Shown: one piece after another, positions 1 through 64,000 of the stretch
How the letters are laid out: the number at the start of each line of letters is the position of its first letter
Numbering within the stretch: position 1 is the first letter of the stretch
Source of the DNA: Candidatus Cryptobacteroides sp.
GTDB taxonomy: Bacteria; Bacteroidota; Bacteroidia; Bacteroidales; UBA932
Direction of reading: 5' to 3'
DNA: 64,000 nt
NCBI GenBank assembly: GCA_045597895.1
Contig: JAZLLA010000053.1
Location: forward strand, 24,988-88,987
The notes under the pieces: generated by a model
Seen by the model: the letters and a program-made list of their open reading frames with translations, nothing else
Database searches by the model: none
What the model was told of the DNA's origin: nothing
Translations under genes and position numbers: made by a program

Positions 1-895
1 GGAAGGCAAACCGCGCGGACTCGCAGAGGATGTCAGCGACGAGGAGAAGAAGGCCGCAAAGGCAGCCGTAAAGGAAAGCCAGAAGGAGTTCGTGAAGCAC
101 CTCGCTTCATACGCCGACTGCTATATCAACGACGCTTTCGGAACAGCACACCGCGCTCACGCTTCCACCGCCCTCATCGCCAAGTACTTCCCGAATGACA
201 AGATGTTCGGCTACCTGATGGAAGGCGAGATCAAGGCCATCGACAATGTCCTCAAGAACGCACAGCGTCCTTTCACTGCCATCATCGGCGGTTCCAAGGT
301 ATCCAGCAAGCTCGCAGTCCTCGAGAACATGCTCGAGAAGGTCGACAACCTCATCATCGGCGGCGGTATGGGTTATACCTTCATCAAGGCACAGGGCGGC
401 AAGATCGGTATCTCACTCCATGAGGATGACCTCATGCCACAGGCTCTCGAGATCCTCGCAAAGGCAAAGGAGAAGGGCGTAAACATCTTTATCTCACAGG
501 ATACCGTTATTGCTGACAGCTTCTCCAACGATGCAAACACCCAGGTGGTCCCTACCAACGACATCCCTGACGGATGGGAGGGAATGGATGCCGGCCCTAA
601 GTCCATCGAGGCTTGGGAGAAGGTTATCCTCGGCTCCAAGACCCTTCTCTGGAACGGTCCTGTAGGTGTATTCGAGATGCCTACCTTCGCCAAGGGTACG
701 CTCAAGATCGCCGAGCTCCTCGCTCAGGCCACCCAGGCTGGCGCATACTCCCTCGTAGGCGGCGGCGACTCTGTCGCAGCAGTCACCCAGATGGGTTATG
801 CAACCAAGGTCAGCTATGTCTCCACCGGCGGCGGCGCCATGCTCGAGGCTCTCGAGGGCAAGGACCTCCCTGGTATCGCAGCAGTCCGCGAATAA
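1..895 (+). CDS. pgk: phosphoglycerate kinase, C-terminal part (5' end lies outside the window)
   Basis: The frame is open from the window edge to TAA at 893-895. Motifs [34 protein letters not shown] and STGGGAMLE are classic PGK signatures. Confidence 0.9.
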
Positions 896-924
896 AGAAG
901 AAAAATTTCCCTATCTTTGCAGAT

Positions 925-3348
925 ATGGGAAACAGAATGATACTTACCGCTCTGAGCGTATGCGTCACATTGACTGCGTACGCTCAGAGTTCTTGTTTGA
1001 GGTATGACCGTCCTGCCTCGAGTTTCAACGAGGCCCTGCCGATAGGCAACGGCCACATAGGGGCTATGGTCTATGGCGGAGTCGAGGACGAGCTCCTGAA
1101 TCTGAACGAGTCCACCCTCTGGGGCGGCCACAAGGCCGATAACGACCCTCTCCCCGACGGGCGTGCCCAGCTGGAAAAGGTCCGCGAGGCGCTTTTCGCG
1201 GAAGACTGGGAGGGAGCCAGGGAGCTCCTCCCCCCTCTGCAGGGCCCCAATGCCTCTGCCTATCTTCCGATGGGCGACCTCCATATCAGACAATCCTTGA
1301 ATCCCGGCCGCGCCGAAGACTATCAGCGCACTCTGGACCTTGAGACTGCTGTCGCCGGCGTGAAGTTCACCGTGGGTGGTGTCGATTATTCCCGCGAGTA
1401 TTTCACATCATTCACCGACCGTGTCCTGGTGATAAGGCTGACCGCTTCGGAGAAAGGCATGCTGAATTTCTCCCTTGACGGTGATTCCCCTTGGCGCGGG
1501 GTCAGGGTCGAGGGCATCGCTGACGATGAGTTCACAGTAAGCGGCCAGCTCGGCTGGTATATGGGCTCCGACGGCCAGTATCCTTATATCTGGGTGGGTC
1601 CGGACGGAGGGAAAGGGATGCGCTACCAGTACAGGGTCAAGCTCGTCAAATGCGACGGCCAGTGCTACACGGCCCCCGGCCTTCGAGTCAGCCGCGCCAC
1701 CGAGGCGGTGATAATGGTTTCCGCCGCCACCAGCTTCAACGGCTTCGACCGTGACCCGGACATCTCCGGCGTGGATGAAAAGGCCTTGGCTATGCGTTTT
1801 CTCAATGAGGCTGCCGCCAAGAATCCCGTGGACCTGCTGACAGCGCACGTGGATGCCTACAGAGACCTCGCCGACCGTGTCCGGCTGGACCTCGGAACCG
1901 GCCAGCAGCCGGACTCTCTCACCACCGACCGCCGTCTCGCCCGCTATGCGGACGGAGAGCCGGACCCGGGCCTGGAGGAGCTCTACTTCCGTTTCGGGCG
2001 CTACCTGCTGATCAGCAGCACCAGCCCCGACGGTGTCCCGGCCAATCTCCAGGGCATCTGGAACAATTCCCGCTACCCGGCCTGGGGCTCGGAATACACC
2101 ACGAACATCAACCTTGAAATGAACTACTGGCCGGCCGAGCCCCTGGCCCTGTCCGAGCTCGCCGCGCCTCTGTTCCGCTTCATAAAGGACTGCTCGGTCA
2201 ACGGCACCGAAATCGCCGCCAACCTCTACGGAATGCGCGGCTGGACAGTCCACCACAACTCCGACATCTGGGCTACCGCCAATCCTGTCGGCGAGAAGGA
2301 GGGCGACCCGATGTGGGCCAACTGGGCGTTGGGAGGAGCCTGGCTCAGCCAGCACCTCTACGAGCACTACCGCTTCACGCTTGACCTGGATTTCCTGCGT
2401 GACACTGCATATCCGCTGATGAAGGGGGCCGGGGAGTTCCTGCTCGACTGGCTTATAGAGAAGGACGGAGAGTTCATCACCGCCCCTTCCACCTCCCCGG
2501 AAAATGCCTTCATCGACGATAATGGGAACAAGGGAGTGGTGACCATAGGCTCCGCGATGGACCTTGAAATCGCCTGGGACCTTCTGACCAGTCTTATTGA
2601 AGCCGGTGAAATACTTGACACTGACGCCCGGCTGCGTGAGAGATGGGCTGACGTGCGCTCCCGCCTCCATCCTCTTCAGATCGGGAGGAAGGGCAATCTC
2701 GTGGAGTGGTACAAGGACTGGGAGGACGTGGATCCGGAGCACCGTCACGTGTCCCATCTGTTCGCCCTTTATCCGGGGCGGGAGATATCCCCGCTGTCCA
2801 CTCCGGAACTTGCTGATGCCTGCAGGCGGGCCCTTGAACTCCGTGGAGATGGGGGCACCGGCTGGAGCAAGGCCTGGAAAATCTGCTTCTGGGCCCGCCT
2901 TTTCGACGGGGACCACTCGTATCTGATGTTCCGCGAGCTTCTGTCCAAATCCACTCTTCCGAATCTCTTTGACAATCATCCGCCGTTCCAGATTGACGGC
3001 AATTTCGGGAGCATCGCAGGATTGTCGGAGATGCTGCTGCAGAGTCAGAACGACGAGCTGCACCTGCTTCCGGCACTGCCTTCGGCGTGGCGGAAGGGCT
3101 CCGTGAGCGGCCTGCAGGGACGCGGAGCGTTCACTGTAGACCTGAGATGGAGCGACGGACGTCTGGAGGGTGCGACAGTATTGTCCCGGAAGGGAGGGGA
3201 GTGCAGGGTGAGGACTTCCTGTCCGGTGGCGGTCAGGCGCGCCGGCCGCGGGAAGATGGTTTCTTCGCAGACTGCCGCGGATGGCAAGTATTTTGTTACT
3301 GTGTTCCGGACTTCGGCGGGCGAGAAATATTCCCTTGTCGCGAATTAA
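925..3348 (+). CDS. glycoside hydrolase family 95-like enzyme (alpha-L-fucosidase type), secreted
   Basis: ATG at 925 follows the pgk stop. Signal peptide MILTALSVCVTLTAYAQS. Motifs LPIGNGHIGAMVYGG, NESTLW, ANLQGIWN, TTNINLEMNYWPAE, HRHVSHLFALYPG and GWSKAWKICFWARL match my memory of GH95. The 613-924 part of the tracked ORF overlaps pgk and is not coding. Confidence 0.75.
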   Translation: MGNRMILTALSVCVTLTAYAQSSCLRYDRPASSFNEALPIGNGHIGAMVYGGVEDELLNLNESTLWGGHKADNDPLPDGRAQLEKVREALFAEDWEGARELLPPLQGPNASAYLPMGDLHIRQSLNPGRAEDYQRTLDLETAVAGVKFTVGGVDYSREYFTSFTDRVLVIRLTASEKGMLNFSLDGDSPWRGVRVEGIADDEFTVSGQLGWYMGSDGQYPYIWVGPDGGKGMRYQYRVKLVKCDGQCYTAPGLRVSRATEAVIMVSAATSFNGFDRDPDISGVDEKALAMRFLNEAAAKNPVDLLTAHVDAYRDLADRVRLDLGTGQQPDSLTTDRRLARYADGEPDPGLEELYFRFGRYLLISSTSPDGVPANLQGIWNNSRYPAWGSEYTTNINLEMNYWPAEPLALSELAAPLFRFIKDCSVNGTEIAANLYGMRGWTVHHNSDIWATANPVGEKEGDPMWANWALGGAWLSQHLYEHYRFTLDLDFLRDTAYPLMKGAGEFLLDWLIEKDGEFITAPSTSPENAFIDDNGNKGVVTIGSAMDLEIAWDLLTSLIEAGEILDTDARLRERWADVRSRLHPLQIGRKGNLVEWYKDWEDVDPEHRHVSHLFALYPGREISPLSTPELADACRRALELRGDGGTGWSKAWKICFWARLFDGDHSYLMFRELLSKSTLPNLFDNHPPFQIDGNFGSIAGLSEMLLQSQNDELHLLPALPSAWRKGSVSGLQGRGAFTVDLRWSDGRLEGATVLSRKGGECRVRTSCPVAVRRAGRGKMVSSQTAADGKYFVTVFRTSAGEKYSLVAN

Positions 3349-3381
3349 TGTTATCTTTGTCGGACAAATCGATTGAAATCT

Positions 3382-4242
3382 ATGCTGGATTTGATGTTTG
3401 TGCACTGGCACGTTGACCCGGTGCTGTTCCATATCGGAAGCCTTGGTATCAGGTGGTACTCCCTTCTTTTCGTGTCGGGATTCATCATCGGATGGTACAT
3501 CTTCAGGGGGTTCTTTCGCAGGGAGGGTATTTCCGAGGACCTTCTGGACCCGCTTCTCTATACGCTTCTGATAGGCACTATCGTGGGAGCGAGGCTCGGG
3601 CACTGCCTTTTCTACCAGCCCGACTATTATCTCGGCAGCTGGCAGGGTTTCTGGGAGATATTCATGCCGTGGAAGGGCGGTCTCGCCAGCCACGGCGGAG
3701 CCATTGCCCTGATCCTGGCAATGTGGTGGTATGCAAGGCATTACGGGAAGAAAAACGACTTCGATTTCCTCTGGATAATGGACCATCTGTGCATCACGGT
3801 GGCGTTCGCCGGATGCCTTATCCGTCTGGGAAACCTCTTTAATTCAGAGATATACGGTGACGTGACGAACCTTCCTTGGGGATTCATCTTCGACCTCAGG
3901 GGCGAGACTGAGCCGAAGCATCCGACCCAGCTTTACGAGTCGCTGTCATACCTTGCACTCGGGCTCATACTCGTGTGGCTGTACAAGAAGAAGCTGGACA
4001 AGCTCCCTAGGGGCATTTTCTTCGGCCTCTTCCTCATCGGCTGCTTCGGGATGCGCTTCCTTATCGAGTTCATCAAGGAGCCTCAGGTGGGCTTCGAGGA
4101 GACGATGGTCCTGAATATGGGACAGCTGCTCTCGCTGCCGTTCATCATTGCCGGCATAGGCATACTGGTGATGGCTTTTGTGCGCAAGGTTCCGGCACGC
4201 GCGGTGCATGATGCCAGGGTGCGGAAGCCGCAGGGAAAATAA
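3382..4242 (+). CDS. lgt: prolipoprotein diacylglyceryl transferase
   Basis: Polytopic membrane protein with GIRWYSLLFVSGFIIGW, GARLGHCLFY, GGLASHGGAI and HPTQLYES motifs typical of Lgt. The first ATG is at 3382; the tracked ORF starts at a TTG at 3373. Confidence 0.85.
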   Translation: MLDLMFVHWHVDPVLFHIGSLGIRWYSLLFVSGFIIGWYIFRGFFRREGISEDLLDPLLYTLLIGTIVGARLGHCLFYQPDYYLGSWQGFWEIFMPWKGGLASHGGAIALILAMWWYARHYGKKNDFDFLWIMDHLCITVAFAGCLIRLGNLFNSEIYGDVTNLPWGFIFDLRGETEPKHPTQLYESLSYLALGLILVWLYKKKLDKLPRGIFFGLFLIGCFGMRFLIEFIKEPQVGFEETMVLNMGQLLSLPFIIAGIGILVMAFVRKVPARAVHDARVRKPQGK

Positions 4243-4269
4243 TTTTAAAATTTTTTATTAATTATTTGG

Positions 4270-4308
4270 AAGTTGTTGCAAATGGAACGATATTTGCAAC
4301 AACTTTTT
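4270..4308 (+). terminator. rho-independent terminator after lgt
   Basis: Perfect 14-bp stem AAGTTGTTGCAAAT (4270-4283) / ATTTGCAACAACTT (4292-4305) with an 8-nt loop, running into a T5 tract. Confidence 0.7.
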
Positions 4309-4340
4309 GTTGTGCAATAGATTATTGAGAATTATTACAT

Positions 4341-5780
4341 ATGAAGAAAACGTTAGTAGTCGCTGTCCTGCTGGGCTTTATGATTCCGCAGGCCGGTTTT
4401 TCGCAGGAAGTGCCGTCGGATGACGCCCCTACTGTCCTGACACTTGAGGACGCTGTCAGAATCGCCCTGAGCGAAAATGTGGCAGTCAAGGTGGCAGACA
4501 AGGAGATTGAAAGGAGCCAGTATGCCAGGAAAGGCTCATATGCAGCCCTTTTCCCTCAGGTGGACGGCTCGGTGTCATATTCCCGTACCATCAAGAAACA
4601 GGTAATGTACATGGACTTTGACATGAGCGCCATGGGTGGTGGCGGCATGGGCGGTGATACCGCCGATCCTGCCGAAGTTGCCACCCGCGCAGCCGATGCC
4701 AAGGCCAAGGGTACTACCCCCGGCGGTGGAATCGAGGTGGGCCGCTGGAATACTTATTCCGCCGGTATCACCGCTGGGATGCCGCTGGTGAATGCGCAGC
4801 TCTGGAAGAGCCTGAAGATTTCCGGCCAGGACGTGGAGCTTGCCGTTGAGAAGGCCCGCTCATCACGCCTTGAGACCGTGACCCAGGTGAAGCAGGCTTT
4901 CTATGGCGTCCTCCTGGCCAAGGAGGCTTTCAACGTCTACAAGGAGGTCTATGAGAACGCTCTCGCCAGTTTCGAGCAGACCGAGAAGAAGTACAAGGCT
5001 GAGAAGGCTTCCGAGCTGGAGTATCAGAGAGCCAAGTCCACCCTGCAGAACGCTATCCCTAACGTATACGATTCAGAGAACTCCATCTACCTCGGGCTCT
5101 GGCAGCTCAAGGCCGTGATGGGAATTGACCTTGATGACAATATCGACGTGGCCGGTTCCCTCGGGGATTTTGCCTCCCAGCTGCTTCAGGGCGTCGCTGT
5201 GGAGGACGGTATCTCCCTTTCCGACAACTCGGCCCTCCGTCAGCTCGCCATCCAGGCGGAAGAGCTGGCGAACAACATCAAGCTCCAGCAGTATGCGTCG
5301 CTTCCTTCACTGAACCTCCAGTTCTCTTACAGTCTCAACGCCATGACCAATGACTTCAAGTTCAGCGAATACAACTGGTCGCCTTATTCAGCGGTGGGTC
5401 TGAGCCTTTCAGTGCCGATCTTCGCCGGCGGCAAGCGTCTCAACGCCGTCCGCCAGGCCAGGGTCCAGTACGACGAGCTCAAGATGCAGAGCGACAACAC
5501 CGAGCGCCAGCTCCGTATCGCCATCCGCCAGTATCTCAGCCAGATGGAGACCTGTATGAAGAACTACGCTTCCGCTCAGATCGGAGTGGAGACCGCAAGG
5601 AAGGCGTACGAGATCGCTGTAAAGTCCTACAATCTCGGCAGCAGCACCATCACCGAGCTTAACAGCGCCCAGCTTGCGCTCACCCAGGCCCAGCTCGCAG
5701 AGTCCCAGGCCATTTACAATTTCGTAGTCGCCAGGGCTTCCCTCGAGCAGACCCTCGGAAACGATTTCACTGAAGAATAA
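4341..5780 (+). CDS. TolC-family outer membrane efflux protein
   Basis: Signal peptide, 479 aa, a two-fold coiled-coil/beta-barrel repeat pattern of the OEP family, and first position in an MFP-RND operon. Confidence 0.8.
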   Translation: MKKTLVVAVLLGFMIPQAGFSQEVPSDDAPTVLTLEDAVRIALSENVAVKVADKEIERSQYARKGSYAALFPQVDGSVSYSRTIKKQVMYMDFDMSAMGGGGMGGDTADPAEVATRAADAKAKGTTPGGGIEVGRWNTYSAGITAGMPLVNAQLWKSLKISGQDVELAVEKARSSRLETVTQVKQAFYGVLLAKEAFNVYKEVYENALASFEQTEKKYKAEKASELEYQRAKSTLQNAIPNVYDSENSIYLGLWQLKAVMGIDLDDNIDVAGSLGDFASQLLQGVAVEDGISLSDNSALRQLAIQAEELANNIKLQQYASLPSLNLQFSYSLNAMTNDFKFSEYNWSPYSAVGLSLSVPIFAGGKRLNAVRQARVQYDELKMQSDNTERQLRIAIRQYLSQMETCMKNYASAQIGVETARKAYEIAVKSYNLGSSTITELNSAQLALTQAQLAESQAIYNFVVARASLEQTLGNDFTEE

Positions 5781-5795
5781 AAACAGAACAATATA

Positions 5796-6839
5796 ATGAA
5801 AGCAGTAACAAGGACAATTCTTTTCGCTTCAATGGCAGCCCTCGCAGTGTCCTGCGCCGGCAAGAAGAACGCCCAGGAAGCGGCTCCGGCCGAGATGCAG
5901 GCCGTTGTGACCAATGTGGAAGTATACCAGACCAGGTATGAGGATGTGCCTCAGACGGAGGTCTATTCCACCAATATCCAGGCATACGCAGTCAACAACG
6001 TCGTGCCTCAGAGCGGTTCCAGAATCAAGAAGATCAATGTAGAGGTCGGCGACTTCGTGTCCAAGGGCCAGATCCTCGCCGAAATGGACCAGACCACCCT
6101 TCAGCAGACAAAGATGAAGCTTGACAACGACGCCGTCGAGCTCGCCCGTCTCAAGGAACTCTACGAGAGCGGCGCTCTCTCAAAGTCCGACTACGACGCA
6201 GCCCAGCTCGCTTTCAACGTCAGCAGCTCACAGTATGAAAACCTTTCCGAGAACGCCATCCTCCGTTCGCCTATCTCCGGAGTCATCACCGCTAGGAACT
6301 ATGATGCCGGCGATATGTACGCGATGTCCTCTCCTATCTATGTCGTCCAGCAGATCACTCCGGTCAAGCTCCTCGTAGCAATGTCCGAGACCGATTACTC
6401 GAAGATCGACACCGGCGACGTCGTGGAGATCACCACCGACGCCCTTGCCGACAAGCAGTTCACCGGAAAGATCAACAGGATCTATCCTACCATCGACCCT
6501 GCCACCCATACAGTTACCGTGGAGATCAGTGTCCCTAACAATGACAGGGTTCTCCGTCCGGGAATGTTCGCCCGCGTGAAGGTGACCTTCGGTGTCAACC
6601 ACAGCATCGTCATCCCTGACGTGGCGGTGGCCAAGCAGCAGGGTTCGGGCCAGAAGATGGCTTTCGTTGTCAATGGGGACAATACCGTCACCAGCAGGAT
6701 GATAACCCTCGGCCGCCATTTCGGCCAGATGTACGAGGTGCTCAACGGACTCGATGAAGGTGAAAGGATAGTGTCCAGAGGCCATACGGCCCTCAGGAGC
6801 GGTGATGAAGTCAACGTAATCAGAGAAGAAGCATTATGA
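5796..6839 (+). CDS. efflux RND transporter periplasmic adaptor (membrane fusion protein)
   Basis: Lipoprotein signal (LAVSCAG). Biotinyl-lipoyl-like hairpin motif GDFVSKGQILAEMD followed by a coiled coil and beta-barrel domains. The stop overlaps the RND permease start (ATGA). Confidence 0.8.
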   Translation: MKAVTRTILFASMAALAVSCAGKKNAQEAAPAEMQAVVTNVEVYQTRYEDVPQTEVYSTNIQAYAVNNVVPQSGSRIKKINVEVGDFVSKGQILAEMDQTTLQQTKMKLDNDAVELARLKELYESGALSKSDYDAAQLAFNVSSSQYENLSENAILRSPISGVITARNYDAGDMYAMSSPIYVVQQITPVKLLVAMSETDYSKIDTGDVVEITTDALADKQFTGKINRIYPTIDPATHTVTVEISVPNNDRVLRPGMFARVKVTFGVNHSIVIPDVAVAKQQGSGQKMAFVVNGDNTVTSRMITLGRHFGQMYEVLNGLDEGERIVSRGHTALRSGDEVNVIREEAL

Positions 6840-9800
6840 GCATATACAGGAAAGCGGTGAACAACCCCGTGACCACGGCATTGATTTTCATTGCCTTCGT
6901 GGTCTTCGGAGTGTTCTCCCTCGTTAAAATCTCAATCGCGCAGCTGCCGGACTTCGACGCGAACACCATCCTGGTGATGTCGTCCTATCCGGGACTCAGC
7001 GCCGCGGATATTGAAACGAACCTTACGAAGGTTCTTGAAAACACATTGAACGGTGTCAGTGACCTGAAGAGCATGACCTCCACTTCAAGGGAGAACACCG
7101 CCCTTATCCAGCTCGAGTTCCGTTATGGAATCGACATAGAGGAGGCCACCAACAACGTGCGTGACAAGCTGGATATGGTGAACTCGTCGCTGCCTGACGG
7201 CGCGACGGTTCCGGTCATCTTCAAGTTCAGTGCTGACGATATGCCTATCATGATCCTCTCGGCCACTGCCGAAGAGAGCCTTCCGGGACTGGACAAGATA
7301 CTTGACGACAAGATGGTGACTCCTCTTGCACGAGTCAACGGCGTAGGTACCGTATCAGTGACCGGTGCCCCTACCCGTGAAATCCAGGTTTACTGCGACC
7401 CTAACAAGCTTCAGGCTTACGGTCTGTCGGTAAGCACCATCTCCCAGATAATTGCCGCTGAAAACAGGAACGTCCCTTCAGGAAGCATCGACATCGGATC
7501 GGATTCGTATTCCCTCCGTGTCCAGAAGGAGTTCCAGGACCCTTCAGAGCTTCTTGACATAGTCCTCGGCTCAGTGGGTGGCAGAATCATCTACCTCCGT
7601 GATGTCGCCACGGTCCGTGACGGCAGCCAGGAGAAGGAGATGGAGTCCTACACCAACGGTGCCCGTTCTGCACAGATCATCATCCAGAAGCAGGCCGGTG
7701 CCAATACCGTCGATGTCATCAAGAGCGTGAAGAAGCAGCTCAAGGTCATCGAGAAGACCCTTCCTCCTGACATTCAGGTGACCACCGTCATCGACTCTTC
7801 CGACAATATCATCAACACTATCGATACCCTCAAGGAGACCATCCTCATCACGTTCATCGTGGTTATGCTCGTGGTGTTCATCTTCCTTGGAAGGTGGAGG
7901 GCGACTTTCATCATTGTCCTTTCCATCCCTATCGCCCTGCTTGCGTCGCTGGTTTATCTGTTTGCGACGGGCAATACCCTGAACATCATCTCGATGTCGG
8001 CCCTTTCGATTGCCATAGGTATGGTGGTGGACGATGCCATAGTGGTGCTGGAGAACGTTACGACGCATCTGGAGAGGAACGAGAAGCCGAAGGAGGCCGC
8101 TGTGCACGCCACTTCCGAAGTTGCCATCTCGGTTATCGCTTCCACCCTTACAATGCTCTGCGTGTTCCTGCCTCTCACTATGATGACCGGTATGGCCGGA
8201 CTGATGTTCAAGCAGCTGGGATGGATCGTCAGTATCATTATGATCGTGTCCACGACCGCGGCTCTGACCCTTGTCCCTATGCTCTGCTCCCGCTTCCTCA
8301 AGGCGGGTCCGAAGACAGGCAAGCTCCACGTCGCCATCTTCACTCCGATCAACAAATGCCTTGATGCCATTTCCAACGGTTACGCCAAGCTTATCGGCTG
8401 GTGCACCACCCACAGGGCAATAGTCATCGTTTCGGCGCTTGTAATATTCATATTCTCGCTCGTTGCATTCCTTCCTGGACTTGAGACCGAGTTCTTCCCT
8501 CGTTCCGACGAGGGCCGTCTCACAGTGAACGTCGAGCTTCCTGCCGGTACAGCCCAGGAGGTTACCGGAGAGTTCGCCCAGAGATTCTATGCTCAGATGA
8601 AGGAGGATATCCCGGAGATGGTCATCTGCAGTATGAGCTATGGTCAGGCCGATGCTTCCAACGCTTTCGCAAGCATGAGAAGTAACGGTTCCAACGTCCT
8701 TTCGTTCAACGTGAACATCGGCAGTATGGAGAAGCGCCAGCGCAGTTCGACCCAGATAGCCGATATCATCCGTGCCGACCTGAGGCAGTATCCTGAGGTC
8801 AAGAAGGCGCGTGTGAGCGAAGGTATGGGCGGTATGGGCGGCGCTTCCACCCTTGACCTTGAAATCTACGGATATGACTTCCAGACCACCGACGATGTGG
8901 CACAGATGCTCAAGGAGAAACTCTCCAGTGACCCTTGCTTCACCCAGGTGACTGTCAGCCGTGACGAATATACCCCTGAGTTCCAGGTGGACTTCGACAG
9001 AACGAAGCTTGCACTCAACGGTTTGAACTCGACTACCGCAGGTGCGGCCTTCAGTGCTGCGATGAGCGGCTCCACAAGTTCATACTACCGTGAGGAAGGA
9101 GAAGAGTACGGTATCAGGGTCCGTTATGCTCCTGAGTTCAGAACCAGCGTCGAGGATATCGAGAACATCATCCTTTACAATGCTGCCGGACGGGCAGTCA
9201 GAATGAAGGAGCTCGGCACCGTCGTCGAGGCGAAGGTTCCTCCTACCATCGAGAGGAAGGACCGTGAAAGAGTCATCACCGTGACCGGTATCGTGGCGGA
9301 CAAGGTGCCTCTCAGCAAGGCTGTCGAGTCGGCTCAGAAGACCATCGATTCCTCCAGCATTCCTTCAGAACTTTCTGTGGTTATCGCCGGAGACTATGAG
9401 GACCAGCAGGAAATGTTCGGAGACATGCTTCTCCTCATTGTCCTGATCATCATCCTTGTATATATGGTTATGGCATCGCAGTTCGAGTCGTTCATGAGTC
9501 CGTTCGTGATCATGTTCTCAGTGCCGTTCGCACTTACGGGTGTGCTTCTCGGTCTCTGGACTTCCGGAACAGCCCTTGGAGTCATGGCCCTCATCGGTAT
9601 CATCATCCTTCTCGGTATTGTAGTGAAGAACGGTATTGTGCTCATCGACTATACCATTCTCTGCCGTGAGAGAGGAATGAGCGCCATCGAGGCATCCGTG
9701 ACAGCTGCAAGAAGCCGTCTGCGCCCTATCCTTATGACCACCCTTACCACCGTGCTCGGTATGGTGCCTATGGCTGTCGGTCACGGAGAAGGTGCTGAGA

Positions 9801-9928
9801 TGTGGAACTCACTCGGTGTCACCGTCTGCTGGGGACTTTCAGTCTCTACATTGATCACCCTCGTCATCATCCCGACCATCTACTGCTCGTTCGCAGTAAG
9901 GCAGGAGAAGAAGAAATCAAAAGCATAA
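6836..9928 (+). CDS. efflux RND transporter permease (AcrB/HAE1-type)
   Basis: 1030 aa with 12-TM topology and two large periplasmic loops. Conserved TM4 region SIAIGMVVDDAIVVLEN and TM10-like GIVVKNGIVLIDY. Confidence 0.9.
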   Translation: MSIYRKAVNNPVTTALIFIAFVVFGVFSLVKISIAQLPDFDANTILVMSSYPGLSAADIETNLTKVLENTLNGVSDLKSMTSTSRENTALIQLEFRYGIDIEEATNNVRDKLDMVNSSLPDGATVPVIFKFSADDMPIMILSATAEESLPGLDKILDDKMVTPLARVNGVGTVSVTGAPTREIQVYCDPNKLQAYGLSVSTISQIIAAENRNVPSGSIDIGSDSYSLRVQKEFQDPSELLDIVLGSVGGRIIYLRDVATVRDGSQEKEMESYTNGARSAQIIIQKQAGANTVDVIKSVKKQLKVIEKTLPPDIQVTTVIDSSDNIINTIDTLKETILITFIVVMLVVFIFLGRWRATFIIVLSIPIALLASLVYLFATGNTLNIISMSALSIAIGMVVDDAIVVLENVTTHLERNEKPKEAAVHATSEVAISVIASTLTMLCVFLPLTMMTGMAGLMFKQLGWIVSIIMIVSTTAALTLVPMLCSRFLKAGPKTGKLHVAIFTPINKCLDAISNGYAKLIGWCTTHRAIVIVSALVIFIFSLVAFLPGLETEFFPRSDEGRLTVNVELPAGTAQEVTGEFAQRFYAQMKEDIPEMVICSMSYGQADASNAFASMRSNGSNVLSFNVNIGSMEKRQRSSTQIADIIRADLRQYPEVKKARVSEGMGGMGGASTLDLEIYGYDFQTTDDVAQMLKEKLSSDPCFTQVTVSRDEYTPEFQVDFDRTKLALNGLNSTTAGAAFSAAMSGSTSSYYREEGEEYGIRVRYAPEFRTSVEDIENIILYNAAGRAVRMKELGTVVEAKVPPTIERKDRERVITVTGIVADKVPLSKAVESAQKTIDSSSIPSELSVVIAGDYEDQQEMFGDMLLLIVLIIILVYMVMASQFESFMSPFVIMFSVPFALTGVLLGLWTSGTALGVMALIGIIILLGIVVKNGIVLIDYTILCRERGMSAIEASVTAARSRLRPILMTTLTTVLGMVPMAVGHGEGAEMWNSLGVTVCWGLSVSTLITLVIIPTIYCSFAVRQEKKKSKA

Positions 9929-9931
9929 ACA

Positions 9932-10225
9932 ATGAAAGCGATATTCATATCATACAACCAGGCTTACAACGAGGAGATCGTTGAAGTCCTTGAGGCCAAC
10001 GGCCAGCGCGGCTATACCGCCTGGCAGGACATCCAGGGAAGGGGAAGCGAAGACGGCATCCCGCATCTGGGGAACCATGCATGGCCTGAGATGAACCACG
10101 TCATCCTGACTGTCGTCGAAGATGGCAAGGTGGACGGGATACTCGCAGACCTTAGGGAAAGGGACCGTCAGTATGAGAAACTCGGCCTCCGCGCATTCGT
10201 ATGGACCGTTGACTCCATCATATAA
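9932..10225 (+). CDS. small transporter-associated protein (PG0541-like, P-II-type fold)
   Basis: 97-aa ORF starting 3 nt after the RND stop. It resembles the small protein I recall trailing Bacteroidota RND operons; the call rests on memory and synteny only. Confidence 0.45.
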   Translation: MKAIFISYNQAYNEEIVEVLEANGQRGYTAWQDIQGRGSEDGIPHLGNHAWPEMNHVILTVVEDGKVDGILADLRERDRQYEKLGLRAFVWTVDSII

Positions 10226-10240
10226 GGTCCGTCCTCAGAC

Positions 10241-10271
10241 TTTGGATTCCAATCATAAATTTTTATATTTG
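10241..10271 (+). promoter_or_regulatory. Bacteroides-type sigma-A promoter for trxA
   Basis: TTTG (10241-10244), 19 nt, then TATATTTG (10264-10271). This matches the TTTG / TAnnTTTG consensus and lies 40 nt upstream of the trxA ATG. Confidence 0.4.
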
Positions 10272-10286
10272 TGATTGGAATTTTTT
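10246..10286 (+). terminator. possible terminator hairpin after the efflux operon
   Basis: 10-bp stem ATTCCAATCA (10246-10255) / TGATTGGAAT (10272-10281) followed by a T run. The 16-nt loop is large, so the call is tentative. Confidence 0.4.
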
Positions 10287-10310
10287 ATTATGCCCTAATT
10301 CGCTTTGTTT

Positions 10311-10628
10311 ATGGCTACTGTGATTGACAACAACAATTTTTCGGAACTGGCCTCTGCTGGCCGGCCCCTTCTTATTGATTTCTGGGCGCCTTGGTGCGGC
10401 CCTTGCCGTATGATGTCCCCTGTTGTGGAGGAGCTCGCCCAGGAGTATGAGGGCCGTGTCATCATCGCGAAGTGCAACGTTGACGATGCGGAGGATGTGG
10501 CGGCACAGTTCAATATCAGGAACATCCCCACGCTTGTTCTTATGAAGGGCGGACAGCTTGTGGATAGATTCGTCGGGGTGGTGGCCAAGAAGGATATCGC
10601 GGACGCCCTGGAATCCATGCTTCGTTAG
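10311..10628 (+). CDS. trxA: thioredoxin
   Basis: 105 aa with the WAPWCGPCR active site and full thioredoxin fold pattern. ATG at 10311; the tracked ORF begins at an upstream TTG. Confidence 0.9.
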   Translation: MATVIDNNNFSELASAGRPLLIDFWAPWCGPCRMMSPVVEELAQEYEGRVIIAKCNVDDAEDVAAQFNIRNIPTLVLMKGGQLVDRFVGVVAKKDIADALESMLR

Positions 10629-10648
10629 AAAACTCAACCTACTGGAAT

Positions 10649-11257
10649 ATGAAAAGGATAATACTTACCGTTCTGGCAGCGATAATTGCCATTTCTGCAT
10701 CTGCAGGTGATTTCGGTGTAACCGCAGGTTTCACTTCATCCAAGGCTTCCTTGAAGGATATTGAACTCAATTCCGTCAGCCTCTATCATGTCGGTCTGAC
10801 CTACAGGCAGTCATTCCTCGGAGTGCTGGCACTTCAGCCTGAACTTCTCTATAATGTGAAGGGAACCACTCTGGACCATGGATTCAATGATGCCTCAGTC
10901 GACCTCAAGATGGGTTATCTCGAGGCTGGTCTTCAGCTTCAGGCCGGCGTTGACATCCTGATCGCCAGACTGTATGCTCTCGTTGAGCCATATGCCGGAT
11001 ATTGTGTGAACTCAAAGATTTCAGGTTCCGATGTCAAGGCTGATTTCCTGAACAACCTCGAGTACGGAATGGCGTTCGGCGGAGGCATAGAGCTCTTGCA
11101 GAAGGTACAGGTCAGCGCCAAGTATTTCAGGAATTTCGGTGAACTCAAAGGTACAAGTGCATCGCAGATAAAGGACGATGTTTCCGGTTTTGTACATAAC
11201 GCTCTGGACAAGAGCAATTATGGCGGAGTCCAGGTGTCATTCACTTTCTTGTTCTAA
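10649..11257 (+). CDS. outer membrane beta-barrel protein (small porin/OmpW-like family)
   Basis: Signal peptide MKRIILTVLAAIIAISASA, alternating amphipathic beta-strand pattern, and C-terminal aromatic end VSFTFLF. Confidence 0.5.
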   Translation: MKRIILTVLAAIIAISASAGDFGVTAGFTSSKASLKDIELNSVSLYHVGLTYRQSFLGVLALQPELLYNVKGTTLDHGFNDASVDLKMGYLEAGLQLQAGVDILIARLYALVEPYAGYCVNSKISGSDVKADFLNNLEYGMAFGGGIELLQKVQVSAKYFRNFGELKGTSASQIKDDVSGFVHNALDKSNYGGVQVSFTFLF

Positions 11258-11269
11258 CCGGAGCCTTGT

Positions 11270-12250
11270 ATGGATAGAACCGCTGTCATAGATTTTCTGG
11301 GAGATGACTGGAAAAGGACGATGGACCTGATCCACTCGTCCCTTGACAGCGATATTTCTTTGCTTAAGACCACGAATGAGTCGATATTGAGCCATTCCGG
11401 GAAGCAGCTGCGCCCTATGCTGTCCCTTCTTGTGGCGAAAGCCTGCAGCGACGGGGATCTGAAGGATGAGAGCATCCGTTATGCCGCCGCTGTGGAACTG
11501 CTCCACAATGCCACTCTGCTTCATGATGACGTGGCTGACGCCAGCGAAACAAGGCGCGGTGCGCCTACCGTTGCATCCACTCTCGGGAGTGTCCCGTCAG
11601 TGCTCATCGGCGATTTCTGGCTTGTGAAGGCAGTGGACCTGGTCCTGAATACCGGAGCGTACGGCAACGATGTGGCGGGACTGTTCGCGCAGACTCTCCG
11701 CCATCTTGCTGAAGGGGAGATGCTTCAGCTTCAGAAAGCTTTTTGCGGGGATACATCCGAGTCGGATTATTTTAAAATCATCTTCTCCAAGACGGCATCC
11801 CTTTTCGAGGCGGCCTGCCGCTCTGCCGCGATGTCTGTCGATGCTCCGGAGCCTGTACGCAAGGCGGTGGGGGAGTATGCGGTCAAACTGGGTCTCGCCT
11901 TCCAGATCAAGGATGATATTCTCGATTATGAGGGGGGCGATATCGGAAAGCCTGTCGGAGTGGACTTGAAGGAGCAGAAGATCACCCTGCCCTTGCTGGG
12001 GGCTTTCCACAACGCACCTGACGGGACTGAGAGGCTTGTGAGGCAGATGGTCTGCGGGATTCCGCAGCATCCGGAAAATGTAGAAAGGATCATTACGTTC
12101 GTAAAGGAATACAACGGAATGGAGTATGCCGTTGAAAAGCTCCATTCTCTGTGCGATGATGCGGCTGCGGCGCTGTCCGTCCTTCCGGACAGCCGCGCTA
12201 AGGAATACTTGAAGGATCTTGCATATTATACTGCTGACAGGAAGAAATGA
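11270..12250 (+). CDS. polyprenyl diphosphate synthase (trans-isoprenyl, long-chain type)
   Basis: First aspartate-rich motif LLHDDVAD, second FQIKDDILDY, and the GK.VG.DL motif. Confidence 0.85.
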   Translation: MDRTAVIDFLGDDWKRTMDLIHSSLDSDISLLKTTNESILSHSGKQLRPMLSLLVAKACSDGDLKDESIRYAAAVELLHNATLLHDDVADASETRRGAPTVASTLGSVPSVLIGDFWLVKAVDLVLNTGAYGNDVAGLFAQTLRHLAEGEMLQLQKAFCGDTSESDYFKIIFSKTASLFEAACRSAAMSVDAPEPVRKAVGEYAVKLGLAFQIKDDILDYEGGDIGKPVGVDLKEQKITLPLLGAFHNAPDGTERLVRQMVCGIPQHPENVERIITFVKEYNGMEYAVEKLHSLCDDAAAALSVLPDSRAKEYLKDLAYYTADRKK

Positions 12251-13332
12251 TCTTTGATGAAATACGGGGAAACGAAGATGTGAAGCGTGCCCTTGCCGGA
12301 ATGATCGACAGCGGCCGCATCCCTCACGCCATCATGCTCTATGAGAATGACGGCTGCGGTGCCATCTCCCTTGCCCTCGGATTCCTTGAAAGGCTTACCG
12401 GATCCCAGAAGGTCCGCAAGCTCATCCATCCTGACATCCATTTCATCTTTCCAGTCACCAAGGGAAGCAAGGTATCCACTGACAAGCCCACTTCCGAGTC
12501 GTACCTGACCTATTGGCGCGAGCTTGTGAGCGGTAACCCGTATTTCCTCGAGAGCGACCTCGGTGATGCTCTCGGCATAGAGGGCAAGTCCTCCCTGATA
12601 GCCATTGCGGAGGCGAAATTCATCATAGACAAGCTTTCCTTCCATTCGCTGGAGGGCGGCTGGAAGGCCGTGGTGGTCTATCTTCCCGAGAAAATGAACA
12701 AGGATACGGCGAACCGCCTGCTCAAGAGCATCGAGGAGCCGCCGGAGAAAACCCAGTTTATCTTCATCACCCACGCTCCCGAGAAGGTGCTGACGACCAT
12801 TTCTTCGAGATGCCAGGGTATCCGTGTGCTGCCATTGTCCCGTGAGGAGGTGGCTGCGGAGCTGGTGGAGCGTTTCGAACGGTCTGAAGAGCAGGCACGG
12901 GTGGCTGCGGAGCTGTCAGGCGGGAGCGTCGGGAAGGCATTGTCATATCTGGGAGCGGCGGAGGAGGTCGGGCAGGAGTTCGAGCTTTTCACTTCTCTGA
13001 TGCGCTCGCTGCTGGCGAAGGACCTTCTGGCCGCACAGGATGTCGCTGAGGCTCTGGCCTCGCTTCCTTCGCGCGAGAAGGCGAAAGCGTTCTGCAGCTA
13101 TGCGTCCGAGGGATTCAGGAAGGTCTTCATGGTCCAGCAGGGGCTGCCGCAGCTGGCGGGGATGTCGGCCCAGGAGGGCCCGGTGTTCGAGGGATATGCT
13201 TCGAAGCTGCGCAAATCGTTCTCCAGGAGTGCGGAACCGCTTCTGGACAGGGCTCAGTTCCTGATAGAAAGGAATATAAATCTTAAAATAATGTTCTGTG
13301 ACTTGGTCAACAGACTGTATACATTGGTATAA
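12247..13332 (+). CDS. holB: DNA polymerase III delta-prime subunit-like clamp-loader protein
   Basis: AAA+ clamp-loader pattern: RIPHAIMLYENDGCG, KAVVVYLPEKMN..ANRLLKSIEEPP..TQFIFIT, TISSRCQ. 4-nt overlap with the upstream gene. Confidence 0.65.
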   Translation: MIFDEIRGNEDVKRALAGMIDSGRIPHAIMLYENDGCGAISLALGFLERLTGSQKVRKLIHPDIHFIFPVTKGSKVSTDKPTSESYLTYWRELVSGNPYFLESDLGDALGIEGKSSLIAIAEAKFIIDKLSFHSLEGGWKAVVVYLPEKMNKDTANRLLKSIEEPPEKTQFIFITHAPEKVLTTISSRCQGIRVLPLSREEVAAELVERFERSEEQARVAAELSGGSVGKALSYLGAAEEVGQEFELFTSLMRSLLAKDLLAAQDVAEALASLPSREKAKAFCSYASEGFRKVFMVQQGLPQLAGMSAQEGPVFEGYASKLRKSFSRSAEPLLDRAQFLIERNINLKIMFCDLVNRLYTLV

Positions 13333-14592
13333 ATGGAAGACAACAAGAATAATGAGGCCGTCTGGTTCGACTGCAGCCGCGGATGCTCCACGACAGTCAA
13401 TCCTCAGACAAGCGAAATAGAATGCAACTATCGTCAGGGCTGCTGCAAGCTCAAGGACTACAACTGGTTGAGCGGCGTGCCTGCGACCGAGTGCACCGAT
13501 CTCTTCGAGGTCCGTTTCAAGAACACCAGGAAGGGAATCTATGTCAATGCCTCCGGCCAGAACGTCAAAACCGGTGACCTGGTCATCGTGGAGGCCACCA
13601 ACGGCCACGACCTCGGCATCATCACGCTTGAGGGACCGGTGGTGGCACGCCAGATGAAGTGCAAGGGCATCAACCCTGAGACCACTGAGTTCAAGAAGAT
13701 CTATCGCAAGGCCCGTCAGAACGACGTCGTGAAATGGCAGGAGGCCATTGCACGCGAGCAGGATACTATGATAAAGGCCCGCCGCATAGCCGCCGAGATG
13801 GGGCTTGAGATGAAGATCGGAGACGTGGAGTTCCAGGGCGACGGTACCAAGGCGATCTTCTACTACATCGCCGACGGCCGCGTGGACTTCCGCCAGCTCA
13901 TCAAGGTCTTCGCCGAGGAGTTCAGGATCAGGATCGAGATGAAGCAGATAGGCGCCCGCCAGGAGGCCGGCCTTATCGGAGGCCTCGGAGTCTGCGGCCG
14001 CGAGCTCTGCTGTGCGAACTATATCACCAACTTCCAGTCCATCACCACTTCCGCTGCGCGTTGCCAGGATCTCTCGCTGAATCCTCAGAAGCTCGCGGGT
14101 CAGTGCGGAAAGCTGAAGTGCTGCCTGAACTATGAGGTAGCGACATATCTTGACGCCCAGTCCCGCATCCCTAGAGTGAGCGAGCCTCTCGAGTTCGAAG
14201 ACGGGCAGGCGTTCCTTATGAAGACTGATATCCTTCGCGAAGTGATGTACTTCTCATATGACAAGTCTTCACTGTCGAATCTGTTCGCGCTTGACGCCAG
14301 CGAGGTCCGTGAGATAATCAAGATGAACCGCAACGGCATCAAGCCGGAGTCCCTCCAGACAGAGCCGGAGCCTGTTGCGCCCGAGTTCATCACATCCGTC
14401 GGCGATGACAGCATCACCCGCTTCGACCATCCTGAACGCAAGAAAGGGCGGGGCAGAGGTCGCGGCAAGGGTGGCAATGGCGGCAATGGCAACGGTGGCA
14501 ACAACCGGGGCCGTGGCAACGGCCATCGCGGTTCGCGCCAGGGCGGCCGTCAGGGTGGCAAACCTGAAAACAAACCGGAGAACAAGCAGTAG
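13333..14592 (+). CDS. PSP1 domain protein (RicT/YaaT-like) with a Gly/Arg/Asn-rich tail
   Basis: PSP1 core EFQGDGTKAIFYYIADGRVDFRQLIKVFAEEFRIRIEMKQIGARQ. Cys clusters CGRELCC and KLKCCL. C-terminal KKGRGRGRGKGGNGGNGNGGNNRGRGNGHRGSRQGGRQGG. Confidence 0.75.
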   Translation: MEDNKNNEAVWFDCSRGCSTTVNPQTSEIECNYRQGCCKLKDYNWLSGVPATECTDLFEVRFKNTRKGIYVNASGQNVKTGDLVIVEATNGHDLGIITLEGPVVARQMKCKGINPETTEFKKIYRKARQNDVVKWQEAIAREQDTMIKARRIAAEMGLEMKIGDVEFQGDGTKAIFYYIADGRVDFRQLIKVFAEEFRIRIEMKQIGARQEAGLIGGLGVCGRELCCANYITNFQSITTSAARCQDLSLNPQKLAGQCGKLKCCLNYEVATYLDAQSRIPRVSEPLEFEDGQAFLMKTDILREVMYFSYDKSSLSNLFALDASEVREIIKMNRNGIKPESLQTEPEPVAPEFITSVGDDSITRFDHPERKKGRGRGRGKGGNGGNGNGGNNRGRGNGHRGSRQGGRQGGKPENKPENKQ

Positions 14593-14601
14593 GGTGATTT
14601 C

Positions 14602-15096
14602 ATGAGATCAGGATTCCTGAACCGTATATTGGTGCTGCTGGTGGTGCTGCTGACAGCTTTTTCCTGCCGCGAGCCTGACACACAGGAGTGTTTCATCCCT
14701 TCGTCAGCTTTGGGTAGCGACGGGCTGTATCATTTCTCTGTGGACCTTTCTGATTCACTGGCGCTGTCCTATGACATTTCGTTCTATTCCAGAATAGATG
14801 GCAGCAGTTTGAAGATCGATGCTGCAAAGGATTTCCCTATGCTTGTCACCTGGGTTTCCCCTTCGGGACAGAGATATGGGGAAAAAGTCTATTTCGGTCT
14901 TCACGAGCCTTCGGAGGGGTCTGTTTTCTATTCCAGCCAGTACCGTATGCTGTATCTGAAGGACTTCCTTCCGAAGCATCGGGGTGTCTGGGGGCTTGAT
15001 GTGCGTGTGGACTGTCCCAGGAGCCTTTCCGGTTTCCGGGGACTGGGTATGATTTGTAAAACGAACAGAGAGGATGGGACACAAGAAACTGATTAA
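14602..15096 (+). CDS. small lipoprotein, probably GldH-like
   Basis: Lipobox LLTAFSC, 164 aa. It sits directly after holB-PSP1, as gldH does in other Bacteroidota. The call rests on synteny and size, not on a sharp motif. Confidence 0.45.
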   Translation: MRSGFLNRILVLLVVLLTAFSCREPDTQECFIPSSALGSDGLYHFSVDLSDSLALSYDISFYSRIDGSSLKIDAAKDFPMLVTWVSPSGQRYGEKVYFGLHEPSEGSVFYSSQYRMLYLKDFLPKHRGVWGLDVRVDCPRSLSGFRGLGMICKTNREDGTQETD

Positions 15097-15886
15097 GTTC
15101 GCTCAGAACGAGACATTCAAATGTTTGCTTCAGCCTTCTGCGGAGGAACTTCTTGCGGACGGGTATTTCCACCTTCGCGACCATTCCATCAAGGGGCGTT
15201 GGAACGAACTTATGTTCGACAGGCCGCGGCCGATAGTGCTGGAGCTTGGTTGCGGCAAGGGAGAGTATACCATCGATCTGGCCGAGCGCAATCCTGAGTT
15301 CAATTATATCGGTGTGGATATCAAGGGCGCGCGGCTTTGGAAGGGGGCAAAATATGCGACCGAGCACAGTCTGGGCAACGTCGCTTTCCTGCGTACGCGC
15401 ATCGAGTTCATCACCGCTTTCTTTGCTCCGGGGGAGGTGTCGGAGATATGGTTGACCTTTTCGGATCCTCAGTTCAAGAGTGAGAACAGCCGCCTGACTT
15501 CTCCTGTGTTCCTGGAGAAGTACCGTTCGTTCCTGGCTCCGGGTGGCATTGTCCATCTGAAGACTGACAGCCGTTTCCTCTATGAATATTCTTCCGCCGT
15601 AGTCAGTGCCAACTCTCTCCGTACCCTCGCATCCACTACAGACCTCTACGGCACGCCACATTTCGAGGGTAAAGATGCGCTGTATGAGGTGCAGACGTTC
15701 TATGAGAAGATGTTCCTGCAGCAGGGATACAAGATCACCTATCTTGAGTTCTGCATAGACCATGAGGGACCGTACGTGAGTCCCGAGTGGGACGAGGACT
15801 ACTGGCGCAGCGTCGAGGGACCGCGCCTCCTTTTCGGCCACGACTCCGCCGAAACCCGCCGTCAGAAGCTAAAAGCCGAAGACTAG
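15074..15886 (+). CDS. trmB: tRNA (guanine-N7)-methyltransferase
   Basis: SAM-binding LELGCGKGEYTIDLAE, the LTFSDPQFK motif (equivalent to the FPDPW motif), and YIGVDIKG. Confidence 0.85.
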   Translation: MGHKKLIKFAQNETFKCLLQPSAEELLADGYFHLRDHSIKGRWNELMFDRPRPIVLELGCGKGEYTIDLAERNPEFNYIGVDIKGARLWKGAKYATEHSLGNVAFLRTRIEFITAFFAPGEVSEIWLTFSDPQFKSENSRLTSPVFLEKYRSFLAPGGIVHLKTDSRFLYEYSSAVVSANSLRTLASTTDLYGTPHFEGKDALYEVQTFYEKMFLQQGYKITYLEFCIDHEGPYVSPEWDEDYWRSVEGPRLLFGHDSAETRRQKLKAED

Positions 15887-15999
15887 GCTCCTACGCCCTT
15901 CTGTGGCCATCATTCATCTTGCTTCCCGGCTTCCGCATATTGATACAACATCATGATATATGATGTCCCAACGAAAGACTCGGAACGGGCATCGCCTTT

Positions 16000-16113
16000 C
16001 TACGGCCTTGCATGGCGTATTGCTGCTCCAAGTGCCACTTTTTTTCTGGTATACGGATCACGTACTTGGCTCTCGCCCATATCTGTGGCTCATTCCTGTT
16101 CCAAGCCATTCGC
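16000..16113. repeat. 114-bp direct repeat, copy 1 (flanks the HUH gene)
   Basis: Aligns base by base with 17157-17270 with 4 mismatches (110/114) and no gaps. Confidence 0.9.
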
Positions 16114-16123
16114 GGAGAAAAAT

Positions 16124-17125
16124 ATGCAGAATGATATAATTCTAAAATATACCCCTATCTTCCCGATTGTTCAATTAGTTGGACCTATTATTTTAGCATA
16201 TGAAACAATGTGGGAAGATATGGAAGAGGAACCAATTGAGATCATTCATTTTCATTCGGACGGAAAACAGGCGCCGGGCCTTCATTTGTCGAAATCAGAT
16301 TTCGCTGCGTCCTTGAACAGGACGGCTGTTTGTGCTGCGGAGTTTCCGGATGTCACGATTGTGGCTTTTGATATTGAGGACACGCATTTTCATTTTGTAT
16401 TGAAATGTCGCAGGTCCAGAGGGTGGCTTATGATAGCTCTTTTCACTAAAATGACACATCGATATCTTTCTGAAACACGTGATGATGGATCATTCGATGG
16501 AAAAGTTGTATTCAGCGAAGACATTGTGGACACTGATGACTATTGCCAGAATGTCTGTGCATATACCGTTATTCAGCCAACAAAGGATGGGCAGCAGATA
16601 ATGCCGTTTGATTATCCGTGGGGATCCGGTCCTCTGTACTTCAGGTCTGAAAAGGTTATTCCTGTGTGGTTTGTGGACAGGGACGGGAAGGTGCAAACCC
16701 CTATGGCCATGGGCTCCCTTACGTCAAGGATGCGGAAGAAGTGGTTCCATACGCAGAAAAGTTTGCCTGGTAATTGGCTGGTTTGCAATGGACTGATTCT
16801 TCCGTCAAATTATGTTGATGTCAAACTGTGCGAGAGTATCTTCGGCACTTATAACAATTATCGGTATTGTTTGGCAAGAGCAAATGCGGATGAAGTGAAA
16901 AGAAGAATGGCCAGGGCCCGTGGGGTTTCCCTGCCCGATATTGAGATGCGGAGAGTCTGCATGGAGAAATGTTTTCAGGTATTTCATAAGAAGATGGTCC
17001 GTGAGCTGAATTCGATGGAGCGTCTTGAACTGGCCCGCCTGTTGCGGAAGCAGTACGTGATATCACATGCCCAATTGTCCAGACTGGTCCATATGCCATT
17101 GGAAGAAATCGAGAGATACATATAG
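16124..17125 (+). CDS. HUH / Y1 transposase-like protein (IS200/RAYT-like) with a C-terminal HTH-like tail
   Basis: His-hydrophobic-His in DIEDTHFHFVLK, and a downstream Tyr in NVCAYTVIQP at the position expected for the catalytic Tyr. Helix-rich tail ERLELARLLRKQYVISHAQLSRLV. AT-richer than its neighbours. The start is taken at the first ATG after repeat copy 1. Confidence 0.4.
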   Translation: MQNDIILKYTPIFPIVQLVGPIILAYETMWEDMEEEPIEIIHFHSDGKQAPGLHLSKSDFAASLNRTAVCAAEFPDVTIVAFDIEDTHFHFVLKCRRSRGWLMIALFTKMTHRYLSETRDDGSFDGKVVFSEDIVDTDDYCQNVCAYTVIQPTKDGQQIMPFDYPWGSGPLYFRSEKVIPVWFVDRDGKVQTPMAMGSLTSRMRKKWFHTQKSLPGNWLVCNGLILPSNYVDVKLCESIFGTYNNYRYCLARANADEVKRRMARARGVSLPDIEMRRVCMEKCFQVFHKKMVRELNSMERLELARLLRKQYVISHAQLSRLVHMPLEEIERYI

Positions 17126-17156
17126 GATAGATAGACTTGGAACAGACATCGTTGTC

Positions 17157-17270
17157 CTACGGCCTTGCATGGCGTATCGATGCTCCAAGTGCCACTTTTT
17201 TTCTGGTATACGGATCACGTACTTGGCTCTCGCCCATCTCTGTGGCCCATTCCTGTTCCAAGCCATTCGC
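17157..17270. repeat. 114-bp direct repeat, copy 2
   Basis: See copy 1; same orientation, 1157 bp downstream. Confidence 0.9.
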
Positions 17271-17446
17271 AGAGTGAGGGGAGATGCGGCATGAGCGTGG
17301 ACGGTGATGCTGGGGCACGGCAGGCATCAGGAGAGCCGACGGGCAGGAATGTGATATGGCCGGATGGTCAGGTAATATGTGAGGTCAAGGCAATCAGAGG
17401 AACCGGGTCTGGAATATGGAGCAGAGCGAATGACCAGTAGCAGGCG

Positions 17447-18778
17447 TCAAAAGCCGGGGAGGGAGAGGAGAACTGTGGGGATGAGAAGGAGGAAGCCTAG
17501 GGCCAGGAGGATCAGGACGTACCTCCATATCCAGCGTATCCATCGTGTGTAAGGGACCTTGGCCATGGCGAGGGCGGCGATGAGCACGCCCGAGGTGGGG
17601 GTGATCATATTGGTGAAACCGTCACCGAACTGGAAGGCGAGTACGGTGGCCTGGCGGCTGAGGCCGATGATGTCGGAGAAAGGTGCCATTATCGGCATCG
17701 TGATGGCGGCCTTGGCTGTGGCTGAAGGAATCAGCAGGTTTATGATGGCCTGGAGGCCGTACATTGCGGAAAGCGAAGCCAGAGGCGAACTTTCGCCCAG
17801 GTTGCTTTCGAGGGAGTGCAGTAAGGTGTCCATTATCCGGCCGTCCTGAAGGATGATGACTATTCCTGAGGCGAGACCCACGACCAATGCGGCGGAGAGG
17901 ATGTCCTTGGCCCCTGCGATGAATTCGTCAGCAATCCTGTTCGCGGAGTATCCTGCTGCGACGCCGCAGAGGATGCCCATCCCGAGGAACAGCGCCGAAA
18001 TCTCGGCCATATACCATTTCCAGCATACCACGCCCACTATCAGCATAATCACAGTTACCAGTAGAATCCCCAAAATCCATTTGTGGCGTCCTGTCATTTC
18101 AGCGGTTTCCTCATCCGCTGTATGTAAGGCGGGAGCCTCCTTCTTCACCCGCGACGCGTAGAAGAGGGTGAAGGTTATGAGCAATGCAGTGAGCACAGCC
18201 CAGCAGACGATGCGGTATTCCATACCGGAGAACATCGGCAGGCCGGACATTTCCTGTGCGATGCCCACCGTGAAAGGGTTCAGGAACGCGCTCGAGAAGC
18301 CTATGTTCGAAGCCACGTACACTACTAGCAGGCCCACGAGGGCATCATATCCCATCGAAATGGCCAGCGGCACGACTATCCCTACAAACGGAATCGTCTC
18401 CTCGCTCATCCCGAAGACTGCACCGCCCAGCGAGAACAATATGGCAATGCCTGCGAGGACAAGCCTGTCCCGCTTGCCGACGGCGCGGATGAACCGGCGG
18501 ATGCCGGAGTCCACCGCGCCGGTGGAGTTCAGCAGCCAGAACGCGCCTCCGACGATGAGGATGAAGACAATGATGCCTGCCTGCTTGATGAATCCGTTGT
18601 AAAGTGCGGAGAAGACCTGCCAGGTCTGAGGGACGGAACCGACCTTCTCGAACTGCGGCGCGGACTGCCCGTCAGTGATGTAATGCCCTCCCGGGACAAT
18701 CCAGGTGGCGATGGCGCTCAAAAGTATGAGTGCGGCTATGATGACGTAAGTATTCGGGAAGGCCTTCTTCTTCTTCAT
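17447..18778 (-). CDS. YfcC/DcuC-type anaerobic carrier family membrane transporter
   Basis: 443 aa with about 11-12 hydrophobic helices. The layout and motifs (GGAFWLLNSTGA, FQFGDGFTNMITPTSG) resemble YfcC-family carriers. Confidence 0.65.
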   Translation of the reverse strand: MKKKKAFPNTYVIIAALILLSAIATWIVPGGHYITDGQSAPQFEKVGSVPQTWQVFSALYNGFIKQAGIIVFILIVGGAFWLLNSTGAVDSGIRRFIRAVGKRDRLVLAGIAILFSLGGAVFGMSEETIPFVGIVVPLAISMGYDALVGLLVVYVASNIGFSSAFLNPFTVGIAQEMSGLPMFSGMEYRIVCWAVLTALLITFTLFYASRVKKEAPALHTADEETAEMTGRHKWILGILLVTVIMLIVGVVCWKWYMAEISALFLGMGILCGVAAGYSANRIADEFIAGAKDILSAALVVGLASGIVIILQDGRIMDTLLHSLESNLGESSPLASLSAMYGLQAIINLLIPSATAKAAITMPIMAPFSDIIGLSRQATVLAFQFGDGFTNMITPTSGVLIAALAMAKVPYTRWIRWIWRYVLILLALGFLLLIPTVLLSLPGF

Positions 18779-18783
18779 AGGCC

Positions 18784-19581
18784 TCAGACTTGGGTCCAGT
18801 GGATGGTGATGCCGTCGCGCTCCATTCCTCTGAACCAGGTCATCTGACGCTTGGCGAACTGGTGGATGGCGTTTGAAAGCAGGGTGAAGAGCTCTTCTTC
18901 CGAGAGTATCCCCAGGATGTGCTGCGTGACGAACTTGTATTCCAGACCGTAATATATCAGGTCTTCGGCAGCGATTCCGCTGTCCAGGAGCCCTTTGACT
19001 TCATCCACGAGCCCTTCCTTCAGGCGGGCGCGCAGGCGCGCGTCGATTTTCGCGTTCCGAGTGTCGCGGTCCACGAGGGTGCCGATGTAGTATGTGCTGT
19101 GTGGAAGGAGAGTGGGATCGACGGTAGGATTGTCCTTGTTGAAGTCGTATCCGCAGGTGGCGGCTTCGATGTAGAGGCCGGTTCCTCCGCAGAGGACGGG
19201 CACGCATCCGCGCTGACGGATATCCTGGTACACCTTTACGAAATCCTTCTGGTACTCATAGACATTGTATTTCGCCCCGGCGGGCTGGATGTCTATCATA
19301 TGGTAGGGGATCTCTCCGTATTCGCAGAGGTCCTTGCCCGTGCCTATGTCCATTCCGCGGTAGACCTGCCGTGAGTCGGCGGATATGATCTCTGCACTGA
19401 GGCCCATTCCGTTGAGGCAGCGTGCGAGCTGCACCGCATAGCGGGTCTTTCCCGAAGCGGTCGGGCCGAGGACGCAGACCAGGTCGCAGGAGCCGGAGCG
19501 CAGGGCATCGGCGATGGCATTGATATCGATGTCTTCGCTCTGCGGGAGTTCCGCGGTCATGGGGATATGGATCTTTGGCAT
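18784..19581 (-). CDS. miaA: tRNA dimethylallyltransferase
   Basis: P-loop GPTASGKT, SADSRQVYRGMDIGTGK, and the HH-type motif IPYHMID. At 265 aa it is somewhat short for MiaA. Confidence 0.8.
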   Translation of the reverse strand: MPKIHIPMTAELPQSEDIDINAIADALRSGSCDLVCVLGPTASGKTRYAVQLARCLNGMGLSAEIISADSRQVYRGMDIGTGKDLCEYGEIPYHMIDIQPAGAKYNVYEYQKDFVKVYQDIRQRGCVPVLCGGTGLYIEAATCGYDFNKDNPTVDPTLLPHSTYYIGTLVDRDTRNAKIDARLRARLKEGLVDEVKGLLDSGIAAEDLIYYGLEYKFVTQHILGILSEEELFTLLSNAIHQFAKRQMTWFRGMERDGITIHWTQV

Positions 19582-19617
19582 AGGGAGTGTTGGTGGTCAG
19601 TGTCGGTGGAACGGGGG

Positions 19618-20067
19618 TCAGCCTCGCTCCATTTCGCGCCTGATGTCTTTTTCCTTGATGGTCTGGCGCTTGTCGTATTCCTTCTTTCCCTTGGCCAGGG
19701 CGATGTGGAGCTTGGCGTAGCCGTTGTCGGCGATGTAGGCGCGGACGGCTATGATTGTGAGGCCCTTCTGCTTGACCGCCTGCTGGAGGTGGCGCAGTTC
19801 GCGCTTGGTCAGAAGGAGTTTGCGGTCGCGGGCTGGCTCGTGGGCGTTCCAGGAACCCCAGAAGTAGGTGGAGATGTTCATTCCCTTGACATAGAGCTCA
19901 CCGTTCACGAAATAGCAGAAGGAGTCCGCAAGCGAGGCTTTTCCCATACGCAGGCTCTTGATTTCGGTGCCGACCAGCACAATGCCGGCTTCGTACGTCT
20001 CGAGGAACTCGTAGTCGTGCGAAGCCCGGCGGTTGTTGATCTGTATCTTGCTCTTTGCCTTAGGCAT
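19618..20067 (-). CDS. smpB: SsrA-binding protein
   Basis: 149 aa with [36 protein letters not shown] and [13 protein letters not shown]. Confidence 0.9.
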
Positions 20068-20070
20068 ATT

Positions 20071-21351
20071 CTAAAGGTTGAATGCTTCCTTGATGGTTTC
20101 GACGCTGTCGAGCTTCTCCCAGCCGTAGAACTGGACTTCCTTCTCGATTTCGCGGCGGCCGAGACCGTCTCCGAGGTCGCGCTCAAGCTTGAGGACCTTG
20201 GTGAACGGGGCCTTTCCGAAGTGGCCGTATGCGGCGGTGTCGGCGTAGATAGGGTTGAGGAGCTGGAACTTCTCAGCTATCTTGGCCGGACGCAGGTCGA
20301 ATATTTCATTGATCTTCTCAGCGATCTCAGCGTCGGTCAGACCGGCCTTGGCCGTGCCGTAGCTGTTCACGAATACGCTGACAGGGCGTGCGACTCCGAT
20401 GGCGTAGGCGAGCTGGACGAGCATTTCGTCGGCTACTCCCGCTGCCACCATGTTCTTGGCGATGTATCTGGCTGCATAGGCTGCGCTGCGGTCCACCTTG
20501 GAAGGGTCCTTCCCTGAGAAGGCTCCGCCACCGTGTGCGCCCTTGCCGCCGTAGGTGTCGACGATGATCTTGCGGCCGGTGAGTCCGGTGTCTCCTGCAG
20601 GGCCTCCGATCACGAAGTTGCCGGTAGGATTGACAAAGAGCTTGTAATCACCCTGGAAGAGGGCGGCTGTCTGGGCCGGCAGGGACTTGATCAGGGCCGG
20701 CAGAACGATGGCGCGCACGTCGCGCTCGATGCGTGCGTGCATGGCCTCGACGCTGTCGAACTCGTCGTGCTGGGTGCTGAGCACTATGGTGTGGACGCGG
20801 ACCGGCTTTCCGGTCTGTCCGTCATATTCGATGGTGAACTGTGATTTTGCATCCGGACGGAGGTAGTCCATCACTCCCGGCTGGTTGTGACGGATGTCGG
20901 CGAGGATGATGAGAAGCTTGTGCGAAAGGGCGAGCGGCAGAGGCATGTACTCCTCTGTGTCGCGGCACGCGTAGCCGAACATCATTCCCTGGTCGCCGGC
21001 TCCCTGCTCCTCAGGGTCTTCGCGGACGACGCCCATGCGGATGTCGGCGCTCTGCTCGTGGATGGCCGAGAGCAGGCCGCAGCTCTGGCTGCTGAACATC
21101 AGCTCGGAAGAGTTGTATCCTATTTTTTCGATGACGTCACGTGCAGTCTTCTGGATGTCCACATATGCGTGGTCGGAGCGGACCTCTCCGCCCACTACTA
21201 CGAGTCCGGTGCTGCAGAAAGTCTCGCAGGCGACCTTGGCGGCTTCGTCCTGGCGGAGGAATTCGTCGAGTATTGCGTCTGAAATCTGGTCGGCGACTTT
21301 GTCCGGGTGTCCTTCCGATACTGATTCGGAAGTGAAAAGGTAGTTCTTCAT
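20071..21351 (-). CDS. metK: S-adenosylmethionine synthetase
   Basis: [32 protein letters not shown] and [16 protein letters not shown] signatures. Confidence 0.95.
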
Positions 21352-21394
21352 AATAAAAAATCTCCAGCGTTATATACACGTGGAGAGACACATA

Positions 21395-21473
21395 GAGCTA
21401 TATGATAAAATTTTAGCTTTTTTTTGTGTGGTTGCAAGCAATCAAATCAGTCCACGTTTCCGATGCAAAGGTA
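21395..21473 (-). promoter_or_regulatory. metK promoter plus possible SAM-II-like riboswitch leader
   Basis: On the minus strand: a -7 box TACCTTTG (plus coordinates 21466-21473) with TTTG 18 nt upstream. An approximately 105-nt leader then contains GAUUUGAUUGCUUGCAACCACACAAAAAAAAGCUAAAA. GCUU and AAGC can form the pseudoknot helix, and the A-rich AAAGCU string resembles my memory of the SAM-II consensus. Confidence 0.3.
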
Positions 21474-21543
21474 CATATTAAATATTAATTGCAAACTTTT
21501 TTTGATGAAATTGTTGAAAATCATATCAAATCCTTGGATTTTT

Positions 21544-21575
21544 TTTGGTGTATTTTTCAAAAACGCGTAATTTTG
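21544..21575 (+). promoter_or_regulatory. Bacteroides-type promoter for the TonB-dependent receptor operon
   Basis: TTTG (21544-21547), 20 nt, then TAATTTTG (21568-21575), 45 nt upstream of the ATG at 21620. Confidence 0.45.
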
Positions 21576-21619
21576 CACTTTATTGTTAAAGACAGTGATT
21601 ATATTATATATAAACCATT

Positions 21620-24600
21620 ATGCGTCAAACAATTAAAAGAGTTTTGGCCGCAATCGCGGCCATTCTGGTGGGTGTTTCTGCCTTCGCGCAGGTCACCACG
21701 TCTTCAATGAGCGGTAAAATATCTGATGCTCAGGGTGAATCCATCCCTGGTGCAGCGGTGGTCGCCGTTCACACTCCTTCAGGAACCCAGTATTATGCTG
21801 TAGCCAATGCTGAAGGTTATTTCAACATCAACGGTATGCGCGCCGGCGGTCCTTACTCCGTAGAAGTAAGCTGCCTCGGATACCAGTCAGTGACCTACAC
21901 TGACGTAACTCTTCAGCTTGCTGAAAACTATGCGCTCAATGCCACTATGGCAGATGATTCCGAGATGCTCTCCGAAGCCATCATCATCTCCACGGCAGCA
22001 TCCAAGTTCGCAGCTGAAAAGACCGGTGCATCCACCAACATCAACAGGGACCAGATCACCAGCCTCCCTACCGTCAGCCGTAACATCACCGATGTTACCA
22101 GACTTTCACCTTACGGTGGAAACGGTATGACCTTCATGGGTGCTGATGACCGTTCTTCAAACTTCACGGTCGATGGCGCAAACTTCAACAACAACTTCGG
22201 TCTTAGCGGTGACCTCCCTGGCGGCGGTAACCCTATCTCCATCGATGCCATCGAAGAAATGCAGGTCGTTATCTCTCCTTACGATGTACGCCAGACCAAC
22301 TTCATCGGCGGCGGTGTGAACGCTATCACCAAGTCCGGTACCAACACCACAAAGGGAAGCGCTTATGTATATCATAAGAACGAGTTCATGCGCGGTAACA
22401 CCGTTGCCGGCCTCGAGCTCGGAGACCGCAATGCTGACCGTACCACCACTTACGGTGCTACCCTCGGCGGCCCTATCATCAAGAACAAGCTCTTCTACTT
22501 CGTCAACTTCGAGTTCATCCCTCATCCTGAGGAGACTTCACGCTGGCAGGCTTCAGATGACGGTGTTGCCGACCCTGATCTCTACATTTCACGCGTGACC
22601 AAGTCCGACATGCAGAAAGTCAAGGATTTCGTGAAGGAAAAGTACGGCTATGACACCGGCTCCTACACCGATTTCAGCGGCAATGAGATGAATATGAAGG
22701 CTCTTGCCCGTATCGACTGGAACATCAACGACAACCATCACCTCGCTTTCCGTTACAACTACACCGTTTCCAAGGAGTGCAACTATACCAATGCATCTTC
22801 TTCAGACTGCGGACAGCGTGCCACTGAGGCCCGTATCGGTAAGTACTCAATGTCTTTCAGAAACTGCTTCTATACAATGAACAACCTTGTGAGCTCTTTC
22901 TCACTCGACCTGAACAGCCGTTTCTCAAACAACATCGTGAACCAGTTCCTGGCTACCTATTCAAAGCTTGACACTACCCGTGGAACCGATTCAGACTACT
23001 TCCCTCACGTGGATATCCTCGACGGAACAGGAACCATCACTCCGTACATGTCCCTCGGTTACGAGCTCTTCACATGGCAGAACGGTTACCATAACAACGT
23101 GTTCAACCTCAAGGATGACCTCACCATCTACAAGGGCGCCCACAAACTTACCGCCGGTCTCGCTTACGAGTACCAGATGGCTGACAACGCTTACCTCAGA
23201 AACGGTACAGGTTACTACCGTTACAACTCTCTCGAGGACTTCCTCACAGGAGCAACCCCTGAGACCGTTAACTTCACCTACGGTTACGAGAACCTCATGC
23301 GTGACGATCCTGCAAGCCGTGTAATGTATCACAAGGCCAGCATCTATGCTCAGGACGACTGGGATGTAACCCCAAGATTCAAGCTTACCGCTGGTGTCCG
23401 TATCGACGACTTCTTCTTCGATAACAGCAACATCATCACCAACCAGGCCGTTTACGACCTCGAGTATCCTGATGCTGACGGCAACATCCGCCACATCGAT
23501 ACCGGCAAGTGGCCAAAGGCCGTTCCTATCGTTTCCCCTCGTATCGGCTTCACCTGGGACGTTCTCGGTGACAAGAGCCTCAAGGTACGTGGAGGTACCG
23601 GTCTCTTCTCAGGACGTATTCCTCTCGTGTTCCTCACCAACATGCCTTCAAACTCTTCAATGAACCAGTATGCCGGTATCATCACCACCAAGTATAAGGA
23701 TGGTGTAGGCACTCCTGATCCTAACCTGGAGGCCTTCAAGGGCGGACTCATCACTGACAGAGAGGTAATGAGACAGAAATGGTATGACCTCGGCTATCCT
23801 AAGGAGATTTCTGCAGAAGACGGTAAGATCCCTTCAAAGCTCGCAGCAGTCGATCCTAACTTCAAGATGCCTCAGGTCTGGAAGACTTCCATCGCTATCG
23901 ATTATGCTTTCCCTACCTCATTCCCATTCACCGTTACTGTTGAAGGTATCTACAACAAGAACGTGAACGCTTCTACAATGGAAGACTGGAACATGATCCC
24001 TGTAGACGGATTTGCAAGGTTCAACGGTGCTGACAGCCGTCCTATCTATCCTGCAAACTACACTTATACCAAGTCTCCTGCATACGTACTTACCAATACC
24101 CATCTCGGATATGGCTATTCAGGGAACATCACTGTGAACATGGCTCCTGTCGAGGGCCTCAGCATCATGGCTGCATACACTCACACTGTTTCAAAGGAAC
24201 TTACTTCACTCCCTGGATCAGACCCTGCATCCATCTTCAACTATGTTCCTACCGTTGCGGGTCCTAACTATACTTCCCTGCATTCAGCACAGAACGTAAC
24301 TCCTGACCGTGTAGTGGCTTCCATTACCCACAACGACAGGAGCCACAACCACTTCGGCTTCATCTATGAGGCCTGGAGAGGCGGTTACAACTATTCATAT
24401 ATGCTTACCAACGATATGAACTCCGACAACTACAAGTACGATTCCCTCTTCATCCCTACCGAAGAGCAGGTCGCTAACGGTGAGTTCAGGTTCGTTTCTC
24501 CAGATGATGCCCAGCGTTTCATGGACTTCGTGAACAATGACCCATATCTCAGCAAGCACAAGGGCGAATATGCAGAAGGTTATGCAGTGTTCTCACCTTG

Positions 24601-24916
24601 GGTTCACAGAGTTGACTTCAGCTACAAGCACGATTTCCAGCTCAAGCTCGGTAATACCACCAACACCCTCCAGCTCAGCCTCGATGTCAAGAATCTTCTT
24701 AACCTCTTCAACTCAAGCTGGGGTGTAAGCAAGTACCTCAACCCTCAGATTGGTTCTGAGGCACGTATCCTTCAGTACGAAGGTGTGGACGCTGAAGGTT
24801 ATCCGACCTTCTCCACCCCTGGTGTCATCAATGGAAGCACCGAGACATTCGTTCACAACACAGGTATCGGCCAGTGCTGGTATGCATCCATCGGTATCAA
24901 GTATTTGTTCAACTAA
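21620..24916 (+). CDS. TonB-dependent outer membrane receptor with N-terminal carboxypeptidase-regulatory-like domain
   Basis: Signal peptide. CarboxypepD_reg-like GKISDAQGESIPGAAVV...GYFNINGMRAGGPYSVEVSCLGYQ. Plug region with ITSLPTVSRNITDV. 1098 aa of beta-barrel ending in an aromatic-rich terminal strand IGIKYLFN. Confidence 0.85.
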   Translation: MRQTIKRVLAAIAAILVGVSAFAQVTTSSMSGKISDAQGESIPGAAVVAVHTPSGTQYYAVANAEGYFNINGMRAGGPYSVEVSCLGYQSVTYTDVTLQLAENYALNATMADDSEMLSEAIIISTAASKFAAEKTGASTNINRDQITSLPTVSRNITDVTRLSPYGGNGMTFMGADDRSSNFTVDGANFNNNFGLSGDLPGGGNPISIDAIEEMQVVISPYDVRQTNFIGGGVNAITKSGTNTTKGSAYVYHKNEFMRGNTVAGLELGDRNADRTTTYGATLGGPIIKNKLFYFVNFEFIPHPEETSRWQASDDGVADPDLYISRVTKSDMQKVKDFVKEKYGYDTGSYTDFSGNEMNMKALARIDWNINDNHHLAFRYNYTVSKECNYTNASSSDCGQRATEARIGKYSMSFRNCFYTMNNLVSSFSLDLNSRFSNNIVNQFLATYSKLDTTRGTDSDYFPHVDILDGTGTITPYMSLGYELFTWQNGYHNNVFNLKDDLTIYKGAHKLTAGLAYEYQMADNAYLRNGTGYYRYNSLEDFLTGATPETVNFTYGYENLMRDDPASRVMYHKASIYAQDDWDVTPRFKLTAGVRIDDFFFDNSNIITNQAVYDLEYPDADGNIRHIDTGKWPKAVPIVSPRIGFTWDVLGDKSLKVRGGTGLFSGRIPLVFLTNMPSNSSMNQYAGIITTKYKDGVGTPDPNLEAFKGGLITDREVMRQKWYDLGYPKEISAEDGKIPSKLAAVDPNFKMPQVWKTSIAIDYAFPTSFPFTVTVEGIYNKNVNASTMEDWNMIPVDGFARFNGADSRPIYPANYTYTKSPAYVLTNTHLGYGYSGNITVNMAPVEGLSIMAAYTHTVSKELTSLPGSDPASIFNYVPTVAGPNYTSLHSAQNVTPDRVVASITHNDRSHNHFGFIYEAWRGGYNYSYMLTNDMNSDNYKYDSLFIPTEEQVANGEFRFVSPDDAQRFMDFVNNDPYLSKHKGEYAEGYAVFSPWVHRVDFSYKHDFQLKLGNTTNTLQLSLDVKNLLNLFNSSWGVSKYLNPQIGSEARILQYEGVDAEGYPTFSTPGVINGSTETFVHNTGIGQCWYASIGIKYLFN

Positions 24917-24934
24917 TCCGCAGCCAATTACAAT

Positions 24935-26500
24935 ATGAAATTCAGATTTTTTATTGCAGCAGCTCTTCTTCTTGGACTTGCAGTAGGTTGCGAGCAGCAG
25001 GAGATCAGCACACTTGACGAGATCCAGGTATCTCAGTCATATGCTTCCCTCGACGTAAATGGTGGATCTGCCACTATTGATATCACTGCCACAGAAAGCT
25101 GGCAGGTCGTTGAAAGTTCAGTTCCTTCCTGGCTTACCGTTTCACCTATGTCAGGTGCTGCAGGCCAGAGCAAGCTCTCCCTTTCAGCCAGTTCTACAAA
25201 GGCCACCAATGAGGCTGACATCCAGATCGTATGCGCAGGAAAGACCCAGCATATCAGCGTTATCCAGTTTGCACAGAAAGTTGACCCTGTCATCTCTTCT
25301 GTAGCTGCCGTGAACGCAGGTGCCGACGGCGTTACCTACCGTGTGAAGGGTGTTGTCTCTTCTTATGATGCAGGCAACTCCAATGCAGTCCTTTATGGAA
25401 ACTGGTATATTACCGATGAGACCGGTACCCTTTATATCTACGGTACCCTCGACAAAGGCGGTAACACAAAGGGCAACCCTCTCACTTCATGGGGTATCGA
25501 GGTCGGTGACGAGGTGACCATCGAAGGTCCTAAGTCCACCTACAATGGAACAGTGGAGCTCGTTGACGTAGCTGTCATCTCCATTACCAAGTCCCTTATC
25601 AAGGTTGACGAGGTTCCTGAGGAGCCAGTCGCTCTCGAGGGTGGTACATTCGACGTGAAGCTCACCTGCAAGGGTGACGGTGTCAGCGTAAACATTCCTG
25701 CAGAGGCCAAGTCATGGCTTTCAGTAACAGGTATCCAGACTTCAGGTACCACTGCTACCGTTACCTTCGTAGCAGCTCCTAACACAGGTGGAGACCGCTC
25801 GGTTGAACTTACCTTCGTTACCACATCTGCCGGCAAGACTTATTCTTCCGTTGCTACCATCGCTCAGGCCGGTGCTATCATCGACTGCACCATCGCCGAG
25901 TACCTCGAGGCCGCAGAGGATGACACCCAGTACCGCATCTCCGGTATCATCACCACCGTATCCTCGGATTCTGAGAAGTATGGTGCAAACCTTTACGTCA
26001 AGGACGCTACAGGTGAGACCTACGTTTATGGTACTACCGACAAGGATGGCAATGTCCAGACCCTTGCTTCATTCGGAGCAAAGGAGGGTGACATCGTCGA
26101 ATTGGTAGGAAAGAGATCTTCATACAAGGGCGTTCCTCAGATGGCCAATGGCGCACTCCAGTCATTCAAGACTGTCACCCCTGTCAAGGCTGCTGACGTT
26201 GACGCTCTTGCTGACGACGACAAGAACGACCCTCAGAACTACATCATGCTTCAAGGTGTCGTTGCCAAGAACCCTAACTATGACATCGCTCCTTACGGTA
26301 ATTTCGACCTCGTCGATGAAACCGGCGCTGTCCTTGTCTACGGTGTATCCACCGGATGGAAGGGTGAGACCAAGAAGTTCGACACTCTCGGCGTGAAGGA
26401 AGGTGACATCATTACTATCGTCGCTTACAAGACCTCCTACAAGGGCAATGCCCAGGTAGTCGGTATGTATGTCTCCCACGAATCCATTTCCACCCAGTAG
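24935..26500 (+). CDS. surface lipoprotein with two BACON-like domains and three OB-fold-like repeats
   Basis: Lipobox LGLAVGC. BACON-like ATIDITATESWQVVESSVPSWLTVSPMSGAAGQSKLSLS. Three repeats of the pattern YR(V/I).G......GN.Y..D.TG..Y(I/V)YG......GD.V....K..YKG, also present in the nuclease at 32376. Confidence 0.6.
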   Translation: MKFRFFIAAALLLGLAVGCEQQEISTLDEIQVSQSYASLDVNGGSATIDITATESWQVVESSVPSWLTVSPMSGAAGQSKLSLSASSTKATNEADIQIVCAGKTQHISVIQFAQKVDPVISSVAAVNAGADGVTYRVKGVVSSYDAGNSNAVLYGNWYITDETGTLYIYGTLDKGGNTKGNPLTSWGIEVGDEVTIEGPKSTYNGTVELVDVAVISITKSLIKVDEVPEEPVALEGGTFDVKLTCKGDGVSVNIPAEAKSWLSVTGIQTSGTTATVTFVAAPNTGGDRSVELTFVTTSAGKTYSSVATIAQAGAIIDCTIAEYLEAAEDDTQYRISGIITTVSSDSEKYGANLYVKDATGETYVYGTTDKDGNVQTLASFGAKEGDIVELVGKRSSYKGVPQMANGALQSFKTVTPVKAADVDALADDDKNDPQNYIMLQGVVAKNPNYDIAPYGNFDLVDETGAVLVYGVSTGWKGETKKFDTLGVKEGDIITIVAYKTSYKGNAQVVGMYVSHESISTQ

Positions 26501-26520
26501 AATACTAATCCATTCTCAAT

Positions 26521-26560
26521 AAGAAAAGAGGTCGGCTGATTCCAGCCGACCTCTTTTCTT
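26521..26560. terminator. bidirectional rho-independent terminator
   Basis: Perfect 18-bp stem AAGAAAAGAGGTCGGCTG / CAGCCGACCTCTTTTCTT with a 4-nt loop. The A/T tracts inside the arms give a U-tail on either strand. Confidence 0.85.
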
Positions 26561-26572
26561 ATGCTTAAAACC

Positions 26573-26609
26573 TCAATGGGTGGCGTAGAACTCCTCGAGC
26601 TTTGTGAAG
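26573..26609. repeat. 37-bp direct repeat, copy 1 (orphan duplicate of the esterase gene 3' end)
   Basis: TCAATGGGTGGCGTAGAACTCCTCGAGCTTtGTGAAG matches 27970-28006 with 1 mismatch. On the minus strand it would encode FTKLEEFYATH-stop, preceded by an in-frame stop. Confidence 0.9.
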
Positions 26610-26629
26610 ATTTACGAAACATACGATTC

Positions 26630-26980
26630 TTACTTTGTACGGGACAGGTAGTCGAGAATCCACTGTTTGAGGACAGGTATGTCATCAGTATATACTCTCC
26701 AGATTGTCTGGAACCTCACCCGATAATAATCATGTACCAGAATATGACGGAGGCCCTCAATCGCTTCCCAGTCTATTTCTGGATTTACTGTTACAAACTC
26801 TCTTGAAAGCATGTATGAACATTCTCCTATGTGTTGGACATTATAGGCAACAGCATGACATAGAATCTTGTCTGCGACAAAAGCATCTTCTGATTCAGTG
26901 TCCGCGAGAAATGATTCGATATTGTCAATAGCTTCGAGAATCAGTTCCAGGCGTGCCTGATCGTTGATTTTATTTCTCAT
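26630..26980 (-). CDS. hepT: HepT-like (DUF86) ribonuclease toxin
   Basis: 116 aa with the R-x4-H-x-Y motif in GLRHILVHDYY. 11-nt overlap with the upstream nucleotidyltransferase gene. Confidence 0.85.
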   Translation of the reverse strand: MRNKINDQARLELILEAIDNIESFLADTESEDAFVADKILCHAVAYNVQHIGECSYMLSREFVTVNPEIDWEAIEGLRHILVHDYYRVRFQTIWRVYTDDIPVLKQWILDYLSRTK

Positions 26981-27902
26981 AGACGAGGCGTTTATCTGTA
27001 TTTGCAGAAGAAATAGCTGCGGGAATCAGCTGCCCGTCTTCAATCAAATCGACTTCTCGTCCTACAATATTTTCGAGATCGAGCCGATACCTTATCCGTT
27101 TCAAAAGGGATTCATCGTAGGAATACTTAACAAGCAGATCCAAATCACTGTTTTCTGTCTCTTCGCATCTGGAGTAGGATCCGAACACCCAAGCTTTTTC
27201 AACTGGGATGGTCCTGAGATAATTCCGGATGTCTGAGAACATCTTTACCCGTCCCTGATCGACTCCATCCATCAATGATTGTATTTCCGCACGTTTGTTG
27301 CGGCGCCCGGCGTATCTTAATAACCGGCTCTGGTTGACAGTATATGTTTCAAAGCAGTATTGGAACTCTTTTTTCAAAGATACTGGATCCGTGTTCTCTG
27401 CAGCCATATCCACAAGGCTCTTTTCAATGGATGGAACAGGTACTCCGCCGTATAGGGAAAGAGGGGATTCGGAAACGAGAGGTTTGACTATTGTAATGCC
27501 GGAAATGTCAGCCATCGGGAATTCCGCTTCATTATCCCGAAATGCAAGGATGTGATGGGAACGAAGAATATTCACAACGTTGTCGATGTTGTGGTATGGG
27601 ACTTCAACAAAGACGTTTCCGTTTTTTTCGCTAAGGCAGAATGAAATGCCTTCTGCGTCATCCACCATGTTCCTATGGATATCGAGCAAGGCCTGCGAGA
27701 AACTGTATCGCATGTCCAGACCCTTCAATGTTCGGTATTTGCCTTTTCCGACAGCTTCAAGTCTGCCGGAGTCAATGAGCCTCCTTATTCTTGAGTACAC
27801 GGTCTGGGTGGGAACTCCGGGGAACAGTCTGAAGAAGTCAGAAGTCGTCATTTCAGATTTACCGTCCAGTAATATTTCGAGTTTCTTTTCCATACGCGTC
27901 AA
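26970..27902 (-). CDS. MNT-type nucleotidyltransferase antitoxin fused to an N-terminal AbiEi-like wHTH antitoxin module
   Basis: C-terminal 90 aa: GSYSRCEETENSDLDLLV (the G-S-x10-D-x-D Pol-beta NTase motif). N-terminal 215 aa: MTTSDFFRLFPGVPTQTVYSRIRRLIDSGRLEAVGKGKYRT (AbiEi_4-like wHTH) and VPVPSIEKSLVDMAAE (resembles the AbiEi S/TPE.xLLD motif). Confidence 0.75.
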   Translation of the reverse strand: MTRMEKKLEILLDGKSEMTTSDFFRLFPGVPTQTVYSRIRRLIDSGRLEAVGKGKYRTLKGLDMRYSFSQALLDIHRNMVDDAEGISFCLSEKNGNVFVEVPYHNIDNVVNILRSHHILAFRDNEAEFPMADISGITIVKPLVSESPLSLYGGVPVPSIEKSLVDMAAENTDPVSLKKEFQYCFETYTVNQSRLLRYAGRRNKRAEIQSLMDGVDQGRVKMFSDIRNYLRTIPVEKAWVFGSYSRCEETENSDLDLLVKYSYDESLLKRIRYRLDLENIVGREVDLIEDGQLIPAAISSANTDKRLVYEK

Positions 27903-27908
27903 AAATAC

Positions 27909-27949
27909 AAATAAATCGGCAAATACTATAAATATTTGCCGATTTATTT
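27909..27949. terminator. AT-rich bidirectional hairpin between the esterase operon end and the TA cassette
   Basis: Perfect 17-bp stem AAATAAATCGGCAAATA / TATTTGCCGATTTATTT with a 7-nt loop, flanked by A/T runs. Confidence 0.7.
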
Positions 27950-27969
27950 GCGATAGGAATTAATGTTAA

Positions 27970-28006
27970 TCAATGGGTGGCGTAGAACTCCTCGAGCTTG
28001 GTGAAG
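27970..28006. repeat. 37-bp direct repeat, copy 2 (true 3' end of the esterase gene)
   Basis: See 26573-26609; the copies are 1397 bp apart. Confidence 0.9.
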
Positions 28007-29526
28007 CAGTGGGAGTTGATGATCTCTTCCAGGCGGCGGTCGAAATTGTTCCTGACGGAAACCTCGCGGTCGAAGATGAAGCATTCGCCGTTCTCTGCTG
28101 TGTAGGCCTTCCATTCAGGCAGTCCTTCGACGTTAGGGTCACCGGTCCTGGCGAAATTGGACCAGGAGTCAGCCATCCTGTCGGCGAGGCGGTAGTCAAG
28201 CTCCGTAGGCTCCGGAAGGGCCCCTTTATGGAACTGAAGGGTGTTGAAGCAGAAGTTCAGTTCGTTTCCGTGTACGGAACCGTTGTCCACAGGGGATCTC
28301 CAAGTCCACATATAGACATAGGTCGGAGCCTGTCTCGTCTCAGCTACAGCGTCAGCGGTGATGATGGTCTTGGGTCTGAACATCATATCGATGGAGAGAA
28401 GGTCCTGAGGGGTGTAGTCCGGCCAGGCCTCTGCGAAGGCCTCGACATAGGCGTCGGTATCGTCTCCAAAGGTGGCCTGAAGCTCAGCCTTGGCCTCTTC
28501 AAGAGTCATTTTCTGTCCGTACCAGCGTCTCTGAAGTTCGTTGAAAGTGGTTCCGATCATCAGTGGAACATCGGACGAAATCTCTGCGAAATCAGGCTGG
28601 AACGGCTGCTGGAGCAGGGTTTCCCCGTCAGGTGAAGGTCCAAATCCCCACATCATCGGAGTACCCGGAGTGCGGGTTCCGATGCTGGCCGCCATTGCAC
28701 GCTGACCTGCTGCCACAAGCTCGCCGTAAGGCACGTCATTGAGTTTCTCCAGCTCATCTCCGCCGATACCGAGCTCGGCGACCACGGCGCGGCCGAGCTC
28801 CTCGGTCATCGCCTTGGTATTGACATTGAGGATGGTGCCGCTCATAATTATTGCCTTATGGAAGAGGCCCTTGGCTGCAGGCATGCACATAAGCGTGCCG
28901 ACCTTGCCGCCGCCTCCGGACTCACCGAAGATGGTTACGTTCGAAGGATCGCCGCCGAAAGCGGCAATATTGTCACGGATCCACTCGAGGGCCTGGACAA
29001 TGTCGAGCATTCCGACCATTCCGGAGTCCTTGTACTCAGGGCCGAAGGTGGAGAGGTCGAGGAAGCCGAGGATGTTCAGGCGGTGGTTGAGGCTGACGAG
29101 GACTACGTCCTTCTTTGCGAGGCCCATTCCAGGGCTGCCGGCAGCCGAGCCGGAGTCGAAGCCGCCGCCGTGGATCCAGAGCATCACAGGCTTGCTGGCC
29201 TTCGTGTCAGTGGTCCAGACGTTCAGAACGCAGGAGTTCTTTTCCGACATAATGCTGTCAGGCACCTCGCGCATGCCGCTTCCCTGCATCACTTGAGGGC
29301 CGAAATGGTCGCAGACCATCACGGTGTCCCATTTATCGACTGGAAGAGGCGGCATGAAGCGTTCCACCTTGGCATATGGGATGCCGAGGAAGGCCATCGT
29401 GCTATCCTGTTCTATTCCTTTGACGAGTCCGTCACGGGTGCGGACGATGAGCGGATCGGACGGTCCGCAGGAGCAAACAGCCGCAAGCGCGGCTGTTGCA
29501 ATAAGTATTGTCTTAAGTGATCTCAT
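27970..29526 (-). CDS. carboxylesterase/lipase type B family protein, secreted
   Basis: Signal peptide/lipobox (AAVCSCG). Oxyanion-hole motif WIHGGGF, nucleophile elbow GESGGG, and FLGIPYA at the N-terminus. Confidence 0.8.
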   Translation of the reverse strand: MRSLKTILIATAALAAVCSCGPSDPLIVRTRDGLVKGIEQDSTMAFLGIPYAKVERFMPPLPVDKWDTVMVCDHFGPQVMQGSGMREVPDSIMSEKNSCVLNVWTTDTKASKPVMLWIHGGGFDSGSAAGSPGMGLAKKDVVLVSLNHRLNILGFLDLSTFGPEYKDSGMVGMLDIVQALEWIRDNIAAFGGDPSNVTIFGESGGGGKVGTLMCMPAAKGLFHKAIIMSGTILNVNTKAMTEELGRAVVAELGIGGDELEKLNDVPYGELVAAGQRAMAASIGTRTPGTPMMWGFGPSPDGETLLQQPFQPDFAEISSDVPLMIGTTFNELQRRWYGQKMTLEEAKAELQATFGDDTDAYVEAFAEAWPDYTPQDLLSIDMMFRPKTIITADAVAETRQAPTYVYMWTWRSPVDNGSVHGNELNFCFNTLQFHKGALPEPTELDYRLADRMADSWSNFARTGDPNVEGLPEWKAYTAENGECFIFDREVSVRNNFDRRLEEIINSHCFTKLEEFYATH

Positions 29527-30977
29527 GGTCTCTGAGCGGTCTTAGGGGTGCCGAAGAATGAGGCCTCGGCGTCATTTTCATCGAGGCAGAACACCATGAA
29601 CTGGTCTTCGCCTTCGCAGACCTTCCAGTCTCCCTGAGGGTCGCTGTACTTGGCGAAGTTGGTCCAGGCGGTAAGCATCTTCTCGGAGAGGTCCCAGTCT
29701 CCCTGGGTCCAAGGCCTCCAGCAGTGCTTGAGGGACTTGAAGACGAACCAGAGGTCTGACGAGTGGAACGCTCCCTTCAGGTAGTCCTCTGGGTGTGAAC
29801 CGTCGTCCGGGAGAGGACGGGCGAACTGGTAGGCGAATGCCGGGTCGCCCTTCTCCTTCCTGTCCAGGCAGAAGGCTGCGATGCCCGGAGCCATGTTGCC
29901 GGCGTCATTGAGCGTGAAGCCGATCATATAAGGTACATCGGCGAGGTTTCCTTCCTTGGCGGCGGTGTCGAAATCCTGCTTGCAGACGTATCCGTCGATG
30001 ACAGGTGCGAACATTCCCATTCCGCCACGGAGCCCGTTGACGCGGTTGTAGATATTGACAAGGGAGAAGATCTCTTCGGTGGAGCAGGCTCTCATCTTTT
30101 CGATGGTGTCGAGACCGGCCCAGTCCATTATTTCCTTGTAGTGGGCGGCCTGCTGCTCGAGGGTCTGAGGCTGCATAGCCGGCATTGCAGGCATTCCAGG
30201 GATGGCAGGCATCGGCATCGCGAAACCCTGGGCGCTCATTATGACCGCCTTGTGGAAGAGGCCGCGGGCAATAGGGGACTCGCTGAGGGTCCTGACGCTG
30301 CGGCCGCCGCCGCTCTGTCCGAAGATGGTGACATTGTCAGGGTCGCCGCCGAACTGGGCGATATTGGCCTGGATCCACTTTAGAGCCTGGACCTGGTCCA
30401 TTATTCCGTAGTTTCCTGACGAGCCGTGCTCGTTCTCGGCGATGAGGTCAGGGTGTGACATGAATCCGAACATTCCGAGGCGGTAGTTGAAGGTCACGAG
30501 GACAACGTCCTTCGCGGCCCACTCCTCTCCGTCGAACTCAGGCTCGAAGCCCCAGCCTTCCTTGAGGCCGCCGCCGTGGATCCACAGGGCGACAGGGAGT
30601 TTCTTGTCAGTGGCTCCCGGCGCCTTGGTATATACGTTCAGGTAGAGGCAGTCCTCGCTGTATGCAGGCTCGTCGCCGTAGCCCCATTCTGTGGTGTAGC
30701 CGCCAGGGTAGTGTGTGACCTGGAAGCCCGGGTGGCCGAAGGTGTCGCAGACCTTGACCCCTTCCCAAGGGACTACCGGCTGAGGTTCTTTCCAGCGGAG
30801 GTCTCCGATAGGAGGCGCTGCGTAAGGGATGCCCTTGAAGATGGTGACTCCAGGGAGCTCGCCCTGGAGTCCCTGGACCTGTCCTCCTTCAATGGTGAGG
30901 ACGGGGCTGTTCTGTGCGGCCGTACATCCCGCGAGGAGCGCGATGACTGCCAGAAGGATGAATACTGTTCTTTTCAT
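29523..30977 (-). CDS. carboxylesterase type B family protein, secreted (paralogue)
   Basis: Lipobox LLAGC, FKGIPYAAPP, WIHGGG, GQSGGG. 4-nt overlap with the downstream esterase. Confidence 0.8.
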   Translation of the reverse strand: MKRTVFILLAVIALLAGCTAAQNSPVLTIEGGQVQGLQGELPGVTIFKGIPYAAPPIGDLRWKEPQPVVPWEGVKVCDTFGHPGFQVTHYPGGYTTEWGYGDEPAYSEDCLYLNVYTKAPGATDKKLPVALWIHGGGLKEGWGFEPEFDGEEWAAKDVVLVTFNYRLGMFGFMSHPDLIAENEHGSSGNYGIMDQVQALKWIQANIAQFGGDPDNVTIFGQSGGGRSVRTLSESPIARGLFHKAVIMSAQGFAMPMPAIPGMPAMPAMQPQTLEQQAAHYKEIMDWAGLDTIEKMRACSTEEIFSLVNIYNRVNGLRGGMGMFAPVIDGYVCKQDFDTAAKEGNLADVPYMIGFTLNDAGNMAPGIAAFCLDRKEKGDPAFAYQFARPLPDDGSHPEDYLKGAFHSSDLWFVFKSLKHCWRPWTQGDWDLSEKMLTAWTNFAKYSDPQGDWKVCEGEDQFMVFCLDENDAEASFFGTPKTAQRP

Positions 30978-30980
30978 AGG

Positions 30981-32294
30981 TTATTTCTTTTTCGATGGTA
31001 CAGGTGAAAGTCTGTAGACTGCCACGTCGTGGGATGCTACAGTGACGTTGAAGGTGTTGGAAACCATCTTGCCGCGGTTCTTGCCCTTGCCCTTCGAGAG
31101 TGTGTTCACAGGCTTGGCTTCAGGGTTCCAGAGATCCTTTACATTGTAATTCGTGCCGTTGAAATCGGTGGAGCGTCCGCTCAGGCTGTCCTCAAGGTCG
31201 AGGTCGGACCATTTGAGCACTACGTTGAGAGGGTCGGGGCCGCCGTTGAGGAGGCAGAATGCCCAGTCGCCGTTCTCCAGAGGCTTGAACCAGTACTGGA
31301 GGTCTCCGTCCTTCTTCAGCCTGAGGCCCTGGATGCCGAGAGGATCCTGGTCGATGGCGATGAGGTCCTTGTTGGTGATGGTGGCGAGGGTCTCCGGGGA
31401 CATTGCGGTGATGTCGTTGCCCAGGATCAGAGGGGCGGCCATCATGCACCACATGGCGAAGTGGGCGCGGTTCTCGGCATCGCTCAGTCCGTTGCCGACC
31501 TCGAGCATATCCGGGTCGTTCCAGTGGCCCGGACCTGCGTACTGGCGAAGAGGCTCGTTGAGGTCGATGATTTCGAGCACTCCGAGGGACCTCCAGCGAG
31601 GTCGGCCGTTCTCGTCGTAGGTGATAGGGTCGGCGAGGAAGTGGGCTCCGATGTCACCGGTGGTGCGCCAGGAGTGGCCCACCTCGGCTGCCCATTCCCA
31701 AGGCTTGTTGGAACCCCATTCGCACATGCTGAAGAAGATAGGGCGTCCGGCCTTGCGGAGGGCGTTGCGCATGAGGGTGTATGCACCCTTCGGGTCGATG
31801 TTGTTAGTGTAGCACCAGTCGTATTTCAGATAGTCCACACCCCACTGGGCATACATATAGGCGTCCTGGTACTCGTGTCCGAGGCTGCCGGTGTAGCAGG
31901 CGCAGGTATTGGTGCCGGCGTCGCTGTAGATTCCGAGCTTGATGCCCTTCGAGTGGAGATAGTTGGCCAGGGCCTTCATCCCGGAAGGGAACTTTGTGAG
32001 GTCCTCGTGGACGAATCCCTGCTCGTCACGCTCTCCGTGCCATCCGTCGTCGAGGTTCAGATATACATAGCCGGCATCCACCAGGCCGAGCTCGACCATC
32101 TGGTCGGCGGTAGCTTTGATGAGTTCTTCATTGATGTTTGTCTGGAACTTGTTCCAGGAGCTCCATCCCATCTGAGGGGTTTCTGCGAGGCCTTCCCATT
32201 TCGGGAGAGGTGCATCTGGACGTCTCTGGGCGTCAGCAGGCTGCGCGGTGGCCATTACAGCCAGGCACGCGAGGAGGAAGAATGTTCTTTTCAT
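30981..32294 (-). CDS. alpha-galactosidase, GH27 family
   Basis: Signal peptide, with MGWSSWNKF, YLNLDDGW, DYLKYDWC (catalytic Asp region) and FSMCEWG. Confidence 0.85.
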   Translation of the reverse strand: MKRTFFLLACLAVMATAQPADAQRRPDAPLPKWEGLAETPQMGWSSWNKFQTNINEELIKATADQMVELGLVDAGYVYLNLDDGWHGERDEQGFVHEDLTKFPSGMKALANYLHSKGIKLGIYSDAGTNTCACYTGSLGHEYQDAYMYAQWGVDYLKYDWCYTNNIDPKGAYTLMRNALRKAGRPIFFSMCEWGSNKPWEWAAEVGHSWRTTGDIGAHFLADPITYDENGRPRWRSLGVLEIIDLNEPLRQYAGPGHWNDPDMLEVGNGLSDAENRAHFAMWCMMAAPLILGNDITAMSPETLATITNKDLIAIDQDPLGIQGLRLKKDGDLQYWFKPLENGDWAFCLLNGGPDPLNVVLKWSDLDLEDSLSGRSTDFNGTNYNVKDLWNPEAKPVNTLSKGKGKNRGKMVSNTFNVTVASHDVAVYRLSPVPSKKK

Positions 32295-32334
32295 ATGGGT
32301 TATTGATTGGTTTCAGTTCATACAAATATAATGA

Positions 32335-32385
32335 TTTCTTTTTTCGTTTTATTGAAAATCAGTAACTTTACGGCCATGAAAAAGA
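32335..32385. repeat. 51-nt promoter/start-codon module, copy A
   Basis: TTTCTTTTTTCGTTTTATTGAAAATCAGTAACTTTACGGCCATGAAAAAGA aligns with 51651-51700 (one T indel, 2 substitutions). It includes the -7-like box TAACTTTA and the ATG of the nuclease gene. Confidence 0.85.
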
Positions 32386-33839
32386 TGCTGAAACCATTCG
32401 CAGCTGCAGCCCTTGCGCTACTTGCCTTCTCTTGCGGAGAACCTGAACCCGAGGTTGTCAAAGCTTCCTTGAACATTGAGACTAAATCAATTGATTTTCC
32501 TGCCGAGGGTGGCTCATCGACTATCACTTTTACTGCGAATATGAACTGGACAATCACTAGCGACTCGCAATGGCTTCAGTTCAGCCTTCAATCGGGCTCC
32601 GGCTCTGCATCGGCCCAGAATGTCTCTGTCAGTGCGCTTGTGAACGACGAGTATACAGTCAGGAAAGCCACTGTTTCCATCTCGGTGGGCAACATCTCCA
32701 AGAATGTGCTGGTAAGCCAGGCCGCGAAGGAGGATGAGGACGGCATACGGACATTGACTATCAAGGAGTTCAGAAACAAAAAGTCTGACAAGAACACCTT
32801 CTACAGAGTGGTCGCTCAGGTTGCTTCCATCGCCAACTATCAGTACGGCAACCTCTACCTTGTCGATGATACAGGCTATCTGTATGTCTACGGTCTGACC
32901 GCCACTAAGGTTGCGGAGAATGACCAGACTTTCGCATCCCTCGGCATCAAACCTGGGGACAGAATATCCCTCATAGGATATAGAAATGATTATCAGGGTG
33001 TTATCGAGGCCAGTGGATCCTATCTTGAAAAGGACACTCCGGGAAAATATGACGGATGGCGTGCTTCCAGTACGAAGGCCGGCTGGATGGAACTTCCTGC
33101 CACTTCTGACGCTGACGGTCACGACATTGCTGTGCATATGTTCCACTCTGACGGCTTGAACGGCAGAAGTTATTCCATTTACTGGGACTATGAGAACCGC
33201 GTTTCCCTCTGGGAGGCTTATCCTCTGTTTTTCAAGTCCAGAGGCACTGGCAGCCGCTCCGATGCCTGGGCGCTCAATCCGCTTATCCCGGAGGACAAAC
33301 AGTTCAATGTTTCCAAGAGCTCGTTCAGGACCGGCAACGGTGGCTCTTATGTCAGAGGCCATCAGGTCCCTTCAGCTGACAGGCTCAACTACAAGGACAA
33401 CCTCGACCTCTTCTTTTGCACCAACATATTCCCTCAGAATGCCGAATTCAATGAAGGCCTATGGAGTGACCTCGAAGAGGATGTCCGTATCTGGTCCAAC
33501 CAGTGTGACACCCTGTATGTGGTTACCGGAGTCGACGTCCAGGGCAGCACTACATATGTTCTCGACAATAATGGAGCTCATGTAACTGTCCCTACAGGTG
33601 CCTACAAGGCCGTTCTAAGATACTCGAAGAACGATGGCTACAGTGGTGCGGCATTCTATATGGAAAACAAGAAACCTGCAGGCGGCGTGACTGTCAAGTC
33701 CTCGTCGATGTCCATCAGAGACCTCGAGAAGAAGGTCGGAGTCGACTTCTTCGTGAACCTTCCTGTTGCCGTTGGCAATGACGAAGCCGCCGCAATCGAG
33801 TCTGCCGACCCTGCTACCCTCTCCTGGCTCTGGAACTAA
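32376..33839 (+). CDS. secreted DNA/RNA non-specific endonuclease with N-terminal BACON and OB-fold domains
   Basis: Lipobox LLAFSCG. BACON-like SSTITFTANMNWTITSDSQWLQFSLQSGSGSASAQNVSVS. OB-like FYRVVAQVASIANYQYGNLYLVDDTGYLYVYG...GDRISLIGYRNDYQG. NUC catalytic motif YVRGHQVPSADR and NIFPQNAEFNEGLW. Confidence 0.8.
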   Translation: MKKMLKPFAAAALALLAFSCGEPEPEVVKASLNIETKSIDFPAEGGSSTITFTANMNWTITSDSQWLQFSLQSGSGSASAQNVSVSALVNDEYTVRKATVSISVGNISKNVLVSQAAKEDEDGIRTLTIKEFRNKKSDKNTFYRVVAQVASIANYQYGNLYLVDDTGYLYVYGLTATKVAENDQTFASLGIKPGDRISLIGYRNDYQGVIEASGSYLEKDTPGKYDGWRASSTKAGWMELPATSDADGHDIAVHMFHSDGLNGRSYSIYWDYENRVSLWEAYPLFFKSRGTGSRSDAWALNPLIPEDKQFNVSKSSFRTGNGGSYVRGHQVPSADRLNYKDNLDLFFCTNIFPQNAEFNEGLWSDLEEDVRIWSNQCDTLYVVTGVDVQGSTTYVLDNNGAHVTVPTGAYKAVLRYSKNDGYSGAAFYMENKKPAGGVTVKSSSMSIRDLEKKVGVDFFVNLPVAVGNDEAAAIESADPATLSWLWN

Positions 33840-33917
33840 TACCAAACAGTCACAGATGCTGGTATCCGTGCTACCTTCTTTGGAATAAGAGCAAATTCCT
33901 ATATAGTATTAATCTTC

Positions 33918-33950
33918 AGCGTGGTCCCCTACAGGGTCGCGCTTTTTTTT
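33918..33950 (+). terminator. terminator after the nuclease gene
   Basis: Imperfect 10-bp stem (AGCGTGGTCC / GGGTCGCGCT, with G-U pairs) and a 5-nt loop, followed by T8. Confidence 0.5.
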
Positions 33951-34949
33951 ATGAAACTTATAATGAAGACAACCTCCAAATCTCAAATTCTTTTTTTTCC
34001 CTACATCGATGTTCTTGTACAAGTTCTTATTGTGGAAGGAAGGGTAGGAACTGCCCAGTCATATATAAAGGCCAAATCCAGTTTCCTCTGTTTTCTCAAA
34101 GAATCGGATAATATGGAAGAAGAATCCGTTAAGATAGAATCCATAGACAGTTTTATGATTGGAAGATACAACGGATATCTTCTTTCACGAGGGCTTGTCC
34201 GCAATAGCATTTCTTTTTACAACAGGGTGCTTCGTTCGATTTATAACAAGGCCGTAAAGCAATACCATCTGGTCGACAAGCGTCCGTTTGACCAGGTATA
34301 TACCGGTGTGGACAAAACAGTCAACAGGGCAATAAGAGAGAGCACAATTGCAAAACTCCTTGTATTGAATCTGTCATATGATAAAACTCTTGAAATGGTA
34401 AGAGATTTATTTGTGTTCAGCTATGCTGCTAGAGGGATGGCATTTGTCGACATTGCATATCTTAGGAAAGCGAACATCCACGGAAAATATATAACATATT
34501 GCAGGAAGAAGACAGGTACAAGATTGGAGATAAGAATAGAAGATCAAATCGATAAACTGATCAAGAAATATACCAATCCGAATAGTCAGTATGTCTTCCC
34601 GATTCTTGAAGGGGCATCATCAGATGACGAACAGGAGGTATATCGTCATTATCAGTCAAAACTGGCTTCTTTCAATAGAAAGTTAAAGACATTGGCATCA
34701 ATGGTTGATGAGCCGCTCAAACTGACTACATATGTAGCCCGGCACAGTTGGGCAACTGCGGCCAGAAATACAAACATTCCAATGAGCATAATCAGCGAGG
34801 GCCTGGGCCATAAAAGCGAGCGTACAACCAGAATATACCTCGCATCTTTTGATGAGAGTCTTATAGATGAAGCAAATGTGAAGCTTTTGAAGAGGATTGG
34901 ATATTTGTTCGTATCTATGAAAGAGACGAACAATGGCCTTGTAGATTAG
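33951..34949 (+). CDS. tyrosine site-specific recombinase (phage integrase family, Bacteroidales fimbrial-locus type)
   Basis: Catalytic box ARHSWATAA ... LGHKSERTTRIY (R..H-x-x-R..Y) and an N-terminal SAM-like core-binding region. AT-rich. Start at ATG 33951; alternatives are nearby. Confidence 0.85.
   Translation: MKLIMKTTSKSQILFFPYIDVLVQVLIVEGRVGTAQSYIKAKSSFLCFLKESDNMEEESVKIESIDSFMIGRYNGYLLSRGLVRNSISFYNRVLRSIYNKAVKQYHLVDKRPFDQVYTGVDKTVNRAIRESTIAKLLVLNLSYDKTLEMVRDLFVFSYAARGMAFVDIAYLRKANIHGKYITYCRKKTGTRLEIRIEDQIDKLIKKYTNPNSQYVFPILEGASSDDEQEVYRHYQSKLASFNRKLKTLASMVDEPLKLTTYVARHSWATAARNTNIPMSIISEGLGHKSERTTRIYLASFDESLIDEANVKLLKRIGYLFVSMKETNNGLVD
34914..34930. repeat. left arm of a 17-bp perfect inverted repeat (candidate inverton IRL)
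   Basis: TCTATGAAAGAGACGAA. Its exact reverse complement lies at 35049-35065. The arm sits inside the last codons of the recombinase gene. Confidence 0.85.
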
Positions 34950-35009
34950 TCAAACATTATACTTTTGAAATTAGCTCATTACAGAAAATGAAAATTTATC
35001 ACCAAAATG

Positions 35010-35041
35010 TTTGTTCTATCTTAAAATTTCCTATATATTTG
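35010..35041 (+). promoter_or_regulatory. consensus Bacteroides promoter inside the candidate invertible segment, facing the pilus-like operon
   Basis: TTTG (35010-35013), 20 nt, then TATATTTG (35034-35041), ending 7 nt before the right IR arm. A second -7-like box TACTTTTG lies at 34960-34967. Confidence 0.55.
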
Positions 35042-35048
35042 CCACTGT

Positions 35049-35065
35049 TTCGTCTCTTTCATAGA
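35049..35065. repeat. right arm of the 17-bp inverted repeat (candidate inverton IRR)
   Basis: TTCGTCTCTTTCATAGA is the reverse complement of 34914-34930. The spacer is 118 bp. Confidence 0.85.
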
Positions 35066-35300
35066 ACATGACAAACTGAACAGTGTGAAAATAGTGAGTT
35101 TTCCTGATTTTGGTTGACTCGATTACGTCTTATCTCTAGAAGAAGTGGTATTTGAAGGACGTTCAGTATCAGAAAGAGGGGGGATATAAGAATGGGCAGT
35201 GATATAGCTGCCCGTGTATTGTTGTTTCGTCGCGTTTGTTTGCTTGACTTTGTGCAATGGTAATATGTTTGATAGTCACAGAACACTGAAAACACTCATT

Positions 35301-35927
35301 ATGGAGAAGTCACTCCTTCTGGTGTTTATTCTGTTCAGCCTTCCGTTGTCTGCGCAGGAGGTCAAGGATTCTGTATCCGTTAGGGGCCCTTCTTCTCCAC
35401 AGGCAGAGAAGCGTGAGGAGCCTTCTAATAGCCGTGCAGAGTGCCGTTTGGGAACCAATATCCTGTATGATGTGGCCACTGTTGCCAATCTTTCACTGGA
35501 AATCGGTTTCGCCAGACGTGTGGCGCTTAATCTCTCCTCTGCTTTCAGTCCCTGGGACATCAAGCCAGACCTTAAATTCAGGGCCCTCCTTCTTCAGCCG
35601 GAGCTCCGTTGCTATCTTTCGAAGGGTTTCAAGGGGCACTATCTGGGCGCAGAGGGTCATTATGGATGGTACAATATCGCCATCTGCGATATGGACAGGT
35701 ATCAGGACAGGGACGGGAACACACCTCTATGGGGTGCGGGCCTCAGTTATGGATACGTCGTTTCATTCAACAGACATCTGGGTATGGACTTCAGTATCAG
35801 TGCCGGATACGCGAAACTTGTCTATGACTGCTTCTACAACATCGAGAACGGCGCAAAGTTTACCACGGTAACCCGTGAATGGTGGGGCCCCACCAGGATA
35901 GGGATGTCCATTTATTATCAGTTTTAA
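35301..35927 (+). CDS. DUF3575-family outer membrane beta-barrel protein
   Basis: Signal peptide MEKSLLLVFILFSLPLSAQE. The pattern LGTNILYDVATVANLSLEIGF...LLLQPELRCYL...GHYLGAEGHYGWYNI...GAGLSYGYV...WWGPTRIGMSIYYQF matches my memory of DUF3575, the first gene of many Bacteroidales fimbrial operons. Confidence 0.8.
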   Translation: MEKSLLLVFILFSLPLSAQEVKDSVSVRGPSSPQAEKREEPSNSRAECRLGTNILYDVATVANLSLEIGFARRVALNLSSAFSPWDIKPDLKFRALLLQPELRCYLSKGFKGHYLGAEGHYGWYNIAICDMDRYQDRDGNTPLWGAGLSYGYVVSFNRHLGMDFSISAGYAKLVYDCFYNIENGAKFTTVTREWWGPTRIGMSIYYQF

Positions 35928-35930
35928 GCC

Positions 35931-36971
35931 ATGAGGAGAATGACGTCCATACTTATGGCTTTGAGCCTTGCCACATTCTTTATCTGCTCCTGCGAGAAGA
36001 TACACGAGTTCCCTATGGAGGGGAGGGACATTGATCCTACAGAGATTGGAGCCGGTATCGACATCAGGTGCAAGGTCGAGGTTCCGGTACACGATATCAT
36101 CACGCGATCAGTGTTCTCGGACCCTCAGTCGCAGGCATCTGCTTCTGATTACGAGCGCCGTTATGTCGTGAATATATATGCAGCGGAATACACTGACACG
36201 TTGGTGGAGTCGCATACTGTATACCGCGAGGCGGAAGATGTCTCAGACCTTCTCATCGAAACGAAACTTCATGCGAGAAAGTACAGGCTGGTCGTCTGGA
36301 TGGATTATGTACGGAAGGATACTGGGCAGGACCTGTATTATCAGACAGGCGACGGCAAGATGCTGAACGCCATCCATCAGCCTTCTGCGCGCAGTTATCT
36401 TGCATGCAGCGATTTCAAGGACGCGCAGTCGTTCGTTTCGGATATCGATCTGACTTCCTATTCCGGAAAGTGGTTTGAGAGTGTGTCCATAACCGCTCCT
36501 CTTTCCCGTCCGGTAGCGAAAATCACCATCCTTGCAAGTGACTTCGAGGATTATGCTTCTTCCATAGGATACACGGGGCCGCTTTCAGCTCTGGCGGATG
36601 ACATAATCGTCGACGTCAGCTATGACGGGTACTATCCGACAGGCTTCAACGCCTTCACCGGCAAGCTGAATGACTCGGAACCGGGATACGGATTCAGTTC
36701 ATGCCTGACGTATCCTTATTCTTTGGACGGCATTGATTACACCCGTATGGGTTTCGACTATGTGTTCGTCAACAACGACAAGTCTTCCGTGACCCTCACT
36801 GTAAGGATCAAGTCCGGGAGCGGACAGTTCATCAATGAAATCAGTACCATCGTCGTTCCGGTGGAAAGGGGAAAGGAAACGGTGGTGATATATAAGTTCT
36901 TCACAAAGGAAAGTGTCCCTGGAATAGGTATCAATCCTGGATTTGACGGAGAGTTCAACGTATATGTATAG
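35931..36971 (+). CDS. FimB/Mfa2-like fimbrial anchor-type lipoprotein
   Basis: Lipobox FFICSC, 346 aa. Motifs YRLVVWMDYV, DLYYQT, DAQSF and LSRPVAKITILASD parallel the FWAD / DAFF / RPFAQLN motifs of the downstream paralogues and of the Mfa2 family. Confidence 0.55.
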   Translation: MRRMTSILMALSLATFFICSCEKIHEFPMEGRDIDPTEIGAGIDIRCKVEVPVHDIITRSVFSDPQSQASASDYERRYVVNIYAAEYTDTLVESHTVYREAEDVSDLLIETKLHARKYRLVVWMDYVRKDTGQDLYYQTGDGKMLNAIHQPSARSYLACSDFKDAQSFVSDIDLTSYSGKWFESVSITAPLSRPVAKITILASDFEDYASSIGYTGPLSALADDIIVDVSYDGYYPTGFNAFTGKLNDSEPGYGFSSCLTYPYSLDGIDYTRMGFDYVFVNNDKSSVTLTVRIKSGSGQFINEISTIVVPVERGKETVVIYKFFTKESVPGIGINPGFDGEFNVYV

Positions 36972-37701
36972 AAAGTCCTGCATATTGATAGCAATTGCTC
37001 TTGTACTGGTTTCCTGCAGCAAGGATCCGGTCGGGAGCGGGGTGGATACACGGTTCTGCGCTACCATAGAGCCCGAGGTCACCGTGCGTTCCGGTGTAGC
37101 GGAAGATGAGCCTGTCGTCGCTGACCACGCCATTCTTGAAATCTGGATGAACGGTTCCCTGAAGGTCCGTCAGGAGAAGGGAATGCAGCCGGGTGCGAAA
37201 CGGGTTGCATTTGATAATGTAAGGCTTGCCGGTGGACAGGACTATGATGTCTTCGTCTGGGTGGACTGCCAGGGATTCTATAAAACGGATGACTTGCGTA
37301 GCGTGAGCCTGAATGCTGAAACGAATTATGACGGAGGGACCCCTGGATTTGATGCTTTCTTCGCATACACGCAAATACACAGCAGCCAGGGTGGCGGTGT
37401 CTGCGATGTCGTTCTGAAAAGGCCGTTTGCCAGGCTGAACTTCAGTGCCGGTGTATCTTCGCCGGCAACGATCGGTTTTACGGCAGCCACCACGCTCGAC
37501 CTCAAAACCGGCGTGGTGTCAGGCTCCAGGGAATTCCAGTATACCATAGCTCCGACCGATTCCGGGGTGGCGGCATTCGATTATGTGTTTGCCGATGAGA
37601 GTCAGGGGCGGATGGATTATTCGTTTACTTTGGGCGGAGCTCAACCAATCACTGCTTCTATCCCGATAGAAAGGAATAAAGTAACAAATATCATAAAATA
37701 A
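36964..37701 (+). CDS. short pilin-fold lipoprotein (paralogue P3, divergent)
   Basis: Lipobox LVLVSC. Motifs VFVWVD, DAFFAY, LKRPFARLNF, FDYVFAD and ERNKVTNI. 8-nt overlap (ATGTATAG) with the upstream gene. Confidence 0.5.
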   Translation: MYRKSCILIAIALVLVSCSKDPVGSGVDTRFCATIEPEVTVRSGVAEDEPVVADHAILEIWMNGSLKVRQEKGMQPGAKRVAFDNVRLAGGQDYDVFVWVDCQGFYKTDDLRSVSLNAETNYDGGTPGFDAFFAYTQIHSSQGGGVCDVVLKRPFARLNFSAGVSSPATIGFTAATTLDLKTGVVSGSREFQYTIAPTDSGVAAFDYVFADESQGRMDYSFTLGGAQPITASIPIERNKVTNIIK

Positions 37702-37715
37702 GACCTTACCGAATT

Positions 37716-40700
37716 ATGAAAAACGCATTATTACTTCTCGCTTCCGCAGCGTTGCTCCTCGTGGGCTGTGCGAAGGAACCGGTTTCAGAGCAGGGCGGTG
37801 GGCTGACGGCAGTCACCTTTACTGCCGGATTCGAAAATGCAGCCGCTACGAGGGCGATTGCCGATAATGACGGCAACGGCGCAAATGTCACCCGCTGCAT
37901 TATGGAGATTTACTATGGAGATCAGCTCTACAAGCGCCTCGTGCAGCCTGTGTCCGCCCAGAAGGCGACATTCTCGGATGTTCCTGTAGTCGCAGGAAAG
38001 AAGTATCGCATTCTTTTCTGGGCCGACTGCGGCGACGGCCTTGAAGACAAGTACTTCGATGCTGATAACCTCAAGTCTGTCAAGCTCAAAAAGGATGCAT
38101 TCCTGACTGCGCTTAAGAGTAAGAACAATGACAAACTTGACGCATTCTTCTTCAGTGACGACTATACCGTGCCTCAGGGCGGCGGCAGTTACGATGCCAC
38201 TCTCACGCGTCCTTTCGCCCAGCTGAACATCATCACCACCGATGTGGGTGCAGACAACACCGTAACAGGCATCGACCTTCTTCCGGAGAAGGTTTCTGTC
38301 AGCTACACCGGGGCCAAAGAGATCAATGTCGCCACAGGCGAAGTGTCCGGCTCAGAGGCTTACGCATATGAGGCCTCCGTTTACGGCGAGTGGGCGACAG
38401 TAACTCCTACCCACAAGGAACTGACTCTCTCCATGGACTACATCCTCGCACCGGCAGAGAAGTCAATGATAGACGTGACCTTCAAGACAAAGAACGGTGA
38501 TGCGGTTGTGATGAACCACAGCCTGACCAATCTCCCTTGCCAGCGCAACTACCGCACCAACGTCAAGGGACAGCTCCTTACCGTCGGCGGCACCTGGACT
38601 GCAACGGTAACTCCGGACTGGACCGACTCTCGCAATGTCAACCTCAGGGAGGTGGAAGGCATAACCTCTCTCAACGAGGTGCTCGCTGTCGGCGCCAACG
38701 ACATTAAGGTCACTTTGCCTGCTACGTCTGACGGCTCGAAGGTTACCTTCACTTCTGTCAATAACCTTCAGGATATTGTCCTCAGCTTTGCGGGTTCAGG
38801 CCAGACAGTAACATTTACCAATGCTGACGGAGCGGCAGGCCCTAAGTCTCTGACTATCACCGCGCCGGAGGGCACCAGCCTTGTCTTCGAAAAGCCGCAG
38901 CAACACGTTGTCATCAACGGCACAAGCTATGATACCATTCAGGGTGCCTTCTCCGCCAACACCCTCGTCATCAGCGAAGGTGTGACTGTCGGGACCATCA
39001 AAATCACCGCCGGCGGACTTGAGATTCACGGAACTGTCAATACTATCGGCGAAGGCCTCACAAAAGATGTCAAGGTCCGCGAATGCGAAGACCTCAGCAC
39101 AAGCGTTTACAACGCGCTCAAGAATTACATCGACGCCCCTCAATACAAAGCTGTGCAGAACGGCGACAAATGGGATATCGTTGCTGCCGACAAGACCGCT
39201 ATGATAGGTGAGAACGTTTATTACAACATCACCGACGCATTGACAGCAGCCCAAAGTGGGCAGACCATAAAGCTTCTGATAGATCTTTCAGATACAGGTG
39301 TGATGAACCTCCCTGCGGGTGTCACCTTCGATGGCGACGGCCATCAGATTACCGGCGCTTCACCGATATATATCGCTGCTCAAGGCGGCACAGTGAAGAA
39401 CGTAGTCTTCAAGAATCTTCACAATGACAGCAACAAGCAGTCAGCTGCCTATGCCCAATCCCTTGCAGGCAAGGCCGAAATCTCCGGTTGTACTTTCGAT
39501 ATTTCCGACTGGGATGCCATCCAGATTACCACAAACTCTTCAAATGCCGAAATCGTCATCAAGGACAATGAGTTCAAGGCTGTTGATAAGACCGACAAGC
39601 AGAACCGCTTCATCCATATTCAGACAGACAACTATTCCAATGTTGATCTGAAGGCCGAAATTACAGGCAACAAGTTCTCAGGCATATACAACCTTCAGAA
39701 TGCTGCAATCGAGCTATATTGCCCGACCGATTTCAACAAGGTCAACATCTCAGGCAACTACCTTGACGGCAACAAGATTTCCGTATGTATAGCCAACAAG
39801 GAAAACGGTGCCTGGACAAATCATATTGAATCAGCCAAGAATTGGCTTGATGCAAACGGCCAGCCCGTAGCAATCAATGCTGCCATCAGAGCTGACGAAG
39901 CTGCAGAAAACATACTTCTCTGCACCACCCTTGAAGTCGCTCTCGAGGAATCAGCAAATTGGGCCGGCAGCCTCTGCATTCTGAACGAAACAGCTCTGCG
40001 CGAACTCTCAACCCTCGTGAATGGCGGAACCACTTTCGCGGGAAAGAAAGTTTCCCTTGTCAATGACATTGACCTCAAGAGCGTTCCTTTTACCCCGATT
40101 GGAAATGTTTCTTCTTATCCATCGGCTTCTTTTGCAGGAATTTTCGATGGAATGAACCACACTATCTCTAACCTTAAATGTACGGATAATACTCCAAATC
40201 ACGCTTGTGCCGCTTTGTTCGGAAGCATTTCTGGTAATAGCACAAGCGACTCGGGAACTGTTAAAAACTTGACGCTCAAGAATGTTGAAATAACAAGCAG
40301 CCATTATGCAGGTGGAATTGTCGCATACAGTTCTGCAAGTCCGCTTGTCATAGAGAATTGCAACATCAATGGAGGTACAATCACTTCAAGTCCTGAGTTG
40401 ATTGGAAGTACATTTGACAATGGTGATAAGGTTGGTGGCATTTTGGGTTATGCTGGTCAAGGAGGCAGTATTACAAACTGCGGAGTTCAGAACCTGACCA
40501 TTAAGGCATATCGTGACCTTGGAGGAATCGTGGGATATAACAAAAACAATATCAGCAATTGTTCAGTTGCAAACTGTGTTATTATCCAAGATAATACCAA
40601 TGCATATAAAAATGATGACATCACTACCTTTGGCGAAATAGTCGGCAATCAGGAAGTTGGAGAGTTGTCCAACAATACATACGACAACGTTATTATCAAA

Positions 40701-41528
40701 CGTATTCTCGCCGACGGTCTCATTTATACCAAAAACGCGAAGCTCTATGAGGTTTCCAAGGTGCCGGGTCTGCTTTATTTCCGTTATATGGTTACTGGCG
40801 GCAACACCTTTGCCGGCCAGACGGTGAAACTGTTGGAAGACCTCAACCTTGCATCCATTGACAATTATATTGGAACCAAGGGTAAATTCAGCGGCACCTT
40901 CGATGGTAACGGAAAAACAATCTCCAATCTAAAAATTTCAGGTGAGGCCAACAGCACTGCATTTTTCGGTAGTGTGTGGGAAGCAAACATCAAGGATCTC
41001 ACAATTTCAGGCGCCAATGTAACAAGCACCGGTGCAGACTACACAGGCATCCTTGCCGGCAATGGTTATGCTCATTTCGACAATTGTACTGTCAGCGGCA
41101 CCGTTTCAGGCGTAGAGCAGGTGGGTGCCATCATAGGATATCTCTCTTGCGGCCACATTAAGAATTGCAAGGTTGATGCTACAGTAAGTGGAACTTCACG
41201 TGTCGGTGTTCTTGCCGCTAAAGCAAATGTGGACAGTTCTTATGAGATTGAAGGTAACATCATAAAAGGCTCTGCAACTTCAGGGGATATCTATGCTGGA
41301 GGTGTTGTAGGCCAGATTATGTGCGGAACCGGAAAAGTATGGACCATCAAGAACAACTGCATTGATGCCACAGTCAGCAACGGTGGTTCTTTGATTGGCA
41401 ATGTCCGCAGCGGACAATGGGATGCCTTCCTAGCCGGTTATCAGGAGAACGTCACAGGTAACACCTGGACAGCATCAGGTAACTGCAAGATTACCGACGG
41501 TACAAATTCAGTAACAATCACTAAATAA
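37716..41528 (+). CDS. giant surface lipoprotein P4: type V pilin-fold base, conserved linker module, beta-helix-like region and two GLUG-type repeat modules
   Basis: Cys18 lipobox LLLVGC and Arg46 in ATRAIAD. Motifs FWAD, DAFF, LTRPFAQLNIITTD, MDYILA and QRNYRTNVKG in the first ~300 aa. Then ITAPEGTSLVFE...LEIHGTVN, the cap-like AMIGENVYYNITDALTAAQSGQTIKL, and repeated F.G.FDG.(N/G).TISNL plus GGIVAY/GGILGY/GGIVGY/GAIIGY strings. Confidence 0.6.
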   Translation: MKNALLLLASAALLLVGCAKEPVSEQGGGLTAVTFTAGFENAAATRAIADNDGNGANVTRCIMEIYYGDQLYKRLVQPVSAQKATFSDVPVVAGKKYRILFWADCGDGLEDKYFDADNLKSVKLKKDAFLTALKSKNNDKLDAFFFSDDYTVPQGGGSYDATLTRPFAQLNIITTDVGADNTVTGIDLLPEKVSVSYTGAKEINVATGEVSGSEAYAYEASVYGEWATVTPTHKELTLSMDYILAPAEKSMIDVTFKTKNGDAVVMNHSLTNLPCQRNYRTNVKGQLLTVGGTWTATVTPDWTDSRNVNLREVEGITSLNEVLAVGANDIKVTLPATSDGSKVTFTSVNNLQDIVLSFAGSGQTVTFTNADGAAGPKSLTITAPEGTSLVFEKPQQHVVINGTSYDTIQGAFSANTLVISEGVTVGTIKITAGGLEIHGTVNTIGEGLTKDVKVRECEDLSTSVYNALKNYIDAPQYKAVQNGDKWDIVAADKTAMIGENVYYNITDALTAAQSGQTIKLLIDLSDTGVMNLPAGVTFDGDGHQITGASPIYIAAQGGTVKNVVFKNLHNDSNKQSAAYAQSLAGKAEISGCTFDISDWDAIQITTNSSNAEIVIKDNEFKAVDKTDKQNRFIHIQTDNYSNVDLKAEITGNKFSGIYNLQNAAIELYCPTDFNKVNISGNYLDGNKISVCIANKENGAWTNHIESAKNWLDANGQPVAINAAIRADEAAENILLCTTLEVALEESANWAGSLCILNETALRELSTLVNGGTTFAGKKVSLVNDIDLKSVPFTPIGNVSSYPSASFAGIFDGMNHTISNLKCTDNTPNHACAALFGSISGNSTSDSGTVKNLTLKNVEITSSHYAGGIVAYSSASPLVIENCNINGGTITSSPELIGSTFDNGDKVGGILGYAGQGGSITNCGVQNLTIKAYRDLGGIVGYNKNNISNCSVANCVIIQDNTNAYKNDDITTFGEIVGNQEVGELSNNTYDNVIIKRILADGLIYTKNAKLYEVSKVPGLLYFRYMVTGGNTFAGQTVKLLEDLNLASIDNYIGTKGKFSGTFDGNGKTISNLKISGEANSTAFFGSVWEANIKDLTISGANVTSTGADYTGILAGNGYAHFDNCTVSGTVSGVEQVGAIIGYLSCGHIKNCKVDATVSGTSRVGVLAAKANVDSSYEIEGNIIKGSATSGDIYAGGVVGQIMCGTGKVWTIKNNCIDATVSNGGSLIGNVRSGQWDAFLAGYQENVTGNTWTASGNCKITDGTNSVTITK

Positions 41529-41537
41529 AATAAGACT

Positions 41538-44500
41538 ATGAAAAAAGTTTTTTTTCTTCTCGCTTCTGCAGCGCTTCTCATCGTGGGCTGCAACAAGGAG
41601 CAAATGTCCAATGGCACGGACGGCGGAATGATCACCGCCACCTTTACCGCCAATCTTGAAAGCGGAGTCGCCACCAGGGCTGTCGCTGACGGCGATGGTG
41701 CTGCTGCCAATGTCAACCGCTGTATTATGGAAATCTACTACGGTGATGCCCTCTATGCAAGGCAGATTGCCAAGGTTACGGACAAGCAGGCCACCTTTAA
41801 TGCTCAGGTAGTATCCAACAGAGGCTACACTGTTGCATTCTGGGCGGACCGCGTCGACGATGCAACTTCCGATACTGGTCTTGCAGCTGACAAGTATTAC
41901 AATACAGCATCTCTTAAGGAGATTACCTTCAAGAGCTCCTATGTCGGCAACGACGATGCACGTGATGCGTTCTTCGTATGCGAACCTTTCACGGTTAAGC
42001 AGACAGGAGGTGCATTCTCTGCAACGCTCAAGCGTCCGTTCGCCCAGATGAACGTCATCACCACCGATTGGGACAAGGTTACTACTGTAGAAGCCCTCAT
42101 ACCTGAGAAAGTGCAGGTCATCCTCAAGAACCCTATGGTCAAGTTCAACGCCGTTACCGGCGAGGCGTCTGCTGACGCGAACACTCCTTCCTTGACCTAT
42201 ACTGCAGCTGTTTACACTGCACCTGTTCCTGAAGAGCCCGTATCTACAACCGAAAAGACCCTCTCAATGGATTATCTCTTCGCTTCTGCAGATAAAGCCG
42301 TCATCGACATCGACTGGAAGGCCCTCCACGGCAGCGATACCGATGTAGAGCACACTTTCGCAGCAGTTCCTTACCAGCGCAACTACCGCACCAACATCAA
42401 GGGAGCCCTCCTTACAACCCAGGGCCAGTGGACAGTAGAGATTGATCCGCTTTGGGATTCACTCAATGACGGAAGCAAGGATATCAATGTTTACTACACA
42501 ACGGTAAATGAGGCTTCTGAAGTCAAAGGTGTTATCGAGGACAAGAAAGAAGATACAACCAAGGACGGACAGCCGATTTCCGTGACCATCAACAATGAAG
42601 TCGGAGGCCCGACCAACGACGATATCATCATTCCTGACAATACTCCTAAGGAAAAAACTCCTGAAATTATCCTAGACTTCAAGAAATTGTCGGCCGGTGC
42701 TCAGATTGTGATTCGTGACGAAGAGCATCCGAGAGATGCGGATGATGCTGCAAATGGTGCCAAAGAGTATGAAGGCGAAGTTGTAGTAATCGTACCTGAA
42801 GGAACCACTGCAACTCAGGTGAAGATTCTCACCAGCAAGTCAACCGTCACCGTACGTGGTGAGTATGGCACCGTTATCGCTTCTTGCGCACCTCAGACCA
42901 TTATCGTTGAGAAGGAAACCGTTATCGAAACTCTCGAAGTGATGAAGGGTAATGTGGAAGTTTACGGAAGGGTTAATTCTATTGTCAATAAAACTGCTGA
43001 GACAGAAGATGCTAAAGAATTAGTCTATGTTTACCTCTTCCAGGGTTCTACCTGGACGAAAGTTGAGACAGAAAAGAATGAGAAACTCGTTCCTCTTTAC
43101 CCTGTAGCCAAAGTTGGAGATAATATCTATTTCTCTGTCAAAGAGGCTCTTGCAGCTGTAAAGGCTGGTGATGTACTCACTCTGGTTTCAGATGCCACAC
43201 TTGATAAGAAACTTGTCATCAACGGTGGCAAGGACTTCACCCTTGACCTTGGTGGAAAGACCCTCACCGGTCGTGTAAATGTTGACGGCGCCAAATTGGT
43301 TGTGAAGAACGGTACAATCAATGCCGGTTCCTTCAATCAGGCATTGAACGTATACGGCTCAAAGGACCCTCAGTATAAGGATGGTATTTATTCATATGTG
43401 AAAGTTGAAAGCGATGTCATCCTTGACGGTGCAGTTTGCGCTCTTGGCATAATGAGCGTCAATGGAGATACATATTATCCTCTTGCATATGGTGTAAAGG
43501 TTGATTTCTATGGAAAGGCTTTGAACGTTCCTGCACAGGTAAGTGGGAACATTGGATTTGACAATTACAAGGCTAATATAGGCAATATTGACATTTCTGC
43601 CAATCTTCCTGCCGGAATCAGTGCTCCGAGCAAGGCGATGAGCCTCTACGGTCCCGTTGTAAACATTTATGGAGAAATGAGAAGCACTTATGCTCAAGAA
43701 GAGTGCCAGGCATTCATTCTAAGCGGCATGGCCCGCGTTAACGTTTATGATGGTGCATACATTGAGGGGGCTGAGGGCTTTGCAATGAAGTCCGGCAACT
43801 TGCACGTATATGGTGGAACCATCAAATCCAATGGCTCAAAAATAGATCCTGTCCAGGCTGTGAACAGCGGAGCCGAGGCATCAGGTGCTGCTATTTCAAT
43901 CACCAGCTACTATACTCACGATTTGTTTGAAGATAGGGCAAAAATACAGGTAAACATTGAAGGTGGTGAAATCCTGGCAGATAATAATGCCGCCCTTCTT
44001 GTGACACATTCTTATGCGGAATCCAAGCCTGTTGCCCTCAAGCAGGGTGTTGATCTTGCTATCAACGGAGGAAAGTTCACCAGCGGTTCAGGCATCCCTG
44101 TTATTTTTATCGACAATGCTGCAGAAGGCGACGCATTTGCAATGCCTGCCAAATTCATCTCCGGTGGCCAGTACAACAAGGCTCCTGAAGCCGGCTACAT
44201 TGCAGATGGCAAGAAAGCCGAACAGGATACTCATGGAAATTGGGAGATTGTGATGGATGAGCTCGCAACTGTCAATGGTATTAAATATGCTACTGTTCAA
44301 GAAGCCATTGAGGCAGCCAATACAGGTGATGTCATCAATGTCTATGGAACAACAAATTTCACCAAGTCTGATGACGGTTTCTGCTATGTCGATGCTACCA
44401 ACAAAACAGGACGACTCGTGCTTGTGGAACTTGTCAATGAAGGAAGCCCTACAACAAACGCTTCGCTGAAGGTAAATACTGCTCCTGCTGTAAATTCAAT

Positions 44501-45200
44501 GACATTCCAGACATTGTGGCTGGGCAGTGCAAGTCGTCTTGACGCTCCCGGCTCGTATCTGAAGAGTGGTGATGTGCTGGTGTTGCCAGCAAAGACTATG
44601 TACCTCAATAATGGCCCTATATATGATATGTATGGCGATATAACATTATTGGGAAAGAAAGGGAAAACTGTAATTAAACCGTGGGGAAGCCCTTCTTCGA
44701 AAGCACGTTTCTTCCGTCTGTATAATCGTTATAAAGCGAATATTGAAAATAAGATTATTTATCATTTCAATTTCAGAAATGTAACTTTTGACGGGGAACT
44801 GAAAAATAATGGTGAGAATCTGTTTATCGTAACTTGCTACAACATACAGATTAATATGGATGGTTGTACTGTTAAGAATTTCCCTGGAAGTGTCTTCAGC
44901 ATTTGGGCAAATGATGCTCTTAGTGATTCTTCATTCCCTACTAGAGAAGATAATGCTGGTGTTGAAGTAAATATCACCAATTCCACATTGACAGGAAACG
45001 GACGGCTGGTTAGATATGATTGCATACCAACTCAGTCAGATGTTAGCGCAAGTCTTAATAAGTATGGATTCATCCACGTGAATTATGATGCAAACTCTGT
45101 AGTGAATTGTACGGAAATGTACAATTTCAACGAAGTCACCGCCAAGGGTCAAGGCAACTGTCTCTTGAATGGTGTTGATGTTAGACCTGCAGATAACTAA
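41538..45200 (+). CDS. giant surface lipoprotein P5: pilin-fold base, conserved linker module and two beta-helix-like head modules
   Basis: Cys18 LLIVGC and Arg47 in ATRAVAD. Motifs FWAD, DAFF, LKRPFAQMNVITTD, MDYLFA and QRNYRTNIKG. Then the cap-like AKVGDNIYFSVKEALAAVKAGDVLTL and ATVNGIKYATVQEAIEAANTGDVINV. Module end GYIADGKKAEQDTHGNWEIV. Confidence 0.6.
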   Translation: MKKVFFLLASAALLIVGCNKEQMSNGTDGGMITATFTANLESGVATRAVADGDGAAANVNRCIMEIYYGDALYARQIAKVTDKQATFNAQVVSNRGYTVAFWADRVDDATSDTGLAADKYYNTASLKEITFKSSYVGNDDARDAFFVCEPFTVKQTGGAFSATLKRPFAQMNVITTDWDKVTTVEALIPEKVQVILKNPMVKFNAVTGEASADANTPSLTYTAAVYTAPVPEEPVSTTEKTLSMDYLFASADKAVIDIDWKALHGSDTDVEHTFAAVPYQRNYRTNIKGALLTTQGQWTVEIDPLWDSLNDGSKDINVYYTTVNEASEVKGVIEDKKEDTTKDGQPISVTINNEVGGPTNDDIIIPDNTPKEKTPEIILDFKKLSAGAQIVIRDEEHPRDADDAANGAKEYEGEVVVIVPEGTTATQVKILTSKSTVTVRGEYGTVIASCAPQTIIVEKETVIETLEVMKGNVEVYGRVNSIVNKTAETEDAKELVYVYLFQGSTWTKVETEKNEKLVPLYPVAKVGDNIYFSVKEALAAVKAGDVLTLVSDATLDKKLVINGGKDFTLDLGGKTLTGRVNVDGAKLVVKNGTINAGSFNQALNVYGSKDPQYKDGIYSYVKVESDVILDGAVCALGIMSVNGDTYYPLAYGVKVDFYGKALNVPAQVSGNIGFDNYKANIGNIDISANLPAGISAPSKAMSLYGPVVNIYGEMRSTYAQEECQAFILSGMARVNVYDGAYIEGAEGFAMKSGNLHVYGGTIKSNGSKIDPVQAVNSGAEASGAAISITSYYTHDLFEDRAKIQVNIEGGEILADNNAALLVTHSYAESKPVALKQGVDLAINGGKFTSGSGIPVIFIDNAAEGDAFAMPAKFISGGQYNKAPEAGYIADGKKAEQDTHGNWEIVMDELATVNGIKYATVQEAIEAANTGDVINVYGTTNFTKSDDGFCYVDATNKTGRLVLVELVNEGSPTTNASLKVNTAPAVNSMTFQTLWLGSASRLDAPGSYLKSGDVLVLPAKTMYLNNGPIYDMYGDITLLGKKGKTVIKPWGSPSSKARFFRLYNRYKANIENKIIYHFNFRNVTFDGELKNNGENLFIVTCYNIQINMDGCTVKNFPGSVFSIWANDALSDSSFPTREDNAGVEVNITNSTLTGNGRLVRYDCIPTQSDVSASLNKYGFIHVNYDANSVVNCTEMYNFNEVTAKGQGNCLLNGVDVRPADN

Positions 45201-45210
45201 CATAACTTTT

Positions 45211-45240
45211 TCCCGGGCGGGCCTGACCGCCCGACCGGGA
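45211..45240. repeat. GC-rich hairpin after P5 (member of a 3-copy intergenic hairpin family)
   Basis: TCCCGGGCGG GCCTGA CCGCCCG(AC)CGGGA: a 7-bp core stem plus an outer TCC/GGA. Related to 45715-45736 and 49382-49411. Confidence 0.6.
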
Positions 45241-45353
45241 TCCAAAGGAAACATAACAAATCAAATCAACAAAATAGCATGACCGGGCGTATCCATAACA
45301 TAACGAGAGCCACCTGCAGGCAAGCAGGCGGCTCCCGAACGGATGGGAAGAAG

Positions 45354-45698
45354 ATGGTTCAATTACCGTCTCCGGTAATGGGCTTTGACGTAAACCTTGC
45401 GGCCATTAACCACTCGGAAGTGGCCTCTGACACGGACCGGTTTGCGGCGAGACTCATCCTCACAGACTATCGTAAGGCGCTCTCTCGTGTTCTTAATTGT
45501 AAGGGCAATTTTCATAATATTGAAATTTTTAAGTCTGAGAACAAGGAGCGGCTTGAAATAGAGTACTCCATCCGTTTAGACAAAAACAGGACACCTATTC
45601 AAAATGAATCAAATGTCCTGTTGTACTTAGAGCACGAGAGCTTGCCTCCTCTCGACTTAAAATCGCCTTACGGGTGTAAAGGTATGAACAAATATTAA
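45354..45698 (+). CDS. orphan hypothetical ORF inside the 500-bp P5-P6 spacer (coding status doubtful)
   Basis: Open frame (139 aa from 45279, 114 aa from 45354) with no signal peptide and no motif I recognise. Its codon usage is A/T-ending, unlike its neighbours. Confidence 0.2.
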   Translation: MVQLPSPVMGFDVNLAAINHSEVASDTDRFAARLILTDYRKALSRVLNCKGNFHNIEIFKSENKERLEIEYSIRLDKNRTPIQNESNVLLYLEHESLPPLDLKSPYGCKGMNKY

Positions 45699-45714
45699 TA
45701 ATTCAAAATTTCCC

Positions 45715-45736
45715 CTTCCGGGCTTGACCGCCCGGG
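45715..45736. repeat. GC-rich hairpin (partial copy) before P6
   Basis: CCGGGC TTGACC GCCCGG followed by GAGCAAATAGAAA. The 16-nt core CGGGCtTGACCGCCCG repeats 45218-45233 exactly 500 bp upstream, with 1 mismatch. Confidence 0.6.
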
Positions 45737-45780
45737 AGCAAATAGAAAGAAAACAGATTATAGAAAACCAAAAAACGAAT

Positions 45781-48700
45781 ATGAAAAAAACTTTGTTACT
45801 TCTTGCTTCAGCAGCGCTTCTCATTGTGGGCTGCAACAAGGAACAGGTCGCAGAGAATGTGGCCGGTGAAGGTTTACAGACCGTAAGTTTCACCGTAGGT
45901 GTAGAATCAATTGCAACCAGAGCCGTTGATGACAATGACGGTAAAGCCGCTAACATCAACCAATGGGTGATACAGGTTATGGATTCGGATGGTGGAGTAT
46001 ATCATCATAAGGCAGAAAGCGGCGAATTGGGAAATACAACTCACACCTTCAATGTCCCTCTCGTCAAAGGCCAGACCTATAACATTCTTTTCTGGGCTGA
46101 TACCAAGGACAGTTATGTAGTTACAGACCTTCGCCAGGTAAAACGTTCTGAGAAAACATACCTCAAGGCAAACGCCGACAGCCTCGACGCTTTCAGTGCA
46201 GTGGTCAAGGATTTCTCCACCACTGTCGCCTCTAAGAAGGACATCACCCTCAAGCGCCCCTTCGCTCAGCTCAACGTCGTGTTCACAGACCTGAAGAAGC
46301 TGTATGAGACGATGAATAATTCTGATGAGTATGCAAAGTTCAAACCCGTTGACTTTGTTGCAAAGGCAAAGGTTCCTACAGAATTCAACGTGTTTACCCA
46401 GGAGGCCGGTGCCCCTGCAGAGACCGCTCTTGTAATGACAGCCGCTAAGGATTATCTTGGCAACTATACTTCCCATCGTGCCAAGGAGACTCTCTATATG
46501 GACTACATCTTTGCCTCCAAGGACACCAAGGACGTAGTTGACATCGACTTCTCCTTCGTGTCAAAGGGTGTTTCCATCGCACACAACTTCACATCCATAC
46601 CTTTCCAGCGCAACTTCCGCACCAACATCCTCGGTGAGTTCATGAGTGCAGGCGCCCAGTGGAATGTTAAGGTTGATCCTATCTGGTCAACTCCTGAATA
46701 TGATGTTCCGTTCCTTGCGGCTTCAACAATTGCTGAAGCTCAGAGCTATATTGCACCTGAAGCTGAAGGAACACAGACGTCAAAGGTCGTGGATCTTTCC
46801 AAAGCCACCATTACTGCGGAAGACATTGATGACGAAGATAATACAATCAAGTTTGAGTTGACGACCCATTCTCCTGCCGATATGGTCAACTTCACCCTTC
46901 CTGCAATCCCACAAGATGTTATCGATGCAGGTTGCACAGGTTGGAAGATTACTTACGAAGAAGGATATCCTACTAAGAATGTAAACGTAACCGCTCCTGA
47001 AGGAACTAATGTGACCATTGAAGCACCGGATTCGCATGTAACTCTGAATGGTACTGAGTATGAGCAGGTTACTGCCTCTACCGGTGACAAAACTCTTGTC
47101 GTTCCTGCAGGCGTAACTATTGATAAACTTATCGTCAAGAAGGGTGCCGTAGAGATCCACGGAACTGTCAACCACCTTACCGTTACCCCTGAAGAAGGTA
47201 AAGAAGTTGTCTTCCGCGCTTGCGAAGGCCTGAGCGCAGATGTATTTGCAGCCATCAAGGGAGAAGGTCACGACTATATCGATTATCCTATGTACACCTA
47301 CGAGCTTGTCGGTGAGAAATACAACATCTACAAACTCCCTGTAGTCGCTATGATCGGTGAGGCTGAGTATCCTTCAATCGCCGCAGCTCTTGCAGCTGTT
47401 CCTGCAGACAACACTGAGCTTGTTACCATCAAAGTGATGAGCGACGTGGCTATCAATTCAAGCTCTCTTGCAATCAACAAGAATAACGTCGTCCTCGATG
47501 GTCAGGGTCATACAATCGCTATCGATGAGACTGATGCCAGCCTTGATCCGTATCTTGTAGATGGAACTAGTAAGAGATATGGCAGTTTCCAGATGATTAA
47601 AGTATCAGGTAATGATGTTATTCTCAAGAATATGACTCTAGACAGCAGGAATTACCGTGGAGCTTCTCTTGCCACTACCTGTGGAGGCAAGAATGTTTCC
47701 TATGAGAACATTATCTACAAGGGCCTTGGTTCTGGGCACTATTATGGTTCTGCTGGCGGTGATGGTACTTTGAAATTCAAGAATTGTACATTCGAAACTC
47801 ACGGATATGCTATCCACACTGCAGAATGTCAATCTGTACTCGAAGTTTCAGACTGCGAAATCCATGGTTGGGTTTCCTATGGTGACAAAACAAAGAGTGC
47901 AACATTCACAAATACACACTTCTATTCAACTACGGATCAATACAATGGCGTTATTGCTACAATTCGTCCTTATTGCGCTACTACCTTTACCAATTGCACT
48001 TTCTCAAAAGAGTATTTGTCAAAATACAAATATGATGGCTTGACTGTAAGAAGCAATGTTGTTGTGTCTCTTAAAGGCTGTTCCGTTGAAGATGGCGAAC
48101 TTTGTGATATCGCCAACTTCACTGGCGATGATCCTTGGATTGACGGTGGCGTAATGGCTATCGATGCTACCGGCAACGCTACCAACGGCTTCACCGCAGG
48201 TACATTCGTAGCAAAGCAGGCAGAGGACATCAAGGTTTCATCCTTGTCAGAGTTGAAGACTGTTGAGGGAAAGCAGTATGTATATAAGGTTTCTGTTATT
48301 CCTGTTGCAAAGATAGGTGAAACTGAGTATGAAACCCTGCAGGCCGCTTTTGATGCCGTTCCTGACGGAACAAAAACCACTATCACTCTTATTGCCGATG
48401 CTAAGGCCGCAACTCTTGGAGACAAGAACAACATCGGAGCAAAGACTGTTATTCTCAACCTCAACGGCCACAGTATCACAGGCTATATGAGAGGCATCAC
48501 CGCTTTGACAGGCTCCACTTCTCTCGATGGTGCAACCCTGATCAACTATGCCAACCTCACCATCAATGGAGAGGGTACAATCGGTGATCTTGAAGGAGAT
48601 TATCATCACAATGCTCTTGTAAACATGTCTGATGGCACTAACCTAACAATTAATGGTGGAACATTTGTGGCAAAGAGCTGCTGCGTATACCACTATTCTG

Positions 48701-49374
48701 CAAGCAGTCAGGCCAATACCGCTTCTATTAATATCAATGGAGGCAACTTCAAGGCATATGAAAATGCAGCGACCAATAAATACGTGTTCGGTATCGGTGG
48801 AAAATCAGGCCAGACCCTAACATTCGACTATAAGAATGCATCAGCAGAAGGTGCAAAAGGTATCTACTGCAGCCTTGCCGGTACGGCAATCAATGTTCAC
48901 TCAGGTTCAATCACAGCTGATATCAATGCCATCAATCTGAGTATGGGCAAGAATGTTACCATAAATATCGATGGCGGCAAATTGGAGACTTTGGATTCAG
49001 AAAGTCATGCCAATAATTATATGTCGAATGGGTCATATGCGGGATCATCACTTCCTATTTTTGCCAGCGCATTCGGTAGCGAGAATGTCGTTTGTAACAT
49101 AAGCGGTGGAGAATTTATCTATCCTTATTACTCTTGGCAGAGTAGTGGAACCAAACCTGCAACCTGGGAGCGTGTAATCAACGCTGGTGTGGGCATTACC
49201 AGCAACGTGGCCAATGCCAACATTACTGCATCCCTCACCGGCGGTACCTATTCAACCAACCAGATGCTTTCCGACATCACAAATGATCAGTCTGCGGCAT
49301 CAGGAATTGTAGCAGAAGGCTACACCTGCAAGAATAATGGCGACGGTACCTGGACAGTGGTAGCAGCTAACTAA
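45781..49374 (+). CDS. giant surface lipoprotein P6: pilin-fold base, conserved linker module and two beta-helix-like head modules
   Basis: Cys18 LLIVGC and Arg47 in ATRAVDD. Motifs FWAD, DAFS, LKRPFAQLNVVFTD, MDYIFA and QRNFRTNILG. Then VTAPEGTNVTIE...VEIHGTVN, and the cap-like AMIGEAEYPSIAAALAAV and AKIGETEYETLQAAFDAV. Terminal AEGYTCKNNGDGTWTVVAAN. Confidence 0.6.
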   Translation: MKKTLLLLASAALLIVGCNKEQVAENVAGEGLQTVSFTVGVESIATRAVDDNDGKAANINQWVIQVMDSDGGVYHHKAESGELGNTTHTFNVPLVKGQTYNILFWADTKDSYVVTDLRQVKRSEKTYLKANADSLDAFSAVVKDFSTTVASKKDITLKRPFAQLNVVFTDLKKLYETMNNSDEYAKFKPVDFVAKAKVPTEFNVFTQEAGAPAETALVMTAAKDYLGNYTSHRAKETLYMDYIFASKDTKDVVDIDFSFVSKGVSIAHNFTSIPFQRNFRTNILGEFMSAGAQWNVKVDPIWSTPEYDVPFLAASTIAEAQSYIAPEAEGTQTSKVVDLSKATITAEDIDDEDNTIKFELTTHSPADMVNFTLPAIPQDVIDAGCTGWKITYEEGYPTKNVNVTAPEGTNVTIEAPDSHVTLNGTEYEQVTASTGDKTLVVPAGVTIDKLIVKKGAVEIHGTVNHLTVTPEEGKEVVFRACEGLSADVFAAIKGEGHDYIDYPMYTYELVGEKYNIYKLPVVAMIGEAEYPSIAAALAAVPADNTELVTIKVMSDVAINSSSLAINKNNVVLDGQGHTIAIDETDASLDPYLVDGTSKRYGSFQMIKVSGNDVILKNMTLDSRNYRGASLATTCGGKNVSYENIIYKGLGSGHYYGSAGGDGTLKFKNCTFETHGYAIHTAECQSVLEVSDCEIHGWVSYGDKTKSATFTNTHFYSTTDQYNGVIATIRPYCATTFTNCTFSKEYLSKYKYDGLTVRSNVVVSLKGCSVEDGELCDIANFTGDDPWIDGGVMAIDATGNATNGFTAGTFVAKQAEDIKVSSLSELKTVEGKQYVYKVSVIPVAKIGETEYETLQAAFDAVPDGTKTTITLIADAKAATLGDKNNIGAKTVILNLNGHSITGYMRGITALTGSTSLDGATLINYANLTINGEGTIGDLEGDYHHNALVNMSDGTNLTINGGTFVAKSCCVYHYSASSQANTASININGGNFKAYENAATNKYVFGIGGKSGQTLTFDYKNASAEGAKGIYCSLAGTAINVHSGSITADINAINLSMGKNVTINIDGGKLETLDSESHANNYMSNGSYAGSSLPIFASAFGSENVVCNISGGEFIYPYYSWQSSGTKPATWERVINAGVGITSNVANANITASLTGGTYSTNQMLSDITNDQSAASGIVAEGYTCKNNGDGTWTVVAAN

Positions 49375-49381
49375 TCTTTTT

Positions 49382-49411
49382 TCCCGGGCGGGCGATCAAG
49401 CCCGCCCGGGA
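49382..49411. repeat. GC-rich perfect hairpin after P6
   Basis: TCCCGGGCGGGC GATCAA GCCCGCCCGGGA (12-bp stem) followed by GCAAATTGAAA, the same tail as the copy at 45737. Confidence 0.8.
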
Positions 49412-49437
49412 GCAAATTGAAACGAAGAACTATATTT

Positions 49438-50349
49438 ATGAAAAAATCATTATTTGCGATTGCTTCTATGGCACTCCTGCTTGCGGGGTGTGCCAAGGAA
49501 CAGATATCAAGCCCGGCAGGTGATGGGCAGACCGTCAAGGTGAGCGTCATGGCGCAGTTGCAGAACGGCGGCCAGACCAGGGCCACCTGGGACCATGATG
49601 GTGAAGGTGCGCTTGTGGACCACTGGATTATGGAGGTCTATGATGCTCAGGGATTGCTTTTCGATCGTCAGGAAAAAAGCGGGCAGTCCGGCCTTACAAA
49701 CACATTCGAGCTGGCTCTCATAAAGAACCAGACCTATAAGTTCGCCTTCTGGGCGGACACGAAGGATATGTACGACACAGCCGACCTTCGTGCCGTCAAG
49801 ACGGTTTCCCGCAAGGCTGGCCGCGACAGCAGGGACGCATTCTTTGCAGCGAAGGAGTATACTTCCACAAAGAGCGAGACTCTCACGGCGGAACTTTACC
49901 GCCCGTTCGCACAGATCAATGTCGTGACTCTCGATCTCGACAAGATTTATAAGCAGATGGAAGCGGCAGAGACGACTGCGAATTATGACAAGTTTATTCC
50001 TACCGAGATCAAACTCACAGGTGAGACATACAACCAGTTCAATGTTCTGACCGGAGAGGTCTCGGATGTCCAGTCGTATGTGCTCAACCTTGCAAGCTGC
50101 TATGCCGATTATGCCGCACACGCTGAGGTAAGCACCATTTTCATGGATTATGTATTCGCCAAGACTGAAAAAGAGCTCAAGGATCTTTCCTTCTCTTTCG
50201 TCTCAAATAAAGTACCTGTCTCATACAGCTTTGCGAATGTCCCTGTCCAGCGCAACTACCGTACGAACATCACCGGCAACCTGCTCAGTTATGACGCTGA
50301 GTGGTCAGTGGAAATCATTCCTGCCTGGCTGGGAACCCACGAGTACTAA
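49438..50349 (+). CDS. short pilin-fold lipoprotein P7 (headless paralogue)
   Basis: Cys18 LLLAGC and Arg48 in QTRATWD. Motifs FWAD, DAFF, LYRPFAQINVVTLD, MDYVFA and QRNYRTNITG. It ends right after WSVEIIPAWLG. Confidence 0.6.
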   Translation: MKKSLFAIASMALLLAGCAKEQISSPAGDGQTVKVSVMAQLQNGGQTRATWDHDGEGALVDHWIMEVYDAQGLLFDRQEKSGQSGLTNTFELALIKNQTYKFAFWADTKDMYDTADLRAVKTVSRKAGRDSRDAFFAAKEYTSTKSETLTAELYRPFAQINVVTLDLDKIYKQMEAAETTANYDKFIPTEIKLTGETYNQFNVLTGEVSDVQSYVLNLASCYADYAAHAEVSTIFMDYVFAKTEKELKDLSFSFVSNKVPVSYSFANVPVQRNYRTNITGNLLSYDAEWSVEIIPAWLGTHEY

Positions 50350-50383
50350 TGGTCAGAGCTTCGATAGATAAACGTTTCAATTT

Positions 50384-51331
50384 ATGAAAAACAAGATATT
50401 GATCATTGCTTCAGCTGCACTTCTGTTTACCGGGTGCGCTAAAGAGAACATACCTGGCAGTGAAGGCACAGTGAAAGTATGTGTGACCGCTCAGGTTCAG
50501 AATGCTACAGACCCTTCGACAAGGGCATCGTGGGACAATGACGGCAAGGGCTCCAAGGTTGATCACTGGGTTGTCGAGGTAAGGGACATCCTCGATATGG
50601 AGACCGTCTATTACCACGCAGAGAAGACCGGCGACGAGGGCGTTCTCGAGCAGACCTTCGACCTTTATCTCATCCCTGAACACACTTATGACATCGCTTT
50701 CTGGGCTGACAGGGCCGAATGCTACAATACTGAAGACCTTACAGCCGTAGAGTGCAAGGATGTGACAAAGATTGGCAACTCAGACGATTTCGACGGATTC
50801 TTCAGGTGTGTCCGCCATGTTGTGGACGGAGACGATAAGCTCTCCGCACGCCTGTATCGCTCTTTCGCCCAGGTCAATGTCGTCACTACCGATCTCCCGA
50901 AACTGAAGTCTTCAACCACTCCTGAGGCTTATGCCCTCTATGAGCCTGTGGACTATTCCTTCAAGCTGACCGTTCCTACTGTACTCAATGCCTTTACAGG
51001 TGAGACTTCCGGTGAGGAGGAGATCACTATCACTCCGGAGGATGATGTCAATCATTGCTACGGTGACTATGACACTGCCTCGGAGATTACGACCCTCTAT
51101 ATGGTTTATGTCCTCACGAGCAAGCCGACGAGCATTTGGGACAAGGATGTCCGTGATATTGATTTTGCATTCAATACCGGTGATGTGGAACTTGCTTATG
51201 ACTTCAAGAATATACCTCTGAAGAGAAACTTCCGTACCAATATCATCGGATCCTTCATGACCAACACTCTCAAGTGGACTGTTGAAGTCGTTCCAGACTG
51301 GCTCGGTGAGATACCTTCCTTATATTTTTGA
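50384..51331 (+). CDS. short pilin-fold lipoprotein P8 (headless paralogue)
   Basis: Cys18 LLFTGC and Arg47 in STRASWD. Motifs FWAD, DGFF, LYRSFAQVNVVTTD and KRNFRTNIIG. It ends after WTVEVVPDWLG. Confidence 0.6.
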   Translation: MKNKILIIASAALLFTGCAKENIPGSEGTVKVCVTAQVQNATDPSTRASWDNDGKGSKVDHWVVEVRDILDMETVYYHAEKTGDEGVLEQTFDLYLIPEHTYDIAFWADRAECYNTEDLTAVECKDVTKIGNSDDFDGFFRCVRHVVDGDDKLSARLYRSFAQVNVVTTDLPKLKSSTTPEAYALYEPVDYSFKLTVPTVLNAFTGETSGEEEITITPEDDVNHCYGDYDTASEITTLYMVYVLTSKPTSIWDKDVRDIDFAFNTGDVELAYDFKNIPLKRNFRTNIIGSFMTNTLKWTVEVVPDWLGEIPSLYF

Positions 51332-51492
51332 AAACTGACAGCCGTCAAAAAGTTTTTTTACAAACAGCAATCTGCGCACTCTTCTTCTACAGAAATCGAA
51401 CACACATTTTTGCACATACACACGCACACACATATTAATTGCATCATAGCACATCGTCAATGGGTGCGCAGCATTGCTTTTTTTGATTGATA

Positions 51493-51636
51493 ATGGCCTT
51501 GAAAATCATTGTTTCCGTTATCCTTGGACTGCTTATCCTGCTTATCCTTATCCTGCTGGTGGTTCTTTATGCCTCCAGTAAGGGAGAGCGCATCATCGAA
51601 TCCTCATTTCACGACCGATTTCAGCGAAAGCAATAG
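51493..51636 (+). CDS. possible 47-aa single-pass membrane peptide
   Basis: Manual translation: MALKIIVSVILGLLILLILILLVVLYASSKGERIIESSFHDRFQRKQ-stop. It has one strongly hydrophobic helix and a charged tail, and is below the length cutoff of the ORF track. Confidence 0.3.
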   Translation: MALKIIVSVILGLLILLILILLVVLYASSKGERIIESSFHDRFQRKQ

Positions 51637-51650
51637 CTGACAAATGTTTT

Positions 51651-51700
51651 TTTCTTTTTCGTTTTGTTGAAAATCAGTAACTTTACGGCTATGAAAAAGA
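51651..51700. repeat. 50-nt promoter/start-codon module, copy B
   Basis: TTTCTTTTTCGTTTTGTTGAAAATCAGTAACTTTACGGCTATGAAAAAGA; see copy A at 32335-32385. It includes the ATG of the M3 peptidase gene. Confidence 0.85.
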
Positions 51701-53709
51701 CACTTATCATCCCCGCACTTCTGTTAGCTATGACCGCTTGCACTGAAGAAACCCGCGTGAACCCGTTCCTCGAGGACTGGGACACCCCTTACGGAATCCC
51801 TCCGTTCGACAGGATCGAATACTCCGACTATATCCCTGCCATCAAGGCCGGAATCGAGCAGGAGGACGCTGAGATCCAGGCCATCATCGACAACCAGGAG
51901 GCTCCGACCTTCGACAATGTCATCGCCGCCATGGAAAACGCCGGCTCCATCCTCGCGAAGGTCGGCGGAGTCCTCTACAACGTCGCTGAGACCGAGAACT
52001 GCCCTGAGCTCGAGGCCATCATCGAGGAGGCCACCCCTCTGGAGTCCGAGCACAGCGACAATATCTATATGAACAAGGCCCTCTACGAGAAAGTCGCCGC
52101 CGTCTACAACGCTGACCAGAGCGGTCTCACCCGCGAGCAGCAGATGGTCCTCAAGAAGAAGTACGAGGCCTTCGAGCGCAACGGCATCGGCCTCCCAGAA
52201 GACAAGCAGGCCCGCCTGCGCGAGATCAATTCCGAAACCTCGATGAAGACCAACAAACTCGGCAACAACATTCTCGCCGAGTCCAACGCCTTCAAGGAGA
52301 AATTCGGCATCAGCGTCTCCGCCTATCCGACCGCAATGACCACCACCGAGGACAGGTCCCTCCGTGAGGAGATGTTCAAGGCCTACTCCTCCCGCGGCCA
52401 CAACGGCAATGAATATGACAACCGCCAGCTCGTCCTCGACATTATGCGCCTGCGCATCGAGAAGGCTCAGATAATGGGCTATGACACTCCTGCAGCCTTC
52501 ATCCTCGAGCCGAAGATGGCCCACGACGCCGCTACCGTCGATGCATTCCTCGACGGCATAATGAAGGCTTCGGTGGCTAAGGCCAAGGAGGAAATCGCCG
52601 ACATGCAGAAAGTTATGGACGAGGACGTGAAGGCAGGCCTTCTCCCATCCGGCTCGAAGATCGAGCCTTGGGACTGGTGGTACTATGCCGAGAAGGTCCG
52701 CAAGGCCAAATATGACCTCGACGAGGAGCTCACCAAGCCATATTTCGAGATCCACAATGTCCAGAAGGGCGTTTTCGAAGCCGCCCACACCCTCTATGGC
52801 GTGAACTTCGAGAAGCTCGAGGACCTCAGCCTCTTCAATGACGCTGCAGAAGCCTGGAAGCTCACCTACGACGACGGTTCCCTCATCGGTATCTTCATCT
52901 GCGACTACTTCCCTCGCGACTCCAAGCGCGGAGGCGCCTGGATGAACAACATCCGCGAGCAGTATGTCGACGCCGAGGGCAATGAGATCCGCCCTATCAT
53001 CGTCAATATCACCAACTTCACCTCTCCGGACGAGAACGGCGTGGCCCTTCTCACCGTCGATGAGGTGCAGACAGCGTTCCACGAGTTCGGCCACGCCCTC
53101 CACGGGTTCCTCAGCAAGTGCCGTTATCCATCAGTCAGCGGCACCTCCGTCACCCGCGACTTCGTCGAGACCTTCTCACAGTTCAATGAGAACTGGGCTT
53201 TCCAGCCTGAACTCCTGGCCAAGTACGCCGTCCACTATCAGACCGGTGAGGTCATCCCTCAGGAACTCGTGGACAAGATCATCGCTGCCTCCAAGTTCAA
53301 CCAAGGCTTCATGACCACCGAGCTCTGCGCTGCATCCATCCTCGATATGAAGTGGCACGAGCTCACCTCCGTCGACGGGATCGACATCGATGAGTTCGAG
53401 GCCAAGGTGTGCAAGGAGATGGGTCTGATCGACGAGATCATCCCGCGCTACCGCACCACCTACTTCAACCATATCTTCTCCAGCGGCTATTCCGCAGGCT
53501 ACTACGGATATCTCTGGGCTGAAGTGCTGGACAAGGATGCCTTCTCCATCTTCGAAGAGAACGGAGTATGGGATCTCGAACTTGCTAAGAAATTCAAGGA
53601 GACCTTCCTTGAGAAGGGTGGTGGCGAAGAGCCTATGACCCTTTACAAGTCATTCGCCGGCCGCGAGCCTGACTCACAGGCCTTCCTCCGCGGCCGCGGC
53701 CTCCTCTAG
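51691..53709 (+). CDS. dcp: M3-family zinc metallopeptidase (peptidyl-dipeptidase Dcp-like), lipoprotein
   Basis: Lipobox LLAMTAC, zinc motif FHEFGHALHG, downstream E in ETFSQFNENW, and about 670 aa as in Dcp/oligopeptidase A. Confidence 0.8.
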   Translation: MKKTLIIPALLLAMTACTEETRVNPFLEDWDTPYGIPPFDRIEYSDYIPAIKAGIEQEDAEIQAIIDNQEAPTFDNVIAAMENAGSILAKVGGVLYNVAETENCPELEAIIEEATPLESEHSDNIYMNKALYEKVAAVYNADQSGLTREQQMVLKKKYEAFERNGIGLPEDKQARLREINSETSMKTNKLGNNILAESNAFKEKFGISVSAYPTAMTTTEDRSLREEMFKAYSSRGHNGNEYDNRQLVLDIMRLRIEKAQIMGYDTPAAFILEPKMAHDAATVDAFLDGIMKASVAKAKEEIADMQKVMDEDVKAGLLPSGSKIEPWDWWYYAEKVRKAKYDLDEELTKPYFEIHNVQKGVFEAAHTLYGVNFEKLEDLSLFNDAAEAWKLTYDDGSLIGIFICDYFPRDSKRGGAWMNNIREQYVDAEGNEIRPIIVNITNFTSPDENGVALLTVDEVQTAFHEFGHALHGFLSKCRYPSVSGTSVTRDFVETFSQFNENWAFQPELLAKYAVHYQTGEVIPQELVDKIIAASKFNQGFMTTELCAASILDMKWHELTSVDGIDIDEFEAKVCKEMGLIDEIIPRYRTTYFNHIFSSGYSAGYYGYLWAEVLDKDAFSIFEENGVWDLELAKKFKETFLEKGGGEEPMTLYKSFAGREPDSQAFLRGRGLL

Positions 53710-54566
53710 AGGCTGGAGCCGTAGAGAAGCAGAGCCATACCTATAAGGAGAATGCCCAGATCCAGGGCCTTCTCCTTAATTTTATGCTCCTTGAAGACGA
53801 TGGCGCCGAGCACGAAGGTCACGACGACCGAGCAGCGGCGGAGCAGTGAGACGACAGAAAGGAGAGCGTCATCCTGCTTCAGGGCGAAGAAATAAAGCAT
53901 ATCGGCTCCGGTGATGAAGACGGCGATAAGGAGTATCCTCCAGTCCCAGTGGAACCTTTCCCTGTCCTGACCGTCCTTGATAGCCTTGAACGCTATGCAC
54001 AGGAGCAGCAGGACCGTGATGTAGAAGTTGCTCCAGCTCTGTACGAACAGGGCTTCCATATCGAACAGGATATACTTGTCATACAGGGCGCTGGCCACTC
54101 CGGAGAAGATGGATACGGCCATGGCGGCGATGCCTTTGCTCTCTGAGAAACGTATTCCCTCCTTCTTGCTGATTCCGCTCAGGAGGATGATGGCCAGCAG
54201 GGCGAATGCGACTCCCCCCCACTGCCATCCATTAAGCCTCTCCGCAAAGAAGATGATGGAGAATATCACCACAAAGAACGGTCTGGAGGCCTTCAGAGTG
54301 CTGCAGGTGGTGATAGGAAGCAGTTTCAAGCCTATCAGCCCGCTGACCCAGGAAGTGGTGACGAGCACTCCCTTCAGCATCAGATGCCAATGGTCGCTCC
54401 AGCTGCCCGCTGTCAGGCAGGGGCAAAGGAAAAGTGTTGAGAGGGCGGTAGCGCCCAGCAGAACCCAGAGTACGCTGTTGTTCTTCAGCGCCTGCTTCTT
54501 GAAAACGTCATAAATGCCCAGCATCAACGCTGAGCCCAGTGTCATCCAAAGCCACATACCTTCCAA
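53706..54566 (-). CDS. EamA/DMT-family transporter
   Basis: 286 aa with 10 hydrophobic helices in a two-fold EamA repeat arrangement. Confidence 0.7.
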   Translation of the reverse strand: MEGMWLWMTLGSALMLGIYDVFKKQALKNNSVLWVLLGATALSTLFLCPCLTAGSWSDHWHLMLKGVLVTTSWVSGLIGLKLLPITTCSTLKASRPFFVVIFSIIFFAERLNGWQWGGVAFALLAIILLSGISKKEGIRFSESKGIAAMAVSIFSGVASALYDKYILFDMEALFVQSWSNFYITVLLLLCIAFKAIKDGQDRERFHWDWRILLIAVFITGADMLYFFALKQDDALLSVVSLLRRCSVVVTFVLGAIVFKEHKIKEKALDLGILLIGMALLLYGSSL

Positions 54567-54569
54567 CGG

Positions 54570-55565
54570 TTAAAGTGTCTGTCCGCCGATGAACTCCCTC
54601 ATGATGGAGGTAGGAGGGACGGCTGCGATTTCATTAGGTTTGAGTGCCACTACGTGTGCGAGGAAGTCCAGCATCCGGCGTGCCTTCTCATAGGCAGGGG
54701 AGGACTCGGACACTTCATAGAGAAGCGGCTCTGCGTAGTATTCCAGCAGAGGAAGGTCATATAGGGTGGATGAATTGAACACCACTTCGGCATTCTCCTC
54801 GAACGGGAATATGTTCCTGGTCTCTCCGCGTCTGACGCTCGGCCAGAGAAGCAGGGTCTTCTCAGGTGAGATGCCGCGGGTGCGGTTGTCACGCACGATG
54901 CGGCGCAGGAGCCTCTTGTCGGTGGTGGAGTTGTGCACCTTCTCTCCTCCCGGGAGGGCCGAGAGTGCTGAGATGTAGATTCTGAATATCCTGTTCCGGT
55001 CCACTCCCGGGGTAAGTTCAGGATTGAGGGCGTGGATGCCTTCCATCATAAGGATGTCGCGTTCGCCGAGCCTCATCTTCCTGTTCTTTTCGAATACTGT
55101 CGTGCCCGACTTGAAGTCATATCTGGGGATGATGACCTCGCGGCCTGCGAGAAGGTCGTTGAGGTTCGAGTTCAGAAGCTCGATGTTCATTGCTCCGAGG
55201 GCTTCGAAATCGTACTCGCCCTTTTCGTCCTTAGGGGTCTGCTCGCGCGGCACGAAATAGTTGTCCAGCTCGATCACCTTCGGGCTGAGCCCCAGGACGC
55301 GGCATTGCTGTGCGATGCGCAGCGACGAGGATGTCTTGCCGCTGGAGGATGGGCCGGACATCATTACGATGCTGGCTTCGTGCTTGCGCCAGGAGATCTG
55401 GTTGGCCGCTTCGGCGTATTTGCGTTCCTGACGGGCCTCGCAGAGGTTGATCAGATCTATTCCCTTGCCCTGGTTCAGGACTTCATTGAGTTTGTCGATG
55501 GTGTCGATGCCTACTGCAGAGCACCAGTCTGCGTATTCTTGCCTTGCGGCTTCAATCTTTGTCAT
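54570..55565 (-). CDS. P-loop nucleoside/uridine kinase-like protein
   Basis: Walker A MSGPSSSGKTSS in the middle of a 331-aa protein, with PRK/uridine-kinase-like LDNYF and MMEGIHALNP motifs. Confidence 0.55.
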   Translation of the reverse strand: MTKIEAARQEYADWCSAVGIDTIDKLNEVLNQGKGIDLINLCEARQERKYAEAANQISWRKHEASIVMMSGPSSSGKTSSSLRIAQQCRVLGLSPKVIELDNYFVPREQTPKDEKGEYDFEALGAMNIELLNSNLNDLLAGREVIIPRYDFKSGTTVFEKNRKMRLGERDILMMEGIHALNPELTPGVDRNRIFRIYISALSALPGGEKVHNSTTDKRLLRRIVRDNRTRGISPEKTLLLWPSVRRGETRNIFPFEENAEVVFNSSTLYDLPLLEYYAEPLLYEVSESSPAYEKARRMLDFLAHVVALKPNEIAAVPPTSIMREFIGGQTL

Positions 55566-58423
55566 AACAGTATCTCCTTTAGGAATGGTCCTGTGACTGA
55601 GGCCGGATTCTGGGCGAGCTCCTCAGGAGTACCGGACGCGATGATGCGTCCGCCCCTGGCTCCGCCTTCCGGACCCATGTCCAGTATGTAGTCGACGCTC
55701 TTCAGAACGTCGAGGTTGTGTTCGATGATTATTACGGTGTTTCCCTGGTCCACCAGCTTCTGGAGCACTCCCATCAGCACTTTTATATCCTCGAAGTGGA
55801 GGCCCGTGGTAGGCTCGTCGAGGATGTAGAGGGTGTTGCCGGTGGCGCTCTTGAAGAGCTCGGCCGCCAGTTTCATACGCTGGCTCTCTCCTCCGGAAAG
55901 GGTGACTGCGGACTGTCCCAGGTGTATGTACCCCAGGCCCACGTCCACCAGCGCCTTGAGTTTCTGGGCTATCTTAGGGATGCTCTTGAAGAACTCGTAG
56001 GCTTCGCTGACCGGCATTTCCAGGACGTCGCTGATGCTCTTGCCCTTGTATTTGACAGCGAGGGTGTCCTCCTTGTAGCGGAGGCCGCGGCATTCTTCGC
56101 AGACGACATTGACCGATGGGAGGAAGTTCATCTCGATGACTCTGATGCCGGCGCCCTTGCACTCCTCGCAGCGGCCTCCGGCGACGTTGAAGGAGAAACG
56201 GCCGGCGTTGAAGCCGCGGACCTTTGCGTCCGGGGTGTCCTCGAAGAGGGCGCGGATGTCATTGAAGACGCCGGTGAAGGTGGCGGGGTTAGAGCGCGGG
56301 CTGCGTCCTATAGGGCTCTGGTCTATTTCGATGAGCTTGTCGATGTTGTTGTCTCCGGCTATCGCTCTGTATGGGAGGGGCTTCTGCTTCGAGCGGTAGA
56401 ACTTGTTCATCAGGATAGGCATCAGCGTCTCGTTCACCAGGGTGGATTTGCCGCTTCCGCTGACTCCGGCGACTCCTATGAGGCAGCCGAGAGGGAAGTG
56501 GGCGTCGACGTCCTTCAGGTTGTTTCCGCTTGCTCCCAGGATGCTGAGCGTCAGTCCGTTGCCCTTCCTCCTGACCTTCGGCACCTCAATCTCCTTCTTT
56601 CCGGACAGATACTCCAATGTAGTTGACGGCTTTGACGGGGGGTAGTAGCCCTCTGAAAATCGTGCCACCCTCGGCATCGTAAGAGGGAGGGGCCCAGCGT
56701 CAGCTGGGAGGGGTCCTGCGGAGCAGGACATTTTCAGAGGGCTACTACCCTCCGTCAAAGAACCTGAGAAGCAGATTTCGCCGCCGCCAGCACCGGCTCC
56801 GGGACCGACGTCGACGAGCCAGTCGGCCGAGAGCATTGTCTCCAGGTCGTGCTCCACGACGATGACGGTATTGCCCTCGTCGCGAAGCTTCTTGAGCGAA
56901 GCGATCAGTTTGCGGTTGTCACGCTGGTGCAGTCCGATCGAAGGCTCGTCAAGGATGTAGATCACATTGACAAGCTTCGAACCGATCTGGGTGGCGAGGC
57001 GTATGCGCTGGCTCTCACCGCCGGACAGAGACGCAGTCGGACGGTCCAGGGACAGGTACTCCAGCCCCACGTCCATCAGGAAATCCACCCGGTCGGTAAG
57101 TTCCTTGAGGATGTCCCTTGCGATAGCGTTCTCGCGGGCATTGAACTTCGCAGGAAGCGAAGCCAGCCAGGTTTTCAACTCTGAAATCTCCATCGCGGAA
57201 ACCTCCGAGATGGTCTTTGAGTCTATCTTGAAGTAGTTTGTATTCTCATTGAGACGGGTCCCGTGGCATACCGGGCACTCGATCTTGTCCTCGATATCAT
57301 CCACCACGCCGTTCCAGCACACCATTTCCGCCGAACTGCCCTCCCCGATGCGCACTAGCTCGTCGGAGCCGAAGACCAGCAGGGTCACAGTCTCGTCGGA
57401 GAGCTCTGAGACAGGGTCGTATAGGGAGAATCCATGCTTGCGGGATATGGCGCGCACCGTTTCGCATTTGCGGTTTTCCCGCAGCTTGCCCAGAGGCGCG
57501 ATGCCTCCGGCGGCGATGCTCAGCGAGCGGTCGGGGATGATCGTGTCGATATTGACATCGACTATCTTTCCCAGTCCCTTGCAGTGAGGGCAGTAGCCCT
57601 CCGGGCTGTTGAAGGAGAAACTGTGCGGCGCCGGCTCCTGGAGGGAGATGCCGCTGTCCGGGTCGACCAGATGCTTCGAGAAGTGCTGAAGCTCTCCGGT
57701 TTCGATGTCCAGGATGGCGAGCGCTCCTTTGCCGATGCTGAGGGCGTTGATGACGGAGTCCTTGATGCGTTTTTCGTCTCCCGAGCCGGGCTTGAGCTTG
57801 TCCACTACGACCTCGATGAAATGGGCCTTGTAGCGGTCAAGGGCATCCACGTCGTTCAGCGCGAGGATTTCGCCGTCGATGCGGACCTGGGCGAACCCGC
57901 GCTTGCGCAGCTGGTCGAAGAGCTCGCGGTAGTGGCCCTTGCGGCCGCGCACCATAGGGGAGAGGAGGATGCACTTCCTTCCATTGTAGCGCTCCATTAT
58001 CAGCTCGACGATCTGGGTGTCGCTGTAGCGCACCATCTCCTTGCCGGTGACGGGGGAGTAGGCGCGTGACGCCCTGGCGTAGAGCAGACGCAGGAAATCG
58101 TATATCTCGGTGATGGTTCCCACCGTGGAACGGGGATTGGAACCGACGGTCTTCTGTTCGATGGCGATGATAGGGCTCAGCCCCGTGATGTTCTCCACCT
58201 CGGGCTTCTCGAGTATGCCCATGAAATGCTTCGCGTAAGGGGACAGGGTGTTCATATAGCGCCTCTGGCCCTCCGCGTATATGGTGTCGAAGGCAAGGGA
58301 TGACTTTCCGCTGCCGCTGAGTCCGGTTATCACTACGAACTTGTGGCGCGGGATCCTGAGGTCCGCGTCCTTGAGGTTGTGCGCCTTCGCGCCTTCGATG
58401 ATTATGTATTCTTCGTTATCCAT
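55562..58423 (-). CDS. uvrA: excinuclease ABC subunit A (UvrA family) carrying an in-frame insertion in the inter-module linker
   Basis: Walker A GLSGSGKSSLAFDT and GVSGSGKSTL. ABC signatures LSGGESQRIRLA and LSGGESQRMKLA. Zn modules CPHCKGLG, CPVCHG and CEECKGAG. Start taken at MDNEEYIIIEG (ATGGATAA overlap with the upstream MBL gene). Confidence 0.88.
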   Translation of the reverse strand: MDNEEYIIIEGAKAHNLKDADLRIPRHKFVVITGLSGSGKSSLAFDTIYAEGQRRYMNTLSPYAKHFMGILEKPEVENITGLSPIIAIEQKTVGSNPRSTVGTITEIYDFLRLLYARASRAYSPVTGKEMVRYSDTQIVELIMERYNGRKCILLSPMVRGRKGHYRELFDQLRKRGFAQVRIDGEILALNDVDALDRYKAHFIEVVVDKLKPGSGDEKRIKDSVINALSIGKGALAILDIETGELQHFSKHLVDPDSGISLQEPAPHSFSFNSPEGYCPHCKGLGKIVDVNIDTIIPDRSLSIAAGGIAPLGKLRENRKCETVRAISRKHGFSLYDPVSELSDETVTLLVFGSDELVRIGEGSSAEMVCWNGVVDDIEDKIECPVCHGTRLNENTNYFKIDSKTISEVSAMEISELKTWLASLPAKFNARENAIARDILKELTDRVDFLMDVGLEYLSLDRPTASLSGGESQRIRLATQIGSKLVNVIYILDEPSIGLHQRDNRKLIASLKKLRDEGNTVIVVEHDLETMLSADWLVDVGPGAGAGGGEICFSGSLTEGSSPLKMSCSAGPLPADAGPLPLTMPRVARFSEGYYPPSKPSTTLEYLSGKKEIEVPKVRRKGNGLTLSILGASGNNLKDVDAHFPLGCLIGVAGVSGSGKSTLVNETLMPILMNKFYRSKQKPLPYRAIAGDNNIDKLIEIDQSPIGRSPRSNPATFTGVFNDIRALFEDTPDAKVRGFNAGRFSFNVAGGRCEECKGAGIRVIEMNFLPSVNVVCEECRGLRYKEDTLAVKYKGKSISDVLEMPVSEAYEFFKSIPKIAQKLKALVDVGLGYIHLGQSAVTLSGGESQRMKLAAELFKSATGNTLYILDEPTTGLHFEDIKVLMGVLQKLVDQGNTVIIIEHNLDVLKSVDYILDMGPEGGARGGRIIASGTPEELAQNPASVTGPFLKEILL
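56630..56760. mobile_element. 131-bp palindromic (MITE/RPE-like) element inside the uvrA coding sequence
   Basis: 31-nt terminal inverted repeats CTTTGACGGgGGGTAGTAGCCCTCTGAAAAT (56630-56660) / ATTTTCAGAGGGCTACTACCCtCCGTCAAAG (56730-56760) with 1 mismatch. The 69-nt core carries small hairpins (CCCAGC/GCTGGG, GTCCTGC/GCAGGAC). It is read through in frame as ...LTEGSSPLKMSCSAGPLPADAGPLPLTMPRVARFSEGYYPPSK... Confidence 0.65.
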
Positions 58424-59117
58424 TGAGTTCGATTCCGTCCTGCTCCCAGTCGATTCCGTCCTGCTCGGGCTCATTGAACGGCTCCAGGAAAGGGTTGTGG
58501 GTCCTCTCGTCAGCTATGTTGGTCGGAGCGCCGTGGCCGGGGAGCACGTCGGTGGATCCCGGGAGCCCCATTATTCTGTCCATAATGGAGACGATCAGGT
58601 CGTCATAGTTGCAGCACTCCAGGTCGGTGCGGCCTATGGTGCCCCTGAAGAGGGTGTCGCCGCTGAAGAGGAGCCCCTCCTTTTCATTGTACCAGCAGAT
58701 GCCGCCGGGGGAGTGGCCCGGGGTGGCGATGGCCTTCCACTGCTCTCCTATAAGGGTCAGGACGTCGCCGTCGTTCACCGGTTCGGTCTTCAGGGCCGCA
58801 GGGTCGAAGGTGAAGCCGAAGCGGTGCGCCACCTTGCCGTGGATTTCCATCACTTCCGCGTCCCTGGGGCTCATATATGCCTTTATCCCGTAGCGCTTGC
58901 AGAAATCCGCGGCCCCGAGGACGTGGTCCACGTGCCCGTGGGTGATGATGACAGCCTCCGGCACCAGGCCTTCCTTCTCGATGAATGAGGAGAGGGCTCC
59001 GGCTTCCTTTGCGTCGCTGTAACCCGGGTCCACGATGAGAGCCTGACGGGCATCGTTCCATACCACCCAGCAGTTGACTTCGAAGACATTGAAATGAAAA
59101 TAGGAGATATTGAGCAT
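58416..59117 (-). CDS. MBL-fold metallo-hydrolase (glyoxalase II-like)
   Basis: THGHVDH metal motif, with downstream GHSPGG and LPGH motifs. 233 aa. Confidence 0.8.
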   Translation of the reverse strand: MLNISYFHFNVFEVNCWVVWNDARQALIVDPGYSDAKEAGALSSFIEKEGLVPEAVIITHGHVDHVLGAADFCKRYGIKAYMSPRDAEVMEIHGKVAHRFGFTFDPAALKTEPVNDGDVLTLIGEQWKAIATPGHSPGGICWYNEKEGLLFSGDTLFRGTIGRTDLECCNYDDLIVSIMDRIMGLPGSTDVLPGHGAPTNIADERTHNPFLEPFNEPEQDGIDWEQDGIELNG

Positions 59118-59191
59118 ATTAATCCTTTAGGTTCTGCAAAAATAAGAAAAAGCTTGCTAAATTTGCTGAAATAACCGAAAATACACCACAT

Positions 59192-59809
59192 ATGCATATA
59201 GGAATTGCGGGAAACATAGGTAGCGGAAAGACCACTCTGACCGGTATGCTGGCCGAGCATTACGGCTGGACTCCGAGATATGAGTCGGTTATGTTCAATC
59301 CTTACCTCGAGGACTACTACAAGGACATCCCGCGCTGGTCGTTCGCTCTGGAGACTTATTTCCTGAAGCAGCGTTTCAAGGACGTGCTGGAAATCGAAAA
59401 GACCGACGGGGTCATCATCCAGGACAGGACCATCTTCGAGGGCGTGAACATCTTCGTGGCGAACAACAGGGCGCTGGGAAACCTTTCCGAGAGGGATTAT
59501 GAAACCTTCATGGAGCTTTTCCATCTGATGATGTCCCTTGTCAAGGCGCCCGACCTTCTGATCTATCTCAGGTCCTCCATTCCACATCTGGTGTCGCAGA
59601 TCCAGAAGCGAGGCCGTGACTATGAGCAGTTTATGAGCATAGAGTATCTTACGGGCCTCAACGACCGCTATGAGGCGTGGATCAAGTCCTACGAGGCCCC
59701 TGTCCTCGTCATAGATACCGACAATCTTGACTTCAAGAACAGGCCTGAGGACTTTTCGTTCATCACGGACAAGATTGACGCCCGTCTGTATGGGTTGTTC
59801 TCCAAATAA
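59192..59809 (+). CDS. deoxynucleoside kinase
   Basis: P-loop IAGNIGSGKTTL with FNPYLEDYY, QDRTIFEG and an RGR-containing lid QKRGRDYE. 205 aa. Confidence 0.8.
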   Translation: MHIGIAGNIGSGKTTLTGMLAEHYGWTPRYESVMFNPYLEDYYKDIPRWSFALETYFLKQRFKDVLEIEKTDGVIIQDRTIFEGVNIFVANNRALGNLSERDYETFMELFHLMMSLVKAPDLLIYLRSSIPHLVSQIQKRGRDYEQFMSIEYLTGLNDRYEAWIKSYEAPVLVIDTDNLDFKNRPEDFSFITDKIDARLYGLFSK

Positions 59810-59844
59810 TTGTTAACTTTGTAAGTTACTTAATAATTAGAGCT

Positions 59845-60471
59845 ATGCATATTGCAATCGCAGGAAATATCGGAAGCGGAAAAACGACCCTGACCAAGAT
59901 GCTGGCCGCCCACTACGGGTGGACACCGAAGTTCGAGTCCGTGGATTTCAATCCGTATCTCGCCGATTATTACGAGGATATGGAGCGCTGGTCGTTCAAC
60001 CTCCAGATATATTTTCTGAACAAGCGTTTCAAGGATATAGTGGACATATCCAAGCAGGACGACATAGTGATCCAGGACCGCACCATCTATGAGGATGCGC
60101 GTATCTTCGCCCCGAACCTTCACAGCATGGGACTTATGAGCACCCGTGATTTCGAGAACTATTCGGACCTCTTCGACCTGATGATGTCGATGGTGAATCC
60201 GCCTGACCTCCTGATATATCTCAAGTCATCCATCCCTAACCTCGTGGCCCAGATCCAGAAGCGCGGCCGCGAGTATGAGAAAGGTATAAGGATCGACTAC
60301 CTGACAGGTCTGAACGACAGATACAATGAATGGATCGACAACTACGAGGGCAATCTTCTCATCGTAGATGCCGACAATATCAAGTTCGGTAACCGTCCTG
60401 AGGATTTCGAGAAGGTCACCGATATGATCGATGCCCAGCTCTTCGGTCTGTTCCCTCCGGAGAAGGCGTAA
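59845..60471 (+). CDS. deoxynucleoside kinase (tandem paralogue)
   Basis: Same motif set as the upstream gene (IAGNIGSGKTTL, FNPYLADYY, QDRTIYED, QKRGREYE). 208 aa. Confidence 0.8.
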   Translation: MHIAIAGNIGSGKTTLTKMLAAHYGWTPKFESVDFNPYLADYYEDMERWSFNLQIYFLNKRFKDIVDISKQDDIVIQDRTIYEDARIFAPNLHSMGLMSTRDFENYSDLFDLMMSMVNPPDLLIYLKSSIPNLVAQIQKRGREYEKGIRIDYLTGLNDRYNEWIDNYEGNLLIVDADNIKFGNRPEDFEKVTDMIDAQLFGLFPPEKA

Positions 60472-60480
60472 AAAGAAAGA

Positions 60481-60508
60481 GACCGCGCCATTCCCCAAAA
60501 GCGCGGTC
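60481..60508. terminator. possible terminator hairpin after the kinase pair
   Basis: 8-bp GC stem GACCGCGC / GCGCGGTC with a 12-nt loop. There is no clear T tract on the plus strand. Confidence 0.3.
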
Positions 60509-60689
60509 CCCGTATATAAAACGAACTTAACAAATAGACACGGAACGGGAATTCCGATGTCCAGAACAAAGTTAGTCAGATTTCCGACATGCGCAATGAT
60601 TTTTGTCCGAAATTTTATAGTTTTTGGGGCGTTTTGTTGTAATTTTTCAGGAAATCACTTTTGTGAATCAGACATAAGACCATAAAGAA

Positions 60690-61979
60690 ATGACCGGAAA
60701 GAAAACCAATACCGTTGCGATTGTGACGATGTGCTTCATCTTCGCAATGATTTCTTTCGTGACCAATATGGCCGCTCCTTTCGGAAACATCTGGAAGGGG
60801 CAGTACAGTTGGGCCGGTATGATGGGCAACGCCATGAATTTCCTGGCATATCTCTTTATGGGCATCCCTGCCGGGAAAATGCTTGTCAAGGTGGGTTACA
60901 AGAAGACCACCCTCATCGCCCTTGCGGTCGGCTTCCTCGGCATCGTGATCCAGTGGCTCTCCAGCCGGGCCTTCCTCGGCGGCAGCGCCATCTACGTATA
61001 TCTTCTGGGTGCGTTTGTATGCGGTTTCTGTGTATGCATGCTCAACACCGCAGTCAACCCTATGCTCCATATCCTCGGCGGAAACGGAAACAAGGGCAAC
61101 CAGTACATCCAGATAGGCGGTACGCTCAATTCTCTAACAGGCACCCTTACGCCGTTCCTGGTGGGTGTCCTCATAGGCACGGTCACATCCGGCACTTCGA
61201 TGAAGGATGTGGCTCCTTTGCTCTTCATCGCAATGGCCGTGTTCGCAATAGCGTTCGTCATCATTTCCTTTGTCAGGATTCCGGAGCCCGCTCTGGAACG
61301 CAGTGCCGCAGAATATGAGCACAGTCCTTGGAACTTCCGTCACTGGGTTCTCGGAATCATCGCCATCTTCTTCTACGTGGGCATCGAGGTCGGTATCCCG
61401 TCGCAGCTGAACTTCTTCCTTGCCGACCCTGACGGCAACGGAGCCTTCCCCGCCGGATTCGTCGGAGCGGCGGCCATCGGCGGTGCAGCCGCTGCAATGT
61501 ACTGGCTCCTTATGATGTTCGGCCGTTTCGCCAGCTCCATCATATCGGGAAAGGTCAGCCTCAAGGTTCAGATGGCTGTCGTCAGCGCAGTCGCCATCGC
61601 TCTGGTGGTCGCGGGTATCTTTATGCCGAAGGACATTCTGTTGAAGATGCCGGGATTCATCGCCGGCCAGGGCTTCTGCATGAACCTTGTTCCGCTCAGC
61701 GCACTGCTCTTCTGCCTATGCGGCCTCTGCACCTCGGTGATGTGGGGATGCATCTTCAATCTCGCCATCGAGGGGCTTGGCAAGTATACTGAGCAGGCTT
61801 CAGGCATCTTCATGGTGATGGTGGTCGGTGGCGCAATAATGCCCGCCATCCAGGAGTTCATCGCAAACAGGGCAGGCTACATGCAGTCATACTGGCTTGT
61901 GGTCGCTATGCTCTGCTACCTCTTCTTCTATGCAGTCCGGGGCTGCAGGAACGTTAACACGGATATACCAGTTGAATAA
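60690..61979 (+). CDS. MFS sugar transporter (glucose/galactose or fucose permease-like)
   Basis: 429 aa, 12 TM. The N-terminal FIFAMISFVTNMAAPF and NPM..ILGG patterns are typical of the FucP/GluP subfamily. It is adjacent to a glucokinase. Confidence 0.75.
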   Translation: MTGKKTNTVAIVTMCFIFAMISFVTNMAAPFGNIWKGQYSWAGMMGNAMNFLAYLFMGIPAGKMLVKVGYKKTTLIALAVGFLGIVIQWLSSRAFLGGSAIYVYLLGAFVCGFCVCMLNTAVNPMLHILGGNGNKGNQYIQIGGTLNSLTGTLTPFLVGVLIGTVTSGTSMKDVAPLLFIAMAVFAIAFVIISFVRIPEPALERSAAEYEHSPWNFRHWVLGIIAIFFYVGIEVGIPSQLNFFLADPDGNGAFPAGFVGAAAIGGAAAAMYWLLMMFGRFASSIISGKVSLKVQMAVVSAVAIALVVAGIFMPKDILLKMPGFIAGQGFCMNLVPLSALLFCLCGLCTSVMWGCIFNLAIEGLGKYTEQASGIFMVMVVGGAIMPAIQEFIANRAGYMQSYWLVVAMLCYLFFYAVRGCRNVNTDIPVE

Positions 61980-61985
61980 TAGCAT

Positions 61986-62948
61986 ATGGACAAGAATTTT
62001 GTAGTAGGAGTTGACGTAGGCGGACAGACCACCAAGATAGGTGTGGTGGACGCCCGTGGCGAGGTACTCGCCCAGACAGTCATCCGTTCGGATACATTCG
62101 GGTCTGATGCCGGCGCTTACATCAAGGCGCTGGCAGCGGCCATCCTCGGCGTCATCAAGGATGCAGGCAAGGAGGATCAGATCCGTGGCGTCGGCGTCGG
62201 TGCTCCTAACGGAAACTATTATACCGGGACGGTGGCTTTCGCACCGAACCTCGCCTGGGCTGCAAACGGCTCGGTGGACTTCGCGAGGATGCTCACCGAC
62301 GGGCTCGGCGGCATACCTGTTTCCCTTACCAATGATGCCAATGCCGCAGCCGTCGGCGAAATGACCTACGGTGCAGTCAGGGGAATGAAGAATTTCATAA
62401 TGATCACCCTCGGCACCGGTGTCGGCAGCGGAATCGTTATTGACGGGAAGGTGGTCTACGGACACGACGGATTCGCCGGTGAGCTCGGGCATACCAATGT
62501 CGTCCGCTACAACGGCCGTACCTGCGGCTGCGGAAAGACCGGCTGTCTCGAGGCTTACTGCTCCGCCATCGGCGTGGCCCGCACGGCGCGCGAGTGGCTC
62601 GAGTCCAGCGAAGAGCCTTCAATGCTCCGCGACTGTGAGAATATCACCTCCAAGGACGTATATGATGCCGCCAAGGCCGGTGACGCGATGGCTCTCCGGA
62701 TCTTCGACTACACAGGAACCCTCCTGGGCCGTTCGTTCGCCGATTTCATCGCCTTCAGCGCTCCTGAGGCCATCGTCCTGTTCGGCGGCCTTGCCCGCTC
62801 GAAGGAGTTCCTCTATGAGCCGATGCTCAAGGCAATGAACGCGAATGTCCTCAGCATCTGGAAGGACAAGGTCAAGATAGTGTTCTCCCAGCTCAAGGAA
62901 TCCGACGCCGCCATCCTCGGCGCTTCGGCCCTTGCGTGGGAGCTTTAA
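61986..62948 (+). CDS. ROK-family glucokinase
   Basis: N-terminal VGVDVGGQTTKIG, ROK signature LGTGVGSGIVIDGKV, and zinc motif CGCGKTGCLEAY. Confidence 0.85.
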   Translation: MDKNFVVGVDVGGQTTKIGVVDARGEVLAQTVIRSDTFGSDAGAYIKALAAAILGVIKDAGKEDQIRGVGVGAPNGNYYTGTVAFAPNLAWAANGSVDFARMLTDGLGGIPVSLTNDANAAAVGEMTYGAVRGMKNFIMITLGTGVGSGIVIDGKVVYGHDGFAGELGHTNVVRYNGRTCGCGKTGCLEAYCSAIGVARTAREWLESSEEPSMLRDCENITSKDVYDAAKAGDAMALRIFDYTGTLLGRSFADFIAFSAPEAIVLFGGLARSKEFLYEPMLKAMNANVLSIWKDKVKIVFSQLKESDAAILGASALAWEL

Positions 62949-62989
62949 TGAAATACAATCCAAACAAATAAACAAACAATTAAAAAACA

Positions 62990-63763
62990 ATGAAAGCAAG
63001 AAAATTCCTTATCGCCGCTCTCGCACTGAGCATGGCAACAGTCGCTTGTTCACAGAACAGCACAGTACTTCCTGACGGAACCAATGCAAAGGACCTCCTT
63101 CCTAGCAAGGCCCAGGTCGATTCAGTCAGCTACCTCCTCGGTATCAACTTCGGAAGCTTCCTCAAAGGCTACAACTTCGGTGACGACCTCAACTATGCTG
63201 AAATGAAGAAGGGTATCGTCGACTTCATCAACGCAGAAGGAAACCAGAACGACACCAACTTCGTAAAGCAGTTCAAGATCAATCCTGAACTCATGAACGA
63301 CCTCTTCAACAGCTTCCTCGAGAAGAGAAGCGAGTACACCAACGCCGTCAACAAGGCCGAGGCTGCCGCTTTCTTCGCAGAGAACCTCAAGAACGAAGGC
63401 GTACAGCAGACTGAAAGCGGTCTCCAGTACCAGATCATCGAGGCCGGTAACGATGTTAAGCCGGGTCCTCAGGACACCGTAGTGGTACGTTACAAGGGAG
63501 CTCTTGTAGACGGTACCGTATTTGACGAGGTCCCTGCCGGTGCAGAGCCTATCAGCCTTGTCCTCAACAGGGTCATCCCAGGATGGACCGAGGGCATGCA
63601 GCTCATCGGCGAAGGTGGAAAGGCCAAGCTCTACATCCCTTCAGAACTCGGTTACGGCGAGCGTGGAGCCAACGGCATCGAGCCTAACTCAACCCTCGTA
63701 TTCGACATTGAACTCGTAGAGGTTCACCCTTACGTTGAGCCTGCAGCTGAGGACGCTGAGTAA
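62990..63763 (+). CDS. FKBP-type peptidyl-prolyl cis-trans isomerase (FkpA/Mip-like), lipoprotein
   Basis: Signal/lipobox SMATVAC, an N-terminal dimerisation-like helices region, and the FKBP core VVVRYKGALVDGTVFD...VIPGWTEGMQL...KLYIPSELGYGERG. Confidence 0.85.
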   Translation: MKARKFLIAALALSMATVACSQNSTVLPDGTNAKDLLPSKAQVDSVSYLLGINFGSFLKGYNFGDDLNYAEMKKGIVDFINAEGNQNDTNFVKQFKINPELMNDLFNSFLEKRSEYTNAVNKAEAAAFFAENLKNEGVQQTESGLQYQIIEAGNDVKPGPQDTVVVRYKGALVDGTVFDEVPAGAEPISLVLNRVIPGWTEGMQLIGEGGKAKLYIPSELGYGERGANGIEPNSTLVFDIELVEVHPYVEPAAEDAE

Positions 63764-63769
63764 TCCGGT

Positions 63770-64000
63770 ATGACACTCGAACTTGAAGGAAAAGTAAAGA
63801 CCAAGCTCCCTGCACAGGGCGGTACAAGCGCCCGCGGTGCATGGACAAGGCAGGATTTCGTCGTGGAGTACCAGGACGGAAACTATCCTGCCGAGGCCTG
63901 TTTCTCTGCTTGGGGACAGGACAGGGTGGATGAACTCGCACGCTTCGAGGTGGGTGATGCCGTGAAGGTGTCATTCAACATCAAGGCCCGTGAGTATTCC
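63770..64000 (+). CDS. DUF3127-like small protein (3' end outside the window)
   Basis: Manual translation MTLELEGKVKTKLPAQGGTSARGAWTRQDFVVEYQDGNYPAEACFSAWGQDRVDEL... matches my memory of the Bacteroidota DUF3127 pattern. The frame is open to the window edge. Confidence 0.55.
   Translation, partial: MTLELEGKVKTKLPAQGGTSARGAWTRQDFVVEYQDGNYPAEACFSAWGQDRVDELARFEVGDAVKVSFNIKAREYS

What the first reader, a model, noticed from the sequence alone, without database searches (positions are those of the whole stretch)
56630..56760. In-frame palindromic element inside uvrA, analogous to Rickettsia palindromic elements
A 131-bp unit with 31-nt terminal inverted repeats (1 mismatch) and a hairpin-rich 69-nt core lies inside the UvrA coding sequence. 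It is translated in frame as about 44 residues (LTEGSSPLKMSCSAGPLPADAGPLPLTMPRVARFSEGYYPPSK).

The insertion falls in the linker between the end of the first ABC module (GGGEICFSGS) and the conserved (Y/L)LSGKKEIEVP string that opens the second half. From memory, E. coli UvrA has only about 10-20 residues here. The flanking TTGACGG is present just outside the left arm as well.

The ORF stays intact at 970 aa, and the Pro/Gly/Ser-rich translation suits a surface loop. In-frame palindromic insertions in essential genes are famous in Rickettsia, and I am not aware of them being described in Bacteroidales.
Basis: partly seen in the sequence, partly recalled or inferred. Interest (0 to 1): 0.65.

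Follow-up and report, generated by a model that had tools for sequence, protein, structure and literature searches.

The report
Invertible palindromic insert inside uvrA
The 131-bp palindrome inside this gut Bacteroidales uvrA gene is one copy of a previously undescribed family of small palindromic DNA elements that sit in frame inside about 25 kinds of housekeeping genes, are read as floppy protein loops, and flip, mutate and get deleted quickly between related species.

Summary
Window 56630-56760 is a 131-bp palindrome (31-nt arms, 1 mismatch, 69-nt three-hairpin core) in frame in uvrA. It adds about 40 residues at the junction of the two ABC halves, and AlphaFold2 models it as disordered. 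It is the only copy in the window, but the same core occurs at more than 200 loci in about 40 host-associated Bacteroidales MAGs and in rumen and gut metagenomes. About 70-90% of copies are in frame inside housekeeping genes (UvrA, RecR, TilS, AtpG, TrmB, TruB, RibF, DnaX, MurB, AroK and others), in both orientations and at least five reading frames. It differs from a classical MITE: only the core and the inner 10 nt of the arms are conserved. The outer arms differ between sites yet stay 96% paired through compensatory changes, and there is no target-site duplication and no identifiable transposase. Orthologous sites show virgin alleles, full inserts, deletion footprints and clean in-place inversions that recode the loop (RecR L127 vs L128; uvrA window vs L001). 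Orientation is discordant in 41% of pairs once flanks are 3-6% diverged. The closest known things are Rickettsia palindromic elements and recoding intragenic invertons. How it is mobilised is unknown.

The parts
55562..58474 (-). uvrA ORF (970 aa as the longest ORF; the true start is probably about 17 codons later), host gene of the element
56630..56760 (-). whole palindromic element (131 bp) as defined by the inverted repeat. Relative to insert-free UvrA, the in-frame insertion is about 129 nt / 43 codons (LTEGSS...YYPPSK).
56730..56760 (-). 5' arm in gene orientation (CTTTGACGGAGGGTAGTAGCCCTCTGAAAAT). The outer ~18 nt are site- and lineage-specific; the inner CCCTCTGAAAAT is conserved across the family.
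56630..56660 (-). 3' arm in gene orientation (ATTTTCAGAGGGCTACTACCCCCCGTCAAAG)
56661..56729 (-). 69-nt conserved core carrying three hairpins and the family signature CCCTCTTACGATGCCGAGGGTGGCAC
56713..56729 (-). hairpin 1 (GTCCTGC-TCC-GCAGGAC), which varies by compensatory changes between copies
56693..56708 (-). hairpin 2 (CCCAGC-TGAC-GCTGGG), variable in sequence and length and flanked by the CCCCTCCC direct repeats
56665..56690 (-). hairpin 3 / most conserved block (CCCCTCCCTCTTACGATGCCGAGGGTGG)
56648..56742 (.). 95-nt segment (core plus conserved inner arms) that is in the opposite orientation in the closest orthologous locus L001 (96.8% identity, flanks 93%)
56622..56628 (+). TTGACGG, a tandem copy of the outer arm end (gene strand: CCGTCAA-AG-CCGTCAA). 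It is peculiar to this site and is not a family-wide target-site duplication.

Best explanation
The 131-bp palindrome is one copy of a dispersed family of small (about 85-150 bp), non-autonomous palindromic elements confined to a clade of host-associated Bacteroidales (Candidatus Cryptobacteroides and related rumen and gut MAGs). Shown here: the element consists of a conserved ~70-nt three-hairpin core plus a conserved inner arm (CYCTGAAAAY / RTTTTCAGRG), closed by a longer stem whose sequence differs from site to site but stays base-paired. Copies sit in intergenic DNA and, more often, in frame in loops or linkers of housekeeping proteins, in either orientation and in at least five reading frames. 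At a given site the element then evolves in three ways. It inverts in place between its arms, replacing about 24-30 loop residues with an unrelated peptide. Its arms and hairpins change rapidly by compensated substitutions. It suffers deletions between short direct repeats that leave one-arm, two-arm or partial-core footprints. Inferred: the copy in uvrA is translated as a disordered Pro/Gly/Ser-rich loop and is tolerated because it lies in the flexible junction between the two ABC halves of UvrA. The family originally spread by transposition in trans, by an enzyme that recognises the conserved inner arm or core as hairpin DNA and makes no target-site duplication. Pairing is kept by templated correction or gene conversion within the hairpin, possibly coupled to inversion. 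The element is a tolerated selfish insertion that incidentally makes protein loops hypervariable.
For: A scan of metagenomes gave 101 loci and 102 copies. Core depth is 26-110 times flank depth in gut and rumen metagenomes.

In-frame coding copies: 72 of 105 and 83 of 90 evaluable copies are spanned by stop-free ORFs of 200-990 aa. Pfam confirms RibF, AtpG, TrmB, TruB, a MiaB-like enzyme, TilS, RecR, DnaX, MurB and AroK as hosts, with domain matches running through the insert. 215 protein clusters in public data carry the element's peptides, in at least 17 domain architectures. Orientation relative to the host gene is 37+/35- and at least five frames are used.

Arms: 2186 arm pairs are 96% Watson-Crick. 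At positions 11-19 from the core all four pair types occur, with 91-100% pairing against 27-56% when partners are shuffled between copies. Eight copies within one MAG all have different arms.

Presence/absence: UvrA alleles 99.0-99.8% identical outside the linker differ in state. RecR has virgin, full, footprint and partly deleted alleles.

Inversion: RecR L127 and L128 share arms and flanks, and the inner ~85 nt of one is the reverse complement of the other apart from 2 substitutions. The window and L001 are collinear at 93%, but the 95-nt centre is inverted at 96.8%. 116 of 277 orthologous-site pairs are discordant in orientation: 0 of 22 at >=97% flank identity and 41% at 94-97%.

Deletion: L130 is a 129-nt deletion between TCCG repeats. 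L124 equals L125 minus a 99-nt block bounded by CCG, and L123 equals L122 minus 123 nt at TCGGG.

Loop: the insert falls between the two aligned halves of solved UvrA 9gxk and has pLDDT about 27 with no secondary structure in the AlphaFold2 model.

No TSD; no match in Rfam.
Against: No mobilising enzyme or autonomous parent element was found, and no insertion event was caught between near-identical genomes, so transposition is inferred only from dispersal. The same sites recur across lineages (UvrA, RecR, TilS, AtpG, TrmB), and only about 25 host gene families were seen. The family may therefore be old and now spread mainly by vertical descent and allele exchange rather than by active transposition. 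Translation of the insert is inferred from intact reading frames, not from proteomics. The frame that would be read after flipping is open in only 60% of coding copies, not significantly more than other frames. The AlphaFold2 model is of moderate quality overall (mean pLDDT 66). Inversions were seen only between assemblies from different samples.
Confidence: 0.82

Rival explanations
1. It is a programmed intragenic inverton. Under this reading a site-specific invertase recognises the conserved inner arms and reversibly flips the core within a clonal population, giving phase-variable protein isoforms. In this uvrA allele the flip would give a truncated UvrA.
For: The inverted repeats lie wholly inside genes, and clean in-place inversions are seen between alleles. 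Flipping recodes the loop in RecR. An in-place flip of the window copy is predicted to create a stop, giving a 588-aa UvrA. Recoding and premature-stop intragenic invertons exist in Bacteroides (PMC10028968). The inner arm is the best-conserved part of the stem.
Against: Orientation never differs among 22 orthologous pairs with >=97% identical flanks. Discordant pairs usually also differ in their arms, as expected for slow evolutionary flips rather than rapid switching. There is no significant enrichment of open frames after flipping. No invertase was linked to the copies. The within-sample test was impossible because Logan contigs break in the core.
Confidence: 0.15
2. It is a classical MITE, meaning a deletion derivative of a DDE-type insertion sequence. 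Such an element would be mobilised through conserved terminal inverted repeats and would generate target-site duplications.
For: The element is small, multi-copy, has inverted-repeat ends and has no coding capacity of its own. The mid-arm shows loose family motifs such as GGAGGGTAY..SCCCYGAAAAY shared between unrelated sites.
Against: The outer arms are the least conserved part of the element and differ among copies within a single genome. There is no target-site duplication, either statistically or at the virgin/filled RecR junction. No parent IS or transposase lies next to any of about 200 copies.
Confidence: 0.15
3. It is a hairpin-dependent single-strand DNA element (IS200/IS605-PATE-like or REP/RAYT-like). 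A Y1/HUH transposase would act on folded single-stranded DNA, which needs structure rather than sequence in the stem and leaves no target duplication.
For: There is no TSD. Structure, not sequence, is conserved in the stems. Mismatches show strand asymmetry, A.C 32 against G.T 13 on the core strand, as expected if one particular strand folds. Copies are equally frequent in both orientations relative to transcription, which argues for a DNA-level rather than an RNA-level structure.
Against: No TnpA or RAYT gene was identified, though genomes were sampled only as 8-kb windows. Known PATEs and REPs are extragenic and have conserved hairpins and tags. No conserved target tetranucleotide is evident at the junctions.
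Confidence: 0.2
4. It is not mobile at all, but a lineage-specific UvrA linker that happens to be palindromic, or an assembly artefact.
For: There is only one copy in the 64-kb window. The linker of UvrA is variable in length in this clade.
Against: The same 70-nt core, at about 90% identity, is found in at least 25 unrelated genes and in intergenic DNA. It occurs in many independent assemblies made with different assemblers. The arms (<=41 nt) are shorter than the assembly k-mers (k119-k141), so orientation is resolved by single k-mers.
Confidence: 0.02
5. It is a functional structured RNA (cis-regulatory element, ribozyme or intron) embedded in mRNAs.
For: The predicted fold is very stable (z = -10.5), and there is covariation in the stems and in hairpins 1-2.
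Against: Orientation relative to the host gene is 50:50, so half the copies would be transcribed as the complement. All coding copies preserve the reading frame, which would be unnecessary if the element were spliced out. No Rfam family matches.
Confidence: 0.03

Closest known systems
Rickettsia palindromic elements (RPE-1 to RPE-10; Ogata et al. 2000, as summarised in PMC10969869)
   Same: Both are palindromic units of about 100-150 bp, dispersed in the genome and inserted in frame in many unrelated housekeeping genes. Both are translated as extra peptide segments at positions compatible with the fold, and neither has an identified transposase.
   Different: This family is in a different phylum (free-living, host-associated Bacteroidales rather than obligate intracellular Alphaproteobacteria) and is unrelated in sequence as far as can be judged. 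RPE families encode a conserved peptide in one frame, whereas this family is read in at least five frames and both orientations. Its outer arms are site-specific and maintained by compensatory change. In-place inversion and abundant deletion footprints are documented here.
Recoding / premature-stop intragenic invertons of Bacteroides (Chanin et al., PMC10028968)
   Same: Both have inverted repeats wholly inside a coding sequence in Bacteroidales. Inversion of the intervening DNA either recodes the protein segment (RecR L127/L128) or would create a stop (window uvrA).
   Different: The described invertons are single loci with 11-30-bp repeats, detected as mixed orientations within one culture, and are not reported as members of a dispersed repeat family. 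Here the invertible unit is a mobile multi-copy element, and both orientations have so far been seen only between diverged strains or species.
Bacterial MITEs with intragenic, in-frame copies (Coxiella QMITE1, intragenic ERIC, Anabaena MITEs; PMC10969869, PMC5896051)
   Same: These are also small non-autonomous repeats with inverted-repeat ends that occasionally fuse in frame with host ORFs.
   Different: Those have conserved TIRs and usually TSDs, are mostly intergenic, and have in-frame copies only as the exception. Here 70-90% of sampled copies are in frame in genes, TIRs are not conserved and no TSD is present.
REP / REPIN elements and IS200/IS605-derived PATEs
   Same: These are hairpin-forming repeats that probably act as single-stranded DNA, with no TSD.
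   Different: REPs are 20-40 nt and extragenic, carry conserved GTAG/CGTC tags and are linked to RAYT genes (PMC3733652). None of these features was found here.

Membership tests
Rickettsia palindromic elements (RPE) | Palindromic unit of about 100-150 bp present in many copies per genome | tested here: met
   Units are 85-150 bp, with at least 5-10 exact-pattern copies per MAG as a lower bound.
Rickettsia palindromic elements (RPE) | In-frame insertion in many unrelated protein-coding genes | tested here: met
   72 of 105 and 83 of 90 copies lie in long ORFs. Ten hosts were confirmed by Pfam, and at least 17 architectures appear among 215 protein clusters.
Rickettsia palindromic elements (RPE) | Sequence similarity to an RPE consensus, occurrence in Rickettsia, and one conserved encoded peptide per family | tested here: not met
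   All hits are in Bacteroidales MAGs, and copies are read in at least five frames with no single conserved peptide. Direct comparison with RPE consensus sequences was not possible because no RPE library was available.
MITE (miniature inverted-repeat transposable element) | Small, multi-copy, with no transposase gene of its own | tested here: met
MITE (miniature inverted-repeat transposable element) | Terminal inverted repeats conserved among copies and matching a parent IS | tested here: not met
   Only the inner ~10 nt are conserved. The outer arms use all four pair types and differ among copies within one genome. No parent IS was found.
MITE (miniature inverted-repeat transposable element) | Target-site duplication flanking each copy | tested here: not met
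   Flank-arm and flank-flank repeats are not enriched over shuffles, and the virgin versus filled RecR junction shows no TSD.
Intragenic inverton | Pair of inverted repeats entirely within one gene | tested here: met
Intragenic inverton | Both orientations of the intervening DNA exist at the same locus | tested here: met
   RecR L127 against L128; uvrA window against L001; 116 of 277 orthologous pairs are discordant.
Intragenic inverton | Reversible, enzyme-mediated switching within an isogenic population | not testable with these tools
   Only Logan contigs were available, and they break inside the repeat. Orientation is discordant in 0 of 22 pairs at >=97% flank identity.
REP/REPIN-RAYT | Extragenic palindromes of 20-40 nt with a GTAG or CGTC tag and an associated RAYT gene | tested here: not met
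   Copies are mostly intragenic, the unit is 85-150 bp, and no RAYT-like neighbour was seen. Whole genomes were not searched.
IS200/IS605-type PATE | Subterminal hairpins, no TIR or TSD, insertion 3' of a fixed tetra- or pentanucleotide, and TnpA(Y1) in the genome | tested here: inconclusive
   Absence of a TSD and the hairpins fit. No fixed target motif is evident. Presence of TnpA was not testable from 8-kb loci.

The most novel reading that the evidence does not exclude
The family could be a mobile, self-spreading source of intragenic invertons. In that case it would install an invertible in-frame cassette in housekeeping genes that a dedicated recombinase flips within populations, giving switchable protein isoforms or on/off states. 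For this uvrA allele that would mean a reversible truncation of UvrA, i.e. a phase-variable mutator or repair state.
Probability: 0.12. Interest if true: 0.9.

Novelty: new variant of a known kind. Interest (0 to 1): 0.72.

Why it matters
In-frame selfish DNA in essential genes has been treated as a curiosity of Rickettsia, a reduced intracellular genome. This finding shows the same phenomenon at comparable or higher density in abundant, free-living gut and rumen Bacteroidales. The element also has features that classical MITEs do not explain: structure-only conservation of the stem, no target duplication, in-place inversion that rewrites a protein loop, and frequent footprints. That has three consequences. 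First, it gives a natural system for studying how proteins tolerate and recruit random loop insertions, with the same sites seen empty, filled in five frames, and scarred. Second, it links two fields, MITE biology and intragenic invertons. Third, it warns annotators and strain-level metagenomic tools that core genes such as uvrA, recR, atpG and tilS carry hypervariable repeat cassettes, which break assemblies and inflate apparent protein diversity.

Tried and rejected
1. **Arms copied from the target (inverted target duplication).** This was suggested by 'empty' UvrA alleles that keep one arm. I rejected it after RecR showed true virgin alleles lacking both arms, plus a full series of one-arm, two-arm and partial-core footprints bounded by microhomologies. 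In addition, no third arm copy is enriched in the flanks.

2. **TTGACGG as a target-site duplication.** Not general; only 3 of 67 copies show anything similar.

3. **Search for a mobilising gene.** Clustering all ORFs in 105 loci found only syntenic host genes. A search for unpaired half-elements found only degenerate copies.

4. **Known RNA families.** None matched at E <= 10.

5. **Vectors.** There was no match in IMG/VR viral contigs, PLSDB plasmids or INPHARED phages.

6. **Within-sample orientation or presence polymorphism from public runs.** Only Logan contigs were available and they break in the core. Runs for RecR locus L127 could not be queried.

7. **Metagenome scan for a flipped allele with the window's own flank.** 0 hits, which is uninformative.

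8. **Selection for an open frame after flipping.** 60% against 50% for other opposite-strand frames, not significant.

9. **First exact 20-mer scan of reference genomes.** 0 hits, because the arm sequence is site-specific.
Full report
**1. The observation.**
The sequence is as described. Window 56630-56660 and 56730-56760 are 31-nt inverted repeats with one mismatch, separated by 69 nt. Nothing comparable exists elsewhere in the 64 kb. A profile built from 154 distinct family members finds only this copy (56650-56739, E = 5.6e-24). As RNA the 151-nt region folds at -87.1 kcal/mol, against -47.6 +/- 3.8 for shuffles (z = -10.5). The fold is a long stem closing a three-hairpin junction. The element lies in a 970-aa minus-strand ORF (55562..58474), which is UvrA. 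Solved UvrA 9gxk aligns to residues 19-575 and 616-969, with 5 residues between the two stretches in the structure against 40 here. The insert therefore sits exactly at the junction of the two ABC halves. AlphaFold2 (45-sequence alignment, mean pLDDT 66) gives residues 577-613 a pLDDT of about 27 and no secondary structure.

**2. Orthologues.**
The 120 closest UvrA proteins (75-94% identity) fall into two groups. Insert-free forms are 916-923 aa with a linker of 12-20 aa. The others carry 35-45 extra residues at the same place. The extra peptides come in at least five unrelated-looking versions:
- ...PRVAQFS...
- ...SYDAEGGTVF...
- ...RCRGWHGF...
- ...NCATLGNIRG...
- ...CHPRQHKR...

These are the same DNA read in three phases on one strand and two on the other. 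On a UvrA tree built without the linker, the states are interleaved. Alleles 99.0-99.8% identical in protein outside the linker differ in state.

**3. A dispersed family.**
A 20-nt stretch conserved in all versions (TGCCGAGGGTGGCAC N2-3 TTTTC) was scanned against one genome per prokaryotic species. Of these, 105 are true copies in about 40 Bacteroidales MAGs from rumen, omasum, caecum, horse and human gut and a digester. Several are named Candidatus Cryptobacteroides, and the richest genomes have 5-10 copies. The false positives are sigma-54 activator genes in other phyla. A stricter pattern found 101 loci (102 copies) in metagenome contigs. In gut and rumen metagenomes the core's depth is 26-110 times that of its flanks. 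The element is absent from IMG/VR, PLSDB and INPHARED and from Rfam.

**4. Anatomy of the family.**
The consensus is an outer stem, then CYCTGAAAAY, hairpin 1, CCCCTCCC, hairpin 2, (G)CCCCTCCCTCTTAYGWTGCCGAGGGTGGCAC, RR, TTTTCAGRG, and the complementary outer stem. The core and the innermost ~10 nt of the arms are conserved. The rest of the arms is not. At positions 11-19 from the core all four Watson-Crick pair types occur, yet 91-100% of copies are paired. When partners are shuffled between copies, pairing falls to 27-56%. Overall, 96% of 2186 arm positions pair. Eight copies in one MAG have eight different arms. Arms at one host site are related across species, and a loose motif (GGAGGGTAY..SCCCYGAAAAY) recurs between sites. 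The arms are therefore element-borne but evolve fast, with compensation. For example, the window and L038 differ by TAGTAG/CTACTA against AAGTTG/CAACTT. Hairpins 1 and 2 also vary by compensated changes. Mismatches are asymmetric, with A.C 32 against G.T 13 on the core strand. There is no target-site duplication. The window's TTGACGG repeat is peculiar to this site.

**5. Where the copies sit.**
In the genome set, 72 of 105 copies are spanned by stop-free ORFs of 200-990 aa with high GC3. In the metagenome set the figure is 83 of 90 evaluable copies. Pfam confirms RibF, AtpG, TrmB, TruB, a MiaB-like methylthiotransferase, TilS, RecR, DnaX, MurB and AroK as hosts, often with the domain match running through the insert. 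By eye the hosts also include IspE, RlmI, RlmN, RsmB, RsmE, HemW, FolC, YggS, TrmH, GcvPB, QueH, an M16 peptidase and an ABC ATPase. A search of 5.8 billion proteins with the element's peptides found 215 clusters in at least 17 domain architectures. Orientation relative to the host gene is 37+/35-. Combined with universal frame preservation, this argues against a functional or spliced RNA and for translation of the insert.

**6. What happens at a site.**
RecR gave the clearest series:
- Virgin alleles (…LTGS|EIE…).
- Full inserts of 138 nt in two orientations.
- One-arm footprints (P0196, P0208).
- Two-outer-arm footprints (P0217, P0180).
- Internal core deletions (P0137, 22 aa shorter in a 100% identical background).

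At the DNA level, L130 is a 129-nt deletion between two TCCG repeats. L127 and L128 have the same arms and flanks, but the inner ~85 nt of one is the exact reverse complement of the other apart from 2 substitutions, while surrounding DNA is only 92-94% identical. This switches 24 residues from LCHPRQHERGGPIACNGGGPAEQD to CPAPQDPPHCKQWVPPSHVAEGGT.

The same holds for uvrA. The window and its closest orthologous locus L001 are collinear at 93%, but the 95-nt centre (56648-56742) is inverted at 96.8%. The UvrA 'empty' alleles L123 and L124 are one-arm footprints bounded by TCGGG and CCG repeats.

Over all orthologous-site pairs, orientation is discordant in 116 of 277. The breakdown by flank identity is 0 of 22 at >=97%, 41% at 94-97%, and about 50% beyond that. 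Flipping is therefore fast on the scale of species divergence, but this sample gives no evidence of switching within strains. An in-place flip of the window's own copy would create a stop, giving a 588-aa UvrA. Across coding copies the post-flip frame is open in 60%, which is not significantly enriched.

**7. Mechanism.**
Shown: dispersal, in-frame residence, structure-only conservation of the stems, in-place inversion, and microhomology deletions.

Inferred: the element spread by transposition in trans, through an enzyme that recognises the conserved inner arm or core. The DNA form was probably folded single-stranded DNA, given the lack of a TSD, the stem structure mattering rather than its sequence, the strand-asymmetric mismatches, and orientation being independent of transcription. 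Pairing is kept by templated correction within the hairpin (quasipalindrome-type template switching, which is established knowledge from E. coli) and/or by gene conversion accompanying recombination between the arms. The latter would also produce the inversions. Deletions arise by slippage across the hairpin. No mobilising gene was found.

The alternative that inversion is programmed by an invertase, as for Bacteroides intragenic invertons (PMC10028968), is not excluded. I rate it at about 0.12-0.15.

**8. Comparison and novelty.**
The closest known systems are Rickettsia palindromic elements, described in a 2024 review as the extreme case of in-frame MITE insertion (PMC10969869), and recoding intragenic invertons. 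The review does not mention Bacteroidetes, and the inverton paper does not mention transposable elements. Three further literature searches found no description of such an element in Bacteroidales.

The family fails two defining MITE tests (conserved TIRs and TSD). It cannot be an RPE family member by taxon or by peptide conservation. I therefore classify it as a new variant of a known kind: RPE-like in-frame palindromic selfish DNA, in a new phylum, with invertibility and compensatory stem evolution as new properties.

**9. Caveats.**
- All genomes are MAGs or metagenome contigs.
- Copy numbers are lower bounds from exact-pattern scans.
- Translation is inferred.
- The inversions rest on assemblies. 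However, the arms (<=41 nt) are shorter than the final assembly k-mers, each orientation recurs in many independent assemblies, and each carries its own substitutions.

Noticed in passing
L082:2295-4504 (MAG SRR12081294_bin.16, CAMJHF010000005): Three 52-nt tandem-repeat arrays lie next to two element copies that are 1593 nt apart. In this MAG the flanks of about nine copies are themselves repeated, which suggests a larger composite repeat.
   Followed up: partly
L120, L176, L191 (TrmB genes): The tRNA (guanine-N7) methyltransferase gene carries two copies of the element in the same ORF, about 564 nt apart.
   Followed up: partly
P0066, P0086, P0089, P0108 (UvrA); P0140 (RecR): These proteins have double-length inserts that look like nested or tandem copies of the element at the same site.
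   Followed up: no
P0028/P0058, P0068, P0091, P0097, P0106 (UvrA linker); P0163/P0165/P0179/P0205 (RecR): Other inserts of 40-60 aa occur at the same positions and do not match any frame of this element (e.g. ALPPTTPRGLSAFPCLQANTRPGRSADADF; LSEAKASSDAPRRPCETEGRERQSGGSQ). They may belong to further element families or be nested insertions.
   Followed up: no
window 26519-26562: A perfect 20-nt inverted repeat with a 4-nt loop (ATAAGAAAAGAGGTCGGCTG / CAGCCGACCTCTTTTCTTAT) that looks like a terminator.
   Followed up: no
window 54935-54968: An imperfect 23-nt overlapping palindrome (GCACCTTCTCTCCTCCCGGGAGG...) inside the PRK-family kinase gene downstream of uvrA.
   Followed up: no
window 58416-58474: The longest uvrA ORF overlaps the upstream metallo-beta-lactamase-fold gene by about 59 nt. 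Homologues start 14-17 codons later, so the true uvrA start is probably the second Met (MDNEEY...).
   Followed up: partly
family-wide (e.g. L040 vs L133): The two CCCYCCC direct repeats inside the core change together between copies (CCCCTCCC...CCCCTCCC against CCCCCCCC...CCCCCCC). This hints at conversion between them or pairing with a common partner (GAGGGTGG).
   Followed up: no
window 56622-56638 and L001 near 11665-11690: Both the window and L001 have a 7-nt tandem duplication of the outer arm end, on the same side relative to core orientation (CCGTCAA-AG-CCGTCAA and TGGCAAC-G-TGGCAAC). Only 3 of 67 copies show such a repeat.
   Followed up: partly
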